Virus record (IMG/VR): IMGVR_UViG_3300044630_000786
Coordinates: 1-52,445 of that record
Length of the DNA: 52,445 bases
Strand: one strand, 5' to 3'
DNA from: a virus
Taxonomy: Duplodnaviria > Caudoviricetes
Shown here: piece by piece, positions 1-52,445 of the stretch
How the letters are laid out: each line of letters opens with the position of its first letter
Numbering within the stretch: the stretch's first letter is position 1
Made by a program: the position numbers and the translations under genes
The notes under the pieces: generated by a model
Told to the model about the DNA's origin: nothing
Seen by the model: only the letters and a program-made list of their open reading frames with translations
Database searches by the model: none

Positions 1-574
1 CAGATTCAATTTTTGCATCATGTTTGGCATACTTTTCTCCAGGTTTATAAAAAATGTGACGTCCTATCTTTACAGTTTTATTTAGATGACGCCAGTTCGG
101 GTTCACATAGTCTGCGTGGTAATACAGCGCACCACCTGTATTATCTCTCAATGAATCAGAGTTAACATAGATGTCTAGAGCCAAGAAGAAAATATTTTGA
201 TATACTTCTTTTTGTCTATCTGACAGATTCTTTTCTTTATTGTATGCCATGTTCCTCTCACGATCTTGGCAGTACCAAGAGAACTGGCATGTTCTGTGAT
301 TCTTTTCTTTTACTACACCGCAAATATCGTTAGCGAAGACGCCAGAACGAACACGGTTTAATGTAACAACTGCCACTGCCTTTTGTCCTTCTACTGGCTC
401 ATAACCAGCTTCGAAGAAAATATTATCTGCTAAACACTCTACTTGCTTTTTAGCGTATGGTGTTAGTTGGTCAGCTGAAACACGAATTGGGAATAGTGCA
501 TTATTGTTTGCTACAACGATTGTTGTTACAGCGAATAGAATGCCTACTAAAATTAGAAAAATTGATTTACGCAA
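1..574 (-). CDS. SleB-like cell wall hydrolase (Hydrolase_2), 3' end runs off the window
   Basis: Not in ORF track; manual translation from TTG at 574 (AAGGAG RBS): signal-like N-terminus, CLADNIFFEAGYEPVEGQKAVAVVTLNRV...CQFSWYC...GRHIFY. Confidence 0.85.
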   Translation of the reverse strand, partial: MRKSIFLILVGILFAVTTIVVANNNALFPIRVSADQLTPYAKKQVECLADNIFFEAGYEPVEGQKAVAVVTLNRVRSGVFANDICGVVKEKNHRTCQFSWYCQDRERNMAYNKEKNLSDRQKEVYQNIFFLALDIYVNSDSLRDNTGGALYYHADYVNPNWRHLNKTVKIGRHIFYKPGEKYAKHDAKIES

Positions 575-594
575 TTTTATCTCCTTAAATTGAT

Positions 595-619
595 AAAGGG
601 ATGTGTTTGTGCACATCCC
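595..619 (-). terminator. Probable intrinsic terminator
   Basis: GGGATGTG/CACATCCC 8-bp stem followed by TTT on minus strand, just after the 629..904 stop. Confidence 0.5.
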
Positions 620-628
620 CCATCCCTA

Positions 629-904
629 TCAGGTGGACTTTTTGCTAATAGTCTTTGTATCTAGTGGGATATTGGAAACGAAGCCATTCAAGACCTGAGC
701 CTTTGCAATGATTTCGACCTCTGACGGATAAGCAGGGAATCCTGGATGATCAGGAATCGTGCCTCCATTGATTTTAGCAGTATCGACTTTCGTTTGCCAG
801 TCGTTGCTAATTTGTTCACGCTTACCGTAGTAATCATCAGCAAGCATGTCTTTCGCCATTTTTAGAAGTTCAAGGCGAATCTCGAACGGAGTCATATTTG
901 ACAT
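629..904 (-). CDS. Hypothetical phage protein
   Basis: 91 aa ORF with AAAGG RBS, downstream of a late promoter. Confidence 0.75.
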   Translation of the reverse strand: MSNMTPFEIRLELLKMAKDMLADDYYGKREQISNDWQTKVDTAKINGGTIPDHPGFPAYPSEVEIIAKAQVLNGFVSNIPLDTKTISKKST

Positions 905-977
905 AGGTTATTACCTTTCTGTGTAGTGTGTAAAAAAAACGAAGGTTTTATTGGGATCCTTCAACCCACTGTATCAT

Positions 978-985
978 TATTTATA
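978..985 (-). promoter_or_regulatory. T4-type late promoter TATAAATA
   Basis: Exact consensus in an intergenic position. Confidence 0.7.
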
Positions 986-999
986 TAATACCTGATTGC

Positions 1000-2487
1000 T
1001 CAATATAAAGCAAGTTTATTTTCTATGTATTCTTTTGCAATTGGCATAATTAAATCAGTCTCTTTATCAATATCTTTTCTTGTTATTTTTGATTTTCTAA
1101 GTGATTGAATTGAAGTTCCACAAAAAGATGATGCACCCCAAAGATCCCAAGAATCTAAAAACGAACCATTGTAATCGCCACTGTTTATATTAGACCATTG
1201 AGTTGCAGTATCACGATTTCCATATTCATTTTTCCATTCTAAACTATATGGATATGCGCCTGATGAATTTTCTATATCAATCATCGATTCCTTTATTTCT
1301 TCATACCCATACTTAGTAAAGTCTTCACCCATAGCAGAAAGTTTAATTGTTCCATCTTGATTGGAGATCTTTTTTGTTATTGTTAATGGATAAAACACCC
1401 AGTGCTGATCCATCCAATTTTCTTTAAACCATTTAACACTATCGTTTAAAGAATCATAAGATTCTCTAGGCAATCCTGCAATCATAGAAATAGTTGATGC
1501 GTATAAACCAAGTTCTTTATTAAACAACTTTCTCATATCTAATGCTGTTTGTTTATTCTTATCTGGATGCAATCCTTTTCCAATTATCTTTCCGCTCTCA
1601 TGATTAAAAGTTTCTACGCCATAGTAATGACCCCAGACACGAGATTCTAATAATAGTTCTCTCTGTTCTACGTTACTATGAAGTAAATCTAATCTAACAA
1701 ATCCAGTAAAGTTTGGTTTGAACGATAATCGTTTTACAGCTAAAGAAAGTTTCTTTAGTTTCTCATCGTTACTATTAATCGTTTCATCTGCGATTGCGTA
1801 ATTGGTAATACCCCATTTATCATAGTTAGTTTGTAACTCACGATAAATGTCTTCTTCAGATCTAGATGTATCACCCTTTACTCCAAGGATTGGATATGAA
1901 CAATATTTACAATTAAATTTACAACCACGTTCTAATTCAATTGTTAATACATCAGTTGGGCAAAGAAAATCTCGGTCTTCATATTCTATTGAATAAGATC
2001 CATCAACAGTTTCTGGAGGATATGCAGGATACATATGTAATGCATTAATTAACCATCCTCTATTCAGAGGAATGCCTTTTAACTTACCATCAGAGAATGC
2101 ATGTTTTAAAACATCAACAACAGCAAGTTCTCCGTAACCATTAATAAAATAATCTGCGTCAAGATCTTTATAATAAATGTCTTGTCCACCCAATACAATT
2201 TTTATCTCTGGGTATTTTGTTCTTAGTAAAGATATTAAACTTCTATATGCGTTATACTGTGTCAACCACGTTATAGAAATCCCCACCCACTTGATATTAT
2301 TTTTAATGATCCGTGAATTTATAAGTTGGATTATCTGTGATTCTTCCCAGAAAGGAAGGCGATCTATTACCTCAACATCAATAGATAATGTTTTTCTTAA
2401 ATGGTGTGCTATTCTATATGCACCAGATGGTCTCTCCGCAGAATATTCCCAACCGAGAGAAGTAAAGATTAATCCATTTGCGATCAC
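1000..2487 (-). CDS. B12-binding-domain radical SAM enzyme
   Basis: CxxxCxxC (RGCKFNCKYC), N-terminal Rossmann-like B12 region (IVLGG, GYGE), DET, GVETF and MIAGLP motifs. Confidence 0.85.
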   Translation of the reverse strand: MIANGLIFTSLGWEYSAERPSGAYRIAHHLRKTLSIDVEVIDRLPFWEESQIIQLINSRIIKNNIKWVGISITWLTQYNAYRSLISLLRTKYPEIKIVLGGQDIYYKDLDADYFINGYGELAVVDVLKHAFSDGKLKGIPLNRGWLINALHMYPAYPPETVDGSYSIEYEDRDFLCPTDVLTIELERGCKFNCKYCSYPILGVKGDTSRSEEDIYRELQTNYDKWGITNYAIADETINSNDEKLKKLSLAVKRLSFKPNFTGFVRLDLLHSNVEQRELLLESRVWGHYYGVETFNHESGKIIGKGLHPDKNKQTALDMRKLFNKELGLYASTISMIAGLPRESYDSLNDSVKWFKENWMDQHWVFYPLTITKKISNQDGTIKLSAMGEDFTKYGYEEIKESMIDIENSSGAYPYSLEWKNEYGNRDTATQWSNINSGDYNGSFLDSWDLWGASSFCGTSIQSLRKSKITRKDIDKETDLIMPIAKEYIENKLALY

Positions 2488-2499
2488 TGGTCACCCAAA

Positions 2500-2820
2500 A
2501 ATAAAATGCCGACTGATTGGGTGATAAGGACAGTCGGCGAAACCTCAGCTATGCTTTAAGCAGCGATAGCAAATAACTCGTCGTTTGCGGTTATTGATTT
2601 TGCTTGATTTACGGTCATCGCCTACCGTGTTGCCGTCTCTACTATCTCACGCTGTCGAAACCTAGTCACCCCCATCATAAGAATACGAATAGAATTAAAA
2701 CTATAATAGCAAAGCCAATTATAAATCTTGTCAAGTCATCATCCATATCAATCTCCTTATGGTGGAGGTGGGGAGAATCGAACTCCCGTCCAACATGCCT
2801 TCGTTTCGAAGGGATTACAA
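2500..2820 (-). ncRNA. ssrA: Circularly permuted two-piece tmRNA (acceptor piece ~2820-2760; coding piece 2673-~2500; tag ANDELFAIAA at 2588-2556)
   Basis: 3' end GGACGGGAGTTCGATTCTCCCCACCTCCACCA lies upstream of 5' end GGGGGTGACTAGGTTTCGAC; acceptor stem has G3.U70; resume codon GCA; terminal hairpin GCCGACTG/CAGTCGGC plus U-run. Confidence 0.92.
2675..2746 (-). CDS. 23-aa hydrophobic peptide MDDDLTRFIIGFAIIVLILFVFL inside the tmRNA intervening segment
   Basis: AAGGAG RBS 6 nt before ATG; fills the spacer between CCA end and 5' GGGGG. Confidence 0.6.
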   Translation of the reverse strand: MDDDLTRFIIGFAIIVLILFVFL

Positions 2821-2825
2821 CAATA

Positions 2826-3332
2826 TTAACTATTTAGGACTTTAGCGATACTGTTCATAACAGCAGCAATGCGACCGATGTCACGTAGTTGCTCAACAGT
2901 ATAACCCATTTTCTTTAGTCCATCATAATGCGCTTTAACACAGAAGTGACAATTACCAACAATAGAAGCAGCAAGTGAGTATGACTCAAATCGTTCTTTA
3001 GTAGTACCACCGTGCGTTGCGATTGCGTTCATGCGAAGTTGAGCAGGTAGACCAGCAAGAGCAGGGTCTTCTGCCATTTCAACGTAAGGATACCATACGT
3101 TATTTTGTGCCATTAAACTGGCAGCAGTCATCGCTGCATTTGCATCTACTGGCGCATCTGCTAAGAGAGCACCCAATAGTTTACCGTTACCAGTCGCAGC
3201 TAACGCAGCAACAGCACAGCCGATTGCTTCATCAGGATCTAGAGTGCTGCGCAAAAGCACAGCATCTAAATTTAACTTTGCGTCTTTTGCGTATTCTGGT
3301 AAAACATCTTTAACAGAATCAATAAAAGCCAT
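2826..3332 (-). CDS. ahpD: Alkylhydroperoxidase AhpD (CMD family)
   Basis: SLAASIVGNCHFCVKAH CxxC motif, MAQNNVWY; adjacent to ahpC. Confidence 0.9.
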   Translation of the reverse strand: MAFIDSVKDVLPEYAKDAKLNLDAVLLRSTLDPDEAIGCAVAALAATGNGKLLGALLADAPVDANAAMTAASLMAQNNVWYPYVEMAEDPALAGLPAQLRMNAIATHGGTTKERFESYSLAASIVGNCHFCVKAHYDGLKKMGYTVEQLRDIGRIAAVMNSIAKVLNS

Positions 3333-3874
3333 TATAGAGTCTCCCCACCAACTTTACGGTTGCATGCGCAAAGTTCGCCAGTTTGCAACGCATCAAGGAT
3401 ACGTAGAGTTTCATCTGGGCTGCGACCAACATTCAAGTTGTTAACCGTAACGTGTTGAATGACATTCTCTGGATCAACGATGAATGTAGCACGAAGTGCT
3501 GCGCCAGCAGGTGCATAGAACACACCCAACTGCTCAATCAAAGATTTATCCCAATCACGAGATGTGTCAGCGAACTGAATGTGTTTGATTTTCTTTAGAT
3601 CTTCGTGAGCATTTTGCCATGCCACTTTACAGAACTCATTGTCAGTACTACCTGTCAATAAGACTGCATCACGATCGGCAAAATCTTGGAATAGTTTATC
3701 GTACGCAACAATTTCTGTTGGGCAGACAAAGGTGAAGTCTTTTGGATAGTAGACGATTACTTTCCACTTTCCTTCAAAAGACTTTTCTGTAATATCGAAA
3801 AAAGCATCTGCTGGTTGTCCAGGTTTGACACCAGTAACAACAAACGCTTCTAATTTATCACCAACTGTTTTCAT
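3332..3874 (-). CDS. ahpC: Peroxiredoxin AhpC
   Basis: YPKDFTFVCPTE, GRSPDE, GELCACN motifs. Confidence 0.95.
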   Translation of the reverse strand: MKTVGDKLEAFVVTGVKPGQPADAFFDITEKSFEGKWKVIVYYPKDFTFVCPTEIVAYDKLFQDFADRDAVLLTGSTDNEFCKVAWQNAHEDLKKIKHIQFADTSRDWDKSLIEQLGVFYAPAGAALRATFIVDPENVIQHVTVNNLNVGRSPDETLRILDALQTGELCACNRKVGGETL

Positions 3875-3979
3875 TTAAATTTCCTTTCAAATCAAAATTT
3901 AGGGTTATCCCTATAATACTTAGTCATAACTAACATCAATCGTACATCTAATTCTCATAATATTTTTAAATGAGTTTCA

Positions 3980-4633
3980 TTAGCGTTTATTAATGCTTCG
4001 GTACTGCTCTCTTACTTCAATAAATTTGTTGATCCACGTATCACGTTTCTCTTTAAAGATAAGTGGCTCATGGTCATCAACTGCCATAATAATAACTAGA
4101 TGTCCAACAGGTATTCCTGTTCGTTCTTCAAAAGCTACAGCATATGCAGCACACTGCATAAAGTAGTTATGAATATCGTCCCTTGATTTTACTCTCTTTG
4201 ATGTCTTGAAGTCAATCACAGATAACTTGGAATCATATTCTGCAATACAGTCAACTGTTCCTGCAACTTCTAAATGGTCAGAGTAAAGTGGTGTTTCGAG
4301 TGCGTGGACATTGTTAATCTTTGACAACTCAGGTAAGATTGAATTCCACGTGTGGTGGTCAAACATGTCGGGTTCAGCGGATTCATTCTTGAGAAACGAT
4401 TCGCAAAGTGAATGGATGCGAGTTCCTCTGTTAGCTGCTGCTGTTGAGATTCTGTTTGCTTCGGCTTCTCCGACTCGTTTTCTCCATGCGATGATTGCTG
4501 CTTTTCCAAGCAATCCTGTGACGGTTGTGACGGAAGGATAGGATTTACCCGATGGAGTCGCATATACTCTGGATCCATCGGGAGCGGTGATACGTTCAAG
4601 TTTGGGAATATCATGACGAATATGTGTAATCAA
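3980..4633 (-). CDS. PD-(D/E)XK exonuclease (Cas4/RecB-like)
   Basis: YPSVTTV, RGTRIH, AGTVDCIA, IDFKTS, QCAAYA. Confidence 0.85.
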   Translation of the reverse strand: MITHIRHDIPKLERITAPDGSRVYATPSGKSYPSVTTVTGLLGKAAIIAWRKRVGEAEANRISTAAANRGTRIHSLCESFLKNESAEPDMFDHHTWNSILPELSKINNVHALETPLYSDHLEVAGTVDCIAEYDSKLSVIDFKTSKRVKSRDDIHNYFMQCAAYAVAFEERTGIPVGHLVIIMAVDDHEPLIFKEKRDTWINKFIEVREQYRSINKR

Positions 4634-4635
4634 TT

Positions 4636-5478
4636 TTATCCTAACATTTTCTTAATAGTCGCTGGACCAACAATACCATCAGCTGTCAAACCATTGGCTG
4701 CTTGCCATGCCTTAACTGCTTTCTCTGTTCCTGGACCAAAATCACCATCAGCAGTTAAGCCAAGTTTCTCTTGGATCAATTTAACTGTAGCGTTCTTGCT
4801 TCCAATCTTACATAGTTCTAAGACAACTTCAGTAACTGAATCGTCAGCTGGCGCAGGTGCATGTCCACCACCAAGAACTGCTTTGTTGTGTTTGTAGTGA
4901 TTAGTGCGATCCTCAAGACCAATAGTACCACCATTGATACGCTTAGTCATTAGAACGATATCGTCTTTATCACAGATCTCGTTTAGACCATTTGTCTTCC
5001 AGAACCAGCAAGCAGATTCAATAGCACCATCAAGTGTTTCTAGGTATGCAATGGTTTCATCAATAGACTTACCGATTGCTGCTGCGAATCTAGTGTAGTT
5101 GTCTTTACCAGTCAACTGAATAGCGCCACGTCCACGGAATTTAAAACCTTCGCCTGATGCTTCATCACCATTACCCATGCGACTTGCGTATACACGGTTG
5201 GCAATCATCTCTGGCTTACGTTCATATTTTAACGCAGTAGCTTCGTCTGGGAAATACTTCTTAAATGTTCCCATCAAACCCTTTGCGCCATAATTCAAGT
5301 TCTCTTTTAATGTAGTAAAGTCCATTGACTCGTGACCACACTGAGCAAGAAAACCTGCTAAACGGTTTGTTGTATTGATTTGATATTTGTCAAGCACTTT
5401 GTTAAGAGCAGCAGCAAGATCTGCTGGCGCTTTATTGTTCTTACAAGTTTGCTTAATCAGGTCGGCTGTTACTTGCAT
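4636..5478 (-). CDS. GH19 endolysin with C-terminal peptidoglycan-binding domain
   Basis: FLAQCGHES, FRGRGAIQLTG, TKRINGG; ADGDFGPGT and ADGIVGPAT PG-binding repeats. Confidence 0.9.
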   Translation of the reverse strand: MQVTADLIKQTCKNNKAPADLAAALNKVLDKYQINTTNRLAGFLAQCGHESMDFTTLKENLNYGAKGLMGTFKKYFPDEATALKYERKPEMIANRVYASRMGNGDEASGEGFKFRGRGAIQLTGKDNYTRFAAAIGKSIDETIAYLETLDGAIESACWFWKTNGLNEICDKDDIVLMTKRINGGTIGLEDRTNHYKHNKAVLGGGHAPAPADDSVTEVVLELCKIGSKNATVKLIQEKLGLTADGDFGPGTEKAVKAWQAANGLTADGIVGPATIKKMLG

Positions 5479-5480
5479 TT

Positions 5481-6269
5481 CTACCCCTTTTGGTTTTCGA
5501 TTTTATCTTCGTATTTAAGTTTCGCAACAATATAGTCTTTGACTAAACTACTGCGGACGATGTCGTCTGGAGAAAATTCAATTCGGGTAAACGCACCCAT
5601 ATGCATAGCGATATCAAAAAATTTTAGAATGCCAGACATATCATTCTTCTTTTTATTTAGATCGGTTTGGCGATAATCGCCACACCAAATAATCTTCGAG
5701 CGATAACCAACACGTGTCATAACTGTATCGATTTCTTCGTATGTTAAGTTCTGCATTTCATCAACAATAATGATAGCATCATCAAACGACATACCTCGAA
5801 TAAATGATGTAGAAATAAACTCAATGTGTCCTTGTTCTTCTAATCTATTATACGCTTCTTTGCGACCAAATAATGTTTCGCAAATCTGCTGATATGGTTG
5901 TCTGTAGATTTCAGTTTTTTCATCAAGATCTCCTGGTAAATGTCCAACCTCTCTTGAAGGAACAGCAGATCTAACAATAATAATTTTGTTAAAAGGATTA
6001 CTCTTATCTAATACTTCTTCAAGTGCTTTATACAAAGCAATAAATGTTTTACCAGTACCTGCTACACCATGTAATGCAACAAAATAATCACCACGCTTAT
6101 ATGCGTCATAAAATAATTTTTGATTTGCGGTAAGTGGCGCAAAGGTTTTTAAATCATCTATTCTTATTCTTAAAGAATTATTCACCGTTTTTAATCTTGC
6201 GTCTGGCTTATTATTATCTTGAAGTACAAACTCTTGGTCCGATGGAGCTTGTGGTGCTCTTTTTGCCAT
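5481..6269 (-). CDS. phoH: PhoH-family ATPase
   Basis: GVAGTGKT, GHLPGD, FIRGMSF, IVDEMQN, GDYRQTD. Confidence 0.92.
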   Translation of the reverse strand: MAKRAPQAPSDQEFVLQDNNKPDARLKTVNNSLRIRIDDLKTFAPLTANQKLFYDAYKRGDYFVALHGVAGTGKTFIALYKALEEVLDKSNPFNKIIIVRSAVPSREVGHLPGDLDEKTEIYRQPYQQICETLFGRKEAYNRLEEQGHIEFISTSFIRGMSFDDAIIIVDEMQNLTYEEIDTVMTRVGYRSKIIWCGDYRQTDLNKKKNDMSGILKFFDIAMHMGAFTRIEFSPDDIVRSSLVKDYIVAKLKYEDKIENQKG

Positions 6270-6280
6270 TGTTGAATCCT

Positions 6281-6523
6281 TTAAATATTTCCGTTATTTT
6301 TTAACTGACTTCCTGGTGATCGTTCGTGAATGTTTTTGAGAACCTCCTTAAAACCTGAAGGTGGACGCAGACCACCTAGACGAATGGGATCGACTAGATT
6401 TGGTGCTGCGAGAACACTTTCGATATGGGGATTTGTTTTTAGATATTCTTCTCGTTCGCTAATTTTCATCAGCTTATCGAAGACTTCTCCAGTTTTGGTA
6501 TCTTTAAATGTGTAAGTTGGCAA
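6281..6523 (-). CDS. Small T4-like conserved protein (FmdB-like, PTYTF start)
   Basis: TTG start at 6523 with GAGGAG RBS; PTYTFKD and GFKEVL motifs. Confidence 0.6.
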   Translation of the reverse strand: MPTYTFKDTKTGEVFDKLMKISEREEYLKTNPHIESVLAAPNLVDPIRLGGLRPPSGFKEVLKNIHERSPGSQLKNNGNI

Positions 6524-6534
6524 ACAACTTCTCC

Positions 6535-7167
6535 TCACATAAGTTCAGTTGACATTGATATAATTCTATTACGTTTCGTATCATGCTCTATGTAACACGC
6601 TTCATTAATTTTATTTAGTCCTTCGCTGAACCAAGAAGGCATAGGACGATTAGTCCACTTAGCAAAAAGTCGTTTCTTTTCAATGTAATACTTTTGATAT
6701 GATGCCAAAGAATCACCAGCAACTTTGCAATCATCTGGCATAGCAGGGGTCGGTTCAGTAAACTCACCAATAGGTAGATTTTTTGGAAAGTTGTTCTTAA
6801 GCGACTGCATCAAACCTGACTGCTCAACGCTGTGAACCTTTCCATAGCGATGTGTATATTCAGCGCAGCACCACTCTAACAGTTCAGCAAGCCACATATA
6901 GTTTTGAACATTGGCTCGGCACCAGATAGCAGATGGGTGGCTAACATGCGACGCTTTAAATAAAAGAGTTTCTAGATTATGGTTGTCAAGTTTCCATCGT
7001 TTAATTTTACGTCCACCTTCAGTCAACGCTTCATAAACTTTCCCATCAAGGATTCGATGAGCAGTTGAAAGAAGTTGAGCATACTCAAGAATCATCTTAA
7101 CACAGTGTTTGTCTAGATGTTCCTCAGCACATTGTTTAGGGTTTTCGTTTAGATAAAAGATGTTCAT
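6535..7167 (-). CDS. Pyrimidine-dimer DNA glycosylase-like protein
   Basis: MNIFYL...DKHCVKMILEYAQLLSTAH, HPSAIW, EYTHRYGKVH, PAMPD. Confidence 0.8.
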   Translation of the reverse strand: MNIFYLNENPKQCAEEHLDKHCVKMILEYAQLLSTAHRILDGKVYEALTEGGRKIKRWKLDNHNLETLLFKASHVSHPSAIWCRANVQNYMWLAELLEWCCAEYTHRYGKVHSVEQSGLMQSLKNNFPKNLPIGEFTEPTPAMPDDCKVAGDSLASYQKYYIEKKRLFAKWTNRPMPSWFSEGLNKINEACYIEHDTKRNRIISMSTELM

Positions 7168-7168
7168 A

Positions 7169-7369
7169 TTATAAATGTGTCACAAAGAAATTAGCAATAA
7201 TAAAAAAGCAAGTTATAATATGTATTATAACCCAAAACGTCTTTAAAAGCAAGGCAATCTTTGCTTCTCGCAAAGTTAAAATTGGAACATCTGGTTTGTC
7301 ATCATCAGTATGACCCATCAGATGTCCCGTAGCTCTAGCCCATATTAACCAGAATCTAACTTTTTGCAT
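7169..7369 (-). CDS. Small membrane protein
   Basis: C-terminal hydrophobic helix, coupled to neighbours. Confidence 0.6.
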   Translation of the reverse strand: MQKVRFWLIWARATGHLMGHTDDDKPDVPILTLREAKIALLLKTFWVIIHIITCFFIIANFFVTHL

Positions 7370-7862
7370 TGATTGCCTTCAACTGCAAGACAAGACTATC
7401 TAAAGTTGCAAGTGTTTTATCCATATGCTTATCATCATGAAGAATACCATGACCACCTGCTTCCGTAAAAGGTAATGCGCAGTCAGGTCTATCATCAATC
7501 AGAATAGACATAGGTGTAGCGTATTTCTTTTTCTCACTAAACATCTTCACAAAGTTTGGATGATAGTCAATACCATGACGCTTCAACCAAACAGTCTTTT
7601 GTCTTGCTGCTTCTGCGCCTTGTTCAGTACGAGGTGTACCTACTGAGGTAAGCATCTCAACTTTAACACCCTGTAGTGTGCGAACGTGGTTGATCAATCG
7701 CCTACCGTTTGGCATCCAGTTTAGATCCTCAAAGATCTTACCTTCCATAACTGCTTTAGCAAAAATGTCTTTGTCGTATTTAACTCCAGCTGGTTTGAGA
7801 ACCTCAAACTTTTCCTGAAAGTTACAGACGACTCCGTCCATGTCCAAGTAAACCGTAATCAT
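7356..7862 (-). CDS. HAD-family 5'(3')-nucleotidase-like protein
   Basis: YLDMDGV and ILIDD motifs. Confidence 0.8.
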   Translation of the reverse strand: MITVYLDMDGVVCNFQEKFEVLKPAGVKYDKDIFAKAVMEGKIFEDLNWMPNGRRLINHVRTLQGVKVEMLTSVGTPRTEQGAEAARQKTVWLKRHGIDYHPNFVKMFSEKKKYATPMSILIDDRPDCALPFTEAGGHGILHDDKHMDKTLATLDSLVLQLKAINAKS

Positions 7863-8272
7863 TTTGTTGCTTCACCTATAATCTTATAACCCTTACCAGT
7901 AGGATGAATTTTATCTGTACTCATATGATCTTCTGGTCGTGGGATAATAGTATCACCATATTCAGCAGCAATCTTTGTGATAGCTGCCATCTGTTCTTGT
8001 TTGCGATCTTTGCCAAGACTAATCCAAAATACACGATCCGCTTTAACAGTAGATCTCATCTTGCGTAGTTCCGCTTCTGTCTTCACACCCTTGTGGTCAT
8101 TGGCACCAAGCGAAATGATTAGTGTCTTCGCTGGTTGACTAGATGCCTTGGTAAGATAATCTTTATTCCACTGCCAACTATTCCAACCACCCTTAGCATA
8201 GGAAACACATTCTTTACGTGCCATTGAAGTTCCAACAGCAATGCTGTCTCCAATAATCATGCAGTCAATCAT
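7859..8272 (-). CDS. SGNH/GDSL hydrolase
   Basis: GDSI, LGAND, DKIHP motifs. Confidence 0.8.
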   Translation of the reverse strand: MIDCMIIGDSIAVGTSMARKECVSYAKGGWNSWQWNKDYLTKASSQPAKTLIISLGANDHKGVKTEAELRKMRSTVKADRVFWISLGKDRKQEQMAAITKIAAEYGDTIIPRPEDHMSTDKIHPTGKGYKIIGEATK

Positions 8273-8274
8273 AA

Positions 8275-8652
8275 TTACCTCACAAATTTGGTGAAGTCTG
8301 GTGGTTGCCAGCCTTCTGGTTTAAGGATCTTACCATCTTCTCTACGGATAACCTTACCTGTATTCACATCAATTTTGGCAAGGTTAGATTTTGCGCCCTC
8401 ATCCCAAGCGAGATGTGGATTCCATCCACGTGCATACATGTATCCAACAATAACCCAAATCATATCGAAGCAAGCATCTAATTGTTCAGCATCATCACTT
8501 GCTGCTTCCGCTTCCCAAAATTCTTCAACTTCTTCTTTAATAAGTTTCTTATAGAGTTCTGCTAATTCAGAAACCTTTGGGTCTGCTTGCGTTGGATAGT
8601 TTTGCCCACACGCTTTTAAAAATACACTTACGTCTGTAAAAACTTTGCTCAT
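8275..8652 (-). CDS. MazG/PRA-PH-like NTP pyrophosphohydrolase
   Basis: LIKEEVEEF, DACFD, SNLAK, REDGKILKP. Confidence 0.8.
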   Translation of the reverse strand: MSKVFTDVSVFLKACGQNYPTQADPKVSELAELYKKLIKEEVEEFWEAEAASDDAEQLDACFDMIWVIVGYMYARGWNPHLAWDEGAKSNLAKIDVNTGKVIRREDGKILKPEGWQPPDFTKFVR

Positions 8653-8653
8653 A

Positions 8654-9334
8654 TTAATCCCACAATCCTTGATAGTATTTACCAAACAGACGGAGTCCGT
8701 TGTTGATTCTTAGTTGATGTTTTTCCATACCGTCACGATCAATCTTGAAAGTATGCTTTGGTCCTTCTTTCATTTGATACGTTGCTTCTTCTTTTCCTGT
8801 ATCTGGATTTGGATAAGTCTTATCAGTCTTAACCCAAGAAGTATCATGCTCACCAGAATAATATTGTTCTTCCCAATCATAGTCAGGATGAAGTTGTTCG
8901 AATGTCCAAATAAGTTCATCCATTACCCAGTCCCAACGCTTGAAATGGTTACCGTCAGTATCCCATTCATTTTCTTTTGCTCGCGCAGAAGTGCTGCGAA
9001 GTTCTTCGGGAACATCCTCATCATCAACCAAAGGCGAACCATGTTTAGTTGCTTGAAGTTGTTTTAACATTGGTAGAATAATTCTAGACAATGTACCATC
9101 CATATTCCATGTATCCCATTTATCAATTTTCACATAATCAATTTTTGGGTGAATGGCATCAAGAACTTTCTGCACTACTTGCATAGGTTTAACCAACCAG
9201 TCAGTATACTTGTCGTTCTTATCATCATATAGATCGAACTCTGGGTCAGTCCACTTTTTCCAGAACAGCACCTTCTCCATAATTGTATAAGGAGAAAGCC
9301 AGTGGTATCTATAATTGTTTATGTAAACTTTCAT
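8654..9334 (-). CDS. Hypothetical phage protein
   Basis: 226 aa; DTWNMD and GLRLFGKYYQGLWD motifs typical of T4-like phage ORFans. Confidence 0.7.
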   Translation of the reverse strand: MKVYINNYRYHWLSPYTIMEKVLFWKKWTDPEFDLYDDKNDKYTDWLVKPMQVVQKVLDAIHPKIDYVKIDKWDTWNMDGTLSRIILPMLKQLQATKHGSPLVDDEDVPEELRSTSARAKENEWDTDGNHFKRWDWVMDELIWTFEQLHPDYDWEEQYYSGEHDTSWVKTDKTYPNPDTGKEEATYQMKEGPKHTFKIDRDGMEKHQLRINNGLRLFGKYYQGLWD

Positions 9335-9576
9335 TTATTTCTATCTTCGTCAAAATAAAAACCAGAGTGTTGTACTGGTTCAGGTTCATCAACAACAAAG
9401 TCAAGATGTCCTTCAAACCCAAACCCAGATCCCTTTAGAAAATCCTCAAACCTTTCTAACAGTTGAGCAAGGTTTAAATCTCCATTAATTTCCATTGTTA
9501 CTGTAGATGGTGGACTTGAATATGACAAGCCAGAAAAACCTGTATACTCTTGTTTAAAGGTGTACTTAGTAGTCAC
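9331..9576 (-). CDS. Hypothetical protein
   Basis: Likely GTG start; FEDFLKGSGF; fits gene packing. Confidence 0.6.
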   Translation of the reverse strand: MTTKYTFKQEYTGFSGLSYSSPPSTVTMEINGDLNLAQLLERFEDFLKGSGFGFEGHLDFVVDEPEPVQHSGFYFDEDRNK

Positions 9577-10012
9577 GTTTCTCTCCCTCTTTGGTGAAGA
9601 ATACTTCAACTTTCTTTTCGTCATCCCAAGATCTAGAGTAGTCGTTATCTTGGTCGCAAATCTGCAACGCTTCTTCCTCTGTCACAATACGGTGACTAAA
9701 GATTTGCTCAGGTAACGCTTCTTGCGAAAACTCTTTCGCTTCATTCATAGTAACAGTATCTAGTGCCCATTCAGGATTAGATGCTGGCGCTTGAACCATA
9801 TAGCGCATACGATAAGATTGAATGCAATCAACCATTACCCAAACTTTATCTTCTTTCTTTGTCAAAGTCCAACTCCCATCGCCATTGTCTTTCCAATCAA
9901 GTTCGTCTCCAATTTTAAAACCAGATTGTTCTAGACAATCTTCAGGTAATTGAATGAAGTACTCACCGTCTTCTGCTTGTTCAACTTCAAGAAGCCAACT
10001 ATTTTTACTCAT
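9566..10012 (-). CDS. AbrB/MazE-like N-terminal domain protein
   Basis: GEYFIQLPEDCLEQSGFKIGDELDW. Confidence 0.6.
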   Translation of the reverse strand: MSKNSWLLEVEQAEDGEYFIQLPEDCLEQSGFKIGDELDWKDNGDGSWTLTKKEDKVWVMVDCIQSYRMRYMVQAPASNPEWALDTVTMNEAKEFSQEALPEQIFSHRIVTEEEALQICDQDNDYSRSWDDEKKVEVFFTKEGEKRDY

Positions 10013-10200
10013 GGTAATACCCAATCCTCTGCAAAGTTTTCTGCGTCTTCACGATTATCAAAGTGCGCAGTATAAGTTGTTCCAGTGTCGCTCTTAACGA
10101 CAACATTATAACTACCTGTCACAATATGTTTGTAGACGGTAGCAGTTTTCCTTGCTGATTCATCAGAAAGAAAAAACGATTGCTCCAATAACTCAGTCAT
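10009..10200 (-). CDS. Hypothetical protein
   Basis: ATG at 10200, overlapping stop/start packing. Confidence 0.6.
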   Translation of the reverse strand: MTELLEQSFFLSDESARKTATVYKHIVTGSYNVVVKSDTGTTYTAHFDNREDAENFAEDWVLP

Positions 10201-10537
10201 AATTAATCTCCAACCAGTTAGTTTCTTCAGATAGAACAACACATGTGCCACCTGCTCGTTCAACCTTGTCGATCAGATTGTTTAAAATTCCCTGACCATA
10301 CATATTTGTTCCATAACTATTTTTATGGCACTCATAAACAGATCCAGAAGAACCCTCGAAGAAATAAGAATTTCCTTCGAGGATTACTTTGGTAATGCCA
10401 CTGTTTAACTTCCATGAGTCAGCACCTGCCCACCCACCATACCAACAAGCAAATACTTTATAGACAGGCGCAAATTTATCGCTGGTAATTTTTACCACTA
10501 CCCATTTGTCTGGTGTATACTCACTCATCATTCCCAC
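10193..10537 (-). CDS. Hypothetical phage protein
   Basis: YTPDKW...WKLNSGI...GSSGSVYEC. Confidence 0.7.
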   Translation of the reverse strand: MGMMSEYTPDKWVVVKITSDKFAPVYKVFACWYGGWAGADSWKLNSGITKVILEGNSYFFEGSSGSVYECHKNSYGTNMYGQGILNNLIDKVERAGGTCVVLSEETNWLEINYD

Positions 10538-10661
10538 CCTTCATACAATCGCATTCACGACCTTGTTTGCAATTACCAGTGCATGAAGATTCAAAACTAG
10601 AGATTGCCCATAGCATCGCAGCAAGACAAACAACACCTAAGATAATGAATCCCCAAAGCAT
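10521..10661 (-). CDS. 46-aa membrane-anchored Cys-rich peptide
   Basis: Manual translation MLWGFIILGVVCLAAMLWAISSFESSCTGNCKQGRECDCMKGGNDE; GAGG RBS; fills gap. Confidence 0.6.
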   Translation of the reverse strand: MLWGFIILGVVCLAAMLWAISSFESSCTGNCKQGRECDCMKGGNDE

Positions 10662-10662
10662 A

Positions 10663-11538
10663 TTATACCTCAACGTATTTTAAAAAGAAATTGTCTGCAA
10701 GTTCTTCGTAACCAATATATCCACGAGGGTTGCAAACAACACGACACCCTCCAATCAAATAATCAAACACTTCATGTGTATGACCATGTGTCCACAAGCT
10801 GATTCTTGGACGATCCAAAATAAACTCAGACAAGTCACTATGATAACCACCATTCATAACCTGATCGTCTTTATATCTGGGATGACAAGAAGCATGAGAT
10901 GGAGTGTGGTGTCCAACAACAACCATCTTCTTTTCAGCTGGAAGATTTTCATAAACAACACGAATATAATCCAACATCTTCTTATGTTCTTCAACAGCAT
11001 CCTGCGGAGAGAAACGTGCAACTCTAGTTCTAAAGGTTGGCTTCTCTGGATTCTCAGGATCGTCAAATGTTTTAAAGGTAACTTCTCGATTACCATTATC
11101 TACGCAACGGAAGTCGTTCATCATACGTGTCATCATATGAAGTGTTATTGGGTCTTCCTTGTTCATATCAGTCCAAAGAGTGCCACCAACAAACACCACA
11201 TCATCAAGTTCAAAAACTTCTCTTTCAAGGATGTGTAAATTTTCTAGATACCCAAGTCGTTTCTTTAAATCAGATACGGTATATTTAAAGTCTCCATGAT
11301 AGTGCTCATGATTGCCAGCAATATAAATCACATGCGGGAATCTTGCACAGCATTCCTGGAAAAATTGGTGATACCTCGCAGACTTACCAAAGTCAACGAT
11401 ACCGTGAGGGTCGTGTTCCATAAGATCACGTGCAACACAGATATCTCCAGACAGAATCAGAACGTCCGCATTGTCAGTGTTATCTAACGACAACTGACCA
11501 AACTCTAAGTGAACGTCTGAGGTTACAGCAACTTTCAT
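10663..11538 (-). CDS. Calcineurin-like metallophosphoesterase
   Basis: SDVH, GDI, GNHE, HH, HGHTH, NPRGY. Confidence 0.9.
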   Translation of the reverse strand: MKVAVTSDVHLEFGQLSLDNTDNADVLILSGDICVARDLMEHDPHGIVDFGKSARYHQFFQECCARFPHVIYIAGNHEHYHGDFKYTVSDLKKRLGYLENLHILEREVFELDDVVFVGGTLWTDMNKEDPITLHMMTRMMNDFRCVDNGNREVTFKTFDDPENPEKPTFRTRVARFSPQDAVEEHKKMLDYIRVVYENLPAEKKMVVVGHHTPSHASCHPRYKDDQVMNGGYHSDLSEFILDRPRISLWTHGHTHEVFDYLIGGCRVVCNPRGYIGYEELADNFFLKYVEV

Positions 11539-11993
11539 TTATATTCTCCATCGACTGGACGTGTTGCGTCCAAGTCATAAGTCCATTCAAGGATCTTCAT
11601 CATTTTATGTTTCACACGAAGATTAGGCTGACGATACTTTTCGCAATCATTAAATCCCATCATCGTGGCAACTTCGACCACAGCACCAGAACGACAGATA
11701 CCTGCCATACAATGAACGACAACATTCATATGTTTGTCTAGTGCGTGTTGTAACAGTTCAACAAGTTTCTGTGCTTGCTCATCGCTGATTTTCGCTTCGT
11801 CAGGAAAACCATCTTCATCTTCAGCATCGAGAAACTCGAAGTCGTGTCTTTCTTTAAAATTAAATTTTGGGGTTGGACGCCACCCAGCAGGATCAGTAAT
11901 ACTGATTAGCATGGAGTTCGGTCCTGGATCCATGTGATGTCCGTTTGTAACATCAACAGCAGCAACATTCTCAATAAAACGAACAACACTCAT
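11535..11993 (-). CDS. Protein tyrosine/dual-specificity phosphatase-like protein
   Basis: HCMAGICRS (CX5R). Confidence 0.85.
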   Translation of the reverse strand: MSVVRFIENVAAVDVTNGHHMDPGPNSMLISITDPAGWRPTPKFNFKERHDFEFLDAEDEDGFPDEAKISDEQAQKLVELLQHALDKHMNVVVHCMAGICRSGAVVEVATMMGFNDCEKYRQPNLRVKHKMMKILEWTYDLDATRPVDGEYK

Positions 11994-12002
11994 AATATTT
12001 CC

Positions 12003-12293
12003 TTACATAATCATACGTATCAAACCAAATGTATCAATAGCAGTTAACAGGATGTAGTTAGCAAGCATGCCAAAAGATTTCCTAGTATAAGCAGCCCAAG
12101 CATAGATAGCACACCCAGCGATCCAAACAGGATAAAGAGCCAAGAGGGGAGGGTTTGGGACAGTGAGTGCCATTGTGATCGAACACCCAATACTAATAGC
12201 CCAAGCAAGAAGCTCGGCAATAAAGCGAAAAGGATTAGAATTCCAGTCATCACGAATCCAGTCAAAAGTCGGTTTTAATAAATCAGTCATCAT
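12003..12293 (-). CDS. Membrane protein (likely leaderless mRNA)
   Basis: Three hydrophobic segments; only 6 nt between TATAAT and ATG. Confidence 0.7.
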   Translation of the reverse strand: MMTDLLKPTFDWIRDDWNSNPFRFIAELLAWAISIGCSITMALTVPNPPLLALYPVWIAGCAIYAWAAYTRKSFGMLANYILLTAIDTFGLIRMIM

Positions 12294-12299
12294 AAGTAA

Positions 12300-12328
12300 A
12301 TTATACACCTTTTTATAATTAAAGTAAA
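12300..12328 (-). promoter_or_regulatory. Sigma70-type early promoter
   Basis: TTTACT-N17-TATAAT. Confidence 0.75.
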
Positions 12329-12363
12329 TACCCATTTACCCTCTGGGATAGAGTGTTGCAAGA

Positions 12364-12933
12364 TTACAAATTCCAATATTGCTTTTCTATTTCCATAACA
12401 CCTGTGATGCGCCAATCGTTTCCAAGATTTTTCATGTAGTGTTGGATGAATTCGCCATTGAAAGTTCTAAACTCTCCAGTCTTCCAAACTTTCTCTTCAC
12501 CATTAAACACTAAACATTGCTTCTCTGGTTCAGGAATGTGTATTCCAAAGGAAGTAGTAAACCCTTCCATTTTCTTTCCCATAGATTTTGATATCCAGTC
12601 CCACACATATTGATCGTTGTGTACTGGTAGCATTTTTCCAGGACGAATAAAGTTGATACACATATCAATCATTCCTGGACAATTGAACGCTTGTTCTATT
12701 GTTCTTTCCCACCCAGTAGACCATGGTTGTTGCGCAATGCGTGCATCAATAATAGGCAATGCCATAAATCCCTTTGCGTTTTCTGGTGGCATATAATAAC
12801 GTGTAGCTGCATCAACTCCCTGAGTATCGATATCATATTTCTGTTTCCACTCAGCATAATCAAGAATCATACACTCCATCAACTTCTGCAGTTGTTCGTA
12901 GTGCTTATATTGTACTGGATCACCCAACCACAT
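12364..12933 (-). CDS. Asp/Asn beta-hydroxylase-like 2OG-Fe(II) oxygenase
   Basis: INFIRPGKMLPVHND...FNGEFIQH...WRI; paralogous to next two genes. Confidence 0.65.
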   Translation of the reverse strand: MWLGDPVQYKHYEQLQKLMECMILDYAEWKQKYDIDTQGVDAATRYYMPPENAKGFMALPIIDARIAQQPWSTGWERTIEQAFNCPGMIDMCINFIRPGKMLPVHNDQYVWDWISKSMGKKMEGFTTSFGIHIPEPEKQCLVFNGEEKVWKTGEFRTFNGEFIQHYMKNLGNDWRITGVMEIEKQYWNL

Positions 12934-13522
12934 TTTCCCACTCCGTTTCAGCTAAGTCAATAACACTACTTACACGCCAGTTGTCGCATAAGTTCCAAAC
13001 GCTGTGCGTATAGTTCCTACCATCAAAGGCTACGATTTCTTTGTTACCATATGATCTAATTTCATCACCAAATTGAATTGCTTGTTTAGTTGTATCTTGT
13101 GGTTCTAACATGTCTATACCAAGCGCAGCAGTATAACCTTTTGGATTGGGAAAATACTGAGAGATCCTTTGCCATGAACCATAATCTACATGCGGTGGCA
13201 ACTTACCACCATTTGGTCTGATGAAGTTTATAATTTGTTGATACATCCCAGGAAGAGATTTTGCGATCTCTTTTGTTCTCAACCAGTGATTAGGATACAT
13301 TTGTTGATCGATCTTTCCGTCAACAAAAATAGGAACAGCCCACCAGTCATCCTCATAATCCAATTTTTTGGTTTCTAATTCTGGGTACTCAAATTTAAAC
13401 ACACAGATATGTTTACGTGGATCTGGATGGTCTTTAATAAACTCATCGTAATCTAGTTTGAGCGCATCTGCCATCTGCACTAACTTATCATAGTGCTTGT
13501 ATTTTTTAGCGTCAACGAACAT
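12920..13522 (-). CDS. Asp/Asn beta-hydroxylase-like 2OG-Fe(II) oxygenase
   Basis: INFIRPNGGKLPPHVD...FDGRNYTHSVWN...WRV. Confidence 0.7.
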   Translation of the reverse strand: MFVDAKKYKHYDKLVQMADALKLDYDEFIKDHPDPRKHICVFKFEYPELETKKLDYEDDWWAVPIFVDGKIDQQMYPNHWLRTKEIAKSLPGMYQQIINFIRPNGGKLPPHVDYGSWQRISQYFPNPKGYTAALGIDMLEPQDTTKQAIQFGDEIRSYGNKEIVAFDGRNYTHSVWNLCDNWRVSSVIDLAETEWENVVG

Positions 13523-14216
13523 ACATACTTTCCTCTCGTGACCAAATGTCATTGAGTCGTTCAGAGAATCCTTCTAGATTAAATTCACTGGCTTGAATAT
13601 CCACTACGGCAGCAACTCGCCAATGGTTAGTAAGATTCCATGCTGTGTGTCTACAGTTCCTACCTTCAAAGACAACCCATCCTCCGTTTACTTGTCCTCT
13701 TGACTCGCCATCAAATTCAAGACCACACATCTTTGGATCTGATGAAGGAATGTCAACACCAATAGAAACCGTAAAGCCACGTTGTAGTTTACCTGTCCAA
13801 CGATCGATACGTTCCCATCCTCCACGGTCATCATGTACAGGAAGCACACCTCCTGGTTTAATAAAGTTGACCATCATCTGTAACAGTCCAGGAATCTGTG
13901 GAACATACTCAGCAGTTGTTTTCCAGTTATCTTTAAAGCGATCTGAAATTTTACCATCTAGATAAATTGCTTCACCATACCAGACTTCTCTTGGGTTAGG
14001 TTTATCTTCCCACGCTTCTGGGTGGTGATACTCAGCAGAATTATTCGCAAACTGAAGTTCTGGGTAAACATCAGGATACTCAAACTTTAAAATCTGACAA
14101 GCAGTCTTAATAGGATCGTGTCCTTGAATGCGTAGAGTATTAAGGTCGCTGCGTAGTCGACTGGCAAGTTCTTCTAAAACACCTTCGTGTTTATATCGAT
14201 CTGAATCAATCCACAT
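13512..14216 (-). CDS. Asp/Asn beta-hydroxylase-like 2OG-Fe(II) oxygenase
   Basis: VNFIKPGGVLPVHDD...FEGRNCRHTAWN...WRV. Confidence 0.7.
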   Translation of the reverse strand: MWIDSDRYKHEGVLEELASRLRSDLNTLRIQGHDPIKTACQILKFEYPDVYPELQFANNSAEYHHPEAWEDKPNPREVWYGEAIYLDGKISDRFKDNWKTTAEYVPQIPGLLQMMVNFIKPGGVLPVHDDRGGWERIDRWTGKLQRGFTVSIGVDIPSSDPKMCGLEFDGESRGQVNGGWVVFEGRNCRHTAWNLTNHWRVAAVVDIQASEFNLEGFSERLNDIWSREESMYVR

Positions 14217-15294
14217 TTACTACCTTCCTTCTTTCTCCTCTACGCTTTACGTCTAGCGTGAGGCAATGAATACCACCATCCCAAAAGTGATTGTGGCGTA
14301 TTGGCGATACATGGCAAGTTATACCACGCTTATCTAGCATTTCTTGTAACTTAGGTTGCTCGTTGCTAATAAAGATATTCTTACTGTCTACAACCAGCAC
14401 ATTAAAGTCAAAGGCAACTTCCTGCACATAACCCTTCCACTCACTCATCCACTGGTTCAAATAGTCATAGGAAAACTTACCTTGACTCTGAGTAAACGCA
14501 TGGTCATAGTTAGCGAAGTCGGGTGTGTCCACCACATCATGTAGATAGATAACTTCTTTGTTTTTAGTCAGCCATGCTGGTGCCCAAAACTCTTTCTCAG
14601 CAAATACAGTTTCGTCATCTGTCATAAAGAACCCATGGTCAATATGTCCAAGGTCGTCTTGTACTGTTGCCTTATTATGTAGGATTCTTGCTTCTGGATA
14701 TTGACGACGCATCCACTCTAAACCTAAATCATTTCCTGGACCACGTGTGTTAGTAATCAACGCATCGCCACACTTGAACATTGTAGCAGTATGCCAGAGT
14801 AGGCGATCTTTCATTACATTATGATAACGACCAACGCTGTCGCTATACCAAATGCTATTGTCAGGAAAGTTCTCAAGAAGGGGAGGGGGCATGCTGTTCC
14901 ACTCAAACCCTTGTTCAAACAGTTCACGAAAGATGTCATAGTAGGCAAGTGATTCTAGCCAACGATCAGGCATCGATGTGTAGGTCTGAACAATCTTCTC
15001 ACCATACACAAGGTACTGGTCACGTGGAACAATTGGTGCTACAGGATTCTTAACTTTAAATCCAGCAATGTCAATGCCACGTTCAAAGGGTAGATTCTTT
15101 GGTCGGTAAACCTTGACACCCATCTTCTCGAGGGAAGCTGAAAGTGTGTCTAGATCCTCACGTGTTTCACGGAGGATCGTTTGAAGTAGCGGAAGGCTAC
15201 GTTCATCTTGAATTACATTGTCATAGAAGTTTTCTGGTGGACAGGTGCCAACAATGATTTCTTCTAGTGGATCCCACTCAGTCCAGATTGCCAT
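14206..15294 (-). CDS. Amidinotransferase (glycine/inosamine-phosphate amidinotransferase family)
   Basis: EWDPLEEIIVG, PRD, HID, GGIHCLTLD. Confidence 0.85.
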   Translation of the reverse strand: MAIWTEWDPLEEIIVGTCPPENFYDNVIQDERSLPLLQTILRETREDLDTLSASLEKMGVKVYRPKNLPFERGIDIAGFKVKNPVAPIVPRDQYLVYGEKIVQTYTSMPDRWLESLAYYDIFRELFEQGFEWNSMPPPLLENFPDNSIWYSDSVGRYHNVMKDRLLWHTATMFKCGDALITNTRGPGNDLGLEWMRRQYPEARILHNKATVQDDLGHIDHGFFMTDDETVFAEKEFWAPAWLTKNKEVIYLHDVVDTPDFANYDHAFTQSQGKFSYDYLNQWMSEWKGYVQEVAFDFNVLVVDSKNIFISNEQPKLQEMLDKRGITCHVSPIRHNHFWDGGIHCLTLDVKRRGERRKVVNVD

Positions 15295-15730
15295 AATCTT
15301 CTCCTAGTATCTCACGCAGATAACTGTCTTCCCAATATGTATAATAGTTTGTTTTACGGAGTGCTGCTCGAGCATCTTTCAGTTTCTGCTTTGGCTGACA
15401 TAGAAGAATATTGTGCTTACCATTATTAGTCTGGACGCCATTGATAGTTGTATGACGATCCTTATGGTCAGGTAGGAATATTAAATCCGTGTACTTAGCG
15501 TTTAGATCCACACAGAGATCGTTCATGGACTCAAAGGAAATTTCCGTTGGGAGTAGATAGATGATAATATCAAAGTTCCTATCCTCAGGTGGAATGATTT
15601 CGCCATTGACACGAATCATGGTGAAACGACTGGCAAGTTTCGCAAATGGACAAACTGAGTGTCCACCCAGATTATCCTGCGGTACACCCAGTGCTTCAAT
15701 CCATTGGTTTAAATCAGATATCTCGTTCAA
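15278..15730 (-). CDS. Hypothetical protein (CPFA motif, DUF1415-like)
   Basis: LGGHSVCPFA, LPDH, YYTYW. Confidence 0.6.
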   Translation of the reverse strand: MNEISDLNQWIEALGVPQDNLGGHSVCPFAKLASRFTMIRVNGEIIPPEDRNFDIIIYLLPTEISFESMNDLCVDLNAKYTDLIFLPDHKDRHTTINGVQTNNGKHNILLCQPKQKLKDARAALRKTNYYTYWEDSYLREILGEDYGNLD

Positions 15731-16070
15731 TTATATCATACTCCAGTTCGGCAGGGCTGAAGTAATAGTTAATACATCCCAGCACTGCTTGTTCGTCAAA
15801 TTGCTTACAGGAAAAAAGATCCAGAAAGATCTTACCATTATCACAGAAGTGAACGACAAGAGAACTGGTTGTAATCAACTGAACCAGTGTCCATCCATTC
15901 TTTTCTTCCAAGTCTTCGAAGTAGGTGAGTTGTGGTTCACCATGACGAATCATTTCTATATTATCGCATAGATCTCTATTAAAGGCAAGGATGGCTTCCT
16001 TGTCCTTACAGTTTGGACTGGCACCAGATATGTTTACAATCATCTGCCAACCCCATGGTGTCTTTCGCAT
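15714..16070 (-). CDS. S-adenosylmethionine decarboxylase-like proenzyme
   Basis: QLITTSSLVVHF (putative pyruvoyl cleavage site) and LDLFSCK. Confidence 0.75.
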   Translation of the reverse strand: MRKTPWGWQMIVNISGASPNCKDKEAILAFNRDLCDNIEMIRHGEPQLTYFEDLEEKNGWTLVQLITTSSLVVHFCDNGKIFLDLFSCKQFDEQAVLGCINYYFSPAELEYDIIERDI

Positions 16071-16090
16071 TTTAATTCCTCAAAGAATAC

Positions 16091-16097
16091 TATTTAT
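16091..16097 (-). promoter_or_regulatory. Possible late promoter ATAAATA
   Basis: Near-consensus, about 20 nt upstream of the AdoMetDC-like start. Confidence 0.4.
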
Positions 16098-16435
16098 CGA
16101 CTGACACGAATCTCTGCTTCAGGATTGTCAAGACAGGCAGAATGGTACTTCTTTACAAACTCAATCAAACCATCATAGGATCCCCACCCATTAGATGGAT
16201 TTAAGGTCTTATACTTTTCGGGGTATCGCACCAGTTCAACCAATCCTTCACTCAATAGTGAAACGATCTCAATTGCCTTGGTATACTCATGTTCATCAGG
16301 TCGCCACAACACATCATAAAGTGTCTTACCATTAGACAACTCTACAGCCATAGCCATCTTATTCAGATTGTGAGTGATATTACCCGAGTAAACCGAGCAG
16401 GGCTGAACCACCATTAAATCAACATCAAGACTCAT
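16094..16435 (-). CDS. Hypothetical phage protein
   Basis: MSLDV, NITHNL, NPSNGWG. Confidence 0.7.
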   Translation of the reverse strand: MSLDVDLMVVQPCSVYSGNITHNLNKMAMAVELSNGKTLYDVLWRPDEHEYTKAIEIVSLLSEGLVELVRYPEKYKTLNPSNGWGSYDGLIEFVKKYHSACLDNPEAEIRVSR

Positions 16436-16739
16436 CCTTCATACCTTCCCACTTATCCATCAGTTCCTTGACTTCCCTATTATACTCTTCCGTATCTTTA
16501 GGATCATAGTCTTCCAAGAACATCTCCATATACTTTATTGCTTCCTCTGCTTCAGATTCGGCGCACGCATATATCTCCATAATTACAGCGACTCTCTCGG
16601 GGGCATCGCGATCCAATATCTCCTGAACATCCTCAACAGGAATATCAAAGGTCTTGTCCATAGAATACCATAGACTTAGACAGCCATTCACATTATAGAA
16701 GGCATACCAGCAAGAATTACTCCAACGTGCATAGGACAT
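16425..16739 (-). CDS. Hypothetical protein
   Basis: ORF packing. Confidence 0.65.
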   Translation of the reverse strand: MSYARWSNSCWYAFYNVNGCLSLWYSMDKTFDIPVEDVQEILDRDAPERVAVIMEIYACAESEAEEAIKYMEMFLEDYDPKDTEEYNREVKELMDKWEGMKDES

Positions 16740-16740
16740 A

Positions 16741-16995
16741 TTAGTTCATCTTCTTCTTATAGTCTGGATCATCCTCACGATCCAAAGAATCGGTGTATTG
16801 CTTGAGTAGAATCTCAGCCATTTCGGGATCTTCTTCCATGAGGGAATCAATATCAATTGGCTTAGAATTCTCCATAAACTCACCACTCTCAAACTGTTTA
16901 GTGATCTCGGCAATCAACTCATCCAGTTCTTCCTGAGTGCCTTCAAAGTGATCAAAGCATCCAGGGGCGAATTCAATCTTTAGTTTCTTTGTCAT
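16741..16995 (-). CDS. Hypothetical acidic protein
   Basis: FAPGCFDHFEGTQEELD; AAGGA RBS. Confidence 0.7.
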   Translation of the reverse strand: MTKKLKIEFAPGCFDHFEGTQEELDELIAEITKQFESGEFMENSKPIDIDSLMEEDPEMAEILLKQYTDSLDREDDPDYKKKMN

Positions 16996-17116
16996 ATACG
17001 TCCTTAAAAGAATCCTGATACAAATACCGCAATGGCAAATACGAGAATACTCACCATGAGCAGTCGAAGAAGGATGAAGGTTAGTGCATCACCAATGTCT
17101 AATAGAGTCTTAAATT

Positions 17117-17278
17117 TCATTTCTTTTCAAACCAGTTAGGATCCAACATATCGCCATGAATATCTACCGTAGAGGTGTCGAGTTTGGATACCTCTACAAC
17201 AACTGCCGTAGGTTGCTTAGGTGGTTCAAAGAGGGGTGAAGCCTGACTCATTGCAAATAACATTAATACTATATCCAT
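17117..17278 (-). CDS. Small hypothetical protein
   Basis: ATG at 17278 with AAGG RBS; upstream extension lies in non-coding AT-rich DNA. Confidence 0.5.
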   Translation of the reverse strand: MDIVLMLFAMSQASPLFEPPKQPTAVVVEVSKLDTSTVDIHGDMLDPNWFEKK

Positions 17279-17510
17279 ATATGTGAACCTTTTGAAATTA
17301 AAAAATTTTTCCAGGATTTTTTTTTCGAGAATCCCAAAACGATTTGTGTCTAGAATTTCCATATCGAAGTACACTAGGTCAAATAGAAGTACCTTAGTAT
17401 AAACTCCTCCAGCATACTTCGATATGTAAAGTCTAGGAAAGAGAAAAATAGACTGGTGTCTAAACCCCCAGTTTCACATGCCGACCCCATTCCAAAATAT
17501 AAAGTTGAAT

Positions 17511-17738
17511 TTACCGCATGAGCCACCGACCCACTGCTCGCTTCACATCAGTCACCGAACCTACCTTCTGACCATTGAGTCTTATGTCATACATACTACG
17601 TATACGCAAAGTTCCCATTTCTGTTTCTATCTCATAGCCATTGGCATCTTTGGTCCATTCTTTGAAGTTCATACCAGAGAAGAACAGTGTTTCCTTCAGT
17701 TCTTCCTTAGCTGTCTTCCTGCTAAACCAGATATTCAT
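17511..17738 (-). CDS. Hypothetical protein
   Basis: GAGGA RBS. Confidence 0.6.
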   Translation of the reverse strand: MNIWFSRKTAKEELKETLFFSGMNFKEWTKDANGYEIETEMGTLRIRSMYDIRLNGQKVGSVTDVKRAVGRWLMR

Positions 17739-17790
17739 ATATCATCCTCTACACCGTCCATTATACGCTTTGTCAAGTTTGGAAGCAAAT

Positions 17791-17997
17791 TTATTTTGTT
17801 ATTTGGATATCGAACACATGCTTCCTCATCTTTCCATCATATATGGTCATGGTACTACCTATACCCACTGCATTGAACATGTTACTATACAGTTGGAAGA
17901 TGGCTTCATTTAGATTAGTATTGTCACCCACCTCACGACGCTTAATACGTGCCTCTGTAGTGTAGAAAGAAATACCGTTTGCAATAACACGAATCAT
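17791..17997 (-). CDS. Hypothetical protein
   Basis: AGGAG RBS. Confidence 0.6.
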   Translation of the reverse strand: MIRVIANGISFYTTEARIKRREVGDNTNLNEAIFQLYSNMFNAVGIGSTMTIYDGKMRKHVFDIQITK

Positions 17998-18010
17998 AGT
18001 GGGTCTCCTA

Positions 18011-18949
18011 TTAAGCAGTCAACATGTATGTAGCGAGGTCTTTCCAATCATCGTTTGCAGCACGAACCTTGGAAACAGAGATCAGGGTACGGAGGGAGAT
18101 TTCCTTCACGTCATCCTTGATTTCACGAATCAGAGCCAACGCATCCTGAACGATGGTCTTATCATACTCAGGCAGAAACTCTTCAGCCATAGCGATGGTC
18201 TCCATACGCTCGATCTTCTGATCGGTGTTCATAGACAGGTCAATCATCATAGAACGACTACGGATGGCTTGGTCAATGCGACCTTCGTCCAGGTTAGAAA
18301 TAAAGATAACACGACCTTCAAAGTTGAAGCTACGTGGCAGGTCATCTTCACGCATATCAGCATTCCAGCTAATAATACGCTTACCGTAAGAGTCAAGAGC
18401 CGACTTCAGAATGTTCAACGCAACTGGGTCTTTCAGAACAGAGTCACAGTCATCAAACACGATGATACCCTTGTTGTTTTCAAACAGAGTGCGGTACAGA
18501 CCTTTCGGGGTAGAGTAACCCTTAACGAAAGTGAAGCATTTACGCATATTGATGATAGAACCGACCTGGAATTCAGCCAAGTCAGAGATGTCTTTATAGC
18601 CAGACTTCTCAAGAGTCTTAGTCACAGTATATGTCTTACCCAAACCACCTTCACCAGTGATCACAGCAGAGGGCTGAACACCAGAAGCAACCATGGTAAC
18701 CAGTTTTTCAACGAAGTCGAAACGCTGATTGATACCAAATTTCTCAGATTTCGGCTCAGCAGCAATGTTAGAACCCATAATCATGTCGAAGGACTTCTTG
18801 ATACCAGTCAACTTCTTGTAGTGAAACTCAACCACTTCCTCCAAACCACGACCAGTCTTGCCAGTACGGACAATCTTGTCACCAATGAAGATTTCAGAAC
18901 GACCAGTACGCTTTTCGGTATTGATTTTAATGGAGATTTGGTTAGACAT
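18011..18949 (-). CDS. AAA+ ATPase-like protein
   Basis: Walker A GEGGLGKT, Walker B IVFDDCD, FISN, AIRSR. Confidence 0.8.
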   Translation of the reverse strand: MSNQISIKINTEKRTGRSEIFIGDKIVRTGKTGRGLEEVVEFHYKKLTGIKKSFDMIMGSNIAAEPKSEKFGINQRFDFVEKLVTMVASGVQPSAVITGEGGLGKTYTVTKTLEKSGYKDISDLAEFQVGSIINMRKCFTFVKGYSTPKGLYRTLFENNKGIIVFDDCDSVLKDPVALNILKSALDSYGKRIISWNADMREDDLPRSFNFEGRVIFISNLDEGRIDQAIRSRSMMIDLSMNTDQKIERMETIAMAEEFLPEYDKTIVQDALALIREIKDDVKEISLRTLISVSKVRAANDDWKDLATYMLTA

Positions 18950-18985
18950 TTTCTTTTCCTTTACAATTTCTATCACAATAAGACA

Positions 18986-19052
18986 ATTATGCCTGAATTG
19001 TGAATTATTGTAAAGACATTTGTGTGAAAAACCCTACATTTTGTAGGGTTTT
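18986..19052 (-). promoter_or_regulatory. Early promoter with upstream stem-loop
   Basis: TTTACA-N17-CATAAT; AAAACCCTACA/TGTAGGGTTTT palindrome 19028-19052. Confidence 0.75.
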
Positions 19053-19092
19053 GGGGTCTCGAGGGCTGGATTTTACTGGATTTCTGGGATTT

Positions 19093-19380
19093 TTACTCAT
19101 CTGAGACCCAAAAATCCCCATCCACTACCTCGCCACCATGGTCCACTGGGGGTTTTATATGCCAGTCCAGGTCTCTACCCTTGGCATATTGCTGTAGCAT
19201 GTACTTATGTTCCTCGCCTTCGTCTGTCAGCATACGTTTTGCCTGTCCAGATGATAACTTATCTCGGTATGTGTCATCAAATGTGCGCTTATTACCACAT
19301 GAGCGAGAGCAGTATTGTCCTCTCTTACGGTGTTCTGTGCCACATGTGGGGCAGTTTTTCTTTCTGTAAACCCCAGCCAT
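19093..19380 (-). CDS. Zn-ribbon hypothetical protein
   Basis: CPTC...YCSRSC. Confidence 0.65.
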   Translation of the reverse strand: MAGVYRKKNCPTCGTEHRKRGQYCSRSCGNKRTFDDTYRDKLSSGQAKRMLTDEGEEHKYMLQQYAKGRDLDWHIKPPVDHGGEVVDGDFWVSDE

Positions 19381-19381
19381 T

Positions 19382-19699
19382 TCAGTTACGCATAAATAGC
19401 GATTTCCAAGACACGCGATCACTACCCTTCTCTGTCAACCCCACACCAAGAATACACGACACTTCTGGGTTCATCTTAAGCAATGTCCATGTTCCCTCTT
19501 TATCGTTTACCCATAGACTATACGTAGAGTAGTCATTTATATGGTTACCAGCCCAAGTCAGTTCCTCTTTGTAGTCTTCTCTTAGACTATTCATTAATGT
19601 TTGTGTATCATCACATGGTATTGTATAGTCATATTCAAAGGGAGCAGCATGTATGCTTAGACTATAAGTAAGCAGGGTAAGGATTAGTAGTTTTTTCAT
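19382..19699 (-). CDS. Secreted hypothetical protein
   Basis: Signal-peptide-like MKKLLILTLL; SCILGVG. Confidence 0.6.
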   Translation of the reverse strand: MKKLLILTLLTYSLSIHAAPFEYDYTIPCDDTQTLMNSLREDYKEELTWAGNHINDYSTYSLWVNDKEGTWTLLKMNPEVSCILGVGLTEKGSDRVSWKSLFMRN

Positions 19700-19909
19700 T
19701 CCCGTATTCCCCTTAGAGTTTTTCATAGACAGTTAGATATTCCCGCATGTCCAATATGAGTAATCTTACCTGTTCTGAATCCATGTATTCTGGATTGAAT
19801 AGACCTCCATTGGTCAGGTAGTCTTCGATTCTCATTAGGATTATAGACCTCTTGCGATTCTTTGTAAATTCTAAGAATCCTCTATCATCGAAGGGTACTG
19901 TTGTGTCCT

Positions 19910-20107
19910 CTACCATGATTCGTGTCCCCAGATTTCGACTCTGAATTCCCCTTCGAGATCGTTAACTGTAGTTGGAAGTATCATGTGGCCAGTCGTGCCT
20001 ATGCCAGAGTGGGCGATTATCTCTAGTTCAAAGCTACCTGCATTTGGAAACTTCTCAAGGACTTCAAGGATTTTATAGATGTCCTCTCGGTGGAAGTGTT
20101 GTTTCAT
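19910..20107 (-). CDS. Hypothetical protein
   Basis: ORF packing; SGIG motif. Confidence 0.55.
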   Translation of the reverse strand: MKQHFHREDIYKILEVLEKFPNAGSFELEIIAHSGIGTTGHMILPTTVNDLEGEFRVEIWGHESW

Positions 20108-20109
20108 GG

Positions 20110-20316
20110 CTACTCACAATCGGTGACCCAGACGGTCTTTCGTACTGGATCTTTGTTTTCCTTGGCTGGAATATCCATCCATCGATGGGCTTCCTCTTCG
20201 CTATTAAAGTATGGGCTGACGATTCGTTTCTCCGAGCTTACCCAGAAGTATGTATAGGTTGGCATTCCTGCATCCCTGTATTTTACAAGTTCATAGGTAA
20301 ACACGGTGTTACTCAT
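20110..20316 (-). CDS. Hypothetical protein
   Basis: GGAG RBS. Confidence 0.55.
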   Translation of the reverse strand: MSNTVFTYELVKYRDAGMPTYTYFWVSSEKRIVSPYFNSEEEAHRWMDIPAKENKDPVRKTVWVTDCE

Positions 20317-20452
20317 TGTATGGCTCCACTGAAATTAGATAGTAGCCCAACTCAGCTGCGAACTGATTGGCTACGTGTAAGTTTGCAAATACTTTGAAGT
20401 GTTCGGTACTTGATCCTTTGATTCGATATGTAACTTTGTACATGGCTTTCTC

Positions 20453-20635
20453 CTACATATGGCCAATGAAAATACAATTGGCACTTAGTCTATAATTGTC
20501 AATGTGAATGGCTTTGGTGATTTGTTCCTTTGCCTTCAGGCATTGTTCCTGAGATCCAAACTTGGCGCTGATGCTACCCTTGCTAGTATGTGCACTAGGA
20601 ATAGTACTGAACAACGCAATCACCAATACCCACAT
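20453..20635 (-). CDS. Small secreted hypothetical protein
   Basis: MWVLVIAL...C...C; GGAG RBS. Confidence 0.55.
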   Translation of the reverse strand: MWVLVIALFSTIPSAHTSKGSISAKFGSQEQCLKAKEQITKAIHIDNYRLSANCIFIGHM

Positions 20636-20644
20636 TTCTATCTC

Positions 20645-21751
20645 CTAGAAAGCCAGCCAGTTGTAACTTTGTGTTCGCTCACGCTTCAATGTCACAATCA
20701 CACCCTCATTGTTAGCATAGGTAAATTCCCCTGTCACATTGTCCACACGCTTAATATCATTGGGTGTGAAGCGAACATTGTGCCAGTCACCATCCTCGTC
20801 AACGTCACTTTCCATCATCTCGTTGGCGACCACAGCCAATCCTGTAATTGCATTGGCAGTTTTCATCCAGTACTCAACATTGACCACATCAGTCAATGGG
20901 TTACCTCGCCACTTCTTTTCCCAGTTTTTAGGTGGCTGACCCATGATAGAAACTGCTACATCGAACACGTCTTTGCTGGCATATTCTGGCTTGGCATTCA
21001 GCATTCTTAGTGCTTCGGTTGGACTCTCATTATATCTATTCATTTCCTCAACTAATGCCTTCAGCATGTCGAAGTTGAAGGAATCAAACATTACGGCAAT
21101 ATTGATAATCCGCTCGATGTGTTCCTTTTCTTTTAGATTATCCTCACAGTACTCACGAATAAATTCTGCTTCTAAACCTTTGAAGTCCAGCATGTAGTAG
21201 ATCCGTCCTGGACGATTACGCATATGCTCATTGACTCGCCACTTATCATTACAGGTGATAATGAACAGTTTCTTGGAAGGGAACACACCATCCAACAGCG
21301 TCAATGCTGCTTCCTGATGGTCGCTGTCATAAACCTTCTCAAACTCATCAAAGAGAATAATGCAGGGCTGCTCAATATCTTGCAAAAACTTATTAAACAC
21401 ATCACCAACGTATGGGTGATTGATAATGATTGTAGGGATAGCCCACTGGTCTGCTGCGTTCAAAGACAGAACCTTTGCAAGTAATGTCTTACCACTGCCC
21501 TTCTCGCCATTCAACATCACACCTGTACTGTTTGGGCGATCAAGGAATGTACTAAGAATTTTCTTAGCATTCTTTTCGGTGTCGCCATACAGCTTGGTTG
21601 GGCGAGGGAAGGTATCAACCATCTCTAGGAACAGATTGCCATACATATCTTCCTTGATAGTATAGTTCCCTACTGGTAGCGTCTGGTGAAGGTCTACTGA
21701 TTCTTCAGAAGCAACTTTCCAAGTGTTACCGTTACGCAAAAAATAAGACAT
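20645..21751 (-). CDS. AAA+ ATPase
   Basis: GEKGSGKT, ILFDEFEK, NRPGRI. Confidence 0.88.
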   Translation of the reverse strand: MSYFLRNGNTWKVASEESVDLHQTLPVGNYTIKEDMYGNLFLEMVDTFPRPTKLYGDTEKNAKKILSTFLDRPNSTGVMLNGEKGSGKTLLAKVLSLNAADQWAIPTIIINHPYVGDVFNKFLQDIEQPCIILFDEFEKVYDSDHQEAALTLLDGVFPSKKLFIITCNDKWRVNEHMRNRPGRIYYMLDFKGLEAEFIREYCEDNLKEKEHIERIINIAVMFDSFNFDMLKALVEEMNRYNESPTEALRMLNAKPEYASKDVFDVAVSIMGQPPKNWEKKWRGNPLTDVVNVEYWMKTANAITGLAVVANEMMESDVDEDGDWHNVRFTPNDIKRVDNVTGEFTYANNEGVIVTLKRERTQSYNWLAF

Positions 21752-21794
21752 TACAACTCCATAAAAAAAGGGATAAAACTCAACTCGGTAACCA

Positions 21795-21823
21795 ATTATA
21801 CACCCATTAGGTATATAAGTAAA
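21795..21823 (-). promoter_or_regulatory. Early promoter
   Basis: TTTACT-N17-TATAAT. Confidence 0.7.
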
Positions 21824-21827
21824 GTTG

Positions 21828-22037
21828 CTAATCAGACTTCCAAGCCCAGTGTAGTATGGTCCAGTCGTCTATACAATCTTGCTTGGAATAGTTTGCATCT
21901 ACGTGTTCTTTTCCAAACTTCTCACACATCTTTCCGTACCAGTAATTCCAATACTGATTTAGAATGTCGTCTTCGGACAGCGTTTCATAGACTGTCTCGT
22001 CTTTCTCATTGGGATAGCATATAGTCCAGTAATTCAT
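21828..22037 (-). CDS. Hypothetical protein
   Basis: Trp-rich ORF in operon. Confidence 0.6.
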   Translation of the reverse strand: MNYWTICYPNEKDETVYETLSEDDILNQYWNYWYGKMCEKFGKEHVDANYSKQDCIDDWTILHWAWKSD

Positions 22038-22212
22038 TTGCTTCTTGCTAGGTTTAAAAAATCTATAATCTTTGGTATGGCTTTGCCATCAAAACTTACA
22101 AAGACTTTCTGAGGATCGTAATTGTGTAGCTGCATTCTTACAATGTTTTTATCGCTTTGGTAATACAGCGTGATGTACTTCCTACCATCCTCAGTAAAAA
22201 TCGTTTCTTGCA

Positions 22213-22428
22213 TTAACCACCTCGCCCTGCTGCTTTCTTCATTGGCTTATTGCTTGCGATGCGATTCATTGCATTCTTCACCAACCTGTTTGCAAGAGAT
22301 TTATCAAATCCCTGCTGCTCTAACTTCTTACGTGCTTTCTTCTTGCTCTTCTTAAGCAACATGGCACGTTTCAGTGGACTTAATTCCTCAACAATCTCTA
22401 CTGCTTGCTGTTCGTTTTCTTCGTTCAT
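22213..22428 (-). CDS. Basic hypothetical protein
   Basis: AAGGAG RBS. Confidence 0.6.
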   Translation of the reverse strand: MNEENEQQAVEIVEELSPLKRAMLLKKSKKKARKKLEQQGFDKSLANRLVKNAMNRIASNKPMKKAAGRGG

Positions 22429-22616
22429 TTGTTCTCCTTTACATTACGATGTTTGTTAAATTGTTCTAATGCTTCAAAGGCATCATCCTCATACTTGGCT
22501 TGGTCAATCTCTTCTGGTGTTTTCTTACGGAAGATTGCATCATAGCGATCCCCATACTCTTTTGAACTGATTTTTGACTGAATTGAATCGCCTGTGATAT
22601 CGTTCTTTGCTACCAT
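22425..22616 (-). CDS. Hypothetical protein
   Basis: AKNDITGD...YDAIF. Confidence 0.6.
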   Translation of the reverse strand: MVAKNDITGDSIQSKISSKEYGDRYDAIFRKKTPEEIDQAKYEDDAFEALEQFNKHRNVKENK

Positions 22617-23800
22617 AGTTCTTTCCTCACTTCTATGATTTGAGAAGCACACTTACCTCCAAAACCAAAGCTGTTGTTCAGTGTGCGTAAGACCAACTGC
22701 TCCGTATCCGTAAAGTATTTGTTCTCACGGACTACACACTGTAGGTGCTCATCGTCCATTGTGAGTTTCTTAGAATTATGTACGTGTGGGATAATTCCCT
22801 TTCTCATTGACTCGATAGCATAGATCGTTTCAATGATACCTGCGCCAGCAAGTGTATGTCCAATCTTAGACTTGGGCGCATAGATCGGTACGTTTCCAAA
22901 ATAACTGGTAATAGTATCATACTCAATCACATCACCCACTGGTGTGCTAGTAGCATGCGCTGACACAGCATTGAACATAGGTTTACCCATAGTGGCTTTC
23001 TCTAGTGCTAGTCGTGCACCACGTCCATCCTGCGCTGGTGATGTTTGATCAAATGCGTCACTAGCCAGTCCAGCTGGATAAAGTGTAGCGTAAGCTGTTG
23101 CGCCATATTTCTGTAGACTCTTTTCTGATGCTAGGATTAATACACCAGCCCCATCACCCATGACAAATCCTTCACGTTCGTCATCGAATGGTTTGCTATG
23201 ATTACCCAACGCACCAATAGCATTGAAGTATTTTAGTGCTACCTTGAATGTGCCAGCGTCACCTGCTCCACAAACAACATAGTCATACTCATCGAGTAAA
23301 CGCATGCAGTAGTCGATAGTCAAAATACCTGTAGCACATGAAGCAAAGAGCGATGTGCTTACACCCATAAATTGCCAGTAGCTGCTGATGTGTGCGCATG
23401 CCATGTCTGGTATACGATTGACTACCACACGTGGATTGATTCGTTTGTTGGAAATTAACCTTGGAAATGATTCTTCCAAAGTTTCAGTATCATTCGAGCA
23501 TGTCGAAAATAATACTGCTACGTTAGACGATGGTGGTAAACCTGCCATGTCTAGTGCTTGCTTTGTGACATGCATTGCCATACGCTGGAGTTTGGTTGTG
23601 CCTTTGGTATCCCAACCCTCAGGTAGTATAAGATTCTGTTCGTCAACTACATAGCCAAGATGAATCTTATGATTCTCTTCTACCATGTGCGGTAGTTCGC
23701 TGCTGTAATCATTATCATCTAGCATGCGAGCGAAGCATTCACTAGGATTATTACCTAGTGCATCAATCAGCCCATAGCCAACCACATATGCATTTTCCAT
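22610..23800 (-). CDS. fabF: Beta-ketoacyl-ACP synthase II-like condensing enzyme
   Basis: ASCATG, PFD..REGFVMGDGAG, HATSTPVGD, KSKIGHTL, NSFGFGG (Cys-His-His triad). Confidence 0.9.
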   Translation of the reverse strand: MENAYVVGYGLIDALGNNPSECFARMLDDNDYSSELPHMVEENHKIHLGYVVDEQNLILPEGWDTKGTTKLQRMAMHVTKQALDMAGLPPSSNVAVLFSTCSNDTETLEESFPRLISNKRINPRVVVNRIPDMACAHISSYWQFMGVSTSLFASCATGILTIDYCMRLLDEYDYVVCGAGDAGTFKVALKYFNAIGALGNHSKPFDDEREGFVMGDGAGVLILASEKSLQKYGATAYATLYPAGLASDAFDQTSPAQDGRGARLALEKATMGKPMFNAVSAHATSTPVGDVIEYDTITSYFGNVPIYAPKSKIGHTLAGAGIIETIYAIESMRKGIIPHVHNSKKLTMDDEHLQCVVRENKYFTDTEQLVLRTLNNSFGFGGKCASQIIEVRKELW

Positions 23801-24369
23801 TATGATTCCTCAATCAAATCGCCCAATAAATTTATAGCATCATCCCAATCAAGTTCACCATTCTCATACTTCCATGTAAGAGAAAGTGCTTTTCTGTGAC
23901 TGTTAGTTCTGTTCTTCATACCATGCGGTATGCCAATGTTTACCAGCGTTGGTTGTTGTACTTCAACTTCTGCTAGAAAATCTACTTCGTCTTCTGTCCA
24001 CCCAAGAGCATATGGTGTTGTTGTTATTCCATAGGCATCTTTCTGCGCTGATGGATCAACTACCTTTGCTTCCTCGCTTTTAGGTTTCCACCACTGCATC
24101 ACTGAACCCTTTTCTTCACAGTATGCCCAGTTGATAGCCACATTATTATTTAATGCTATGCCATCTACGTGAATACCAAGTTCAAATCCAGGAGGAGAAC
24201 AAAACACATCAGCGTTTTTAATTCGTATACCACGACTATACATAAACTCAATCAATTCAGGATTGATGTAACTTGTATTTATTGGTACATGACCTTTCTC
24301 TGGTAACTGACTCATTAGAGATAGATCTAGTACAGGTGGTATTGTTAATTTAAGGTGTTTGTAATACAT
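23800..24369 (-). CDS. Cupin/2OG-Fe(II)-like protein, paralogue 1
   Basis: IHVD...INW...LVNIGIPH...R. Confidence 0.6.
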   Translation of the reverse strand: MYYKHLKLTIPPVLDLSLMSQLPEKGHVPINTSYINPELIEFMYSRGIRIKNADVFCSPPGFELGIHVDGIALNNNVAINWAYCEEKGSVMQWWKPKSEEAKVVDPSAQKDAYGITTTPYALGWTEDEVDFLAEVEVQQPTLVNIGIPHGMKNRTNSHRKALSLTWKYENGELDWDDAINLLGDLIEES

Positions 24370-24904
24370 AGCCCATTGTCATTTCTTTTCCATCAGAAGT
24401 AAAAGGTATAAAGGAAATGCATACACGATGACTTGTTGTAGTAACACCGTGTGGTATACCCACATTAACTTGGGCTACCTTTATCGTTTCGCTGTGCACC
24501 TTGTCAACCTCATCAAACTTAAACCAGTAATGCGCAGGGTTTTCGATTGATGATTTATTATCATAAGATGTATATATTGTTCGCTCCGCAGCATTCCATT
24601 TTTCTGTTGGTTCATACCAATCCATTGTGTGTGATTGTTCGCTGAAGGCAAAATTTATCTTAGCATAATCACCAAAGTAAGCATCGTCACAGTGCGGTGG
24701 CATTGTATAATTGGGTGGACAACAGAATACTTCTATCTCATAGTAGGGTAGATTGTTATGTTGTAAAAATGTTTTCATCTCTTCTGATGCCTTATCAGAA
24801 TCGATGCTATACTTTACGTATCTATCTTTAGGTAGCGTGTCAATCCATGACATATCCTTTAATGGATCAAACTGTATATTTAAATGTTTACAGTACGTAG
24901 TCAC
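24350..24904 (-). CDS. Cupin/2OG-Fe(II)-like protein, paralogue 2
   Basis: PHCD...KINF...VNVGIPH...R. Confidence 0.6.
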   Translation of the reverse strand: MTTYCKHLNIQFDPLKDMSWIDTLPKDRYVKYSIDSDKASEEMKTFLQHNNLPYYEIEVFCCPPNYTMPPHCDDAYFGDYAKINFAFSEQSHTMDWYEPTEKWNAAERTIYTSYDNKSSIENPAHYWFKFDEVDKVHSETIKVAQVNVGIPHGVTTTSHRVCISFIPFTSDGKEMTMGYVLQTP

Positions 24905-25481
24905 GTAGCACTTCCTTTAATTCATCATACTGTATACCCCAATCTTTTAATTGTGGTACAGTTCCTTTTTTAAAAACAGTAACAGAAATGCTTTTACGTG
25001 GATGCGTTGTTGTTATAACACTATGTGGTTGACCAGAGCAAACTGCAGTTGGATTATGTAACGTGCATCTATCTATCTCATCAACTTCTTCTGGTTCAAA
25101 CACAAAACTATAATCATCTAAGACGCCATCGTCTTGTTGTTCTGCTGTTGATTTTCTATCCCAATTACTTTTCGGTTTGAACCATGTATTATAATGCTCT
25201 CCGTCAGAATATGCCCAATTCAGTTTACACTTCTCTTGGAAATATTCACCATCAACATGTATCTGCAGTTGATAGTTTGCTGGCATAGAAAATACTTCAC
25301 CATCAAAAATATACAAACCAACTGAGTCCAACCATTCTTTTAATTCATCAGAGAAATATCCATTAGGAATATTTACGTGGCATTCTTCTGGTAATGTATC
25401 AAACCAAAGTTGCCCAATTTCTGATAGTGGGTGCTTTACTGGTACATCTTTTAAATGGAAGTAGTATCTTGACATATACAA
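24888..25481 (-). CDS. Cupin/2OG-Fe(II)-like protein, paralogue 3
   Basis: IHVD...KLNW...GQPH...R. Confidence 0.6.
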   Translation of the reverse strand: MYMSRYYFHLKDVPVKHPLSEIGQLWFDTLPEECHVNIPNGYFSDELKEWLDSVGLYIFDGEVFSMPANYQLQIHVDGEYFQEKCKLNWAYSDGEHYNTWFKPKSNWDRKSTAEQQDDGVLDDYSFVFEPEEVDEIDRCTLHNPTAVCSGQPHSVITTTHPRKSISVTVFKKGTVPQLKDWGIQYDELKEVLRDYVL

Positions 25482-26071
25482 TCCTTGAATATCTCTACAG
25501 CTTCATCCCACTGTAAAAATGGAACAACCGTATTATCATCTATATGGTCTGGTACTTCGCTTTGTTTGACCATGACAAGAGAAATACATATTCTTGCTTC
25601 ATTAGTCATGTTGACTACGTTATGTGGCTTACCCACATTGACTAATGATGGTGTTGCTATTTCGTGCTCATAAACCATAGTAGTATAGTCTGGTAGCCAG
25701 TTGCGATATAAACCACCAGCATTACCACGTATCTGCGAATCTTCTTCCTTAGCATCAAACCAACACATTTTATTGTATCCTGTGCCAATACAGTAGGAAA
25801 AGTTCATCTTAGTAGCATTATCAAATACATCGTGCTGGTCAATATGTATGTGCATTACATATTGTGGTGGCTGTATAAAAATATCATAGTATGGAATGTG
25901 TATACCCCTCTCCTTAAACCACTGTAGTAAATGTGGATTTAAGCCAGAGGGAGGTAGGTCGGTATGATGCCATGTTGACCTAACAGTTTTGTCAGGTCGT
26001 GGTAAAGCATCAAATTGTTCTTTTGATGCTAGAGGATAATCCCATGGAATTTTTAGGTCGGTTGCGTACAA
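25451..26071 (-). CDS. Cupin/2OG-Fe(II)-like protein, paralogue 4
   Basis: IHID...KMNF...LVNVGKPH...R. Confidence 0.6.
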   Translation of the reverse strand: MYATDLKIPWDYPLASKEQFDALPRPDKTVRSTWHHTDLPPSGLNPHLLQWFKERGIHIPYYDIFIQPPQYVMHIHIDQHDVFDNATKMNFSYCIGTGYNKMCWFDAKEEDSQIRGNAGGLYRNWLPDYTTMVYEHEIATPSLVNVGKPHNVVNMTNEARICISLVMVKQSEVPDHIDDNTVVPFLQWDEAVEIFKDCICQDTTSI

Positions 26072-26673
26072 AGTATTTCCTTCGCACCATCAAACGTCAT
26101 ACCATTTACTGCAGGAAGAATTTTACTGCTTTCATCTATACCAATAGTAAATAGTTTTGCTCTTGCTTCGCTGGTTACTTTTAGTGTGTGAGGTATACCA
26201 GCATTCACCAAAACAGCTTCACCTGCTTGTATAATTTCTGATCCAGCAACTTTTAGAACATCTGGGTTTACTACCCATCCTGTTGGTGGATCATTCCATT
26301 TAGATTCTTCATAGTCGCCTGGATTTACTAACAAGTTATCTTGATTTTCTACACCTAATGGTTCAACAATATCATACCATGTATATTCGACAGGAACATC
26401 ATATACCCAAATTAACTTTGCGTGGTTATCTATCTCGCACCATGGTGCATCAACAAATAATGGTGGGGATTTTTGTGAGAATACAGTTAGCATGTTGCAG
26501 CTGATTGGCTTTAGACCAGCTGTATCTAACCATTGTAAAACATCGTTAGAGAGATGATGTCTCAATAATTTTATAGAATTATATTCATCTCCGAACTTGT
26601 CCCAGTCAACTTTCGATGACCAAGGATTGAATGATGGGAGATTTAGTTTCAGTAACATATAGTACCTTTTCAA
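26053..26673 (-). CDS. Cupin-like protein, paralogue 5 (first metal His replaced by Phe)
   Basis: LFVD...AKLIW...LVNAGIPH. Confidence 0.55.
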   Translation of the reverse strand: MKRYYMLLKLNLPSFNPWSSKVDWDKFGDEYNSIKLLRHHLSNDVLQWLDTAGLKPISCNMLTVFSQKSPPLFVDAPWCEIDNHAKLIWVYDVPVEYTWYDIVEPLGVENQDNLLVNPGDYEESKWNDPPTGWVVNPDVLKVAGSEIIQAGEAVLVNAGIPHTLKVTSEARAKLFTIGIDESSKILPAVNGMTFDGAKEILCTQPT

Positions 26674-26693
26674 TTGATAGTATATGTATTTAG

Positions 26694-26768
26694 TGGCACG
26701 GCATGGAGGAATCGAACCACCATTCTGAGTTTAGAAGACTCATGTCCTATCCGTTGAACGAATGCCGT
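26694..26768 (-). tRNA. tRNA-Arg(TCT)
   Basis: Cloverleaf, loop CT-TCT-AA, encoded CCA. Confidence 0.92.
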
Positions 26769-26773
26769 ATTAT

Positions 26774-26856
26774 TGGTGCCCCAAGAGAGACTCGAACTCT
26801 CACGCACTAGGCACTGGCTTCTAAGACCAGCGTGTCTACCATTCCACCATCGGGGC
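26774..26856 (-). tRNA. tRNA-Leu(TAG)
   Basis: Cloverleaf with variable arm, CCA. Confidence 0.95.
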
Positions 26857-26857
26857 A

Positions 26858-26989
26858 TTATCTAGTAATTTTTCGTAGCAACTTATACCAGTAATATTTG
26901 AAACCTCTAACAATCTCGAAGTCAAAGTGTAGGTTCACCTCTCTAGGTATAGAACCATATACTTTATCGAGTGTATCTTTAGGTTTCAT
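26858..26989 (-). CDS. 43-aa hypothetical protein
   Basis: MKPKDTLDKVYGSIPREV... immediately follows the rpsU stop. Confidence 0.45.
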   Translation of the reverse strand: MKPKDTLDKVYGSIPREVNLHFDFEIVRGFKYYWYKLLRKITR

Positions 26990-27253
26990 CTAATACATTT
27001 TCTTTTGTAGTTTCTGTGAAGATAATTTCTTTAACCATCTTTTCCTAGCAGAGTTCTTTGCGATTTTTCTTTTCACTGATGGTTTGACATACTCTTGTCG
27101 TTCTTTTACTTCTTGAAGCAACTTAGCATTTTCTACCTTGCGCTTCAACTGTCGTAACGCTTTTTCTATATTACCATCACATTCAACAGCCAATCCAAAT
27201 TTCTTTTCTCTCTTAGGTTTTCTGGTTTTTATCAAATTATCTCCCTTTCGCAA
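26990..27253 (-). CDS. rpsU: Ribosomal protein bS21 (start uncertain)
   Basis: NIEKALRQLKRKV...EVKERQEYVKPSVKRK...ARKR. Confidence 0.88.
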   Translation of the reverse strand: MRKGDNLIKTRKPKREKKFGLAVECDGNIEKALRQLKRKVENAKLLQEVKERQEYVKPSVKRKIAKNSARKRWLKKLSSQKLQKKMY

Positions 27254-27276
27254 TTTATAGTTAAACTTTTATTTAT

Positions 27277-27351
27277 TGGTGGTGACAATAGGATTTGAAC
27301 CTATGACCTGTTCCGTATGAAGGAAATGCACTACCACTGTGCTATGTCACC
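27277..27351 (-). tRNA. tRNA-Met/Ile2(CAT)
   Basis: Loop TT-CAT-AC, G1-C72. Confidence 0.88.
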
Positions 27352-27353
27352 AA

Positions 27354-27427
27354 TGGAGCGGAATATCGGAATCGAACCGATGACTGAAGTTTGGAAGACT
27401 GCCGTTTTACCATTAAACTAATCCCGC
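27354..27427 (-). tRNA. tRNA-Gly(TCC)
   Basis: Cloverleaf, U73, CCA. Confidence 0.92.
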
Positions 27428-27436
27428 AATGTCATT

Positions 27437-27465
27437 ATTATACAGTAGAAATATCTTAAAGTAAA
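27437..27465 (-). promoter_or_regulatory. Internal promoter in tRNA array
   Basis: TTTACT-N17-TATAAT. Confidence 0.7.
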
Positions 27466-27479
27466 GTATTTCCAATATT

Positions 27480-27554
27480 TGGTGGACCGTGGGAGAGTCG
27501 AACTCCCTACTCCTGCGTGCAAAGCAGGTGTGTTCCCAATTATACCAACAGCCC
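27480..27554 (-). tRNA. tRNA-Ala(TGC)
   Basis: G3.U70, CCA. Confidence 0.93.
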
Positions 27555-27560
27555 AAAATT

Positions 27561-27635
27561 TGGTGCTCGGTGAGAGGGTTGAACTCCCGACCTCTTCCTT
27601 GTAAGGGAAGCACTCTACCACTGAGTTAACCGAGC
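27561..27635 (-). tRNA. tRNA-Val(TAC)
   Basis: Canonical cloverleaf. Confidence 0.95.
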
Positions 27636-27641
27636 ATGATG

Positions 27642-27715
27642 TGGTAGGGGTACTAGGTAATGCTCCTAGTTTTACTGGTTAAAAGCCAGTTACTTCACTT
27701 TAAAGTTTTACCCCC
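27642..27715 (-). tRNA. tRNA-Lys(TTT), non-canonical D and T loops
   Basis: Intact acceptor, anticodon and T stems and CCA; T-loop AGCATTA; D-loop lacks GG. Confidence 0.75.
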
Positions 27716-27716
27716 A

Positions 27717-27794
27717 TGGTCTCGGTGGTAGGATTCGAACCTACGACCCTCTGCTCCCAAAGCAGATGCGCTAACCAGACTGCGCTACACCGAG
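27717..27794 (-). tRNA. tRNA-Pro(TGG)
   Basis: Canonical. Confidence 0.95.
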
Positions 27795-28058
27795 TTAATC
27801 TAATACTGCGACAATATCTTCTTGCTTGATGATAACACGCTGAGAACCATCAATGGTAACTACAGCAGCTTTCGCCCACTCAAGCATAATCTTATCGCCA
27901 ACTTTTACTTCAGTAACCAATGGACCAATTGCTAACACGGTACCAGTTTTTGATTCTCCTAGACCTTGCGCACTTTCGATAACAATGCCAGAAGCTGTTG
28001 TGTTCTCACGTTTATTTTCTGCAACTAATACTTTGTCTTTCAATGGTACTACATTCAT
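27795..28058 (-). CDS. groES: Co-chaperonin GroES (Cpn10)
   Basis: PLKDKVLV, TASGIVI, GTVLAIGP, VKVGD, EDIVAV. Confidence 0.9.
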   Translation of the reverse strand: MNVVPLKDKVLVAENKRENTTASGIVIESAQGLGESKTGTVLAIGPLVTEVKVGDKIMLEWAKAAVVTIDGSQRVIIKQEDIVAVLD

Positions 28059-28088
28059 TAGGTATACCTCTCTCGTCATTAAAAATTA

Positions 28089-28162
28089 TGGTGCCCCTAC
28101 ACAGAATCGAACTGCAAATTACGGATTACAAAACCGTCGTTATACCATTTAACTATAAGGGC
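28089..28162 (-). tRNA. tRNA-Thr(TGT)
   Basis: Canonical. Confidence 0.93.
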
Positions 28163-28168
28163 GCAAAA

Positions 28169-28577
28169 CATTTTTGAGAGTACTGTTATGTGTTTAGTTG
28201 GCAGCTTTAAATACCTGCCACCAGATCCTCAAGCATTTCAATCTATGTTGGGTTATCATAGATTCTCTCCGAATAAAGGACGCTGTTTTGACTGGCGATT
28301 ATCTTCCCTAACAGTTGGGATGCCCATTCTTTTGCTCACACTCTCAAAAATGCTTCCTGTCCGTCGTGGTAATTATAGTACATCAAGAGCCGAGAATCCC
28401 CAACCCCATCACGCATACCCTCCACCCACTCGCCACGGACAGAACTCTCGTGTCGCCAACGCTGGTTAGGTAGACCCATGATTTTACTCATGCCCTATTC
28501 AAAGGGAGAACCATCCTACTGATCGCCAATCAGTTTCTCTCATGCGGATCACATTAGCAGTGGTTAGCTGCGGGTCT
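28169..28577 (-). ncRNA. Unidentified multi-domain structured RNA
   Basis: 13-bp closing stem 28169-28181/28340-28352, further stem-closed domains 28357-28442 and 28472-28577, many internal hairpins; no convincing ORF. Confidence 0.6.
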
Positions 28578-28653
28578 TGGCTCCGAAGGGTGGGATCGAA
28601 CCACCGACACGATGATTAACAGTCATCTGCAACTACCTCTGTGCTACTTCGGA
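28578..28653 (-). tRNA. tRNA-Asn(GTT)
   Basis: Canonical. Confidence 0.93.
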
Positions 28654-28659
28654 ATATCT

Positions 28660-28735
28660 TGGTAGCGGGAGCAGGAATCGAACCTACCTCATTCAAGCGT
28701 ATGAAACTTGCTAGTTCCCAGAACTATATCCCGCA
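28660..28735 (-). tRNA. tRNA-Met(CAT), initiator-like
   Basis: 1:72 mismatch, GCGGG acceptor; lacks the three G-C anticodon-stem pairs. Confidence 0.8.
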
Positions 28736-28742
28736 ATCAATC

Positions 28743-28817
28743 TGGCGGTCTCAAGGGGTAACGATCCCCTTCTTTATGCGTGACAGGCATATGTGCGTCC
28801 ATGAACACTTTGAGACC
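28743..28817 (-). tRNA. tRNA-Asp(GTC)
   Basis: G73; atypical T-loop ATCGTTA. Confidence 0.88.
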
Positions 28818-28823
28818 AAAATT

Positions 28824-28908
28824 TGGTGGAGAATACTGGGATCGAACCAGTCGTACCCGAAGGTGGCGGATTTACAGTCCACTGCATCACCATTGATGCT
28901 TCTTCTCC
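28824..28908 (-). tRNA. tRNA-Tyr(GTA)
   Basis: Variable arm, CCA. Confidence 0.93.
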
Positions 28909-28909
28909 A

Positions 28910-29033
28910 TGGTATTAGTTTTGCTGACGCACTGTTTGCTATGACTCATATGCTTTACTCGAGTTTACATCTTATCGTCATAGTTAGTCAGGCATGATCA
29001 AACCCATCGCTTACATCAGCAAAACTAATACCA
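28910..29033 (-). ncRNA. Unidentified 124-nt RNA closed by a perfect 18-bp stem
   Basis: TGGTATTAGTTTTGCTGA/TCAGCAAAACTAATACCA; inner CTATGAC/GTCATAG stem. Confidence 0.6.
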
Positions 29034-29034
29034 C

Positions 29035-29278
29035 ATTTAATTGCACTGGGATGTTCAGCAACAATCCACTCTGGGCTAACCACGTAGTCGTCCTACGACT
29101 GGTCGCTTCTCACATTACAGTCCAAGTTGTTCCAGCGTGACCACCGTATCCGCATCAACATTCTACCTAGTAGAACTCCACTTCGTTTCCATCTTTCCTG
29201 ACACATGACGCACCCACACTCGGCAGTGCAGCTAATGCTCATACATCCTACTGGCTTGGTAACCCAATGCAATTAAAT
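29035..29278 (-). ncRNA. Unidentified ~245-nt RNA closed by a 16-bp stem
   Basis: ATTTAATTGCATTGGG/CCCAGTGCAATTAAAT with a G.U pair only on minus strand; internal hairpins. Confidence 0.6.
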
Positions 29279-29279
29279 C

Positions 29280-29355
29280 TGGTACACGGTACGGGAATCG
29301 AACCCGTCTTCCTAACGTGAAAGGCTAGTGTCCTAAACCGATAGACGAACCGTGC
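29280..29355 (-). tRNA. tRNA-Glu(TTC)
   Basis: Canonical. Confidence 0.93.
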
Positions 29356-29410
29356 ATTGTTGGTTGTTTCAAACGTCTCCCGACGTGACGGACAACCATA
29401 ACCGTATTCA

Positions 29411-29424
29411 ATTTTTAAAGAACA
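29411..29424 (-). promoter_or_regulatory. boxA-like antitermination site
   Basis: TGTTCTTTAAAAAT vs rrn boxA TGCTCTTTAACA, in a tRNA operon leader. Confidence 0.55.
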
Positions 29425-29541
29425 ATAGAACTAACAAGGTGCTGACTGTTACATGGTGCCGAAGTCATTACCACACCAAAACCTTGTCAAACTCTTCTCA
29501 GAGCCAGATCGTTCACTTCTGTTTATCAACTCAATATAGTA

Positions 29542-29606
29542 ATTATACACCAACTTCTAATTAAAGTAAAGCACTTTCTTTGGAAGCCCCTACTATCAGT
29601 AGGGTT
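29542..29606 (-). promoter_or_regulatory. Early promoter with upstream stem-loop
   Basis: TTTACT-N17-TATAAT; CCCTACT/AGTAGGG palindrome. Confidence 0.75.
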
Positions 29607-29607
29607 A

Positions 29608-29683
29608 TGGAGTGGGTGACAGGACTCGAACCTGCATTGAACTGATTTGCAATCAGCTACCTAACCATTCAGTGCACACCCAC
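29608..29683 (-). tRNA. tRNA-Cys(GCA)
   Basis: U73, CCA. Confidence 0.92.
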
Positions 29684-30235
29684 ATAATCTCTTACTCTAC
29701 TGTTCTTAGGAACACCACTCATCAAATATTCCATTTGGTCAGTCAGAATATTTCTGTTAGACAAAATCATATTCTCATAGTGATTTGGTTCGTAAGGAAC
29801 ATACAACAACTTCATGTTGATATCCTCAAGCAACCTACGTCCCTTTTTCATGTTACAAGGTTTGCATGCAGTAACTACGTTAGTCCACGCATCCTTACCA
29901 CCTTCGCAACGTGGTATCACATGGTCTCGTGATAGATGACTAACTGAAAAATTGTTACCGCAGTAAGCACACAAATGTCTGTCTCTAGAAAAAAGAGTTT
30001 TGTTTGTCAACGCAACTCTACCAAATTTGTCAAGAGACGATGTACCTCGAACAGCAATTATAGAAGGAACCTCGATGCGAGATTCAATACCATCATTGTT
30101 GATACCACCACGGAAGATTTTCAATGTTTCACCTAGCGACCAGATTACCATCTCTTTTGCTTGATAACTTACCGCATCTTCAAAGTTTATCCACTTGCGA
30201 GGTAAACCTGCTGCGTCTAGTGCTAGAACATTCAT
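29669..30235 (-). CDS. HNH endonuclease (McrA-like)
   Basis: RDRHLCAYCG, DHVIP, W.NVVTACKPCN; true start MNVLALD after AAGG RBS. Confidence 0.88.
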   Translation of the reverse strand: MNVLALDAAGLPRKWINFEDAVSYQAKEMVIWSLGETLKIFRGGINNDGIESRIEVPSIIAVRGTSSLDKFGRVALTNKTLFSRDRHLCAYCGNNFSVSHLSRDHVIPRCEGGKDAWTNVVTACKPCNMKKGRRLLEDINMKLLYVPYEPNHYENMILSNRNILTDQMEYLMSGVPKNSRVRDYVGVH

Positions 30236-30252
30236 TTTCTTTCCTTTCTTAT

Positions 30253-30336
30253 TGGTACGAGGAGCGGGACTCGAACCCGCACGACTTTCGTCGGGAGATT
30301 TTAAGTCTCCTGTGTCTACCATTCCACCATCCTCGC
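30253..30336 (-). tRNA. tRNA-Leu(TAA)
   Basis: Canonical with variable arm. Confidence 0.95.
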
Positions 30337-30344
30337 ATACTTTA

Positions 30345-30373
30345 ATTTTACCCTTACACCTATTTAATGTCAA
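30345..30373 (-). promoter_or_regulatory. Internal sigma70 promoter
   Basis: TTGACA-N17-TAAAAT. Confidence 0.65.
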
Positions 30374-30384
30374 GTAAAATTTAT

Positions 30385-30462
30385 TGGTACCCCTACTCCG
30401 ATTCGAACGGAGAGAACTGCTCCTTTTGAGAGAGCCGACTTTACCAATTTGTCCATAGGGGC
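30385..30462 (-). tRNA. tRNA-Leu(CAA) with short variable loop
   Basis: Loop CT-CAA-AA, Leu-type D arm, A73. Confidence 0.8.
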
Positions 30463-30472
30463 ATCAAACCTT

Positions 30473-30567
30473 TGGTACTCCCGACAGGATTCGAACCTGT
30501 ATCATCCCCTCATCTAGAGGCATCGCCGAGGTATAAGCTCGGAGTTTTACCATTAAACTACAGGAGC
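30473..30567 (-). tRNA. tRNA-Ile(TAT) with long variable arm
   Basis: CCGAG-CT-TAT-AC-CTCGG; ~25-nt variable region. Confidence 0.8.
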
Positions 30568-30570
30568 AAC

Positions 30571-30662
30571 TGGCAGAAGGTATGGGATTCGAACCCATGA
30601 GCCATCTTTCAATGACTGACAGTTTAGCAAACTGCTGATTTAAGCCACTCATCCAACCTTCT
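30571..30662 (-). tRNA. tRNA-Ser(GCT)
   Basis: Long variable arm, G73. Confidence 0.93.
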
Positions 30663-30668
30663 AAACTA

Positions 30669-30743
30669 TGGAGCAGAGTATCGGATTCGAACCGATGACA
30701 TTTTCGTTGGCAACGAAACATTCTACCACTGAATTAACCCTGC
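30669..30743 (-). tRNA. tRNA-Gly(GCC)
   Basis: Canonical. Confidence 0.94.
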
Positions 30744-30749
30744 ATAATT

Positions 30750-30843
30750 TGGCGGAGAGCAGAGGAGTCGAACCCCATCCGATTTTAGTCAGAACCCAGT
30801 TTTCAAGGCTGGTCGGCGCACCAACGCACCTGCATTACTCTCC
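30750..30843 (-). tRNA. tRNA-Ser(TGA), probable 8/4 fold
   Basis: 8-bp acceptor, 4-bp T stem, 6-bp D stem with 4-nt loop, G73. Confidence 0.75.
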
Positions 30844-30849
30844 ATAACT

Positions 30850-30924
30850 TGGCACCCCATGATGGAATCGAACCACCATCCCGACGTTCGTAGCATCGTA
30901 TCCTATCCATTGAACGAATGGGGT
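30850..30924 (-). tRNA. tRNA-Arg(ACG)
   Basis: Canonical. Confidence 0.93.
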
Positions 30925-30932
30925 AATATTCT

Positions 30933-31007
30933 TGGTACCTATGGGTGGGAACGATCCACCGACCCTCGCCTTATCAAGACGATGCTCTACCACTGAGCTA
31001 CATAGGT
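30933..31007 (-). tRNA. tRNA-Ile(GAT)
   Basis: Cloverleaf; T-loop ATCGTTC. Confidence 0.9.
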
Positions 31008-31009
31008 AT

Positions 31010-31085
31010 TGGTGCAAGCGACAGGAATCGAACCTGTTTCCGAAGCTCTTCAGGCATCTGCTATGACCACATCAGCTACACTTGC
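31010..31085 (-). tRNA. tRNA-Phe(GAA)
   Basis: Loop CT-GAA-GA; one anticodon-stem mismatch. Confidence 0.88.
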
Positions 31086-31094
31086 ATTAACACT

Positions 31095-31168
31095 TGGCAT
31101 CCCGAGAGGGATTTGAACCCCCACTTACAGTTTTGGAGACTGCAGTGCTGCCGTTACACTATCGAGAT
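31095..31168 (-). tRNA. tRNA-Trp(CCA)
   Basis: Canonical, G73. Confidence 0.92.
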
Positions 31169-31180
31169 ATAAAATTTCTT

Positions 31181-31254
31181 TGGGGTGACTAGTGGGAGTT
31201 GAACCCACACGAAGAGAATCACAATCTCTGATGCTACCATTACATCATAGTCAC
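31181..31254 (-). tRNA. tRNA-His(GTG)
   Basis: C73; base at -1 is T rather than G. Confidence 0.9.
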
Positions 31255-31268
31255 ACCAAAGAAATCTT

Positions 31269-31342
31269 TGGCAGAGGGTACAAGAATCGAACTTGTGCTA
31301 CTTGAGTCAAAGTCAAGTGTGCTACCGCTACACCAACCCCCA
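31269..31342 (-). tRNA. tRNA-Gln(TTG)
   Basis: First tRNA of the array; G73, CCA. Confidence 0.92.
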
Positions 31343-31358
31343 ACATGTTTAACTATAA

Positions 31359-31372
31359 ATTTTTAATGAACG
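31359..31372 (-). promoter_or_regulatory. boxA-like site
   Basis: CGTTCATTAAAAAT between attenuator and first tRNA. Confidence 0.45.
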
Positions 31373-31388
31373 AATGGGACGATGCCCT

Positions 31389-31427
31389 AAAACAAAAAAC
31401 CCTCTAACTTTTCAGGTAGAGGGTTTT
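31389..31427 (-). terminator. Intrinsic terminator of the tRNA-operon leader (attenuator)
   Basis: AAAACCCTCTA/TAGAGGGTTTT 11-bp stem followed by TTGTTTT. Confidence 0.85.
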
Positions 31428-31469
31428 GGTAAATAGACCTTGTAGTCTTACATCTGCTTACCAAAACCC
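31421..31469 (-). promoter_or_regulatory. Antiterminator hairpin overlapping the terminator 5' arm
   Basis: Perfect 12-bp GGGTTTTGGTAA (31469-31458)/TTACCAAAACCC (31432-31421). Confidence 0.8.
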
Positions 31470-31573
31470 CCAGAATCATTCTCAATCGCATATCCAAATG
31501 TTGGACGTGAGCATGACCAGCCACTTAGTAGTGGGAGATGCTGTTTCGTCAACGATATGGATTGTCTTAACAT
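31448..31573 (-). CDS. Putative 41-aa leader peptide MLRQSISLTKQHLPLLSGWSCSRPTFGYAIENDSGGFGKQM
   Basis: ATG at predicted +1 (6 nt after TATAAT); ends inside the antiterminator; 34 distinct codons. Confidence 0.7.
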   Translation of the reverse strand: MLRQSISLTKQHLPLLSGWSCSRPTFGYAIENDSGGFGKQM

Positions 31574-31579
31574 AAAAGA

Positions 31580-31608
31580 ATTATACACCTTTTCTGAATT
31601 ATTGGCAA
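31580..31608 (-). promoter_or_regulatory. Promoter of the tRNA operon
   Basis: TTGCCA-N17-TATAAT. Confidence 0.8.
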
Positions 31609-31630
31609 GCAATTTTCTTGCTTACCTTTT

Positions 31631-31638
31631 TATTTATA
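31631..31638 (-). promoter_or_regulatory. Late promoter TATAAATA
   Basis: Exact consensus upstream of the tRNA leader. Confidence 0.6.
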
Positions 31639-31649
31639 ACAAAAATTCA

Positions 31650-32408
31650 TCACTTTCGTAGTTCTGCTAAATTATTTTTCTCAAGCCACTCAATCACAGT
31701 AGCAGTGGGATCTGACCCACACACTGTAAACCTATAAGCACCTGGAAAACTGTGATGGTAACTATGATAGTTCTCACCAAAATTTAGCCAACTCATCTTA
31801 GGTAAGTCCACTATTTTACCTCGACTTTCGCCATAATGGCAAACTGCATTTGCAACACCGAAGGCATGAAAAGCGAACACACCAGCAACACCAATCACGA
31901 ATAAACCAATTATACCACAAACCAAATAAAATGTCAACCAGATTGCAAGAGTTAACCAAAGATAATTCTTGTGGAAGAACTGCAATTCTTTGTTAACGAT
32001 AATATCTCGACACCCAGCGATGTCAATCTTCTTCTCGTCAAGCTGCCACAGATGACAGTAGCTTCTTAGGAAACCAATCTGCCATGGACTATGAGGATCT
32101 CCCTCTTGGTCCAAGTTCTTGTGATGCATTCTATGCACTATCGCCCAACCAAGTGGAGTGCCAATCAAACTGAATAGAGAAAAGAACAACAACCCTTTCC
32201 TTAGCCAAGCATGTTTGATTGTGAAAGTTCTATGCGCAATAGATCGATGTAGGAAACCTGTGACAGCAAACCCACCAAGCATGATAATAGGGATAGCAAA
32301 CAAGATTGCGATCCATTCACCACTCATTATCATCATAATCACAAAGATATGACAAAGAATGCTGAGTGTCGTTCTTGCTACTAACATTGCTTCACTTCGA
32401 TATTGCAT
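31650..32408 (-). CDS. Membrane fatty acid desaturase (delta-9-like)
   Basis: His boxes HRSIAH, HRMHH, HSYHH; DPHSP; TM segments. Confidence 0.88.
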   Translation of the reverse strand: MQYRSEAMLVARTTLSILCHIFVIMMIMSGEWIAILFAIPIIMLGGFAVTGFLHRSIAHRTFTIKHAWLRKGLLFFSLFSLIGTPLGWAIVHRMHHKNLDQEGDPHSPWQIGFLRSYCHLWQLDEKKIDIAGCRDIIVNKELQFFHKNYLWLTLAIWLTFYLVCGIIGLFVIGVAGVFAFHAFGVANAVCHYGESRGKIVDLPKMSWLNFGENYHSYHHSFPGAYRFTVCGSDPTATVIEWLEKNNLAELRK

Positions 32409-32836
32409 TTTTCTAAAAACTCCAATCCATCATTGTCACGATAAGTGTTGCGGTAATAGAAGGTATTTATACCAGCACCATAAATGATTTTAGCGCATTG
32501 TATGCAAGGTGCGTGAGTACAAAACATGGTAGCACCAGCTGCTCGTTCACCATCACGTGCAAGTTTCGAAATAGCATTTGCTTCAGCATGAATAACCTCG
32601 TCTTTCGTTTTCAACTCTTTAGTAAAATGTTCATAGTTATATCTTGGATCACTTGGATTGACATTAACTATATGTTCGCATTCATTTGACCATCCAGCTG
32701 GCATACCATTGTAGCCAATAGAGATGATACGGTTGTCTTTCACCACTACTGCACCAACTTTTAGACGGATCGCAGAACTCAATTCAGCAAACCTCTCAGC
32801 TGTGTCCATGAAGGCACTAATCCATTTCTGTTTCAT
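32381..32836 (-). CDS. dCMP deaminase
   Basis: GYNG, HAEANA, PCIQC. Confidence 0.92.
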   Translation of the reverse strand: MKQKWISAFMDTAERFAELSSAIRLKVGAVVVKDNRIISIGYNGMPAGWSNECEHIVNVNPSDPRYNYEHFTKELKTKDEVIHAEANAISKLARDGERAAGATMFCTHAPCIQCAKIIYGAGINTFYYRNTYRDNDGLEFLEKCNIEVKQC

Positions 32837-33834
32837 CGCAAGTATACCTGTACGCTTTCAAGTTGTTTAACCAAATCATTACTCACAGCAAACTTAACTG
32901 GTAGTGAATGTTTCTCGTTTTCAAAAATTACAAGGGCAGGTTGGTTGTATGTAGTTTTGAAGTTTGGTAGAAACCTGTTACTTCTATACTCACCAGCATT
33001 CACAAACTGATACATCCTTGTGTCCTCTAGATACTGTTCGTGTAAGAAAACATCTTGACCACGAACCTTACCAATAACCACGATCTTTGGATTCCTTGGC
33101 ATAGTCATGTCAACATCGAGATTAAAACAATCTACGCTTGAACGAATATACATTCCAAAGCAAACCATCATGTTGTCTTGCAACTGTATTGGATCAGGTT
33201 TTGTTGCTTCCCAACCAATCGCACCTAAAATTGGACTCACACCAAACAGATAAGTTGACAACCCACCAGCAAGACTTTCTCTAGTATTAGAAGTAGTCTT
33301 ACCCTTCTCGTTAATAGTAGAAGTAAACAACTTCATATCAGACAACCACTTCTGTTGCCAACTGAGTTCTATGTTTGTTGAAATTATCGTTTCTTCTCTT
33401 CCGATTTTAGTTTGTGGGTTTGCTATGTTAGCATGGATTGCTTTACCCACATCATCCAATCTTTGAACGACACGTTCACGTTTTTCATATTCCTCAAAGC
33501 CAATATTAAATGGGGTAGTAGTTCGCTTCTGAGTATTATTCTTAGGAACAACATCAGCAACAATCGTTACCTCATAACCCATTGCGGTAGATCTATGTTC
33601 AATAATACTGTAAGATTTAATCACACCACCATTGTACTGGTCAATCTTTTCCTCAACTCTACCATTTCTGGCATTAGATTCAGCAATGATGAAGGTGCTT
33701 GCTCCCTTTTCTAGCGCAGATGTTTTTGCGTTCTCGAGGGCAGCATGGTAATTCGCACCATACCCTGTTACCTTAACTTCACCAGCAAAAACTGATGAGC
33801 AAACAAACAGTAAAGCAAGCAAACTCTTTTTCAT
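32833..33834 (-). CDS. Exported hypothetical protein
   Basis: Signal peptide MKKSLLALLF; VTGYG...ALENAK..ALE N-terminal domain. Confidence 0.7.
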   Translation of the reverse strand: MKKSLLALLFVCSSVFAGEVKVTGYGANYHAALENAKTSALEKGASTFIIAESNARNGRVEEKIDQYNGGVIKSYSIIEHRSTAMGYEVTIVADVVPKNNTQKRTTTPFNIGFEEYEKRERVVQRLDDVGKAIHANIANPQTKIGREETIISTNIELSWQQKWLSDMKLFTSTINEKGKTTSNTRESLAGGLSTYLFGVSPILGAIGWEATKPDPIQLQDNMMVCFGMYIRSSVDCFNLDVDMTMPRNPKIVVIGKVRGQDVFLHEQYLEDTRMYQFVNAGEYRSNRFLPNFKTTYNQPALVIFENEKHSLPVKFAVSNDLVKQLESVQVYLR

Positions 33835-33835
33835 A

Positions 33836-34510
33836 TCAGAACCCATTCATCTGCGTTCTGATAGAAGCAGCAGCATTCATACTTTTCTTGGAGACCATAA
33901 CAGTAACCGCAACCATGTTGTTTTCACGTGTAACTTCACGTTTAGCAACATACGCACCCTTCAGGATAAACTGAGAGTTGTCGCGGATGGTTTCAGTAAC
34001 TGACTGCGCAATCTTACTTGCACGTTGACGATCTTCTTCACTGTACATACCACCTGTTGTATCACCATCGCTACCGAAGAGAGAATTACTATCTTCTTTC
34101 TTACTATCACGACGACGGTCTTCAGTGTTTTTGTTTGTTACCATATCACGCATGGCTGTCTTAGTTACATTTTCAGCAACCTTGCCAGACTTCACATCAT
34201 TGGTAAGAAACTCTACCAAGTTACGTTTGGCTCGCATAGTAGCAAGCATGAACGCATCCTCACGACCTTGCGGATGATTAAAGTTGACTGGTGCAGTACC
34301 TGTCGTTTTAATCACCAACCAGTCACCAGCTTCAGAAAACTGAAGTTGAACAGTTCCAGTTGCTTCAAGAAACTCTGCTTCTGCTTTCTTAATATCAGGT
34401 GTTTGCTCCAATTTATTTTCTACTTTTGTAGGGGATGGAGGTGAACCCTTTGTTGCACAGCCAACTGTAAACACAGCGACTAGTGCCATTGCTAATGCAC
34501 TTTTCTTCAT
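33836..34510 (-). CDS. Lipoprotein (LPP20-like)
   Basis: Lipobox TVGC. Confidence 0.7.
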   Translation of the reverse strand: MKKSALAMALVAVFTVGCATKGSPPSPTKVENKLEQTPDIKKAEAEFLEATGTVQLQFSEAGDWLVIKTTGTAPVNFNHPQGREDAFMLATMRAKRNLVEFLTNDVKSGKVAENVTKTAMRDMVTNKNTEDRRRDSKKEDSNSLFGSDGDTTGGMYSEEDRQRASKIAQSVTETIRDNSQFILKGAYVAKREVTRENNMVAVTVMVSKKSMNAAASIRTQMNGF

Positions 34511-34521
34511 AGTAAATTTCC

Positions 34522-34653
34522 TCATTTAGATTTAACCCATTCACCTGCTTTTTTAAGGTCATCTCCTGCGCCAGCGAGAGTCCCCCCAACAGTACCACAA
34601 CCTGTCACAGCAACGCAAATAGCCAGTATAAGTATCACAAATACAAACTTCAT
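34522..34653 (-). CDS. Entericidin-like small lipoprotein
   Basis: MKFVFVILILAICVAVTGCGTVGGTLAGAGDDLKKAGEWVKSK; lipobox VTGC and GxGxD.xxxG pattern. Confidence 0.65.
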   Translation of the reverse strand: MKFVFVILILAICVAVTGCGTVGGTLAGAGDDLKKAGEWVKSK

Positions 34654-34778
34654 TTCACATTTTCCTTTATTACAATTTTAGCCTGTTCAGCCTTACCATC
34701 AACATAAGATGCAAAGTTGCTTACACCAACTGTTGCGACAACGAATCCCAAGATAAAACCTACAACGACATTACCCAT
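34650..34778 (-). CDS. 42-aa membrane peptide
   Basis: MGNVVVGFILGFVVATVG...; overlapping stop/start. Confidence 0.5.
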   Translation of the reverse strand: MGNVVVGFILGFVVATVGVSNFASYVDGKAEQAKIVIKENVK

Positions 34779-35017
34779 CATCGTTTCTCCATGATTTTCG
34801 ACAGAGCATCGTTTGCTTCACTCAAATCTGTCAGTTCTGTTGCTTGGTCAACTAATTCTAACTTTGCCATTTCAAGCAACTCAAAGGCATAGTCAATATC
34901 GTCTGGCTCTACTGTATTGAACCAATCAACGATAACTTCAGTAGATGCGGTAAGCAAAAACTCAAGATTGTCGAGGTCTCGCTCACTCATATCGCTGTTG
35001 CGGAAACGATTCATCAT
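34778..35017 (-). CDS. Hypothetical protein
   Basis: RDLDNLEFLL...DDIDYAFELL. Confidence 0.6.
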   Translation of the reverse strand: MMNRFRNSDMSERDLDNLEFLLTASTEVIVDWFNTVEPDDIDYAFELLEMAKLELVDQATELTDLSEANDALSKIMEKR

Positions 35018-35021
35018 TATA

Positions 35022-35249
35022 TTAACCCCAATCTTTCTTGTCGCCATACTGCTCGTTATAGTCATACCCAGCATGGTATGCTTCAAGTTCTGCTTCAGTC
35101 GCAGCAGCGATGCGAGGACCTGAATCTCCACCTACGCCACCACGATGTGGGTTGCGAGGACGATCGTAGTAAGAATCAGCCGAACCACGATCAAAGAATG
35201 AGCCATGCTCAGAATCATAGGTTTTACCGTTGTATTCACCGTAACGCAT
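35022..35249 (-). CDS. Hypothetical phage protein
   Basis: HGSFFDRGSADSYY...YHAGY...KDW. Confidence 0.7.
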   Translation of the reverse strand: MRYGEYNGKTYDSEHGSFFDRGSADSYYDRPRNPHRGGVGGDSGPRIAAATEAELEAYHAGYDYNEQYGDKKDWG

Positions 35250-35488
35250 TATTCGTCTCCGTAGTAACCATAATCTTCATCGGTACCAAACCCTGCGGAA
35301 GCAAGTGCCTCAGCATCATACGTGCTGTCGTCTGGCTCGTCCATATCATAGTTACCTTCCTCAAATTCGGAGATAACTTTAACAACATCGGTAAGTGATG
35401 CGCCAGTGATTCTAGCGATAGATTTTGGCTCAAGACCCTCTTCATAGAGTTCTAGGATTTGAGTCTGCAATTCAGAAAAGTATCCCAT
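35249..35488 (-). CDS. Hypothetical acidic protein
   Basis: AGGAG RBS; ALASAGFGTDEDY. Confidence 0.65.
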   Translation of the reverse strand: MGYFSELQTQILELYEEGLEPKSIARITGASLTDVVKVISEFEEGNYDMDEPDDSTYDAEALASAGFGTDEDYGYYGDE

Positions 35489-35500
35489 GAAAATCTCCTA

Positions 35501-35671
35501 TTACTTAAACTCAGAACGATTCATAGCATTCACACCTGAGAACATAAGTCCCAGACCGATAACTGCGCCAGCCAGCTGGTAGTAAAAGTCTTCAGCAGGA
35601 CCAACATCCATGCCACCGACAGCACCAAACACCAACAAAAAGCCAATAACCATACGGATAGAACCCTTCAT
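35501..35671 (-). CDS. Two-TM small membrane protein
   Basis: AAGGA RBS; two hydrophobic helices. Confidence 0.6.
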   Translation of the reverse strand: MKGSIRMVIGFLLVFGAVGGMDVGPAEDFYYQLAGAVIGLGLMFSGVNAMNRSEFK

Positions 35672-35701
35672 TTTGTTTCCTTTTTCAATCATCATAAGAC
35701 T

Positions 35702-35765
35702 ATTATACAGGAATATTGAATTAATGTAAAGCACTAAATTACAAAACCCTACGGTCAGTAGGGTT
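35702..35765 (-). promoter_or_regulatory. Early promoter with upstream stem-loop
   Basis: TTTACA-N17-TATAAT; AACCCTAC/GTAGGGTT. Confidence 0.8.
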
Positions 35766-35766
35766 A

Positions 35767-35822
35767 TTTTTGGGCTTTTGGAGGGGTTTTTGGAGAGTTT
35801 TGGGGAGTTTTGGAGAGGGTTT
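35767..35822. repeat. Imperfect ~10-bp tandem repeat (TTTTGGAGAG-like, about 5 units)
   Basis: ttttgggc ttttggagggg tttttggagag ttttggggag ttttggagaggg. Confidence 0.6.
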
Positions 35823-36165
35823 AATCAGGGTCTACAAACCCTATCTGAAGGTGAATTTTGGGGTCTCCATACTGTCCTCCAACCCCAGCTGTAGTAGGGT
35901 GCATCATCTGGCGAACATGGTCTAGGTTGCAAAGAGCTTCCCAAATAGCCACCTTGTGATTGTAACTTCTAACGACGTTGCAAATATCATCAATGGTTGT
36001 TGTAATCACAAGGGTTTCGCCATCAGTGAGTCCTGGGAAAAAGATGTTCAGTTTCCTATCACGTTTGATGGTGTAAAGTTCCGCACCTTCCCTTAGAGCA
36101 TTGAGTCCATCTGCAGGTTCTTTGTATTCTGGCGCTGGTTTAAATTTATAAACATTGTCACTCAT
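35821..36165 (-). CDS. Hypothetical protein
   Basis: ORF packing. Confidence 0.65.
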   Translation of the reverse strand: MSDNVYKFKPAPEYKEPADGLNALREGAELYTIKRDRKLNIFFPGLTDGETLVITTTIDDICNVVRSYNHKVAIWEALCNLDHVRQMMHPTTAGVGGQYGDPKIHLQIGFVDPD

Positions 36166-36404
36166 TTACTTACCTTGATTGTCACATCATTCATAGTCTT
36201 GTCAAAGGTATAGTCTGATTCAAACTTACCGTCTGTTGAGATCCACTTGTCATCTTTCCAAAGAAACTCAGCAGCAGTCAAATGACCACTCGCAAAATCA
36301 CGATGAAGGACTACCATCTTTTCTTTTTCAGTATAAGTGCGTACCTCAGCTGGTGATGGAACACCCGAATCAATGTTAACAATAGTTGCGATTCTTTTAT
36401 CCAT
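36162..36404 (-). CDS. Hypothetical protein
   Basis: ORF packing. Confidence 0.6.
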   Translation of the reverse strand: MDKRIATIVNIDSGVPSPAEVRTYTEKEKMVVLHRDFASGHLTAAEFLWKDDKWISTDGKFESDYTFDKTMNDVTIKVSK

Positions 36405-36798
36405 TTATGTATCCTGCTTCCGTTACAGCTTTCTTAGTAATTTTTTTGTAAAGTTTTTGTAGTTCCTGATTCTTGACAGCAAGTAGCAACTTTGCTTCAT
36501 CTTTTGCTACACCCTCGAGAAGTTGGATAAACAAACTCTCTCTTCGAATCTTCTGTAAGTCTTCACGTGTAAAAATGTAAAGACGACGCAGTTCTGTATA
36601 TAAGTTTGTCGCTGGCATAGTTTCATGAGCAGCATCTTCCTTGTAAGGTGGATCTGTTTCAGGTAACTTAAACTTATGTTCTTCTAAGAATGCATGTTTA
36701 AAAATAATACCCAACGCAGCATTATTAGCGTAGGTGGTTTTCAACAAGGTAGGATCCTCGTTGATTTCTTTTAAAATATCTGGTATACGTTTAGCCAT
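36397..36798 (-). CDS. Conserved T4-like protein downstream of rnh
   Basis: LPETDPPY, RRESLFIQLLEG...EAKLL. Confidence 0.75.
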   Translation of the reverse strand: MAKRIPDILKEINEDPTLLKTTYANNAALGIIFKHAFLEEHKFKLPETDPPYKEDAAHETMPATNLYTELRRLYIFTREDLQKIRRESLFIQLLEGVAKDEAKLLLAVKNQELQKLYKKITKKAVTEAGYING

Positions 36799-37679
36799 TA
36801 AAATTCCTCAAGTTCATCAAGTAACATTCTACAACGATGAGCAATCAAATAATTCATGACTGACTGCTTATCACCCTTTGGTTTATTATTTATATATGAG
36901 TCCCAGATACCTTGTTTCAAATCTTCTGGGATCAATTTAAAGTCAACCAAGTGTTGGTTACGTTGCCAGTTACGTTTCTCTTCATCGTTGCGACAAGCAT
37001 CAATGCCCTTCTCAAGAAACTCAGTAAGACGTTTTGCGCTCACAGGGGTTTGACGAACACCTTGCACAAAGCAATCATCCTTACTCAGAATGTTAGGGAT
37101 ACCATCACCAGCATCACCCTTTACAATATGCTCAACGATTTGATGTTTGATTTCATCGTGTTTGCTTACAACTGCTTTTTTCTGCATTGGTGACCACTGC
37201 TTCACATTATTGAAGACATGTAGTTGCTTAAAGTCTTTGTCGCTAGAAACGATGATGACTGGTTGTCCTGCTACCTGTGAACCAAACTCGTCAGTAAGAT
37301 ATACAAGAGAAGCGATAATGTCATCAGCTTCAGCACGATCGATGTGAAGTACTTTGTATGGAAAGTGCTCAACCAAATCTTGACGGATCTCGCTCAGCGT
37401 ATCAAATATTAGATGCCAGTCGAGGTCGCTGTTGTCACGTGCTTTCTTGCGCCCAGCCTTGTAGTACTCAAAGTGTTCACGACGCCAGTACTGACGACCA
37501 TCACAGCAGATGACAAGTTCTCCATATTCTTTGCCATACTTTTTCTTGTAGTATTTCAAAGTAGAGATGGTTGCATGACGGATAAGGTTTTTCACTTCCT
37601 CAGGTGTTGAAGTTTTCAACTCACGTTGGAAGGATAAGATGTTGCTTAGAGCAACTTGTGAATAGTCAATTAGAATCAT
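36798..37679 (-). CDS. rnh: T4-type RNase H (5'-3' exonuclease)
   Basis: LIDYSQ, YWRR..F..YK..R, EADDII, SSDKDF.QL, GDAGDGIPN. Confidence 0.92.
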   Translation of the reverse strand: MILIDYSQVALSNILSFQRELKTSTPEEVKNLIRHATISTLKYYKKKYGKEYGELVICCDGRQYWRREHFEYYKAGRKKARDNSDLDWHLIFDTLSEIRQDLVEHFPYKVLHIDRAEADDIIASLVYLTDEFGSQVAGQPVIIVSSDKDFKQLHVFNNVKQWSPMQKKAVVSKHDEIKHQIVEHIVKGDAGDGIPNILSKDDCFVQGVRQTPVSAKRLTEFLEKGIDACRNDEEKRNWQRNQHLVDFKLIPEDLKQGIWDSYINNKPKGDKQSVMNYLIAHRCRMLLDELEEF

Positions 37680-37680
37680 A

Positions 37681-38769
37681 TTAATACACCGCCATGATAA
37701 CACACTCTTCATTCACACGACCATTTGGCGTAGAAGGTTTAGTCTTCAAATCTTTGAACGTAGTATTCAAAGCACGTTTACCCAACTTGGCATAGTCTTT
37801 CACCAACTCTGGTTTACGTAGAGTCTTAGATAATGAAGTAGTAGTGTTGTAATTTAGAATAGTAGTACCTTTGACAGTAAGAGTGTCATTGTCTACAGAT
37901 TTATATACTTGCAGCTTCTTGTACTTAGTATTGAATACCCACACTTCAGAAGCACCGATAATCTTGTATGGCTGAACCGAAGTAATTCCATAGGTTTCAT
38001 CGGTAGCCTTGTACTTCATACGCTTCACAACCTCAGCTGCAGGTTTTGCTTTGCGAGCACGTGGTTTGCGGAAGACAGTTTTCTTAACTTGCTCAGCTTC
38101 ACCGATGAGTGTATCAAGCAAGGCGATAAATCGTTTCAACTGGATCTTAGTAAAGTTGCTGTAGCCCTCAACTAATTGTGGGTCTTTGCCTTCAAGCACT
38201 TCCTCAAGTTCTTTCTTTTGTCTAGAATAGAAGTTGGAGATGTGTTTTGCGATGGGTGCGCTCAGTGCTTTAATTGCTACTGGGATCTGATAATCCTTAG
38301 GACAACCAGCAAGCACAAAATCGTCAATGCTGCCATCAATTTCTCCAGAGATTTCACGTGCTTTCTCAAGAATGCGATCTTGAATAGAAATTACGTTGGT
38401 TGGTTTTTGCTCAGCAACCTGAGTAACAGGTGCAGGTACTAGAGATCTCAGTTGCTCAAGACGATTAACCATCCAAGCAATTTCTTTTTCACGTAGTTCA
38501 TTACCACGCATCAAAATCCTAGCAAGTGTACCGTATGAACGAAACTCATAGTCCGCATCAATTTTATTGAGTTCGGTAGCAAGTTTCTTATCGGTTTTTG
38601 TGAGATAAGACAAAGCCCACTTACGCTTTTCTTTATTCTCGTGTTGCTCGTTATAATAATTCAACGCAGCATGCAGAGACGACTGATAATTTTCTGTATC
38701 GATTGTCGGCTCAGAACCCTTCTGAGATTCAATAAATGCTTTACGTTGTTCAGTGTTCATTTTAGCCAT
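37681..38769 (-). CDS. Conserved T4-like hypothetical protein
   Basis: ALNYYN, QLVEGYS, VKGTTI, KTLRKP, NGRVNE. Confidence 0.75.
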   Translation of the reverse strand: MAKMNTEQRKAFIESQKGSEPTIDTENYQSSLHAALNYYNEQHENKEKRKWALSYLTKTDKKLATELNKIDADYEFRSYGTLARILMRGNELREKEIAWMVNRLEQLRSLVPAPVTQVAEQKPTNVISIQDRILEKAREISGEIDGSIDDFVLAGCPKDYQIPVAIKALSAPIAKHISNFYSRQKKELEEVLEGKDPQLVEGYSNFTKIQLKRFIALLDTLIGEAEQVKKTVFRKPRARKAKPAAEVVKRMKYKATDETYGITSVQPYKIIGASEVWVFNTKYKKLQVYKSVDNDTLTVKGTTILNYNTTTSLSKTLRKPELVKDYAKLGKRALNTTFKDLKTKPSTPNGRVNEECVIMAVY

Positions 38770-38795
38770 AGGTATATACCTCCATTAGAACTATA

Positions 38796-38863
38796 ATTAT
38801 AACATATTCCTGAATTAAAGTAAAGCATTTTGTTGCAGATAACCCTATGGTCTGTAGGGTTAT
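38796..38863 (-). promoter_or_regulatory. Early promoter with upstream stem-loop
   Basis: TTTACT-N17-TATAAT; ATAACCCTA/TAGGGTTAT. Confidence 0.75.
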
Positions 38864-39060
38864 TTTTTACTACGGAAAGTCAACCCACTACCAGAGATAA
38901 CCGCACTCAACACAAAGGCAGCGAGCCAAGTATCAAAAGAATAGGGGATAGTAAGAGTAAACAGAGTATTCAATGACCAAATGGCTGCAAGTGGCATGAA
39001 CACAATAATTGCAGCGACAACTGCAAGCGCAAACAAAATAACAGACAGATCTTTAGTCAT
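38860..39060 (-). CDS. Small membrane protein
   Basis: Two hydrophobic helices. Confidence 0.65.
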   Translation of the reverse strand: MTKDLSVILFALAVVAAIIVFMPLAAIWSLNTLFTLTIPYSFDTWLAAFVLSAVISGSGLTFRSKK

Positions 39061-39313
39061 TGTTCACCACACTTTCATACAGGGTTTCAAACTCTTCATG
39101 ATTAGCCACTTCCTGTGGGAAGTTTTGCTTATGATATACTTTTGCCATTTTAGACAATGTTCGCTTTGATAATTGGAACTGATCAGACATGTCCTTAATA
39201 GTTTCACGAATTAGATCTTTCTCGGCATCAATTCGTGTCATGCTGTTGCTGATCTCAGCAAGCATTTTCTTAATCTTCAGACGATCCGCTGGGTTGCTGA
39301 TTTGATTCATCAT
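39053..39313 (-). CDS. T4 DsbA-like dsDNA-binding protein
   Basis: EISNSMTRIDAEKDLI...KMAKVYHKQNF...FETLYE; near rnh as in T4. Confidence 0.7.
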   Translation of the reverse strand: MMNQISNPADRLKIKKMLAEISNSMTRIDAEKDLIRETIKDMSDQFQLSKRTLSKMAKVYHKQNFPQEVANHEEFETLYESVVNND

Positions 39314-39551
39314 ATTTCTCCGTTTGTTCAAATTTTTGCTCTTGAATAGTTTTTTCTTTAAAAACTTTTCTTGGGTTACCACACATAACACACTTAGGAT
39401 TGCCACAGTTCATAGCATGGTGCTTGGCAAACTTATGTGGTTCTTTTACATTTACTCCGTATTCTTTTGCAATCTTTACTTGTCGTTTGATTGCTGCTTC
39501 TTCTTTGTGAAGACGCTTAGAATGTTTTACTTTATCGTTTTCGCTAGACAT
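39270..39551 (-). CDS. Basic Zn-binding hypothetical protein
   Basis: CGNPKCVMCGNPR. Confidence 0.65.
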   Translation of the reverse strand: MSSENDKVKHSKRLHKEEAAIKRQVKIAKEYGVNVKEPHKFAKHHAMNCGNPKCVMCGNPRKVFKEKTIQEQKFEQTEKYDESNQQPSGSSED

Positions 39552-39564
39552 AGATACTCCTATG

Positions 39565-39900
39565 TTATGCGAGTTTACTCCATTCAATGCGAGTTAAACC
39601 CGAGAGATTGAAACTACGCCATTCGTTTTTCTCAAGATCAAATACTGGAACAGCATCTGTTTGGCTCGTAGATTTTGAATTTGTTGGATGTTGATCAACT
39701 GGAATTTTGCCGATGTCACGTGTGCAATTCATGCGTCTCTTCTCACCGTTCTTCTTGTTAAATTCTACGGTAATAGTATTCTCACTCAAATACTCCATGA
39801 ACCATTCTTTGAATTCTGGCTCCTTAATAATATCCATTGGATCATTACCTGCTGCTTTAGACAAAGCAATAAAATCTACGCCACTGTTACTTGTAATCAT
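39565..39900 (-). CDS. WYL_2/SH3-like domain protein
   Basis: VEFNKKNGEKRRMNCT...VFDLEKNEWRSF. Confidence 0.7.
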   Translation of the reverse strand: MITSNSGVDFIALSKAAGNDPMDIIKEPEFKEWFMEYLSENTITVEFNKKNGEKRRMNCTRDIGKIPVDQHPTNSKSTSQTDAVPVFDLEKNEWRSFNLSGLTRIEWSKLA

Positions 39901-40112
39901 TTCAAATCACTCCTCATATTTCCATTAATTGTATTAAAAAATTCTACAAATTTATCAAACTCACTATTCTCTAAAAACATTTCAAATTTAGAGTGATAAG
40001 ATGTATCATCAATCTTTTGCTGTAGCGTTACATGATGCATACCTGTTACCATACTATGCGATACGGTAGCAGTATAATCAGTTCCATTAGTTTTGAAGAC
40101 GCAGGTTTTCAT
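39897..40112 (-). CDS. Hypothetical protein
   Basis: ORF packing. Confidence 0.55.
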   Translation of the reverse strand: MKTCVFKTNGTDYTATVSHSMVTGMHHVTLQQKIDDTSYHSKFEMFLENSEFDKFVEFFNTINGNMRSDLK

Positions 40113-40300
40113 GCTAAACTCACCTTTACTTTTACGGTATCTCTAGTGATACCTTGGTTATAAAAAGTTATCGATGCTGGATTATCCCTACCAATCTTAT
40201 ACCAATCAACCAAAGTCACAAACCCAGTTTTAGATTTTTGTGTTTTGGTAATCTCAGCTTCACGTGGTCGTGGTCTTAACAATGCAGCAACTTGTGTCAT
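40109..40300 (-). CDS. Hypothetical protein
   Basis: GGAG RBS. Confidence 0.5.
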   Translation of the reverse strand: MTQVAALLRPRPREAEITKTQKSKTGFVTLVDWYKIGRDNPASITFYNQGITRDTVKVKVSLA

Positions 40301-40653
40301 ACATTTTCTCCAGTGGTTTTTGAAATCTTGGCAACTGCTTTGGCAGCAACCCTACAAGCATATTCTAACTCATCATTGTTTTTACGTAAAGTTTCTGCAC
40401 GATCGCACGCTTTACGATAGTTCTCATAAAGTTCTTCAACGTCTTGTTTGAGTTGATTATAGACAGCCATTGATGTCATTTGACGACCCCAAGAACCGTC
40501 TGGTTGTTTTTGCCAACCATTTTTCTCACGCAATTCATCTGTCCAGTTTGGACCTTGGATATATTTTGGTGCAGGTTCAATAAAATCTTCAACTGCAAAA
40601 AATGTTGCTACCTGTTCAAACTTCTTATGGATATCTTCGTGACCAAAAAACAT
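40297..40653 (-). CDS. Hypothetical protein
   Basis: ORF packing. Confidence 0.6.
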   Translation of the reverse strand: MFFGHEDIHKKFEQVATFFAVEDFIEPAPKYIQGPNWTDELREKNGWQKQPDGSWGRQMTSMAVYNQLKQDVEELYENYRKACDRAETLRKNNDELEYACRVAAKAVAKISKTTGENV

Positions 40654-41243
40654 TATTCTCCCTCCAGTTCTTCATACTCATATTCTTCGCTGCGACCATT
40701 CATCTCTGCGTGAATATCACACAGTGTTTGGTGCCATCCGTCAGTGTACCTTTTACCTGGAGAACCACATACCTCACAAGTTTTATAACTCATAGATTCT
40801 GCGAAAGAAATGTAGCTGTAGATTTTATCAGTTGCGCCATTCACATAAAAGCGCAGACCACCAAACTTTTCTTTAACCTGAGTAGCAATAACCTGCCCAT
40901 GTTCTGGTGGGACATCTCTTGGCTTTTCCTGCGAAATAGTTTCCATCTTAGCTGCTCGACCTGCATCGGTTGTCCAAGAGTAGTACTCGTTGAAAAGACG
41001 ATAGTCGCCATGCGCACAATCTTCTAGCATTTGATTCCACTTGATTGCACGTTCACGATCTTTATTTGCATTGTCAATTGTACTTTGAATCATACCGCAA
41101 AGTGTATCGATAATATTATACCAACCATCACCACACTCAAATCCCCAGCACATGGCAGTGTGTTGCATATTACCATGGCGATCGACAAATATCTTAGGGT
41201 ACTTCGCCACTAGTGCTTCATCAAGTTCTTTTCTCACGGACAA
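40653..41243 (-). CDS. Hypothetical phage protein with C-terminal Zn motif
   Basis: ECGDGW, QVKEKFGGLRFY, CEVCG...TLCD.H. Confidence 0.75.
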   Translation of the reverse strand: MSVRKELDEALVAKYPKIFVDRHGNMQHTAMCWGFECGDGWYNIIDTLCGMIQSTIDNANKDRERAIKWNQMLEDCAHGDYRLFNEYYSWTTDAGRAAKMETISQEKPRDVPPEHGQVIATQVKEKFGGLRFYVNGATDKIYSYISFAESMSYKTCEVCGSPGKRYTDGWHQTLCDIHAEMNGRSEEYEYEELEGE

Positions 41244-41470
41244 CCTCCAAATGCATCAATAAGTAAATTGCATGCTGTAATAAATGTTTTATTGTTTACA
41301 ACATCATCAGGGTGTAGCCAATATCCATCTGGATTCAACACACTCTTTGGGTTTGCTTCCCACGCAGCAAGTTCTTCTTGAAGGTAGTCACGCCATTGCG
41401 TTATGTTTGCTACAGTAATTGCATCTGCTGCTTCTTGGGGGATGTTAAATTGTGTCATGCTGTGATCCAA
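41234..41470 (-). CDS. Hypothetical protein
   Basis: ORF packing. Confidence 0.55.
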   Translation of the reverse strand: MDHSMTQFNIPQEAADAITVANITQWRDYLQEELAAWEANPKSVLNPDGYWLHPDDVVNNKTFITACNLLIDAFGGCP

Positions 41471-41811
41471 TAATCGTTTTCTTTGTACTCGATAGACTCG
41501 CTACCATCATACTCGTTGATTTTAAACAAAGTTCCTTTTGGTACCCAAACAATCTCAAGATCGTCTACGCCACCACAGTATACATTACCTTCGCCAAAAA
41601 CTTTATCGCAATATGCAGAAACAAGTTGATAGTGTTGGTCGGCAGTAATTTCACCAAGATCACGTTGAATAGTCAACGCAACGATATTGCTGTCAAACAA
41701 CAACTGGTCAGAAGTAACTCCATCACGGATAGAGTTCCATGTAGACCAACCTGCACCAAATCCTGGAGAGATTAGTACAGCGACCTTATCATTTTCAATT
41801 ACTCTGTTCAT
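41455..41811 (-). CDS. Hypothetical phage protein
   Basis: VAVLISPGFGAGWSTWN...EYDGSE. Confidence 0.7.
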   Translation of the reverse strand: MNRVIENDKVAVLISPGFGAGWSTWNSIRDGVTSDQLLFDSNIVALTIQRDLGEITADQHYQLVSAYCDKVFGEGNVYCGGVDDLEIVWVPKGTLFKINEYDGSESIEYKENDYWITA

Positions 41812-42313
41812 CTTCTTCCTCTTGATTTTCAACCCAGTCTTCGTGATGTTGACGAAGGTTACCAAACTCAATCAAATCTTCTGGCAACTGCTCGATACTT
41901 TCGAGATCTGAAATGTCATACTCAAAATAGTCATCATTACCGTTGTCGAACACACCAGCGAAACCCATACCACCTTCATGGTATAGCGCATATACCTCAA
42001 ACTCTTCTTCAATCAAGTGATAGTACAACTGAGTAGGTGGCGACCATGCTGTCTCATAATAAACTGTGATGGCATTATCATCGTCACGATTCCAGTCAAT
42101 AATAGAAGCATCCCACTTAGTACCCCAGTTTTGTATATTCCAATCATACCAATTTTCTTCTTTGTCAGCAGGGCGAGGACGCAAAGTGTTAAAGAGTTGA
42201 CAATCACCTTTACCATTATCCCATTTCATCAACTCCATCTCGATGACATCGATTTTGGTTTTATCTTCGTGTTTAATAGTTACGCTGTTATCACACCAAT
42301 TAGGCATTGTCAT
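41795..42313 (-). CDS. DUF1281/YubB ferredoxin-like domain protein
   Basis: MPNWC, WYDWNIQNWGTKWD, TAWSPP. Confidence 0.75.
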   Translation of the reverse strand: MTMPNWCDNSVTIKHEDKTKIDVIEMELMKWDNGKGDCQLFNTLRPRPADKEENWYDWNIQNWGTKWDASIIDWNRDDDNAITVYYETAWSPPTQLYYHLIEEEFEVYALYHEGGMGFAGVFDNGNDDYFEYDISDLESIEQLPEDLIEFGNLRQHHEDWVENQEEEDEQSN

Positions 42314-42449
42314 ACTCCTTCATAATTTTAAATTCGCTGATACGTGCATACTCTTTCTTAGAACGAACAACACGCATACGGTACTTCGGTGTGCGTAGAT
42401 CCTTCGCAACTAAGTTACGTGGCTTCTTAGGTTTAAGTTTAGTTTCCAT
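42300..42449 (-). CDS. 49-aa basic peptide (leaderless; weakly ArfA-like)
   Basis: METKLKPKKPRNLVAKDLRTPKYRMRVVRSKKEYAR...; 6 nt between TATAAT and ATG. Confidence 0.6.
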   Translation of the reverse strand: METKLKPKKPRNLVAKDLRTPKYRMRVVRSKKEYARISEFKIMKEYDNA

Positions 42450-42455
42450 AGTATT

Positions 42456-42484
42456 ATTATACAATATGTTCTAATTTAAGTAAA
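42456..42484 (-). promoter_or_regulatory. Early promoter
   Basis: TTTACT-N17-TATAAT. Confidence 0.7.
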
Positions 42485-42495
42485 GTAGTTCCAAG

Positions 42496-43818
42496 TTACT
42501 TTATACTCTTGCTAGTGTCTGCTTCAGTTTTGTCTTCACGCACCTCAAGAAAGATTGGAAGAAATAGACTCTCAGCTCCAAGTTTATTCTTAATTCTAGC
42601 ATTATACTTGACAGCCACAATCTTGCCAACCAAATCTTTCTTGGTAAGCGTCTTACGATGTACATCATTGAATCCGCTCCCAACTTTAACATTTACAATA
42701 CCATCTGCTGATTCGCAAATAATTGCTCCCAGCATTCCCTCGTACTTACCTGTACCATCTTCAACATCAACAATCCTCAGGTCACATTCCAACTCACCTT
42801 TAAATTTAATTTGATGCTTGGCACGTTTGTCTTCCCATGGACCGTTTCCGTCTTTTAGGATGATACCTTCCAATCCTTGTGAAAGATATTTCTCAAAAAT
42901 TTCATTGGCTTCTTCTTGCGTCTCTACAATATCACTAGCAACCAACCAGATTTTCTTTTGTGTTTTGAATGGCGCAACATCCAAAATTGTTTTCAATCTA
43001 GAGAACCTAGTGCTGTAAGGTGTACCGCAATAAGAATCTACAAACAGAATATATGGAATAGCATCCCAAACTGAAGCATGAACCATGTCCGCTTCTTTCG
43101 CTGAGATAGTTCCCTTAACAGCTTTGTTCAAAATACCATTACCTGTTTGGCGATCCATAAACTGACAACCATCAGGATCCATTACCATCAACTCGCCATC
43201 AAACACCATGTCTGAGCCAGCAGCAATCATAATGAATTGATCTTTCAAATCTGTATCTAACAGAATTTCTTTACCATTACGGCTACGGAATTCACACTTA
43301 CCATCTCTGACGATAGCGTTGAAGCGCATCCCGTCCATTTTCAGCTGGACGTAGGCTGGGAATTTTATTTTGTCTACCAGTTTCTGTTCGAACTGGCTGC
43401 AAAGCATTACTGGATATTCGCTCACCAAACCAGTCCACACTGCGTTTGCTGTCGATACGCTGACCCCACATTTTAGATCCTTTTGAATAATGCGTTCAAT
43501 AACCTTTGCGTCGTCTGGTTCCAAACCAGAAAGAATCGCACGTAGATGAGCAATGGCTGCGTTACCTGTTACCTCACGATTAGAGAGATAACTTAAATTC
43601 TCGATTGCCATCTCTAGCGATGTTTGGTGCTCAGAATCTTTACCAACAAATTCATACTCAGGAATTTTTCTCTGATAGAATTGAGTGAAAGGATCCAAAG
43701 CAAGACGAACAACTTCTCTCAGTAGCACGTTGCCTTTGTTTTTATTCAGCTGTTCTAGTTTAAAGTTCCTAGAATTATCACTAGCCAAATCGTCAAGGAA
43801 TTTATTTATATTCATCAT
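42496..43818 (-). CDS. ATP-dependent DNA ligase (T4 gp30-like)
   Basis: QLKMDGMR, FDGEL, EGIILK, KFK, VGSGF, SLFLP. Confidence 0.95.
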   Translation of the reverse strand: MMNINKFLDDLASDNSRNFKLEQLNKNKGNVLLREVVRLALDPFTQFYQRKIPEYEFVGKDSEHQTSLEMAIENLSYLSNREVTGNAAIAHLRAILSGLEPDDAKVIERIIQKDLKCGVSVSTANAVWTGLVSEYPVMLCSQFEQKLVDKIKFPAYVQLKMDGMRFNAIVRDGKCEFRSRNGKEILLDTDLKDQFIMIAAGSDMVFDGELMVMDPDGCQFMDRQTGNGILNKAVKGTISAKEADMVHASVWDAIPYILFVDSYCGTPYSTRFSRLKTILDVAPFKTQKKIWLVASDIVETQEEANEIFEKYLSQGLEGIILKDGNGPWEDKRAKHQIKFKGELECDLRIVDVEDGTGKYEGMLGAIICESADGIVNVKVGSGFNDVHRKTLTKKDLVGKIVAVKYNARIKNKLGAESLFLPIFLEVREDKTEADTSKSIK

Positions 43819-44108
43819 TTAAAAATTCCTGACCAAGTTTGCAACTTCATCAGTTTCTCATTCTTTGCTGTCATTACAGCAGATTCACTCAACATACCGT
43901 TGTCAATCATCAAGTCAATCATGCACATGAGATCGCCAACTTCTTCTTCAAGACGTTCACGATTGCTTCTACCTTTGTGCTCAGACTCCATACCGAAGCG
44001 GAAAACCTTGCTGATGGCTTGCGTAACCTCAGCACACTCTTCTTGAGTAATCAGCAGAATTTCTTTGTTCTGCTCATTCTCTTTTTTCACTTGTTCAAAT
44101 TTGTTCAT
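43815..44108 (-). CDS. MazG-like pyrophosphohydrolase
   Basis: QEECAEV...LEEEVGDL. Confidence 0.75.
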   Translation of the reverse strand: MNKFEQVKKENEQNKEILLITQEECAEVTQAISKVFRFGMESEHKGRSNRERLEEEVGDLMCMIDLMIDNGMLSESAVMTAKNEKLMKLQTWSGIFK

Positions 44109-44323
44109 AGTACATCCCATTCAGAAACTTCAATTGCATTTTGCCCCGACTCATCTTCATAGTAACAGTCGTTATCTTCTTCAGCTGTCAAGCCAGCGTA
44201 CTCAGCAATTTCTTGAGCACGTTCAACTGCTTTCGCTTCAGTTGAGTAAACACCATCAATGGTGGTTTCACCACAATCATAAACTCTAATTACCCAAACT
44301 GTTTGATTCATAATCTTCTCCAA
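44105..44323 (-). CDS. Hypothetical protein
   Basis: GVYSTEAKA motif. Confidence 0.6.
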   Translation of the reverse strand: MEKIMNQTVWVIRVYDCGETTIDGVYSTEAKAVERAQEIAEYAGLTAEEDNDCYYEDESGQNAIEVSEWDVL

Positions 44324-45019
44324 TTAAACCACAAACCCAGTGGCGTCTTTCTTCGCTTTACCCTTTGCTTTCAAACCGACGATAACATTCTTGTCGTCAA
44401 GGAATCGCAAGTCGGTTTCATCGCCATTGATAACAGGACGACCAAGGAAAGTAGTAGGAACAACCTTAAATACCACAGCTACATTCATGCCTTCGTTAAC
44501 AGCCAAACGAACATCGAGATCGTTGCCATCAGCCTTGCTGAAAGTCAGGTGGTAGTTTGTGAGTTGTTTTACTTTGCGATTGCGCATCTTTGTATAATCA
44601 TAGAATTGCACTTCAGGGAACATTTGAAAAATATTGCGACCATCTAGGATCTCATACTTTTCCCACGCAATGTCTGAAGTACCATTCAAACGGAAGACAG
44701 GTGTCAAACCTTTCTTCTCGGCATACTTGATGGCGTTGTTGATATCCTTGAGTAGTTTGCTCATAAACTCAGGACGATTTTCGAAAAACATTTTTGTTTT
44801 GCGGATGCGTGCTTGCTGAATCACGTTGGTGGTTTCACCTTTCTTGAAGATGCCACCACGACCTGCAGTGTTCAAACATGCACTGGTGCAACCAGCTGTA
44901 CGTTTGGGGCAGGTTTCATAACCAGACAAATCTGCTGGCGCAAGGTGGAGGACAAAAGACAAGAAACCTTTCTTCTCGCCCTTCATCAACTTTGGGTTTC
45001 CAACTGTTAGCAGTTCCAT
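44324..45019 (-). CDS. GP88-like Cys-cluster protein (degenerate radical-SAM-like)
   Basis: CPKRTAGCTSACL, RLNGTSD, FYDYTK, YHLTFS, GDETDLRF. Confidence 0.7.
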   Translation of the reverse strand: MELLTVGNPKLMKGEKKGFLSFVLHLAPADLSGYETCPKRTAGCTSACLNTAGRGGIFKKGETTNVIQQARIRKTKMFFENRPEFMSKLLKDINNAIKYAEKKGLTPVFRLNGTSDIAWEKYEILDGRNIFQMFPEVQFYDYTKMRNRKVKQLTNYHLTFSKADGNDLDVRLAVNEGMNVAVVFKVVPTTFLGRPVINGDETDLRFLDDKNVIVGLKAKGKAKKDATGFVV

Positions 45020-45051
45020 AACAAAGATCCTTTTCTAATCATCATAAGATA

Positions 45052-45120
45052 ATTATACAGGAATATTGAATTATTGTAAAGCGATATTTTGCAATCCCCT
45101 ACACTTTGTAGGGTTATTTT
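45052..45120 (-). promoter_or_regulatory. Early promoter with upstream stem-loop
   Basis: TTTACA-N17-TATAAT; CCCTACA/TGTAGGG; near-copy of the 35690-35770 cassette. Confidence 0.8.
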
Positions 45121-45124
45121 GGGT

Positions 45125-46282
45125 CTAAAATAGGCTCTGGAGACGTGTTTTTAGCTCTCCAAAGTACTCTGAATCGGCGATCAGGGGCGATATTACCTTG
45201 ACGCAGTTGACTCCTGGGATGGTCGCTGCCATACCCTTCTCGGACAATTCAGCGAGGGTTATGAACCTTGGAGTATCAAAGCAAGCGAATAGACCATCAC
45301 CACGATATCCTAAGCCAAGTGAGTCTGCGATACCTTTCAACTCTGCTTGAATCGTTGGAGCACGAGATAGAAGGGTTTCAATTTTCTTTGTAGATGCGAG
45401 GGCTGCAGCGACTCCCTGCATGTTTGGTGCCCAAGTATGTCCGTGATCCCAAGACCTACGTGAAAGCATGTCGCTCACTCGCTTATTACAAACAGCAGCA
45501 CCTAGTGGTGAGTAGCCACCTGTCAATGCTTTACCCAACGCTGAGATGTCTGGTTGAACACCATATGCTTGGTAGCCAAACATAGTTCCCATCTTACCCC
45601 AACAAAGAGCAACGTCGTCAACAATCATTAGAACACCAAACTCATCACAAAGATTTCTAATAGTCTGCCACCAGTTTTGACTGTAAGGTGAAATGTCGCT
45701 TACCCATGGCATAGTTTCCATGATGATACAACCAATGTCAGGATTGGTTTCTAGTGTTTGTCTTACATTGCGTAGAGCCAAACCTTCAACATCATCTCTG
45801 TCTGCTAAGTTGCGCCACATTGGAGCACTGACAATCCTAGCACGATTTAGATAACCATACTCACCACGTAGATGCTTTGCGAGCATAGTTGTGCCGTGGT
45901 ATCCTGGAGCAAAACAAAGAATTTTATTCTTTTGAGGATAGCCACTATATTCCCAGTAAGAATCATTCATAGCAATTGCTGCCTCAACAGCATCACTACC
46001 ACTGACTGCCCAAGCAACAGATTCCCAGTTACCTTTCTCGCAAATATATTTTACGAGTTGTTCATTCTGTTCGCTAGTCTCTCCACTATTTCCACGCAAG
46101 AAATGAACGGATTGCTCACGCATCGCATTAAGCACATCACCATCATTATAACCAAGAACATAAGCTGCGTTACCACACTGAATATCAAGATGCTTTTCAT
46201 TCTCATAGTGTACCCAATATCGTGTTGTCCTAATAACTTGCTTACTTCTCTCGCTCATTGACCACTGTTTTAATTCGCTCAT
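45125..46282 (-). CDS. Class III PLP-dependent aminotransferase
   Basis: SGSDAVEAA, GYHGTT, LMIVDDV, QPDI..LGKALTGGY.PL, HGHTW. Confidence 0.9.
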   Translation of the reverse strand: MSELKQWSMSERSKQVIRTTRYWVHYENEKHLDIQCGNAAYVLGYNDGDVLNAMREQSVHFLRGNSGETSEQNEQLVKYICEKGNWESVAWAVSGSDAVEAAIAMNDSYWEYSGYPQKNKILCFAPGYHGTTMLAKHLRGEYGYLNRARIVSAPMWRNLADRDDVEGLALRNVRQTLETNPDIGCIIMETMPWVSDISPYSQNWWQTIRNLCDEFGVLMIVDDVALCWGKMGTMFGYQAYGVQPDISALGKALTGGYSPLGAAVCNKRVSDMLSRRSWDHGHTWAPNMQGVAAALASTKKIETLLSRAPTIQAELKGIADSLGLGYRGDGLFACFDTPRFITLAELSEKGMAATIPGVNCVKVISPLIADSEYFGELKTRLQSLF

Positions 46283-46815
46283 CTTATCACTATATCAATT
46301 ACTTGATACTTCTCCTTATTTGCTACATGGAAATAAATTAGTTCCGCAAGTTCATTGGGATTAATCTTGAACCCTTCGATTTGACTTGCAAGTTGTGTAT
46401 CTACCCACGAAGGTCTAACATTCATTATATAAGGAAACCTGCTTATTGTCAAGTCTTTACAAAGATTGTCTAACATTCGTTTGTGTTGGAAGTATCCCGC
46501 AAATTCTGCAGGGTGGTTGTTTTCGTTGTAGAGATAGGTGACTGCGCTTGACAGATTAACAATAACCTTGTTCTTGCCAAGCCACAAGTCGTGGACTTTA
46601 TTTAAAAGATATACTTGATTTGGTAAAGCATTGTTGATGAATACATCAGAAGATTGACACTCGAGCAATAGTTCTTCTACTACTCGAGTGTCAGTTACGT
46701 CTTTACCGTTTTGAATATCATAGCCAACACATTGCGAACCGTTGTTGTTAAATGTTTCAAAAATCGCTTTACCAATACCAGATACATGCCCAGTTATAAC
46801 AACTTTCATTATCAC
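46279..46815 (-). CDS. Short-chain dehydrogenase-like Rossmann protein
   Basis: VITGHVSGIG, DVFINNA, IVNLSS, YxxxK. Confidence 0.8.
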   Translation of the reverse strand: MIMKVVITGHVSGIGKAIFETFNNNGSQCVGYDIQNGKDVTDTRVVEELLLECQSSDVFINNALPNQVYLLNKVHDLWLGKNKVIVNLSSAVTYLYNENNHPAEFAGYFQHKRMLDNLCKDLTISRFPYIMNVRPSWVDTQLASQIEGFKINPNELAELIYFHVANKEKYQVIDIVIR

Positions 46816-46899
46816 CTCATTTTGACGTCATTCCAATTATTTTATAGGGAGCGAACCATGCTTCAAGAAACAGGTACACCCACAAATCGATTATCATAT

Positions 46900-47202
46900 T
46901 TATTCTGATTTGTCAGAATCCATTGCTGCGGTCTTTTCTTTAGTGCGACCATACGCAGCGATACCTAGAACAGCACCCATAGCGATATGGAAGAATCCTG
47001 CACCTTGTAAAGAGATTGGTGCCCATTGCATTTTAACTTCGCCACCACCAATTACCTGAACAAGAGACCATAGAATTGGCGCTACGATAAAGTCGAAAAT
47101 ACATACTGCCATGTATGTCCAACCCATCGCAGGACGCCACTTCTTAGTCATCCAATCTTCTTGCTTGCCATTCACAGCAACATCTGTAGAAACTTCTGGC
47201 AT
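46900..47202 (-). CDS. Holin-like protein (3TM/GTA holin family)
   Basis: KWRPAMGW...MGAVLGI.AYGRT.EK. Confidence 0.7.
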   Translation of the reverse strand: MPEVSTDVAVNGKQEDWMTKKWRPAMGWTYMAVCIFDFIVAPILWSLVQVIGGGEVKMQWAPISLQGAGFFHIAMGAVLGIAAYGRTKEKTAAMDSDKSE

Positions 47203-47247
47203 TTTAAACTCCTTGTATTAATAGTTATATGGAGGAAATGGATATAC

Positions 47248-47811
47248 TTAGAAGAACAGGAAAACACCCTGCGCTGAAAGTATTAAACCAATACCTGCTA
47301 CTGCAAAACTAGCCCAGAACATTGACATACTTACAGCAAGAATACTTGCTGACAATACAACAATCGCTAATTGATATGCTGTACTTGCATAACCAATCCA
47401 TGGACTACCTTTTTTGGCTTCATCACGTAGACGTTCCATTTCACGTGCTTTTGCCATAATTTCTTTTTTGTCATCTTCCATACGCTTCTGTTCAGAAGCA
47501 AATTCTTTTTTCAACGCAGGGTCGCTAGTTGTCTTAGAAGCAATCTCATAACTTACACCACGACCATTCTTTGCTTGGTAATATGACCATGCGTTGTTTG
47601 CTCCTAGTGTATTGTTTAAAATTGTACTAGACAATTTACCACCATACCAACTGTTGACTGCTAAGAATAAAGCAAAGACAGAAATAACCATACCTGCTTT
47701 GTCTTTAATCTTCGCTTCCCTTTCGCTACGTGAGCCAGCTGGTGGCTTTGGTGCGTCAGGATCTTTTGGTTCCTTGTTGATTAACTTTAGAATTGAGTCA
47801 TGAAGTGCCAT
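47248..47811 (-). CDS. DUF4337-like membrane protein
   Basis: NAWSYYQAK, QLAIVVLSASIL. Confidence 0.7.
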   Translation of the reverse strand: MALHDSILKLINKEPKDPDAPKPPAGSRSEREAKIKDKAGMVISVFALFLAVNSWYGGKLSSTILNNTLGANNAWSYYQAKNGRGVSYEIASKTTSDPALKKEFASEQKRMEDDKKEIMAKAREMERLRDEAKKGSPWIGYASTAYQLAIVVLSASILAVSMSMFWASFAVAGIGLILSAQGVFLFF

Positions 47812-47845
47812 CTCTTTTTCCTTATAGAATAATAACTTACCTTAT

Positions 47846-48325
47846 TTATTTTCCTGCAAGAGGATTATCCAATGCTTTTTGAATTTTCGAATCAATTTCT
47901 TTTCTTAAATTGCGAACATCTTGCTCAGTTTCACGTTGAGATGTTTTACTGCTTCTCTCAACTTGTTCAACAACACCCTCTAAACGACGAATGTCATTCT
48001 TTAGGTCGTTCTTAATATCACGTGTATAATCGGTTGTCTTTTGACTATTCTCTTCGATAACTGCTAGACGTTTGTCGAATGCAGATAAGTCTGGTGCTAC
48101 GTATTTTGCGATTCTTTCTTTCATGCTTTGATAGTCTTTGTAGACTTCAAATGCACCATAAAGACCACCAAGAATTGATGATACTAACGTAAATGCTACC
48201 ATCAATTTAGCTGGTGTAAACTCATACCCACCAATACTAATTACTGTATCTTTGCTTGCATACTTTTTAACTGCTGCCTCTGCCTCATCTATCTTAGCAT
48301 TGACGTCTTTGATTTCTTCTGCCAT
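47846..48325 (-). CDS. Membrane-anchored coiled-coil protein (paralogue of next gene)
   Basis: Shares KKYASKDTVISIGGYEFTPAKLMVA and KALDNPL with 48346..48963. Confidence 0.8.
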   Translation of the reverse strand: MAEEIKDVNAKIDEAEAAVKKYASKDTVISIGGYEFTPAKLMVAFTLVSSILGGLYGAFEVYKDYQSMKERIAKYVAPDLSAFDKRLAVIEENSQKTTDYTRDIKNDLKNDIRRLEGVVEQVERSSKTSQRETEQDVRNLRKEIDSKIQKALDNPLAGK

Positions 48326-48345
48326 CTATTACTCTACTTTCTCCG

Positions 48346-48963
48346 TTAATTATTTAATGGATTGTCTAGTGCCTTTTTAATTTTAATGTCAACCTCACTA
48401 CGTAAGGCACGAATTTCTTGTTGTACTTCTTTTTGGTTTCTAGCCATCTCTTGTTGAGATCTTGTAATTTCTTGGTTTACTTCTTTTACTGATTGGTCTG
48501 AGTAGCGACGAACTTCTTTTAGTGTTGCATCGTTCTCACGCTTAATTTCTTTAACAGACAAATCGGTTTCACGCTGAGCAGCTTTACTGCTTCGCTCAAC
48601 ATTTTCTACAACACCTTCTAATCTGCGCACATCATCTTTTAGATCTGTCTTGATTGATGATGTGTATTCAACCATTTTATTAGTGTTGGCATCCAAGACT
48701 TCCATCTTCTTATAGATTTCGGTTAAGTCTGGTGTAACATATTTCGCAATCTTGTCCTTCATATTCATGTAGTCTTTGTAAACTTCGAATGCACCATAAA
48801 GACCACCTAGTAAAGAAGATACGATAGTAGCTGCTACCATCAACTTTGCTGGAGTAAACTCGTACCCACCAATGCTGATAACAGTGTCTTTACTAGCATA
48901 CTTTTTAACATTAGCGTCAAGATTATCGATTGCTTTGTTGACGTCTTTGATTTCTTCTGACAT
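48346..48963 (-). CDS. Membrane-anchored coiled-coil protein
   Basis: Tandem paralogue with longer coiled coil. Confidence 0.8.
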   Translation of the reverse strand: MSEEIKDVNKAIDNLDANVKKYASKDTVISIGGYEFTPAKLMVAATIVSSLLGGLYGAFEVYKDYMNMKDKIAKYVTPDLTEIYKKMEVLDANTNKMVEYTSSIKTDLKDDVRRLEGVVENVERSSKAAQRETDLSVKEIKRENDATLKEVRRYSDQSVKEVNQEITRSQQEMARNQKEVQQEIRALRSEVDIKIKKALDNPLNN

Positions 48964-48974
48964 TTTACTACCTC

Positions 48975-51209
48975 TTATTTTGTGAGATTAAATTGACTTT
49001 CTACCATTTGATTATGTGTTTTATCAGTAGCACCAAATAATCCTCTGCCAGCATTTCTATTATCTACATTGACACCACCATAAATGGTGACAGGTTTGTA
49101 GAACGTATTGTCTATCATTCTAAAATGCGAGTATGTATCAAACCCTGGAGTAAATCCCATTGCTTGTATCACAACATTCTGTATTTGCTTCTGCGATTCC
49201 ATATCAGCGACCTTACCCATTTCGTTAGCAAGGTCTTTACCTTTAGCAACAGCTTCTGCTTTTGCTGCTGCTTCTCTTCTTGCTTGTAATTCTTGTCTAG
49301 CAGTTGGTGCTGGTCTTGCGCCTTCAGTATCTTTACCTTGCGCTTGTTGTGTTCCACCTGCAGGTTTATCACCACCCTCTGCTTTTCTTTCACCACCTTC
49401 TCGATTATCGCCACCACCTTTAGCAGCAGGTGGAGGTGGAGCAGCAGGTGGAGGTGGAGCTTGCACTAACTGAACTGGAGCAGATGGTGCAGCAGATGAA
49501 TTAGTAGTTGGTGCTGGCGCAGCAATAACTTTATCTACGTTAGTATCACCAGTTTTAGATACACTTGCTGAAACTGTACCATCTGAACTTATAGATGTTG
49601 ATGCAGTTGTAGTAGATTCTTTTGGTGCGTTCTGAGCGATAACACCAGCAGTTGCTACAGTAGAAGCAATTCCTTGTTTTTCAAGTACCATTTTCTTAGC
49701 GTATGCTTCAGAATAATTTGGACAAGTTCTATCATACAAACCATTTAAAGAACATTGTTGTGAAAAATATGCCTGAGCATATCCAGAACATGAAGTTGAA
49801 TATAGAGCATTTAAAGAACATTGCTGATTAAAATATGCTTGTTGATAACCATCGCAAGTTGTAGAATAGAGTGGGTTTGCTGAGCACTGTTGTTGTAAAT
49901 ACGCAGCAGCATATCCAGGGCATGCCTGACTGTATAACTGATTTGCGTTACATTGTTGTGTAAAGTATGCTTGCTCATATCCTGGACATGAAGGACTATA
50001 CAAAGGATTTGCTGAGCATTGTTGTGTTAGATATGCTGCTGCGTATCCTGGACATTGTGTATCATATAATGGGTTTGCTGTACACTGTTGAGTCAAATAA
50101 GCTGCTGCGTATCCAGAACAAGATGTAGATGACAATGGATCTGTCAAACATGGATCTGCTGTATATAATGCTCTACTATACATATTTGTGATACTAGCAT
50201 TGCCACTAGTCCATGGTGACATAGCGAAACCACCTAAAGTAGACAACAGTCTAGAAGAACTAAACCTAAATTGTCTATTAAATGTTCCTGACATACCATA
50301 ATCGCCACCATTGTGTGTATGAGATGTACTTTCTAACACAGCTCCAGTATTAGATGTAATTGCAACACCAACTCCCGCATCTGAATAGTTCCAACCTGAC
50401 AAACAAAAACCAAATAGATCCCATATAGCACATTGTCTTCCAGCTACGCTGTAGTTATATCCATAATTAAACCCATGGATTGTTGCGCCTGAACCTGCAA
50501 AAGACAACGCTTGATTAATCGCATATGCTTGTGATCCAGTCATACCAGAAAACAAGTTATCGCTAATCGACACAGTATTATAGTTTGGGCATGATGGACT
50601 GTAAGCAGGATTAGACATACAAGGATCAGTTGTATAGTTAAGTGTTAGAGATGGCTCTCTAACTTGCGGTCCATAGTATCCTGCCCAGAATCTACTATCT
50701 TTACCAGTGAATGATAATTGTATTGCGTCTGTCGCCAGCAAACTATGTTCACTAGCAAAGTTTTGTGTTCCAGTTTTTAATTCAAATCCATTTGTTACAG
50801 CATTATAATTATACGTATAAGTTTCAAGAGGACTTGTACCTCTCATCAATTGAACTTGTCCACTCAATGTTCCTGATTGTTCACCAGAGTTATTGATTTT
50901 CCAAGAGTAGTTATATCCTTGGATTTTGATACCAGAGTTTGATAGATCTAATGCTTGTTGAATAGCAAATGCTTCAGCGTTTATTCTTTGTGTTGCAGTA
51001 GAAGTTGTATATCCAAAAATAAGCGTATCTGTTGTAGAATTATATGCTGGTCCATTACCCCCACCACTAAACCCACCATTCTGACCTGGAACTGACCCAA
51101 CCCAAGAATTAACTGATGGTGTTAGAATGTTATTAGAGATAATTGATTGTGCATGTGCTACTGAATAACTCAGTATTAACCCAAGCCAAACTATCCACAA
51201 CTTTTTCAA
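48975..51209 (-). CDS. Exported protein with seven 22-aa Cys repeats and Pro/Ala-rich linker
   Basis: Signal peptide; CxxNPLYSxxCxGYxxAYxxQQ x7. Confidence 0.8.
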   Translation of the reverse strand: MKKLWIVWLGLILSYSVAHAQSIISNNILTPSVNSWVGSVPGQNGGFSGGGNGPAYNSTTDTLIFGYTTSTATQRINAEAFAIQQALDLSNSGIKIQGYNYSWKINNSGEQSGTLSGQVQLMRGTSPLETYTYNYNAVTNGFELKTGTQNFASEHSLLATDAIQLSFTGKDSRFWAGYYGPQVREPSLTLNYTTDPCMSNPAYSPSCPNYNTVSISDNLFSGMTGSQAYAINQALSFAGSGATIHGFNYGYNYSVAGRQCAIWDLFGFCLSGWNYSDAGVGVAITSNTGAVLESTSHTHNGGDYGMSGTFNRQFRFSSSRLLSTLGGFAMSPWTSGNASITNMYSRALYTADPCLTDPLSSTSCSGYAAAYLTQQCTANPLYDTQCPGYAAAYLTQQCSANPLYSPSCPGYEQAYFTQQCNANQLYSQACPGYAAAYLQQQCSANPLYSTTCDGYQQAYFNQQCSLNALYSTSCSGYAQAYFSQQCSLNGLYDRTCPNYSEAYAKKMVLEKQGIASTVATAGVIAQNAPKESTTTASTSISSDGTVSASVSKTGDTNVDKVIAAPAPTTNSSAAPSAPVQLVQAPPPPAAPPPPAAKGGGDNREGGERKAEGGDKPAGGTQQAQGKDTEGARPAPTARQELQARREAAAKAEAVAKGKDLANEMGKVADMESQKQIQNVVIQAMGFTPGFDTYSHFRMIDNTFYKPVTIYGGVNVDNRNAGRGLFGATDKTHNQMVESQFNLTK
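49700..50155 (-). repeat. 66-bp coding tandem repeat, about 7 units (approximate bounds)
   Basis: Repeated CxxNPLY...CPGY...QQ. Confidence 0.75.
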
Positions 51210-51211
51210 TT

Positions 51212-51700
51212 TTAATCCTTACTTTTGACTTTTTGTGGAGCACGACGTTCTCTTTCTGGAAGTAGTTTATCTTCTTCCCAGATAACTTTCGCTGCTTCAC
51301 CGATCTTTCCGTCTACTGGACAAGGTGTTCCTGCATTCATCATAGCAGTAAATACACGTTCGTCCTGACATAGTGTAGCAACTGCTGCTACTTTCATTCC
51401 CATGTCAAATAAGGTTTTAGATAGTTTAAGTCTTTCACAATTTTTGTCTACGAATGTAGAGCCAATTGCGATACCCAAGATTTGGGTTTGGGCTGCGCCA
51501 GATACACCGACAGCACAAAGATCGTTATTGATACTTGTGATTGCTGGCGCCACTGCTGTTGGTGGTGGCGATTTGATGGTTGTTGTTGATTCTGATGTCG
51601 TACTGCTTCTAGATGTCGAGTCGGTTACGATGGGATCTGCTGCCACCGCAAGAGATATATCCATGACCAAAAGAAGCAGGATCGCTGCTTTTTTAATCAT
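51212..51700 (-). CDS. Conserved exported phage protein
   Basis: Signal peptide; NCERLKLSKTL..MGMKVAAV..LCQD.RV, AGTPCP. Confidence 0.8.
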   Translation of the reverse strand: MIKKAAILLLLVMDISLAVAADPIVTDSTSRSSTTSESTTTIKSPPPTAVAPAITSINNDLCAVGVSGAAQTQILGIAIGSTFVDKNCERLKLSKTLFDMGMKVAAVATLCQDERVFTAMMNAGTPCPVDGKIGEAAKVIWEEDKLLPERERRAPQKVKSKD

Positions 51701-51740
51701 TTTACTTCCTTTGTTTTGTTTTTATAGTTTTATTGCAACA

Positions 51741-52445
51741 CTATTTATATTTGTCAGGTCTGCCATTTGTTGGCTTTGATAAAACTTCCTGAATATCAGA
51801 GTTAATAGTAAACTCGGTTTCCTTTGCGGAAAATGGCGACTCCTGTTGCAACTCTATCGTTGGAGTCGGTTCGATAGGTTGGATTGGTTGTTGTTTAATT
51901 TCTTCAACTACCGCAAGAAAATCTTCAGTTTTCTTAGGAACAGGAACATCAGCACGTTTATATAACTCTGGTTCCCAGTCCTCAGGTTTTACCTCTGGCT
52001 CTTCTTGCTTTACTGGTTCTGGTTTATACACCATAGGACCAACTGAATCAACCCCTGGAACTTTCCATACCCATGGTTTCTTCAGATAAGCATATTTATC
52101 AATTTCAGGTTCTACCTTAACATCTTCTTTAACTTTTTCAGGTAGGGGTTCACCTTTATCTAATGCTCTAGCAACTTCTTTCCCACGATCAAAAAATGAT
52201 TTAATTCCTGGATCATCGAACGGATCTTTTTTCTTCTGTTCTCTATTCCAAGCCATAAGCAATAACACTGCTAATGGATCGAAGACTAGCACAATCATGA
52301 TGATAACTATACGGACAGCACTTTCAAGTAAGTTGTCGTCTAGTGTATCACCATAAAGTAGTGCTGCAATATATTTTATCGGACCGACTTCGGCTTCGAC
52401 TTTACGGACTTCGCTGGCGATTGGCGCACGCTCTTGGTTGAGTTT
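51741..52445 (-). CDS. T4-like membrane protein, 5'-truncated by window edge
   Basis: Frame open to the edge: EAEVGPIKYIA...VFDPLAVLLL. Confidence 0.8.
   Translation of the reverse strand, partial: KLNQERAPIASEVRKVEAEVGPIKYIAALLYGDTLDDNLLESAVRIVIIMIVLVFDPLAVLLLMAWNREQKKKDPFDDPGIKSFFDRGKEVARALDKGEPLPEKVKEDVKVEPEIDKYAYLKKPWVWKVPGVDSVGPMVYKPEPVKQEEPEVKPEDWEPELYKRADVPVPKKTEDFLAVVEEIKQQPIQPIEPTPTIELQQESPFSAKETEFTINSDIQEVLSKPTNGRPDKYK
51742..51749 (-). promoter_or_regulatory. Late promoter TATAAATA
   Basis: Exact consensus upstream of 51700. Confidence 0.65.

Follow-up and report, generated by a model that had tools for sequence, protein, structure and literature searches.

The window, the whole 52,445-nt stretch of phage DNA analysed here, carries 27 tRNAs, which together cover all 20 amino acids. 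ARAGORN found 24 of them; Tyr(gta) and Ser(tga) were added at a relaxed threshold, and Lys(ttt) came from an Rfam tRNA match whose anticodon was read by eye. Ahead of this array lies a compact module, all of it on the (-) strand. The features of the locus, in window coordinates, are:

31604..31626, (-) strand, hairpin GGTAAGCAA-GAAAA-TTGCTTGCC, directly 3' of a desaturase-like gene
31608..31580, (-) strand, sigma-70-type promoter TTGCCA-17-TATAAT, scoring 11/12
31573..31448, (-) strand, leader ORF of 41 sense codons plus TAA, MLRQSISLTKQHLPLLSGWSCSRPTFGYAIENDSGGFGKQM
31469-31458, (-) strand, antiterminator 5' arm GGGTTTTGGTAA, within codons 35-39 (G G F G K)
31432-31421, (-) strand, antiterminator 3' arm TTACCAAAACCC, a perfect 12-bp complement of GGGTTTTGGTAA
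31427..31389, (-) strand, intrinsic terminator, stem AAAACCCTCTA (31427-31417) / TAGAGGGTTTT (31406-31396) with a 10-nt loop, then TTGTTTT
31376..31387, (-) strand, spacer hairpin GGG-CATCGT-CCC, between the terminator and tRNA-Gln
31342..31269, (-) strand, tRNA-Gln (ARAGORN)
31342..30385, (-) strand, first tRNA block: Gln, His, Trp, Phe, Ile, Arg, Ser(tga), Gly, Ser(gct), Ile(tat), Leu(caa)

Transcription is predicted to start at, or adjoining, the A of the ATG, which stands at 31573, 6 nt 3' of the -10 box. A near-consensus promoter starting on that A would therefore give a leaderless mRNA, and the original prediction of a TTGCCA-N17-TATAAT promoter with its +1 at or near this ATG is borne out. 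A recount also confirmed what had been said of the ORF: 34 of its 41 codons are distinct, the first 15 contain no repeat, and 19 of the 20 amino acids are present, Val being absent. As claimed, it has a codon for 26 of the 27 tRNAs, Val(tac) alone going without. The hairpin at 31604..31626 runs into the -35 box with its 3' arm, and relatives have a hairpin of the CCCTAC...GTAGGG type at the equivalent position. The relatives' spacer hairpin is AGC-CATCGT-GCT, with an identical loop on another stem.

Homologous loci were found in viral contigs (40) and in metagenome contigs (45), two sets that overlap. The complete ORFs among them, 83 copies, reduce to 44 distinct sequences at the DNA level and to 40 distinct peptides. 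Each of the seven viral records searched, one of 131 kb included, has a single copy, and a profile search found no second leader copy in the window. In all 52 loci that extend 200 nt or more downstream, the next feature is a same-strand tRNA, Gln(ttg) in 50, Leu in one and Arg in one; the ORF invariably stands at the array's head. The start signals are kept as well. Promoters score at least 9/12 in 54 of 57 distinct upstream sequences, and in 54 of the 57 the -10 box ends 6-7 nt ahead of the ATG; the exception, L012/L013, has its promoter ~60 nt upstream and a Shine-Dalgarno-like AAGGA before the ATG.

Metagenome runs labelled lake or freshwater contain module DNA. Blastn of the 511-bp region against GenBank phages gave no match, and tblastn with two family peptides (not the window's own) against 50,697 GenBank phage records returned only chance matches, at E ~1, to integrases and a tail fibre. 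As judged from these comparisons, a clade of uncultured freshwater phages conserves the module, and the GenBank phage searches indicate no cultured relative that carries it. A scan of prokaryote genomes produced a single match in a MAG, which has no ATG and was judged spurious. Two RNA runs yielded short contigs only, which reveal neither a start nor an end nor a level of read-through: one covers the promoter plus 29 nt at the beginning of the ORF, one stops at 31574, and in an RNA-run contig of one relative 31402 is joined to 31576 (26-nt side).

No complete copy interrupts the reading frame, indels always come in whole codons, and the invariant Leu, Pro, Gly and Arg positions carry synonymous codon changes. 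Together with the kept start signals, this supports the leaderless leader peptide that had been predicted, and the leaderless ORF is real, conserved in frame and almost certainly translated. Its median dN/dS is 0.62 and the median pairwise identity of the peptides 0.50; variation by codon position (0.20/0.16/0.26) has a weak periodicity. Rfam gave no match in 31389-31608 at E<=1 and only tRNA-type and chance matches in 26000-33000, and the module matches none of its cis-regulatory leaders and riboswitches (the Thr, His, Trp, Leu and Phe leaders, T-box and others). We considered whether the locus might encode a non-coding small RNA of ~180 nt, running from the strong promoter to the terminator, in which the open frame is accidental. 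Such an RNA would share the promoter-to-terminator anatomy, the weak codon-position periodicity and the conservation of the 3' part at the nucleotide level. It would not account for a frame that stays open with whole-codon indels, for a stop codon tied to the antiterminator arm or for the lineage in which AAGGA replaces the leaderless start; nor does it have an Rfam match, and the completeness of the peptide, described below, is a property of translation. We regard this reading as most improbable.

The amino-acid content of the leader was analysed in 63 distinct peptides of 37-47 residues, made up of 39 homologues and 24 more from the protein database. All 20 amino acids are present in 47 of them (27/39 homologues and 20/24 database peptides) and 19 in the remaining 16 (12/39 and 4/24). 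As a baseline, 0.99% of the 41-residue windows in this phage's proteins (84/8525) contain all 20, and among the 75 ATG-ORFs of 37-47 codons in the window the leader alone has at least 19. Column shuffles of the family gave 18.33 +/- 0.13 distinct amino acids against an observed 19.69, a value reached by 0 of 3000 shuffles, and the outcome was unchanged for representatives below 85, 70 and 60% identity; statistical tests of this kind across relatives are not fully free of shared ancestry. If 50% of the positions in a complete peptide are replaced according to family composition, the probability of still having all 20 is 0.03, and that of having at least 19 is 0.17.

The residues that occur singly move about. 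The single Cys is found in GWxC, in the N-terminal part or in LPC, the single Tyr in GYA, SYE, IEYD or QYT, and the single His, Gln, Val and Asp likewise change position among peptides. W, D, Y, C and H each make up ~2.4% of the family's residues. There is no run of a repeated regulatory codon in these peptides, each amino acid occurring about once; Cys is present at most once or twice and never consecutively. Val is absent from 10 of the 63 despite the encoded tRNA-Val. Since completeness is kept alongside a dN/dS of ~0.6, composition is kept more tightly than sequence. What selection keeps, by these comparisons, is one of every amino acid, and selection on a peptide's amino-acid inventory rather than on its sequence is an unusual case.

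One part of the peptide, the core LP..GW..R, is kept at the peptide level more than completeness requires. Arrest peptides such as TnaC and SecM stall the ribosome in response to a particular ligand or factor, and the leader might be a sequence-specific peptide of this sort, its core stalling the ribosome on one ligand or factor and so controlling the terminator. The invariance of L, P, G, W and R at the amino-acid level is what this would predict. However, anywhere from ~19 to 26 residues separate Trp from the stop across the family, the remainder of the peptide evolves fast and its completeness would go unexplained, and we think an arrest peptide very unlikely.

The original prediction had put the emphasis on codons, describing the leader as 'pan-codon'. 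Comparison with codon-usage-matched random 41-mers, which have 26.9 +/- 2.2 distinct codons, does place the 34 of the window ORF above expectation (P(>=34) = 0.0014); among 871 windows of 41 codons from real genes there is not one with as many as 34, and with uniform codon usage P = 0.047. When the peptide is held fixed, the window ORF gives P = 0.015 with phage usage and 0.11 with uniform usage, and P<0.05 is seen in 7 of 27 ORFs with phage usage and in 0 of 27 with uniform usage. For a fixed peptide, the choice of synonymous codons is not consistently more diverse than chance, most homologues having distinct-codon counts within expectation, and we rejected 'pan-codon' as the primary property; codon diversity beyond amino-acid completeness is mostly a by-product. 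Selection does seem to maintain the split codon boxes in both their tRNA classes. Of 39 ORFs, 32 contain codons from all ten such classes (Leu UUR/CUN, Arg AGR/CGN, Ser AGY/UCN, Ile AUA/AUY and Gly GGY/GGR), and ATA is present in all 39, though it makes up 14% of phage Ile codons.

The sequence also agrees with the claim of a 12-bp antiterminator that overlaps an 11-bp U-tailed terminator with tRNA-Gln next, AAAACCC being common to the antiterminator 3' arm and the terminator 5' strand. The antiterminator duplex was found in all 39 distinct homologues, with dG from -12.7 to -22.5 kcal/mol, and in all 39 the stop codon lies -5 to +7 nt from the end of the 5' arm. Covarying hairpins had been proposed as a check on the prediction. 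For the terminator they were found directly: in an alignment of 26 sequences 91.7% of cells are paired, three pairs have changed on both sides, and 0 of 500 shuffles reach the observed covariation score. The RNAalifold consensus consists of the terminator only and does not return the antiterminator, which on the MAFFT alignment has one pair changed on both sides and weak covariation, since that alignment misplaces the deletions shared between the T and A runs. We replaced this measure with per-sequence duplexes and a cis/trans test, which gave a positive result. A sequence's own 3' arm fits better than relatives' arms by a mean of 2.7 kcal/mol, in 30 of 32 haplotypes, and 0 of 5000 permutations reach the observed fit; the T-run and A-run lengths match in 35 of the 39 sequences.

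Among the equilibrium folds listed, the free RNA forms either the full antiterminator or a shortened hairpin together with the terminator, and the two are nearly iso-energetic; the antiterminator captures just 3-5 bases from the terminator stem's G+C core. The equilibrium folds contain no helix of the 1:2 type pairing with the antiterminator 5' arm. A mid-ORF hairpin occurs in all sequences but is weak (median z -0.8, with 8 of 39 below -2), and as a candidate pause or 1:2 element it could not be told apart from shuffles. With no convincing 1:2 helix, untranslated RNA should therefore read through.

Downstream of the terminator, the window's 51-nt spacer has no promoter-like match better than 8/12, and the first tRNA block stops ahead of the promoter-like site at 30373..30345. 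From the leader promoter this block would be reachable only via terminator read-through. The promoter-like sites inside the array end at 30345, 29542 and 27437, as a caveat to the original prediction had it, and the caveat extends to relatives: the stretch between the terminator and the first tRNA contains a strong promoter (at least 10/12) in 10 of 52 loci and one of 9/12 in 11 more. Gating is therefore not obligatory. In the other 31 of the 52 the spacer is ~50 nt with no promoter-like site above 8/12. We found no further attenuator after the 29542 site, where the sequence has no ATG at the predicted start, and the ORF list of 26600-30400 contains no homologous short ORF. An HNH-endonuclease-like ORF lies inside the array at 30234..29669.

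The promoter, ORF and terminator form a self-contained unit and might simply express an early phage microprotein, the pairing of the ORF's end serving mRNA stability or being incidental and the array being fed by leaky termination or by other promoters. The promoter-like sites of at least 9/12 past the terminator in 21 of 52 loci would fit this, as would the conservation of the LP..GW..R core with synonymous changes. However, in 31 of the 52 loci the first tRNAs have no other promoter-like driver, the arms co-evolve and the position is always at the head of the array. The dN/dS of ~0.62 also speaks against a microprotein, as do Pfam and PHROG profiles, which returned zero families for four peptides at E<=1 in each library, and a composition of all 20 amino acids with relocations is unexpected for a folded or binding peptide. 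This explanation we judge unlikely.

We propose instead, with a probability of roughly 0.58, that the module is a transcription attenuator operated by the ribosome, with a leader that samples every aminoacyl-tRNA and controls the phage tRNA set. The proposal is based on sequence comparison: the parts and their conservation, the frame, the selected completeness, the co-evolving arms and the synteny with the tRNA array. From these we infer translation of the ORF, a ribosome position that decides termination, the direction of the response and its natural trigger, which may be starvation, host shut-off or a tRNA-cleaving defence. Much of the attenuator as first predicted has stood, namely the leaderless ORF, the arm in its last codons, the fit of the arms, the covarying terminator and the position at the array head; its 'pan-codon' character has not.

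In the proposed mechanism, host RNA polymerase would begin on the A of the ATG and produce a leaderless mRNA for a test peptide of ~40 codons. The ORF's last codons would pair, as a 5' arm, with a 3' arm that takes in the opening bases of the terminator stem. A leading ribosome that kept pace to the end of the ORF would cover the 5' arm, the terminator would fold, and transcription would end ~50 nt ahead of tRNA-Gln. If the ribosome were delayed upstream, or the RNA untranslated, the antiterminator would form first and the polymerase would enter the tRNA genes. As the leader has about one codon for each amino acid and both split-box classes, a shortage of any single charged tRNA should raise transcription of the phage tRNA set, a demand-driven feedback.

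The position of each residue relative to the arm bears on how much could be sensed. Codons starting at or after the arm's first paired base are the sole source of an amino acid in just two of 39 peptides, L044 and L048 as read from the table, where that amino acid is Val. If the ribosome is given a footprint of 13 nt ahead of its A site, Asp (37/39) and sometimes Glu, Tyr, Phe, Asn or Val fall where a stalled ribosome would cover the arm, and these near-arm residues count as sensed only with an 8-nt limit, which was chosen after inspection of the data. This would suit a general checkpoint of translation or ribosome availability, in which the same attenuator reads translation speed only and the all-20 composition is not sensed; ribosome shortage, leaderless initiation capacity, toxins or antibiotics could be its triggers. 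The geometry, which gives read-through on any delay or absence of translation, the leaderless start and a codon diversity that is unremarkable given the peptide are all compatible with such a checkpoint. It leaves unexplained, however, why completeness is kept through ~50% divergence with relocating singletons and why both halves of the split boxes are retained, and we consider it rather unlikely.

Returning to the attenuator that samples every aminoacyl-tRNA, we would give about even odds to its fullest form: a virus-encoded sensor of global decoding capacity, in which a leaderless ORF of ~40 codons is kept for every amino acid and the split-box classes, a shortage of any single charged tRNA (through host shut-off, starvation or a tRNA-cleaving defence) switches on the complete phage tRNA set, and accumulating phage tRNAs switch it off. 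Amino-acid starvation would also stall the ribosome, and extra tRNA would be no help there. Little has been established, to our knowledge, about the manner and timing of tRNA-array expression in phages. If the proposal is true, a sensor of demand would account for a large tRNA set being cheap to carry and deployed only when decoding falters, and leader-peptide attenuation would extend from a one-amino-acid sensor of biosynthesis to an every-amino-acid sensor for tRNA genes. The module could also be used as a compact reporter of translational stress. Phage tRNAs have been linked to escape from tRNA-targeting defences, as far as the accessible parts of two reports go (PMC10264068, PMC11555353).

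Our literature search found no published precedent for an all-amino-acid leader ahead of phage tRNA genes, and the module has likenesses to several known systems. The enterobacterial attenuators (trp, his, leu, thr, pheA, ilvGMEDA) control biosynthetic genes through leaders in which the codons for one to three amino acids recur, and a 1:2 helix gives termination when they are not translated. The module appears to share with them a short leader ORF, mutually exclusive antiterminator and terminator helices, a decision made by a ribosome near the leader's end and read-through on slow decoding. Unlike them, it uses each amino acid about once, has tRNA genes as its target and a leaderless mRNA, and contains no convincing 1:2 helix. 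Stalling leaders of the erm, cat, bmrB, vmlR and toiL type signal general stress on translation; they respond to ribosome-targeting drugs via specific nascent-peptide contexts and control resistance genes. In these too a stall on a short ORF remodels the downstream RNA and switches a gene on, whereas here selection appears to act on what the leader is composed of rather than on an arrest motif. T-box riboswitches likewise couple the charging status of tRNA to the choice between antiterminator and terminator. A T-box recognises a single specific uncharged tRNA by direct binding and needs no translation; the module has neither T-box features nor an Rfam match and would read all tRNAs through the ribosome.

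Among these systems, leaderless attenuators have been described in mycobacteria, where short leaderless ORFs that encode polycysteine are cysteine-responsive (bioRxiv 10.1101/834739). As far as the available part of that report describes them, they resemble the module in that the transcript opens with a leaderless short ORF that attenuates the downstream genes, the start and the attenuation being predicted in our case. By the same account, the mycobacterial ORFs contain runs of Cys codons, sense one amino acid and belong to cellular operons. The module would differ in being carried by a phage, in sensing all 20 amino acids, in acting on tRNA genes and in having an explicit intrinsic terminator switch.

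The original prediction placed a leader-peptide attenuator ahead of the phage's tRNA array, and its parts were all found as described on the minus strand of the window:

31608..31580 (-), promoter TTGCCA-17-TATAAT, scoring 11/12
31573..31448 (-), leader ORF of 41 sense codons, its ATG at 31573, 6 nt past the -10 box
31469-31458 (-), antiterminator 5' arm, GGGTTTTGGTAA
31432-31421 (-), antiterminator 3' arm, TTACCAAAACCC, exactly complementary to the 5' arm
31427-31417 / 31406-31396 (-), terminator stem, AAAACCCTCTA / TAGAGGGTTTT, then TTGTTTT

The antiterminator 3' arm and the terminator share AAAACCC, and tRNA-Gln starts 105 nt past the leader stop. The ORF has 34 distinct codons, the first 15 all different, and encodes 19 amino acids, with no Val. 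That codon count is high against codon-usage-matched random 41-mers (P = 0.0014) and was reached by 0 of 871 real gene windows; under uniform codon usage P rises to 0.047.

The module has no Pfam, PHROG or Rfam family match, and neither its DNA nor two of the family peptides found similarity among GenBank phages. Relatives did turn up among uncultured viral contigs. A desaturase-like neighbour gene led to two with the same module, a 22-mer taken from the window to two more, and the resulting peptide alignment to 40 loci in IMG/VR and 45 in metagenome contigs. Counting the window, the family comprises 83 complete ORFs, of which 44 are distinct as DNA and 40 as peptide; three copies were truncated by contig ends. 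A protein database added 24 distinct full-length peptides, once gene-caller extensions had been cut back to the Met that lies 8-16 residues ahead of the LP motif and four entries with an unresolved N-terminus set aside. Each of the 7 viral records searched carries exactly one copy. In one metagenome contig, L047, the leader has lost its stop, and the open frame extends across the antiterminator loop to a length of 65 codons. Either a sequencing error or a naturally occurring constitutive mutation could explain this; L047 was left out of the set of 39 peptides used below.

The start of the module is strongly conserved. A sigma-70-type promoter (at least 9/12, 17-nt spacer) is present in 54 of 57 distinct upstream sequences. 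The distance from the end of the -10 box to the ATG is 6 or 7 nt, again in 54 of 57, so the predicted transcript begins at the start codon. The exception, the related loci L012/L013, combines a promoter some 60 nt upstream with an AAGGA roughly 10 nt ahead of the ATG, as would be expected if translation matters. Every indel in the aligned ORFs is of whole codons, and in 39/39 distinct sequences the stop codon lies -5 to +7 nt from the base at which pairing of the 5' arm ends.

The antiterminator duplex can form in all 39 sequences (dG -12.7 to -22.5 kcal/mol). Its arms change together: TTTT:AAAA becomes TTT:AAA or TT:AA, with run lengths agreeing in 35/39, and there are paired changes from GGT:ACC to GGA:TCC and from TTT:AAA to TTC:GAA. 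Covarying hairpins had been proposed as a check in relatives. For the terminator they are clear, with three pairs changed on both sides and a score that 0 of 500 shuffles reach, and the RNAalifold consensus returns the terminator only. For the antiterminator, covariation is weak on a standard alignment but evident when arms are compared in cis and trans, each 5' arm binding its own 3' arm better than those of relatives by a mean of 2.7 kcal/mol (30/32 haplotypes, 0/5000 permutations). Within the G+C core of the terminator, the antiterminator sequesters just 3-5 bases.

From these sequences we consider the module a real, conserved regulatory unit. Its striking property is the amino-acid inventory of the peptide, not codon diversity. 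All 20 amino acids occur in 27 of the 39 distinct peptides and 19 in the other 12, nine of which lack Val and one each Trp, Asp and Arg. The 24 database peptides are similar (20 complete, four with 19), making 47 of 63 complete and none below 19, at lengths of 37-47 residues. By comparison, 0.99% of 41-residue windows in the phage's own proteins are complete, and among 75 short ATG-ORFs in the window only the leader reaches at least 19.

The family is too divergent for simple inheritance of a complete ancestral peptide to account for this: members share a median pairwise identity of 0.50, and median dN/dS is 0.62 (78 pairs, 69 of them below 1). An LP..GW..R core is nevertheless retained in the peptides. 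When half the positions of a complete member were redrawn from the family's flat composition, the probability of retaining 20 amino acids was 0.03, and of at least 19, 0.17. Within-column shuffles lowered the number of distinct amino acids to 18.33 +/- 0.13, whereas the real peptides have 19.69 (0/3000 reach this), and the result stands for representatives below 85% (n=16), 70% (n=11) and 60% identity (n=6). None of these tests fully removes the effect of shared ancestry. Completeness survives divergence because single-copy residues relocate, as is visible by eye. Cys lies in GWxC in some lineages, and in the N-terminal part or LPC where the core is GWNS, GWDR or GWxN. Tyr appears in GYA, SYE, IEYD or QYT; His and Gln trade places around K(H/Q)LP or turn up in SCH or SQF instead; Asp shifts to GWD where END has become ENH; and Val occupies many different sites. 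Trp, Asp, Tyr, Cys and His each account for about 2.4% of the residues in the family, or one per peptide. Val is missing from 10 of the 63 leaders, yet tRNA-Val is encoded nonetheless.

The claim that the ORF is pan-codon did not survive synonymous resampling. Given the peptide, distinct codons were in excess (P<0.05) in 7/27 ORFs under phage usage and 0/27 under uniform usage, so the codon count is mostly a consequence of amino-acid completeness. Sampling by tRNA class is nevertheless suggested by the split boxes (Leu UUR/CUN, Arg AGR/CGN, Ser AGY/UCN, Ile AUA/AUY, Gly GGY/GGR). All ten classes are used in 32/39 ORFs, at P about 0.04-0.1 for a single ORF, the ORFs being related to one another, and ATA is present in 39/39 although it makes up only 14% of the phage's Ile codons.

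The residues the arm encodes (G-F-G-K and the like) are redundant, and by table reading every amino acid of the peptide already occurs in codons starting before the arm's first paired base in 37/39, the exceptions being Val in two related loci, L044 and L048. If the ribosome reaches 13 nt ahead of the A site, Asp is covered along with the arm in 37/39 sequences, and Glu, Tyr, Phe, Asn or Val in some. With a limit set 8 nt ahead, counted from the first base of the A site and presumably the position of the entry-site helicase, 30/39 sequences have the Asp codon exactly at the end of the free zone; this boundary was picked after the data were seen, so the agreement indicates compatibility and is not a test.

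The position ahead of tRNA genes is also conserved. Wherever at least 200 nt of downstream sequence was available (52 of 52 distinct loci), the next gene is a tRNA on the same strand: tRNA-Gln(UUG) in 50, Leu in one and Arg in one. Arrays reach 22 tRNAs within the fetched flanks. In 31 loci, the window included, a spacer of some 50 nt holds no promoter-like site scoring more than 8/12, so the first tRNA block can be reached from the leader promoter only through the terminator. Promoter-like sites of some kind follow the terminator in the other 21, strong (at least 10/12) in 10 and 9/12 in 11.

The window array has 27 tRNAs covering all 20 amino acids (24 by ARAGORN, Tyr and Ser(tga) at a relaxed threshold, Lys(ttt) by Rfam). 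Other features of the window include:

31909-31937 (-), perfect 12/12 promoter TTGACA-17-TATAAT with upstream TG, within the desaturase-like ORF
31650-32408 (-), 252-residue membrane protein with HxxxH / HxxHH histidine boxes, directly 5' of the module
31604-31626 and 29598-29617 (-), hairpins near early-type promoters; in relatives ~20-40 nt before the -35 box
31376-31387 (-), small hairpin between terminator and tRNA-Gln, CATCGT loop, GGG/CCC stem
29669-30234 (-), ORF whose translation has Cys/His motifs typical of HNH endonucleases, between tRNA-Leu(taa) and tRNA-Cys
29440-29570 (-), promoter-like TTTACT-17-TATAAT before tRNA-Glu
27645-27715 (-), tRNA-Lys(ttt)-like gene with an unusual D-arm
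2465-2852 (-), tmRNA with tag peptide ANDELFAIAA (ARAGORN)

The 252-residue protein weakly matches a fatty-acid-desaturase-domain protein of Pelagibacter phage Mosig (32% identity) and is 73-74% identical in two relatives. Hairpins of the CCCTAC-loop-GTAGGG type, with no U-tract, recur just 5' of early-type promoters in the clade; the -35 box of the window's leader promoter overlaps a hairpin of another type. In relatives (L010, L014, L017 and others) a hairpin ~10 nt past the terminator keeps an invariant CATCGT loop on a covarying AGC/GCT stem, and could be a processing or pause signal. The HNH-like ORF inside the array is possibly a homing endonuclease. The ~190 nt after the TTTACT-17-TATAAT site have no ATG at the predicted start and hold a segment (gttctttaaaaatt) resembling the spacer before tRNA-Gln; internal tRNA blocks seem to use a different lead-in with no ORF. 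The tRNA-Lys(ttt)-like gene escaped ARAGORN even when thresholds were relaxed; Rfam scores it at 43 bits, its anticodon was read by eye, and it has a counterpart in the related contig L002 at about 5168-5243.

While the parts and their conservation are observed, we infer from them that a ribosome controls termination. A variant of leader-peptide attenuation, in which a leaderless test ORF complete for all amino acids gates the phage tRNA array, is the reading we favour, at a probability of roughly 0.6. Counting against it are the weak covariation of the antiterminator on a standard alignment, the few terminator bases that it sequesters, the promoter-like sites past the terminator in 21 of 52 loci, the leaders that lack Val and the retained peptide core. 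A leading ribosome at the end of the ORF would cover the 5' arm and let the terminator fold; were it delayed or absent, the antiterminator would form first and polymerase proceed into the tRNA genes. Masking the ribosome footprint during folding yields both outcomes, as the construction dictates. Among the folds listed for free RNA, some have the complete antiterminator and others a shortened hairpin together with the terminator, so the switch is nearly balanced and kinetics would decide. We found no convincing helix of the 1:2 type (the upstream pause or anti-antiterminator helix of trp-type attenuators), so untranslated RNA should read through. The same would be expected of upstream-promoter transcripts with no Shine-Dalgarno before the ATG, and those from the 31909-31937 promoter would carry the leader ATG internally in this way.

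Slow decoding of any codon class would thus raise the phage tRNA supply, and restored decoding shut it down. Triggers could include starvation, loss of host tRNA in infection and tRNA-cleaving defences, for which PMC10264068 and PMC11555353 provide context. With tmRNA ribosome rescue, a complete tRNA set and a putative stall-sensing leader, the phage may manage host translation broadly. At about 30% completeness, the window covers part of a large phage genome that encodes dCMP deaminase, DNA ligase and an ATPase. Ligases of cultured phages share only about 40% identity with this one, and the public runs holding module DNA are listed as lake or freshwater metagenomes.

Full-text searches of the main text of open-access papers yielded no all-amino-acid leader or attenuator before phage tRNA genes. 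bioRxiv 10.1101/834739 describes mycobacterial polycysteine short ORFs that share the leaderless start. Compositional selection on a leader peptide is unusual, and the attenuator model is directly testable by experiment. The module would work as classic leader-peptide attenuators do, but it lacks the repeated regulatory codons that define them, its untranslated RNA should read through, unlike that of trp, and it would govern tRNA genes rather than biosynthetic ones.
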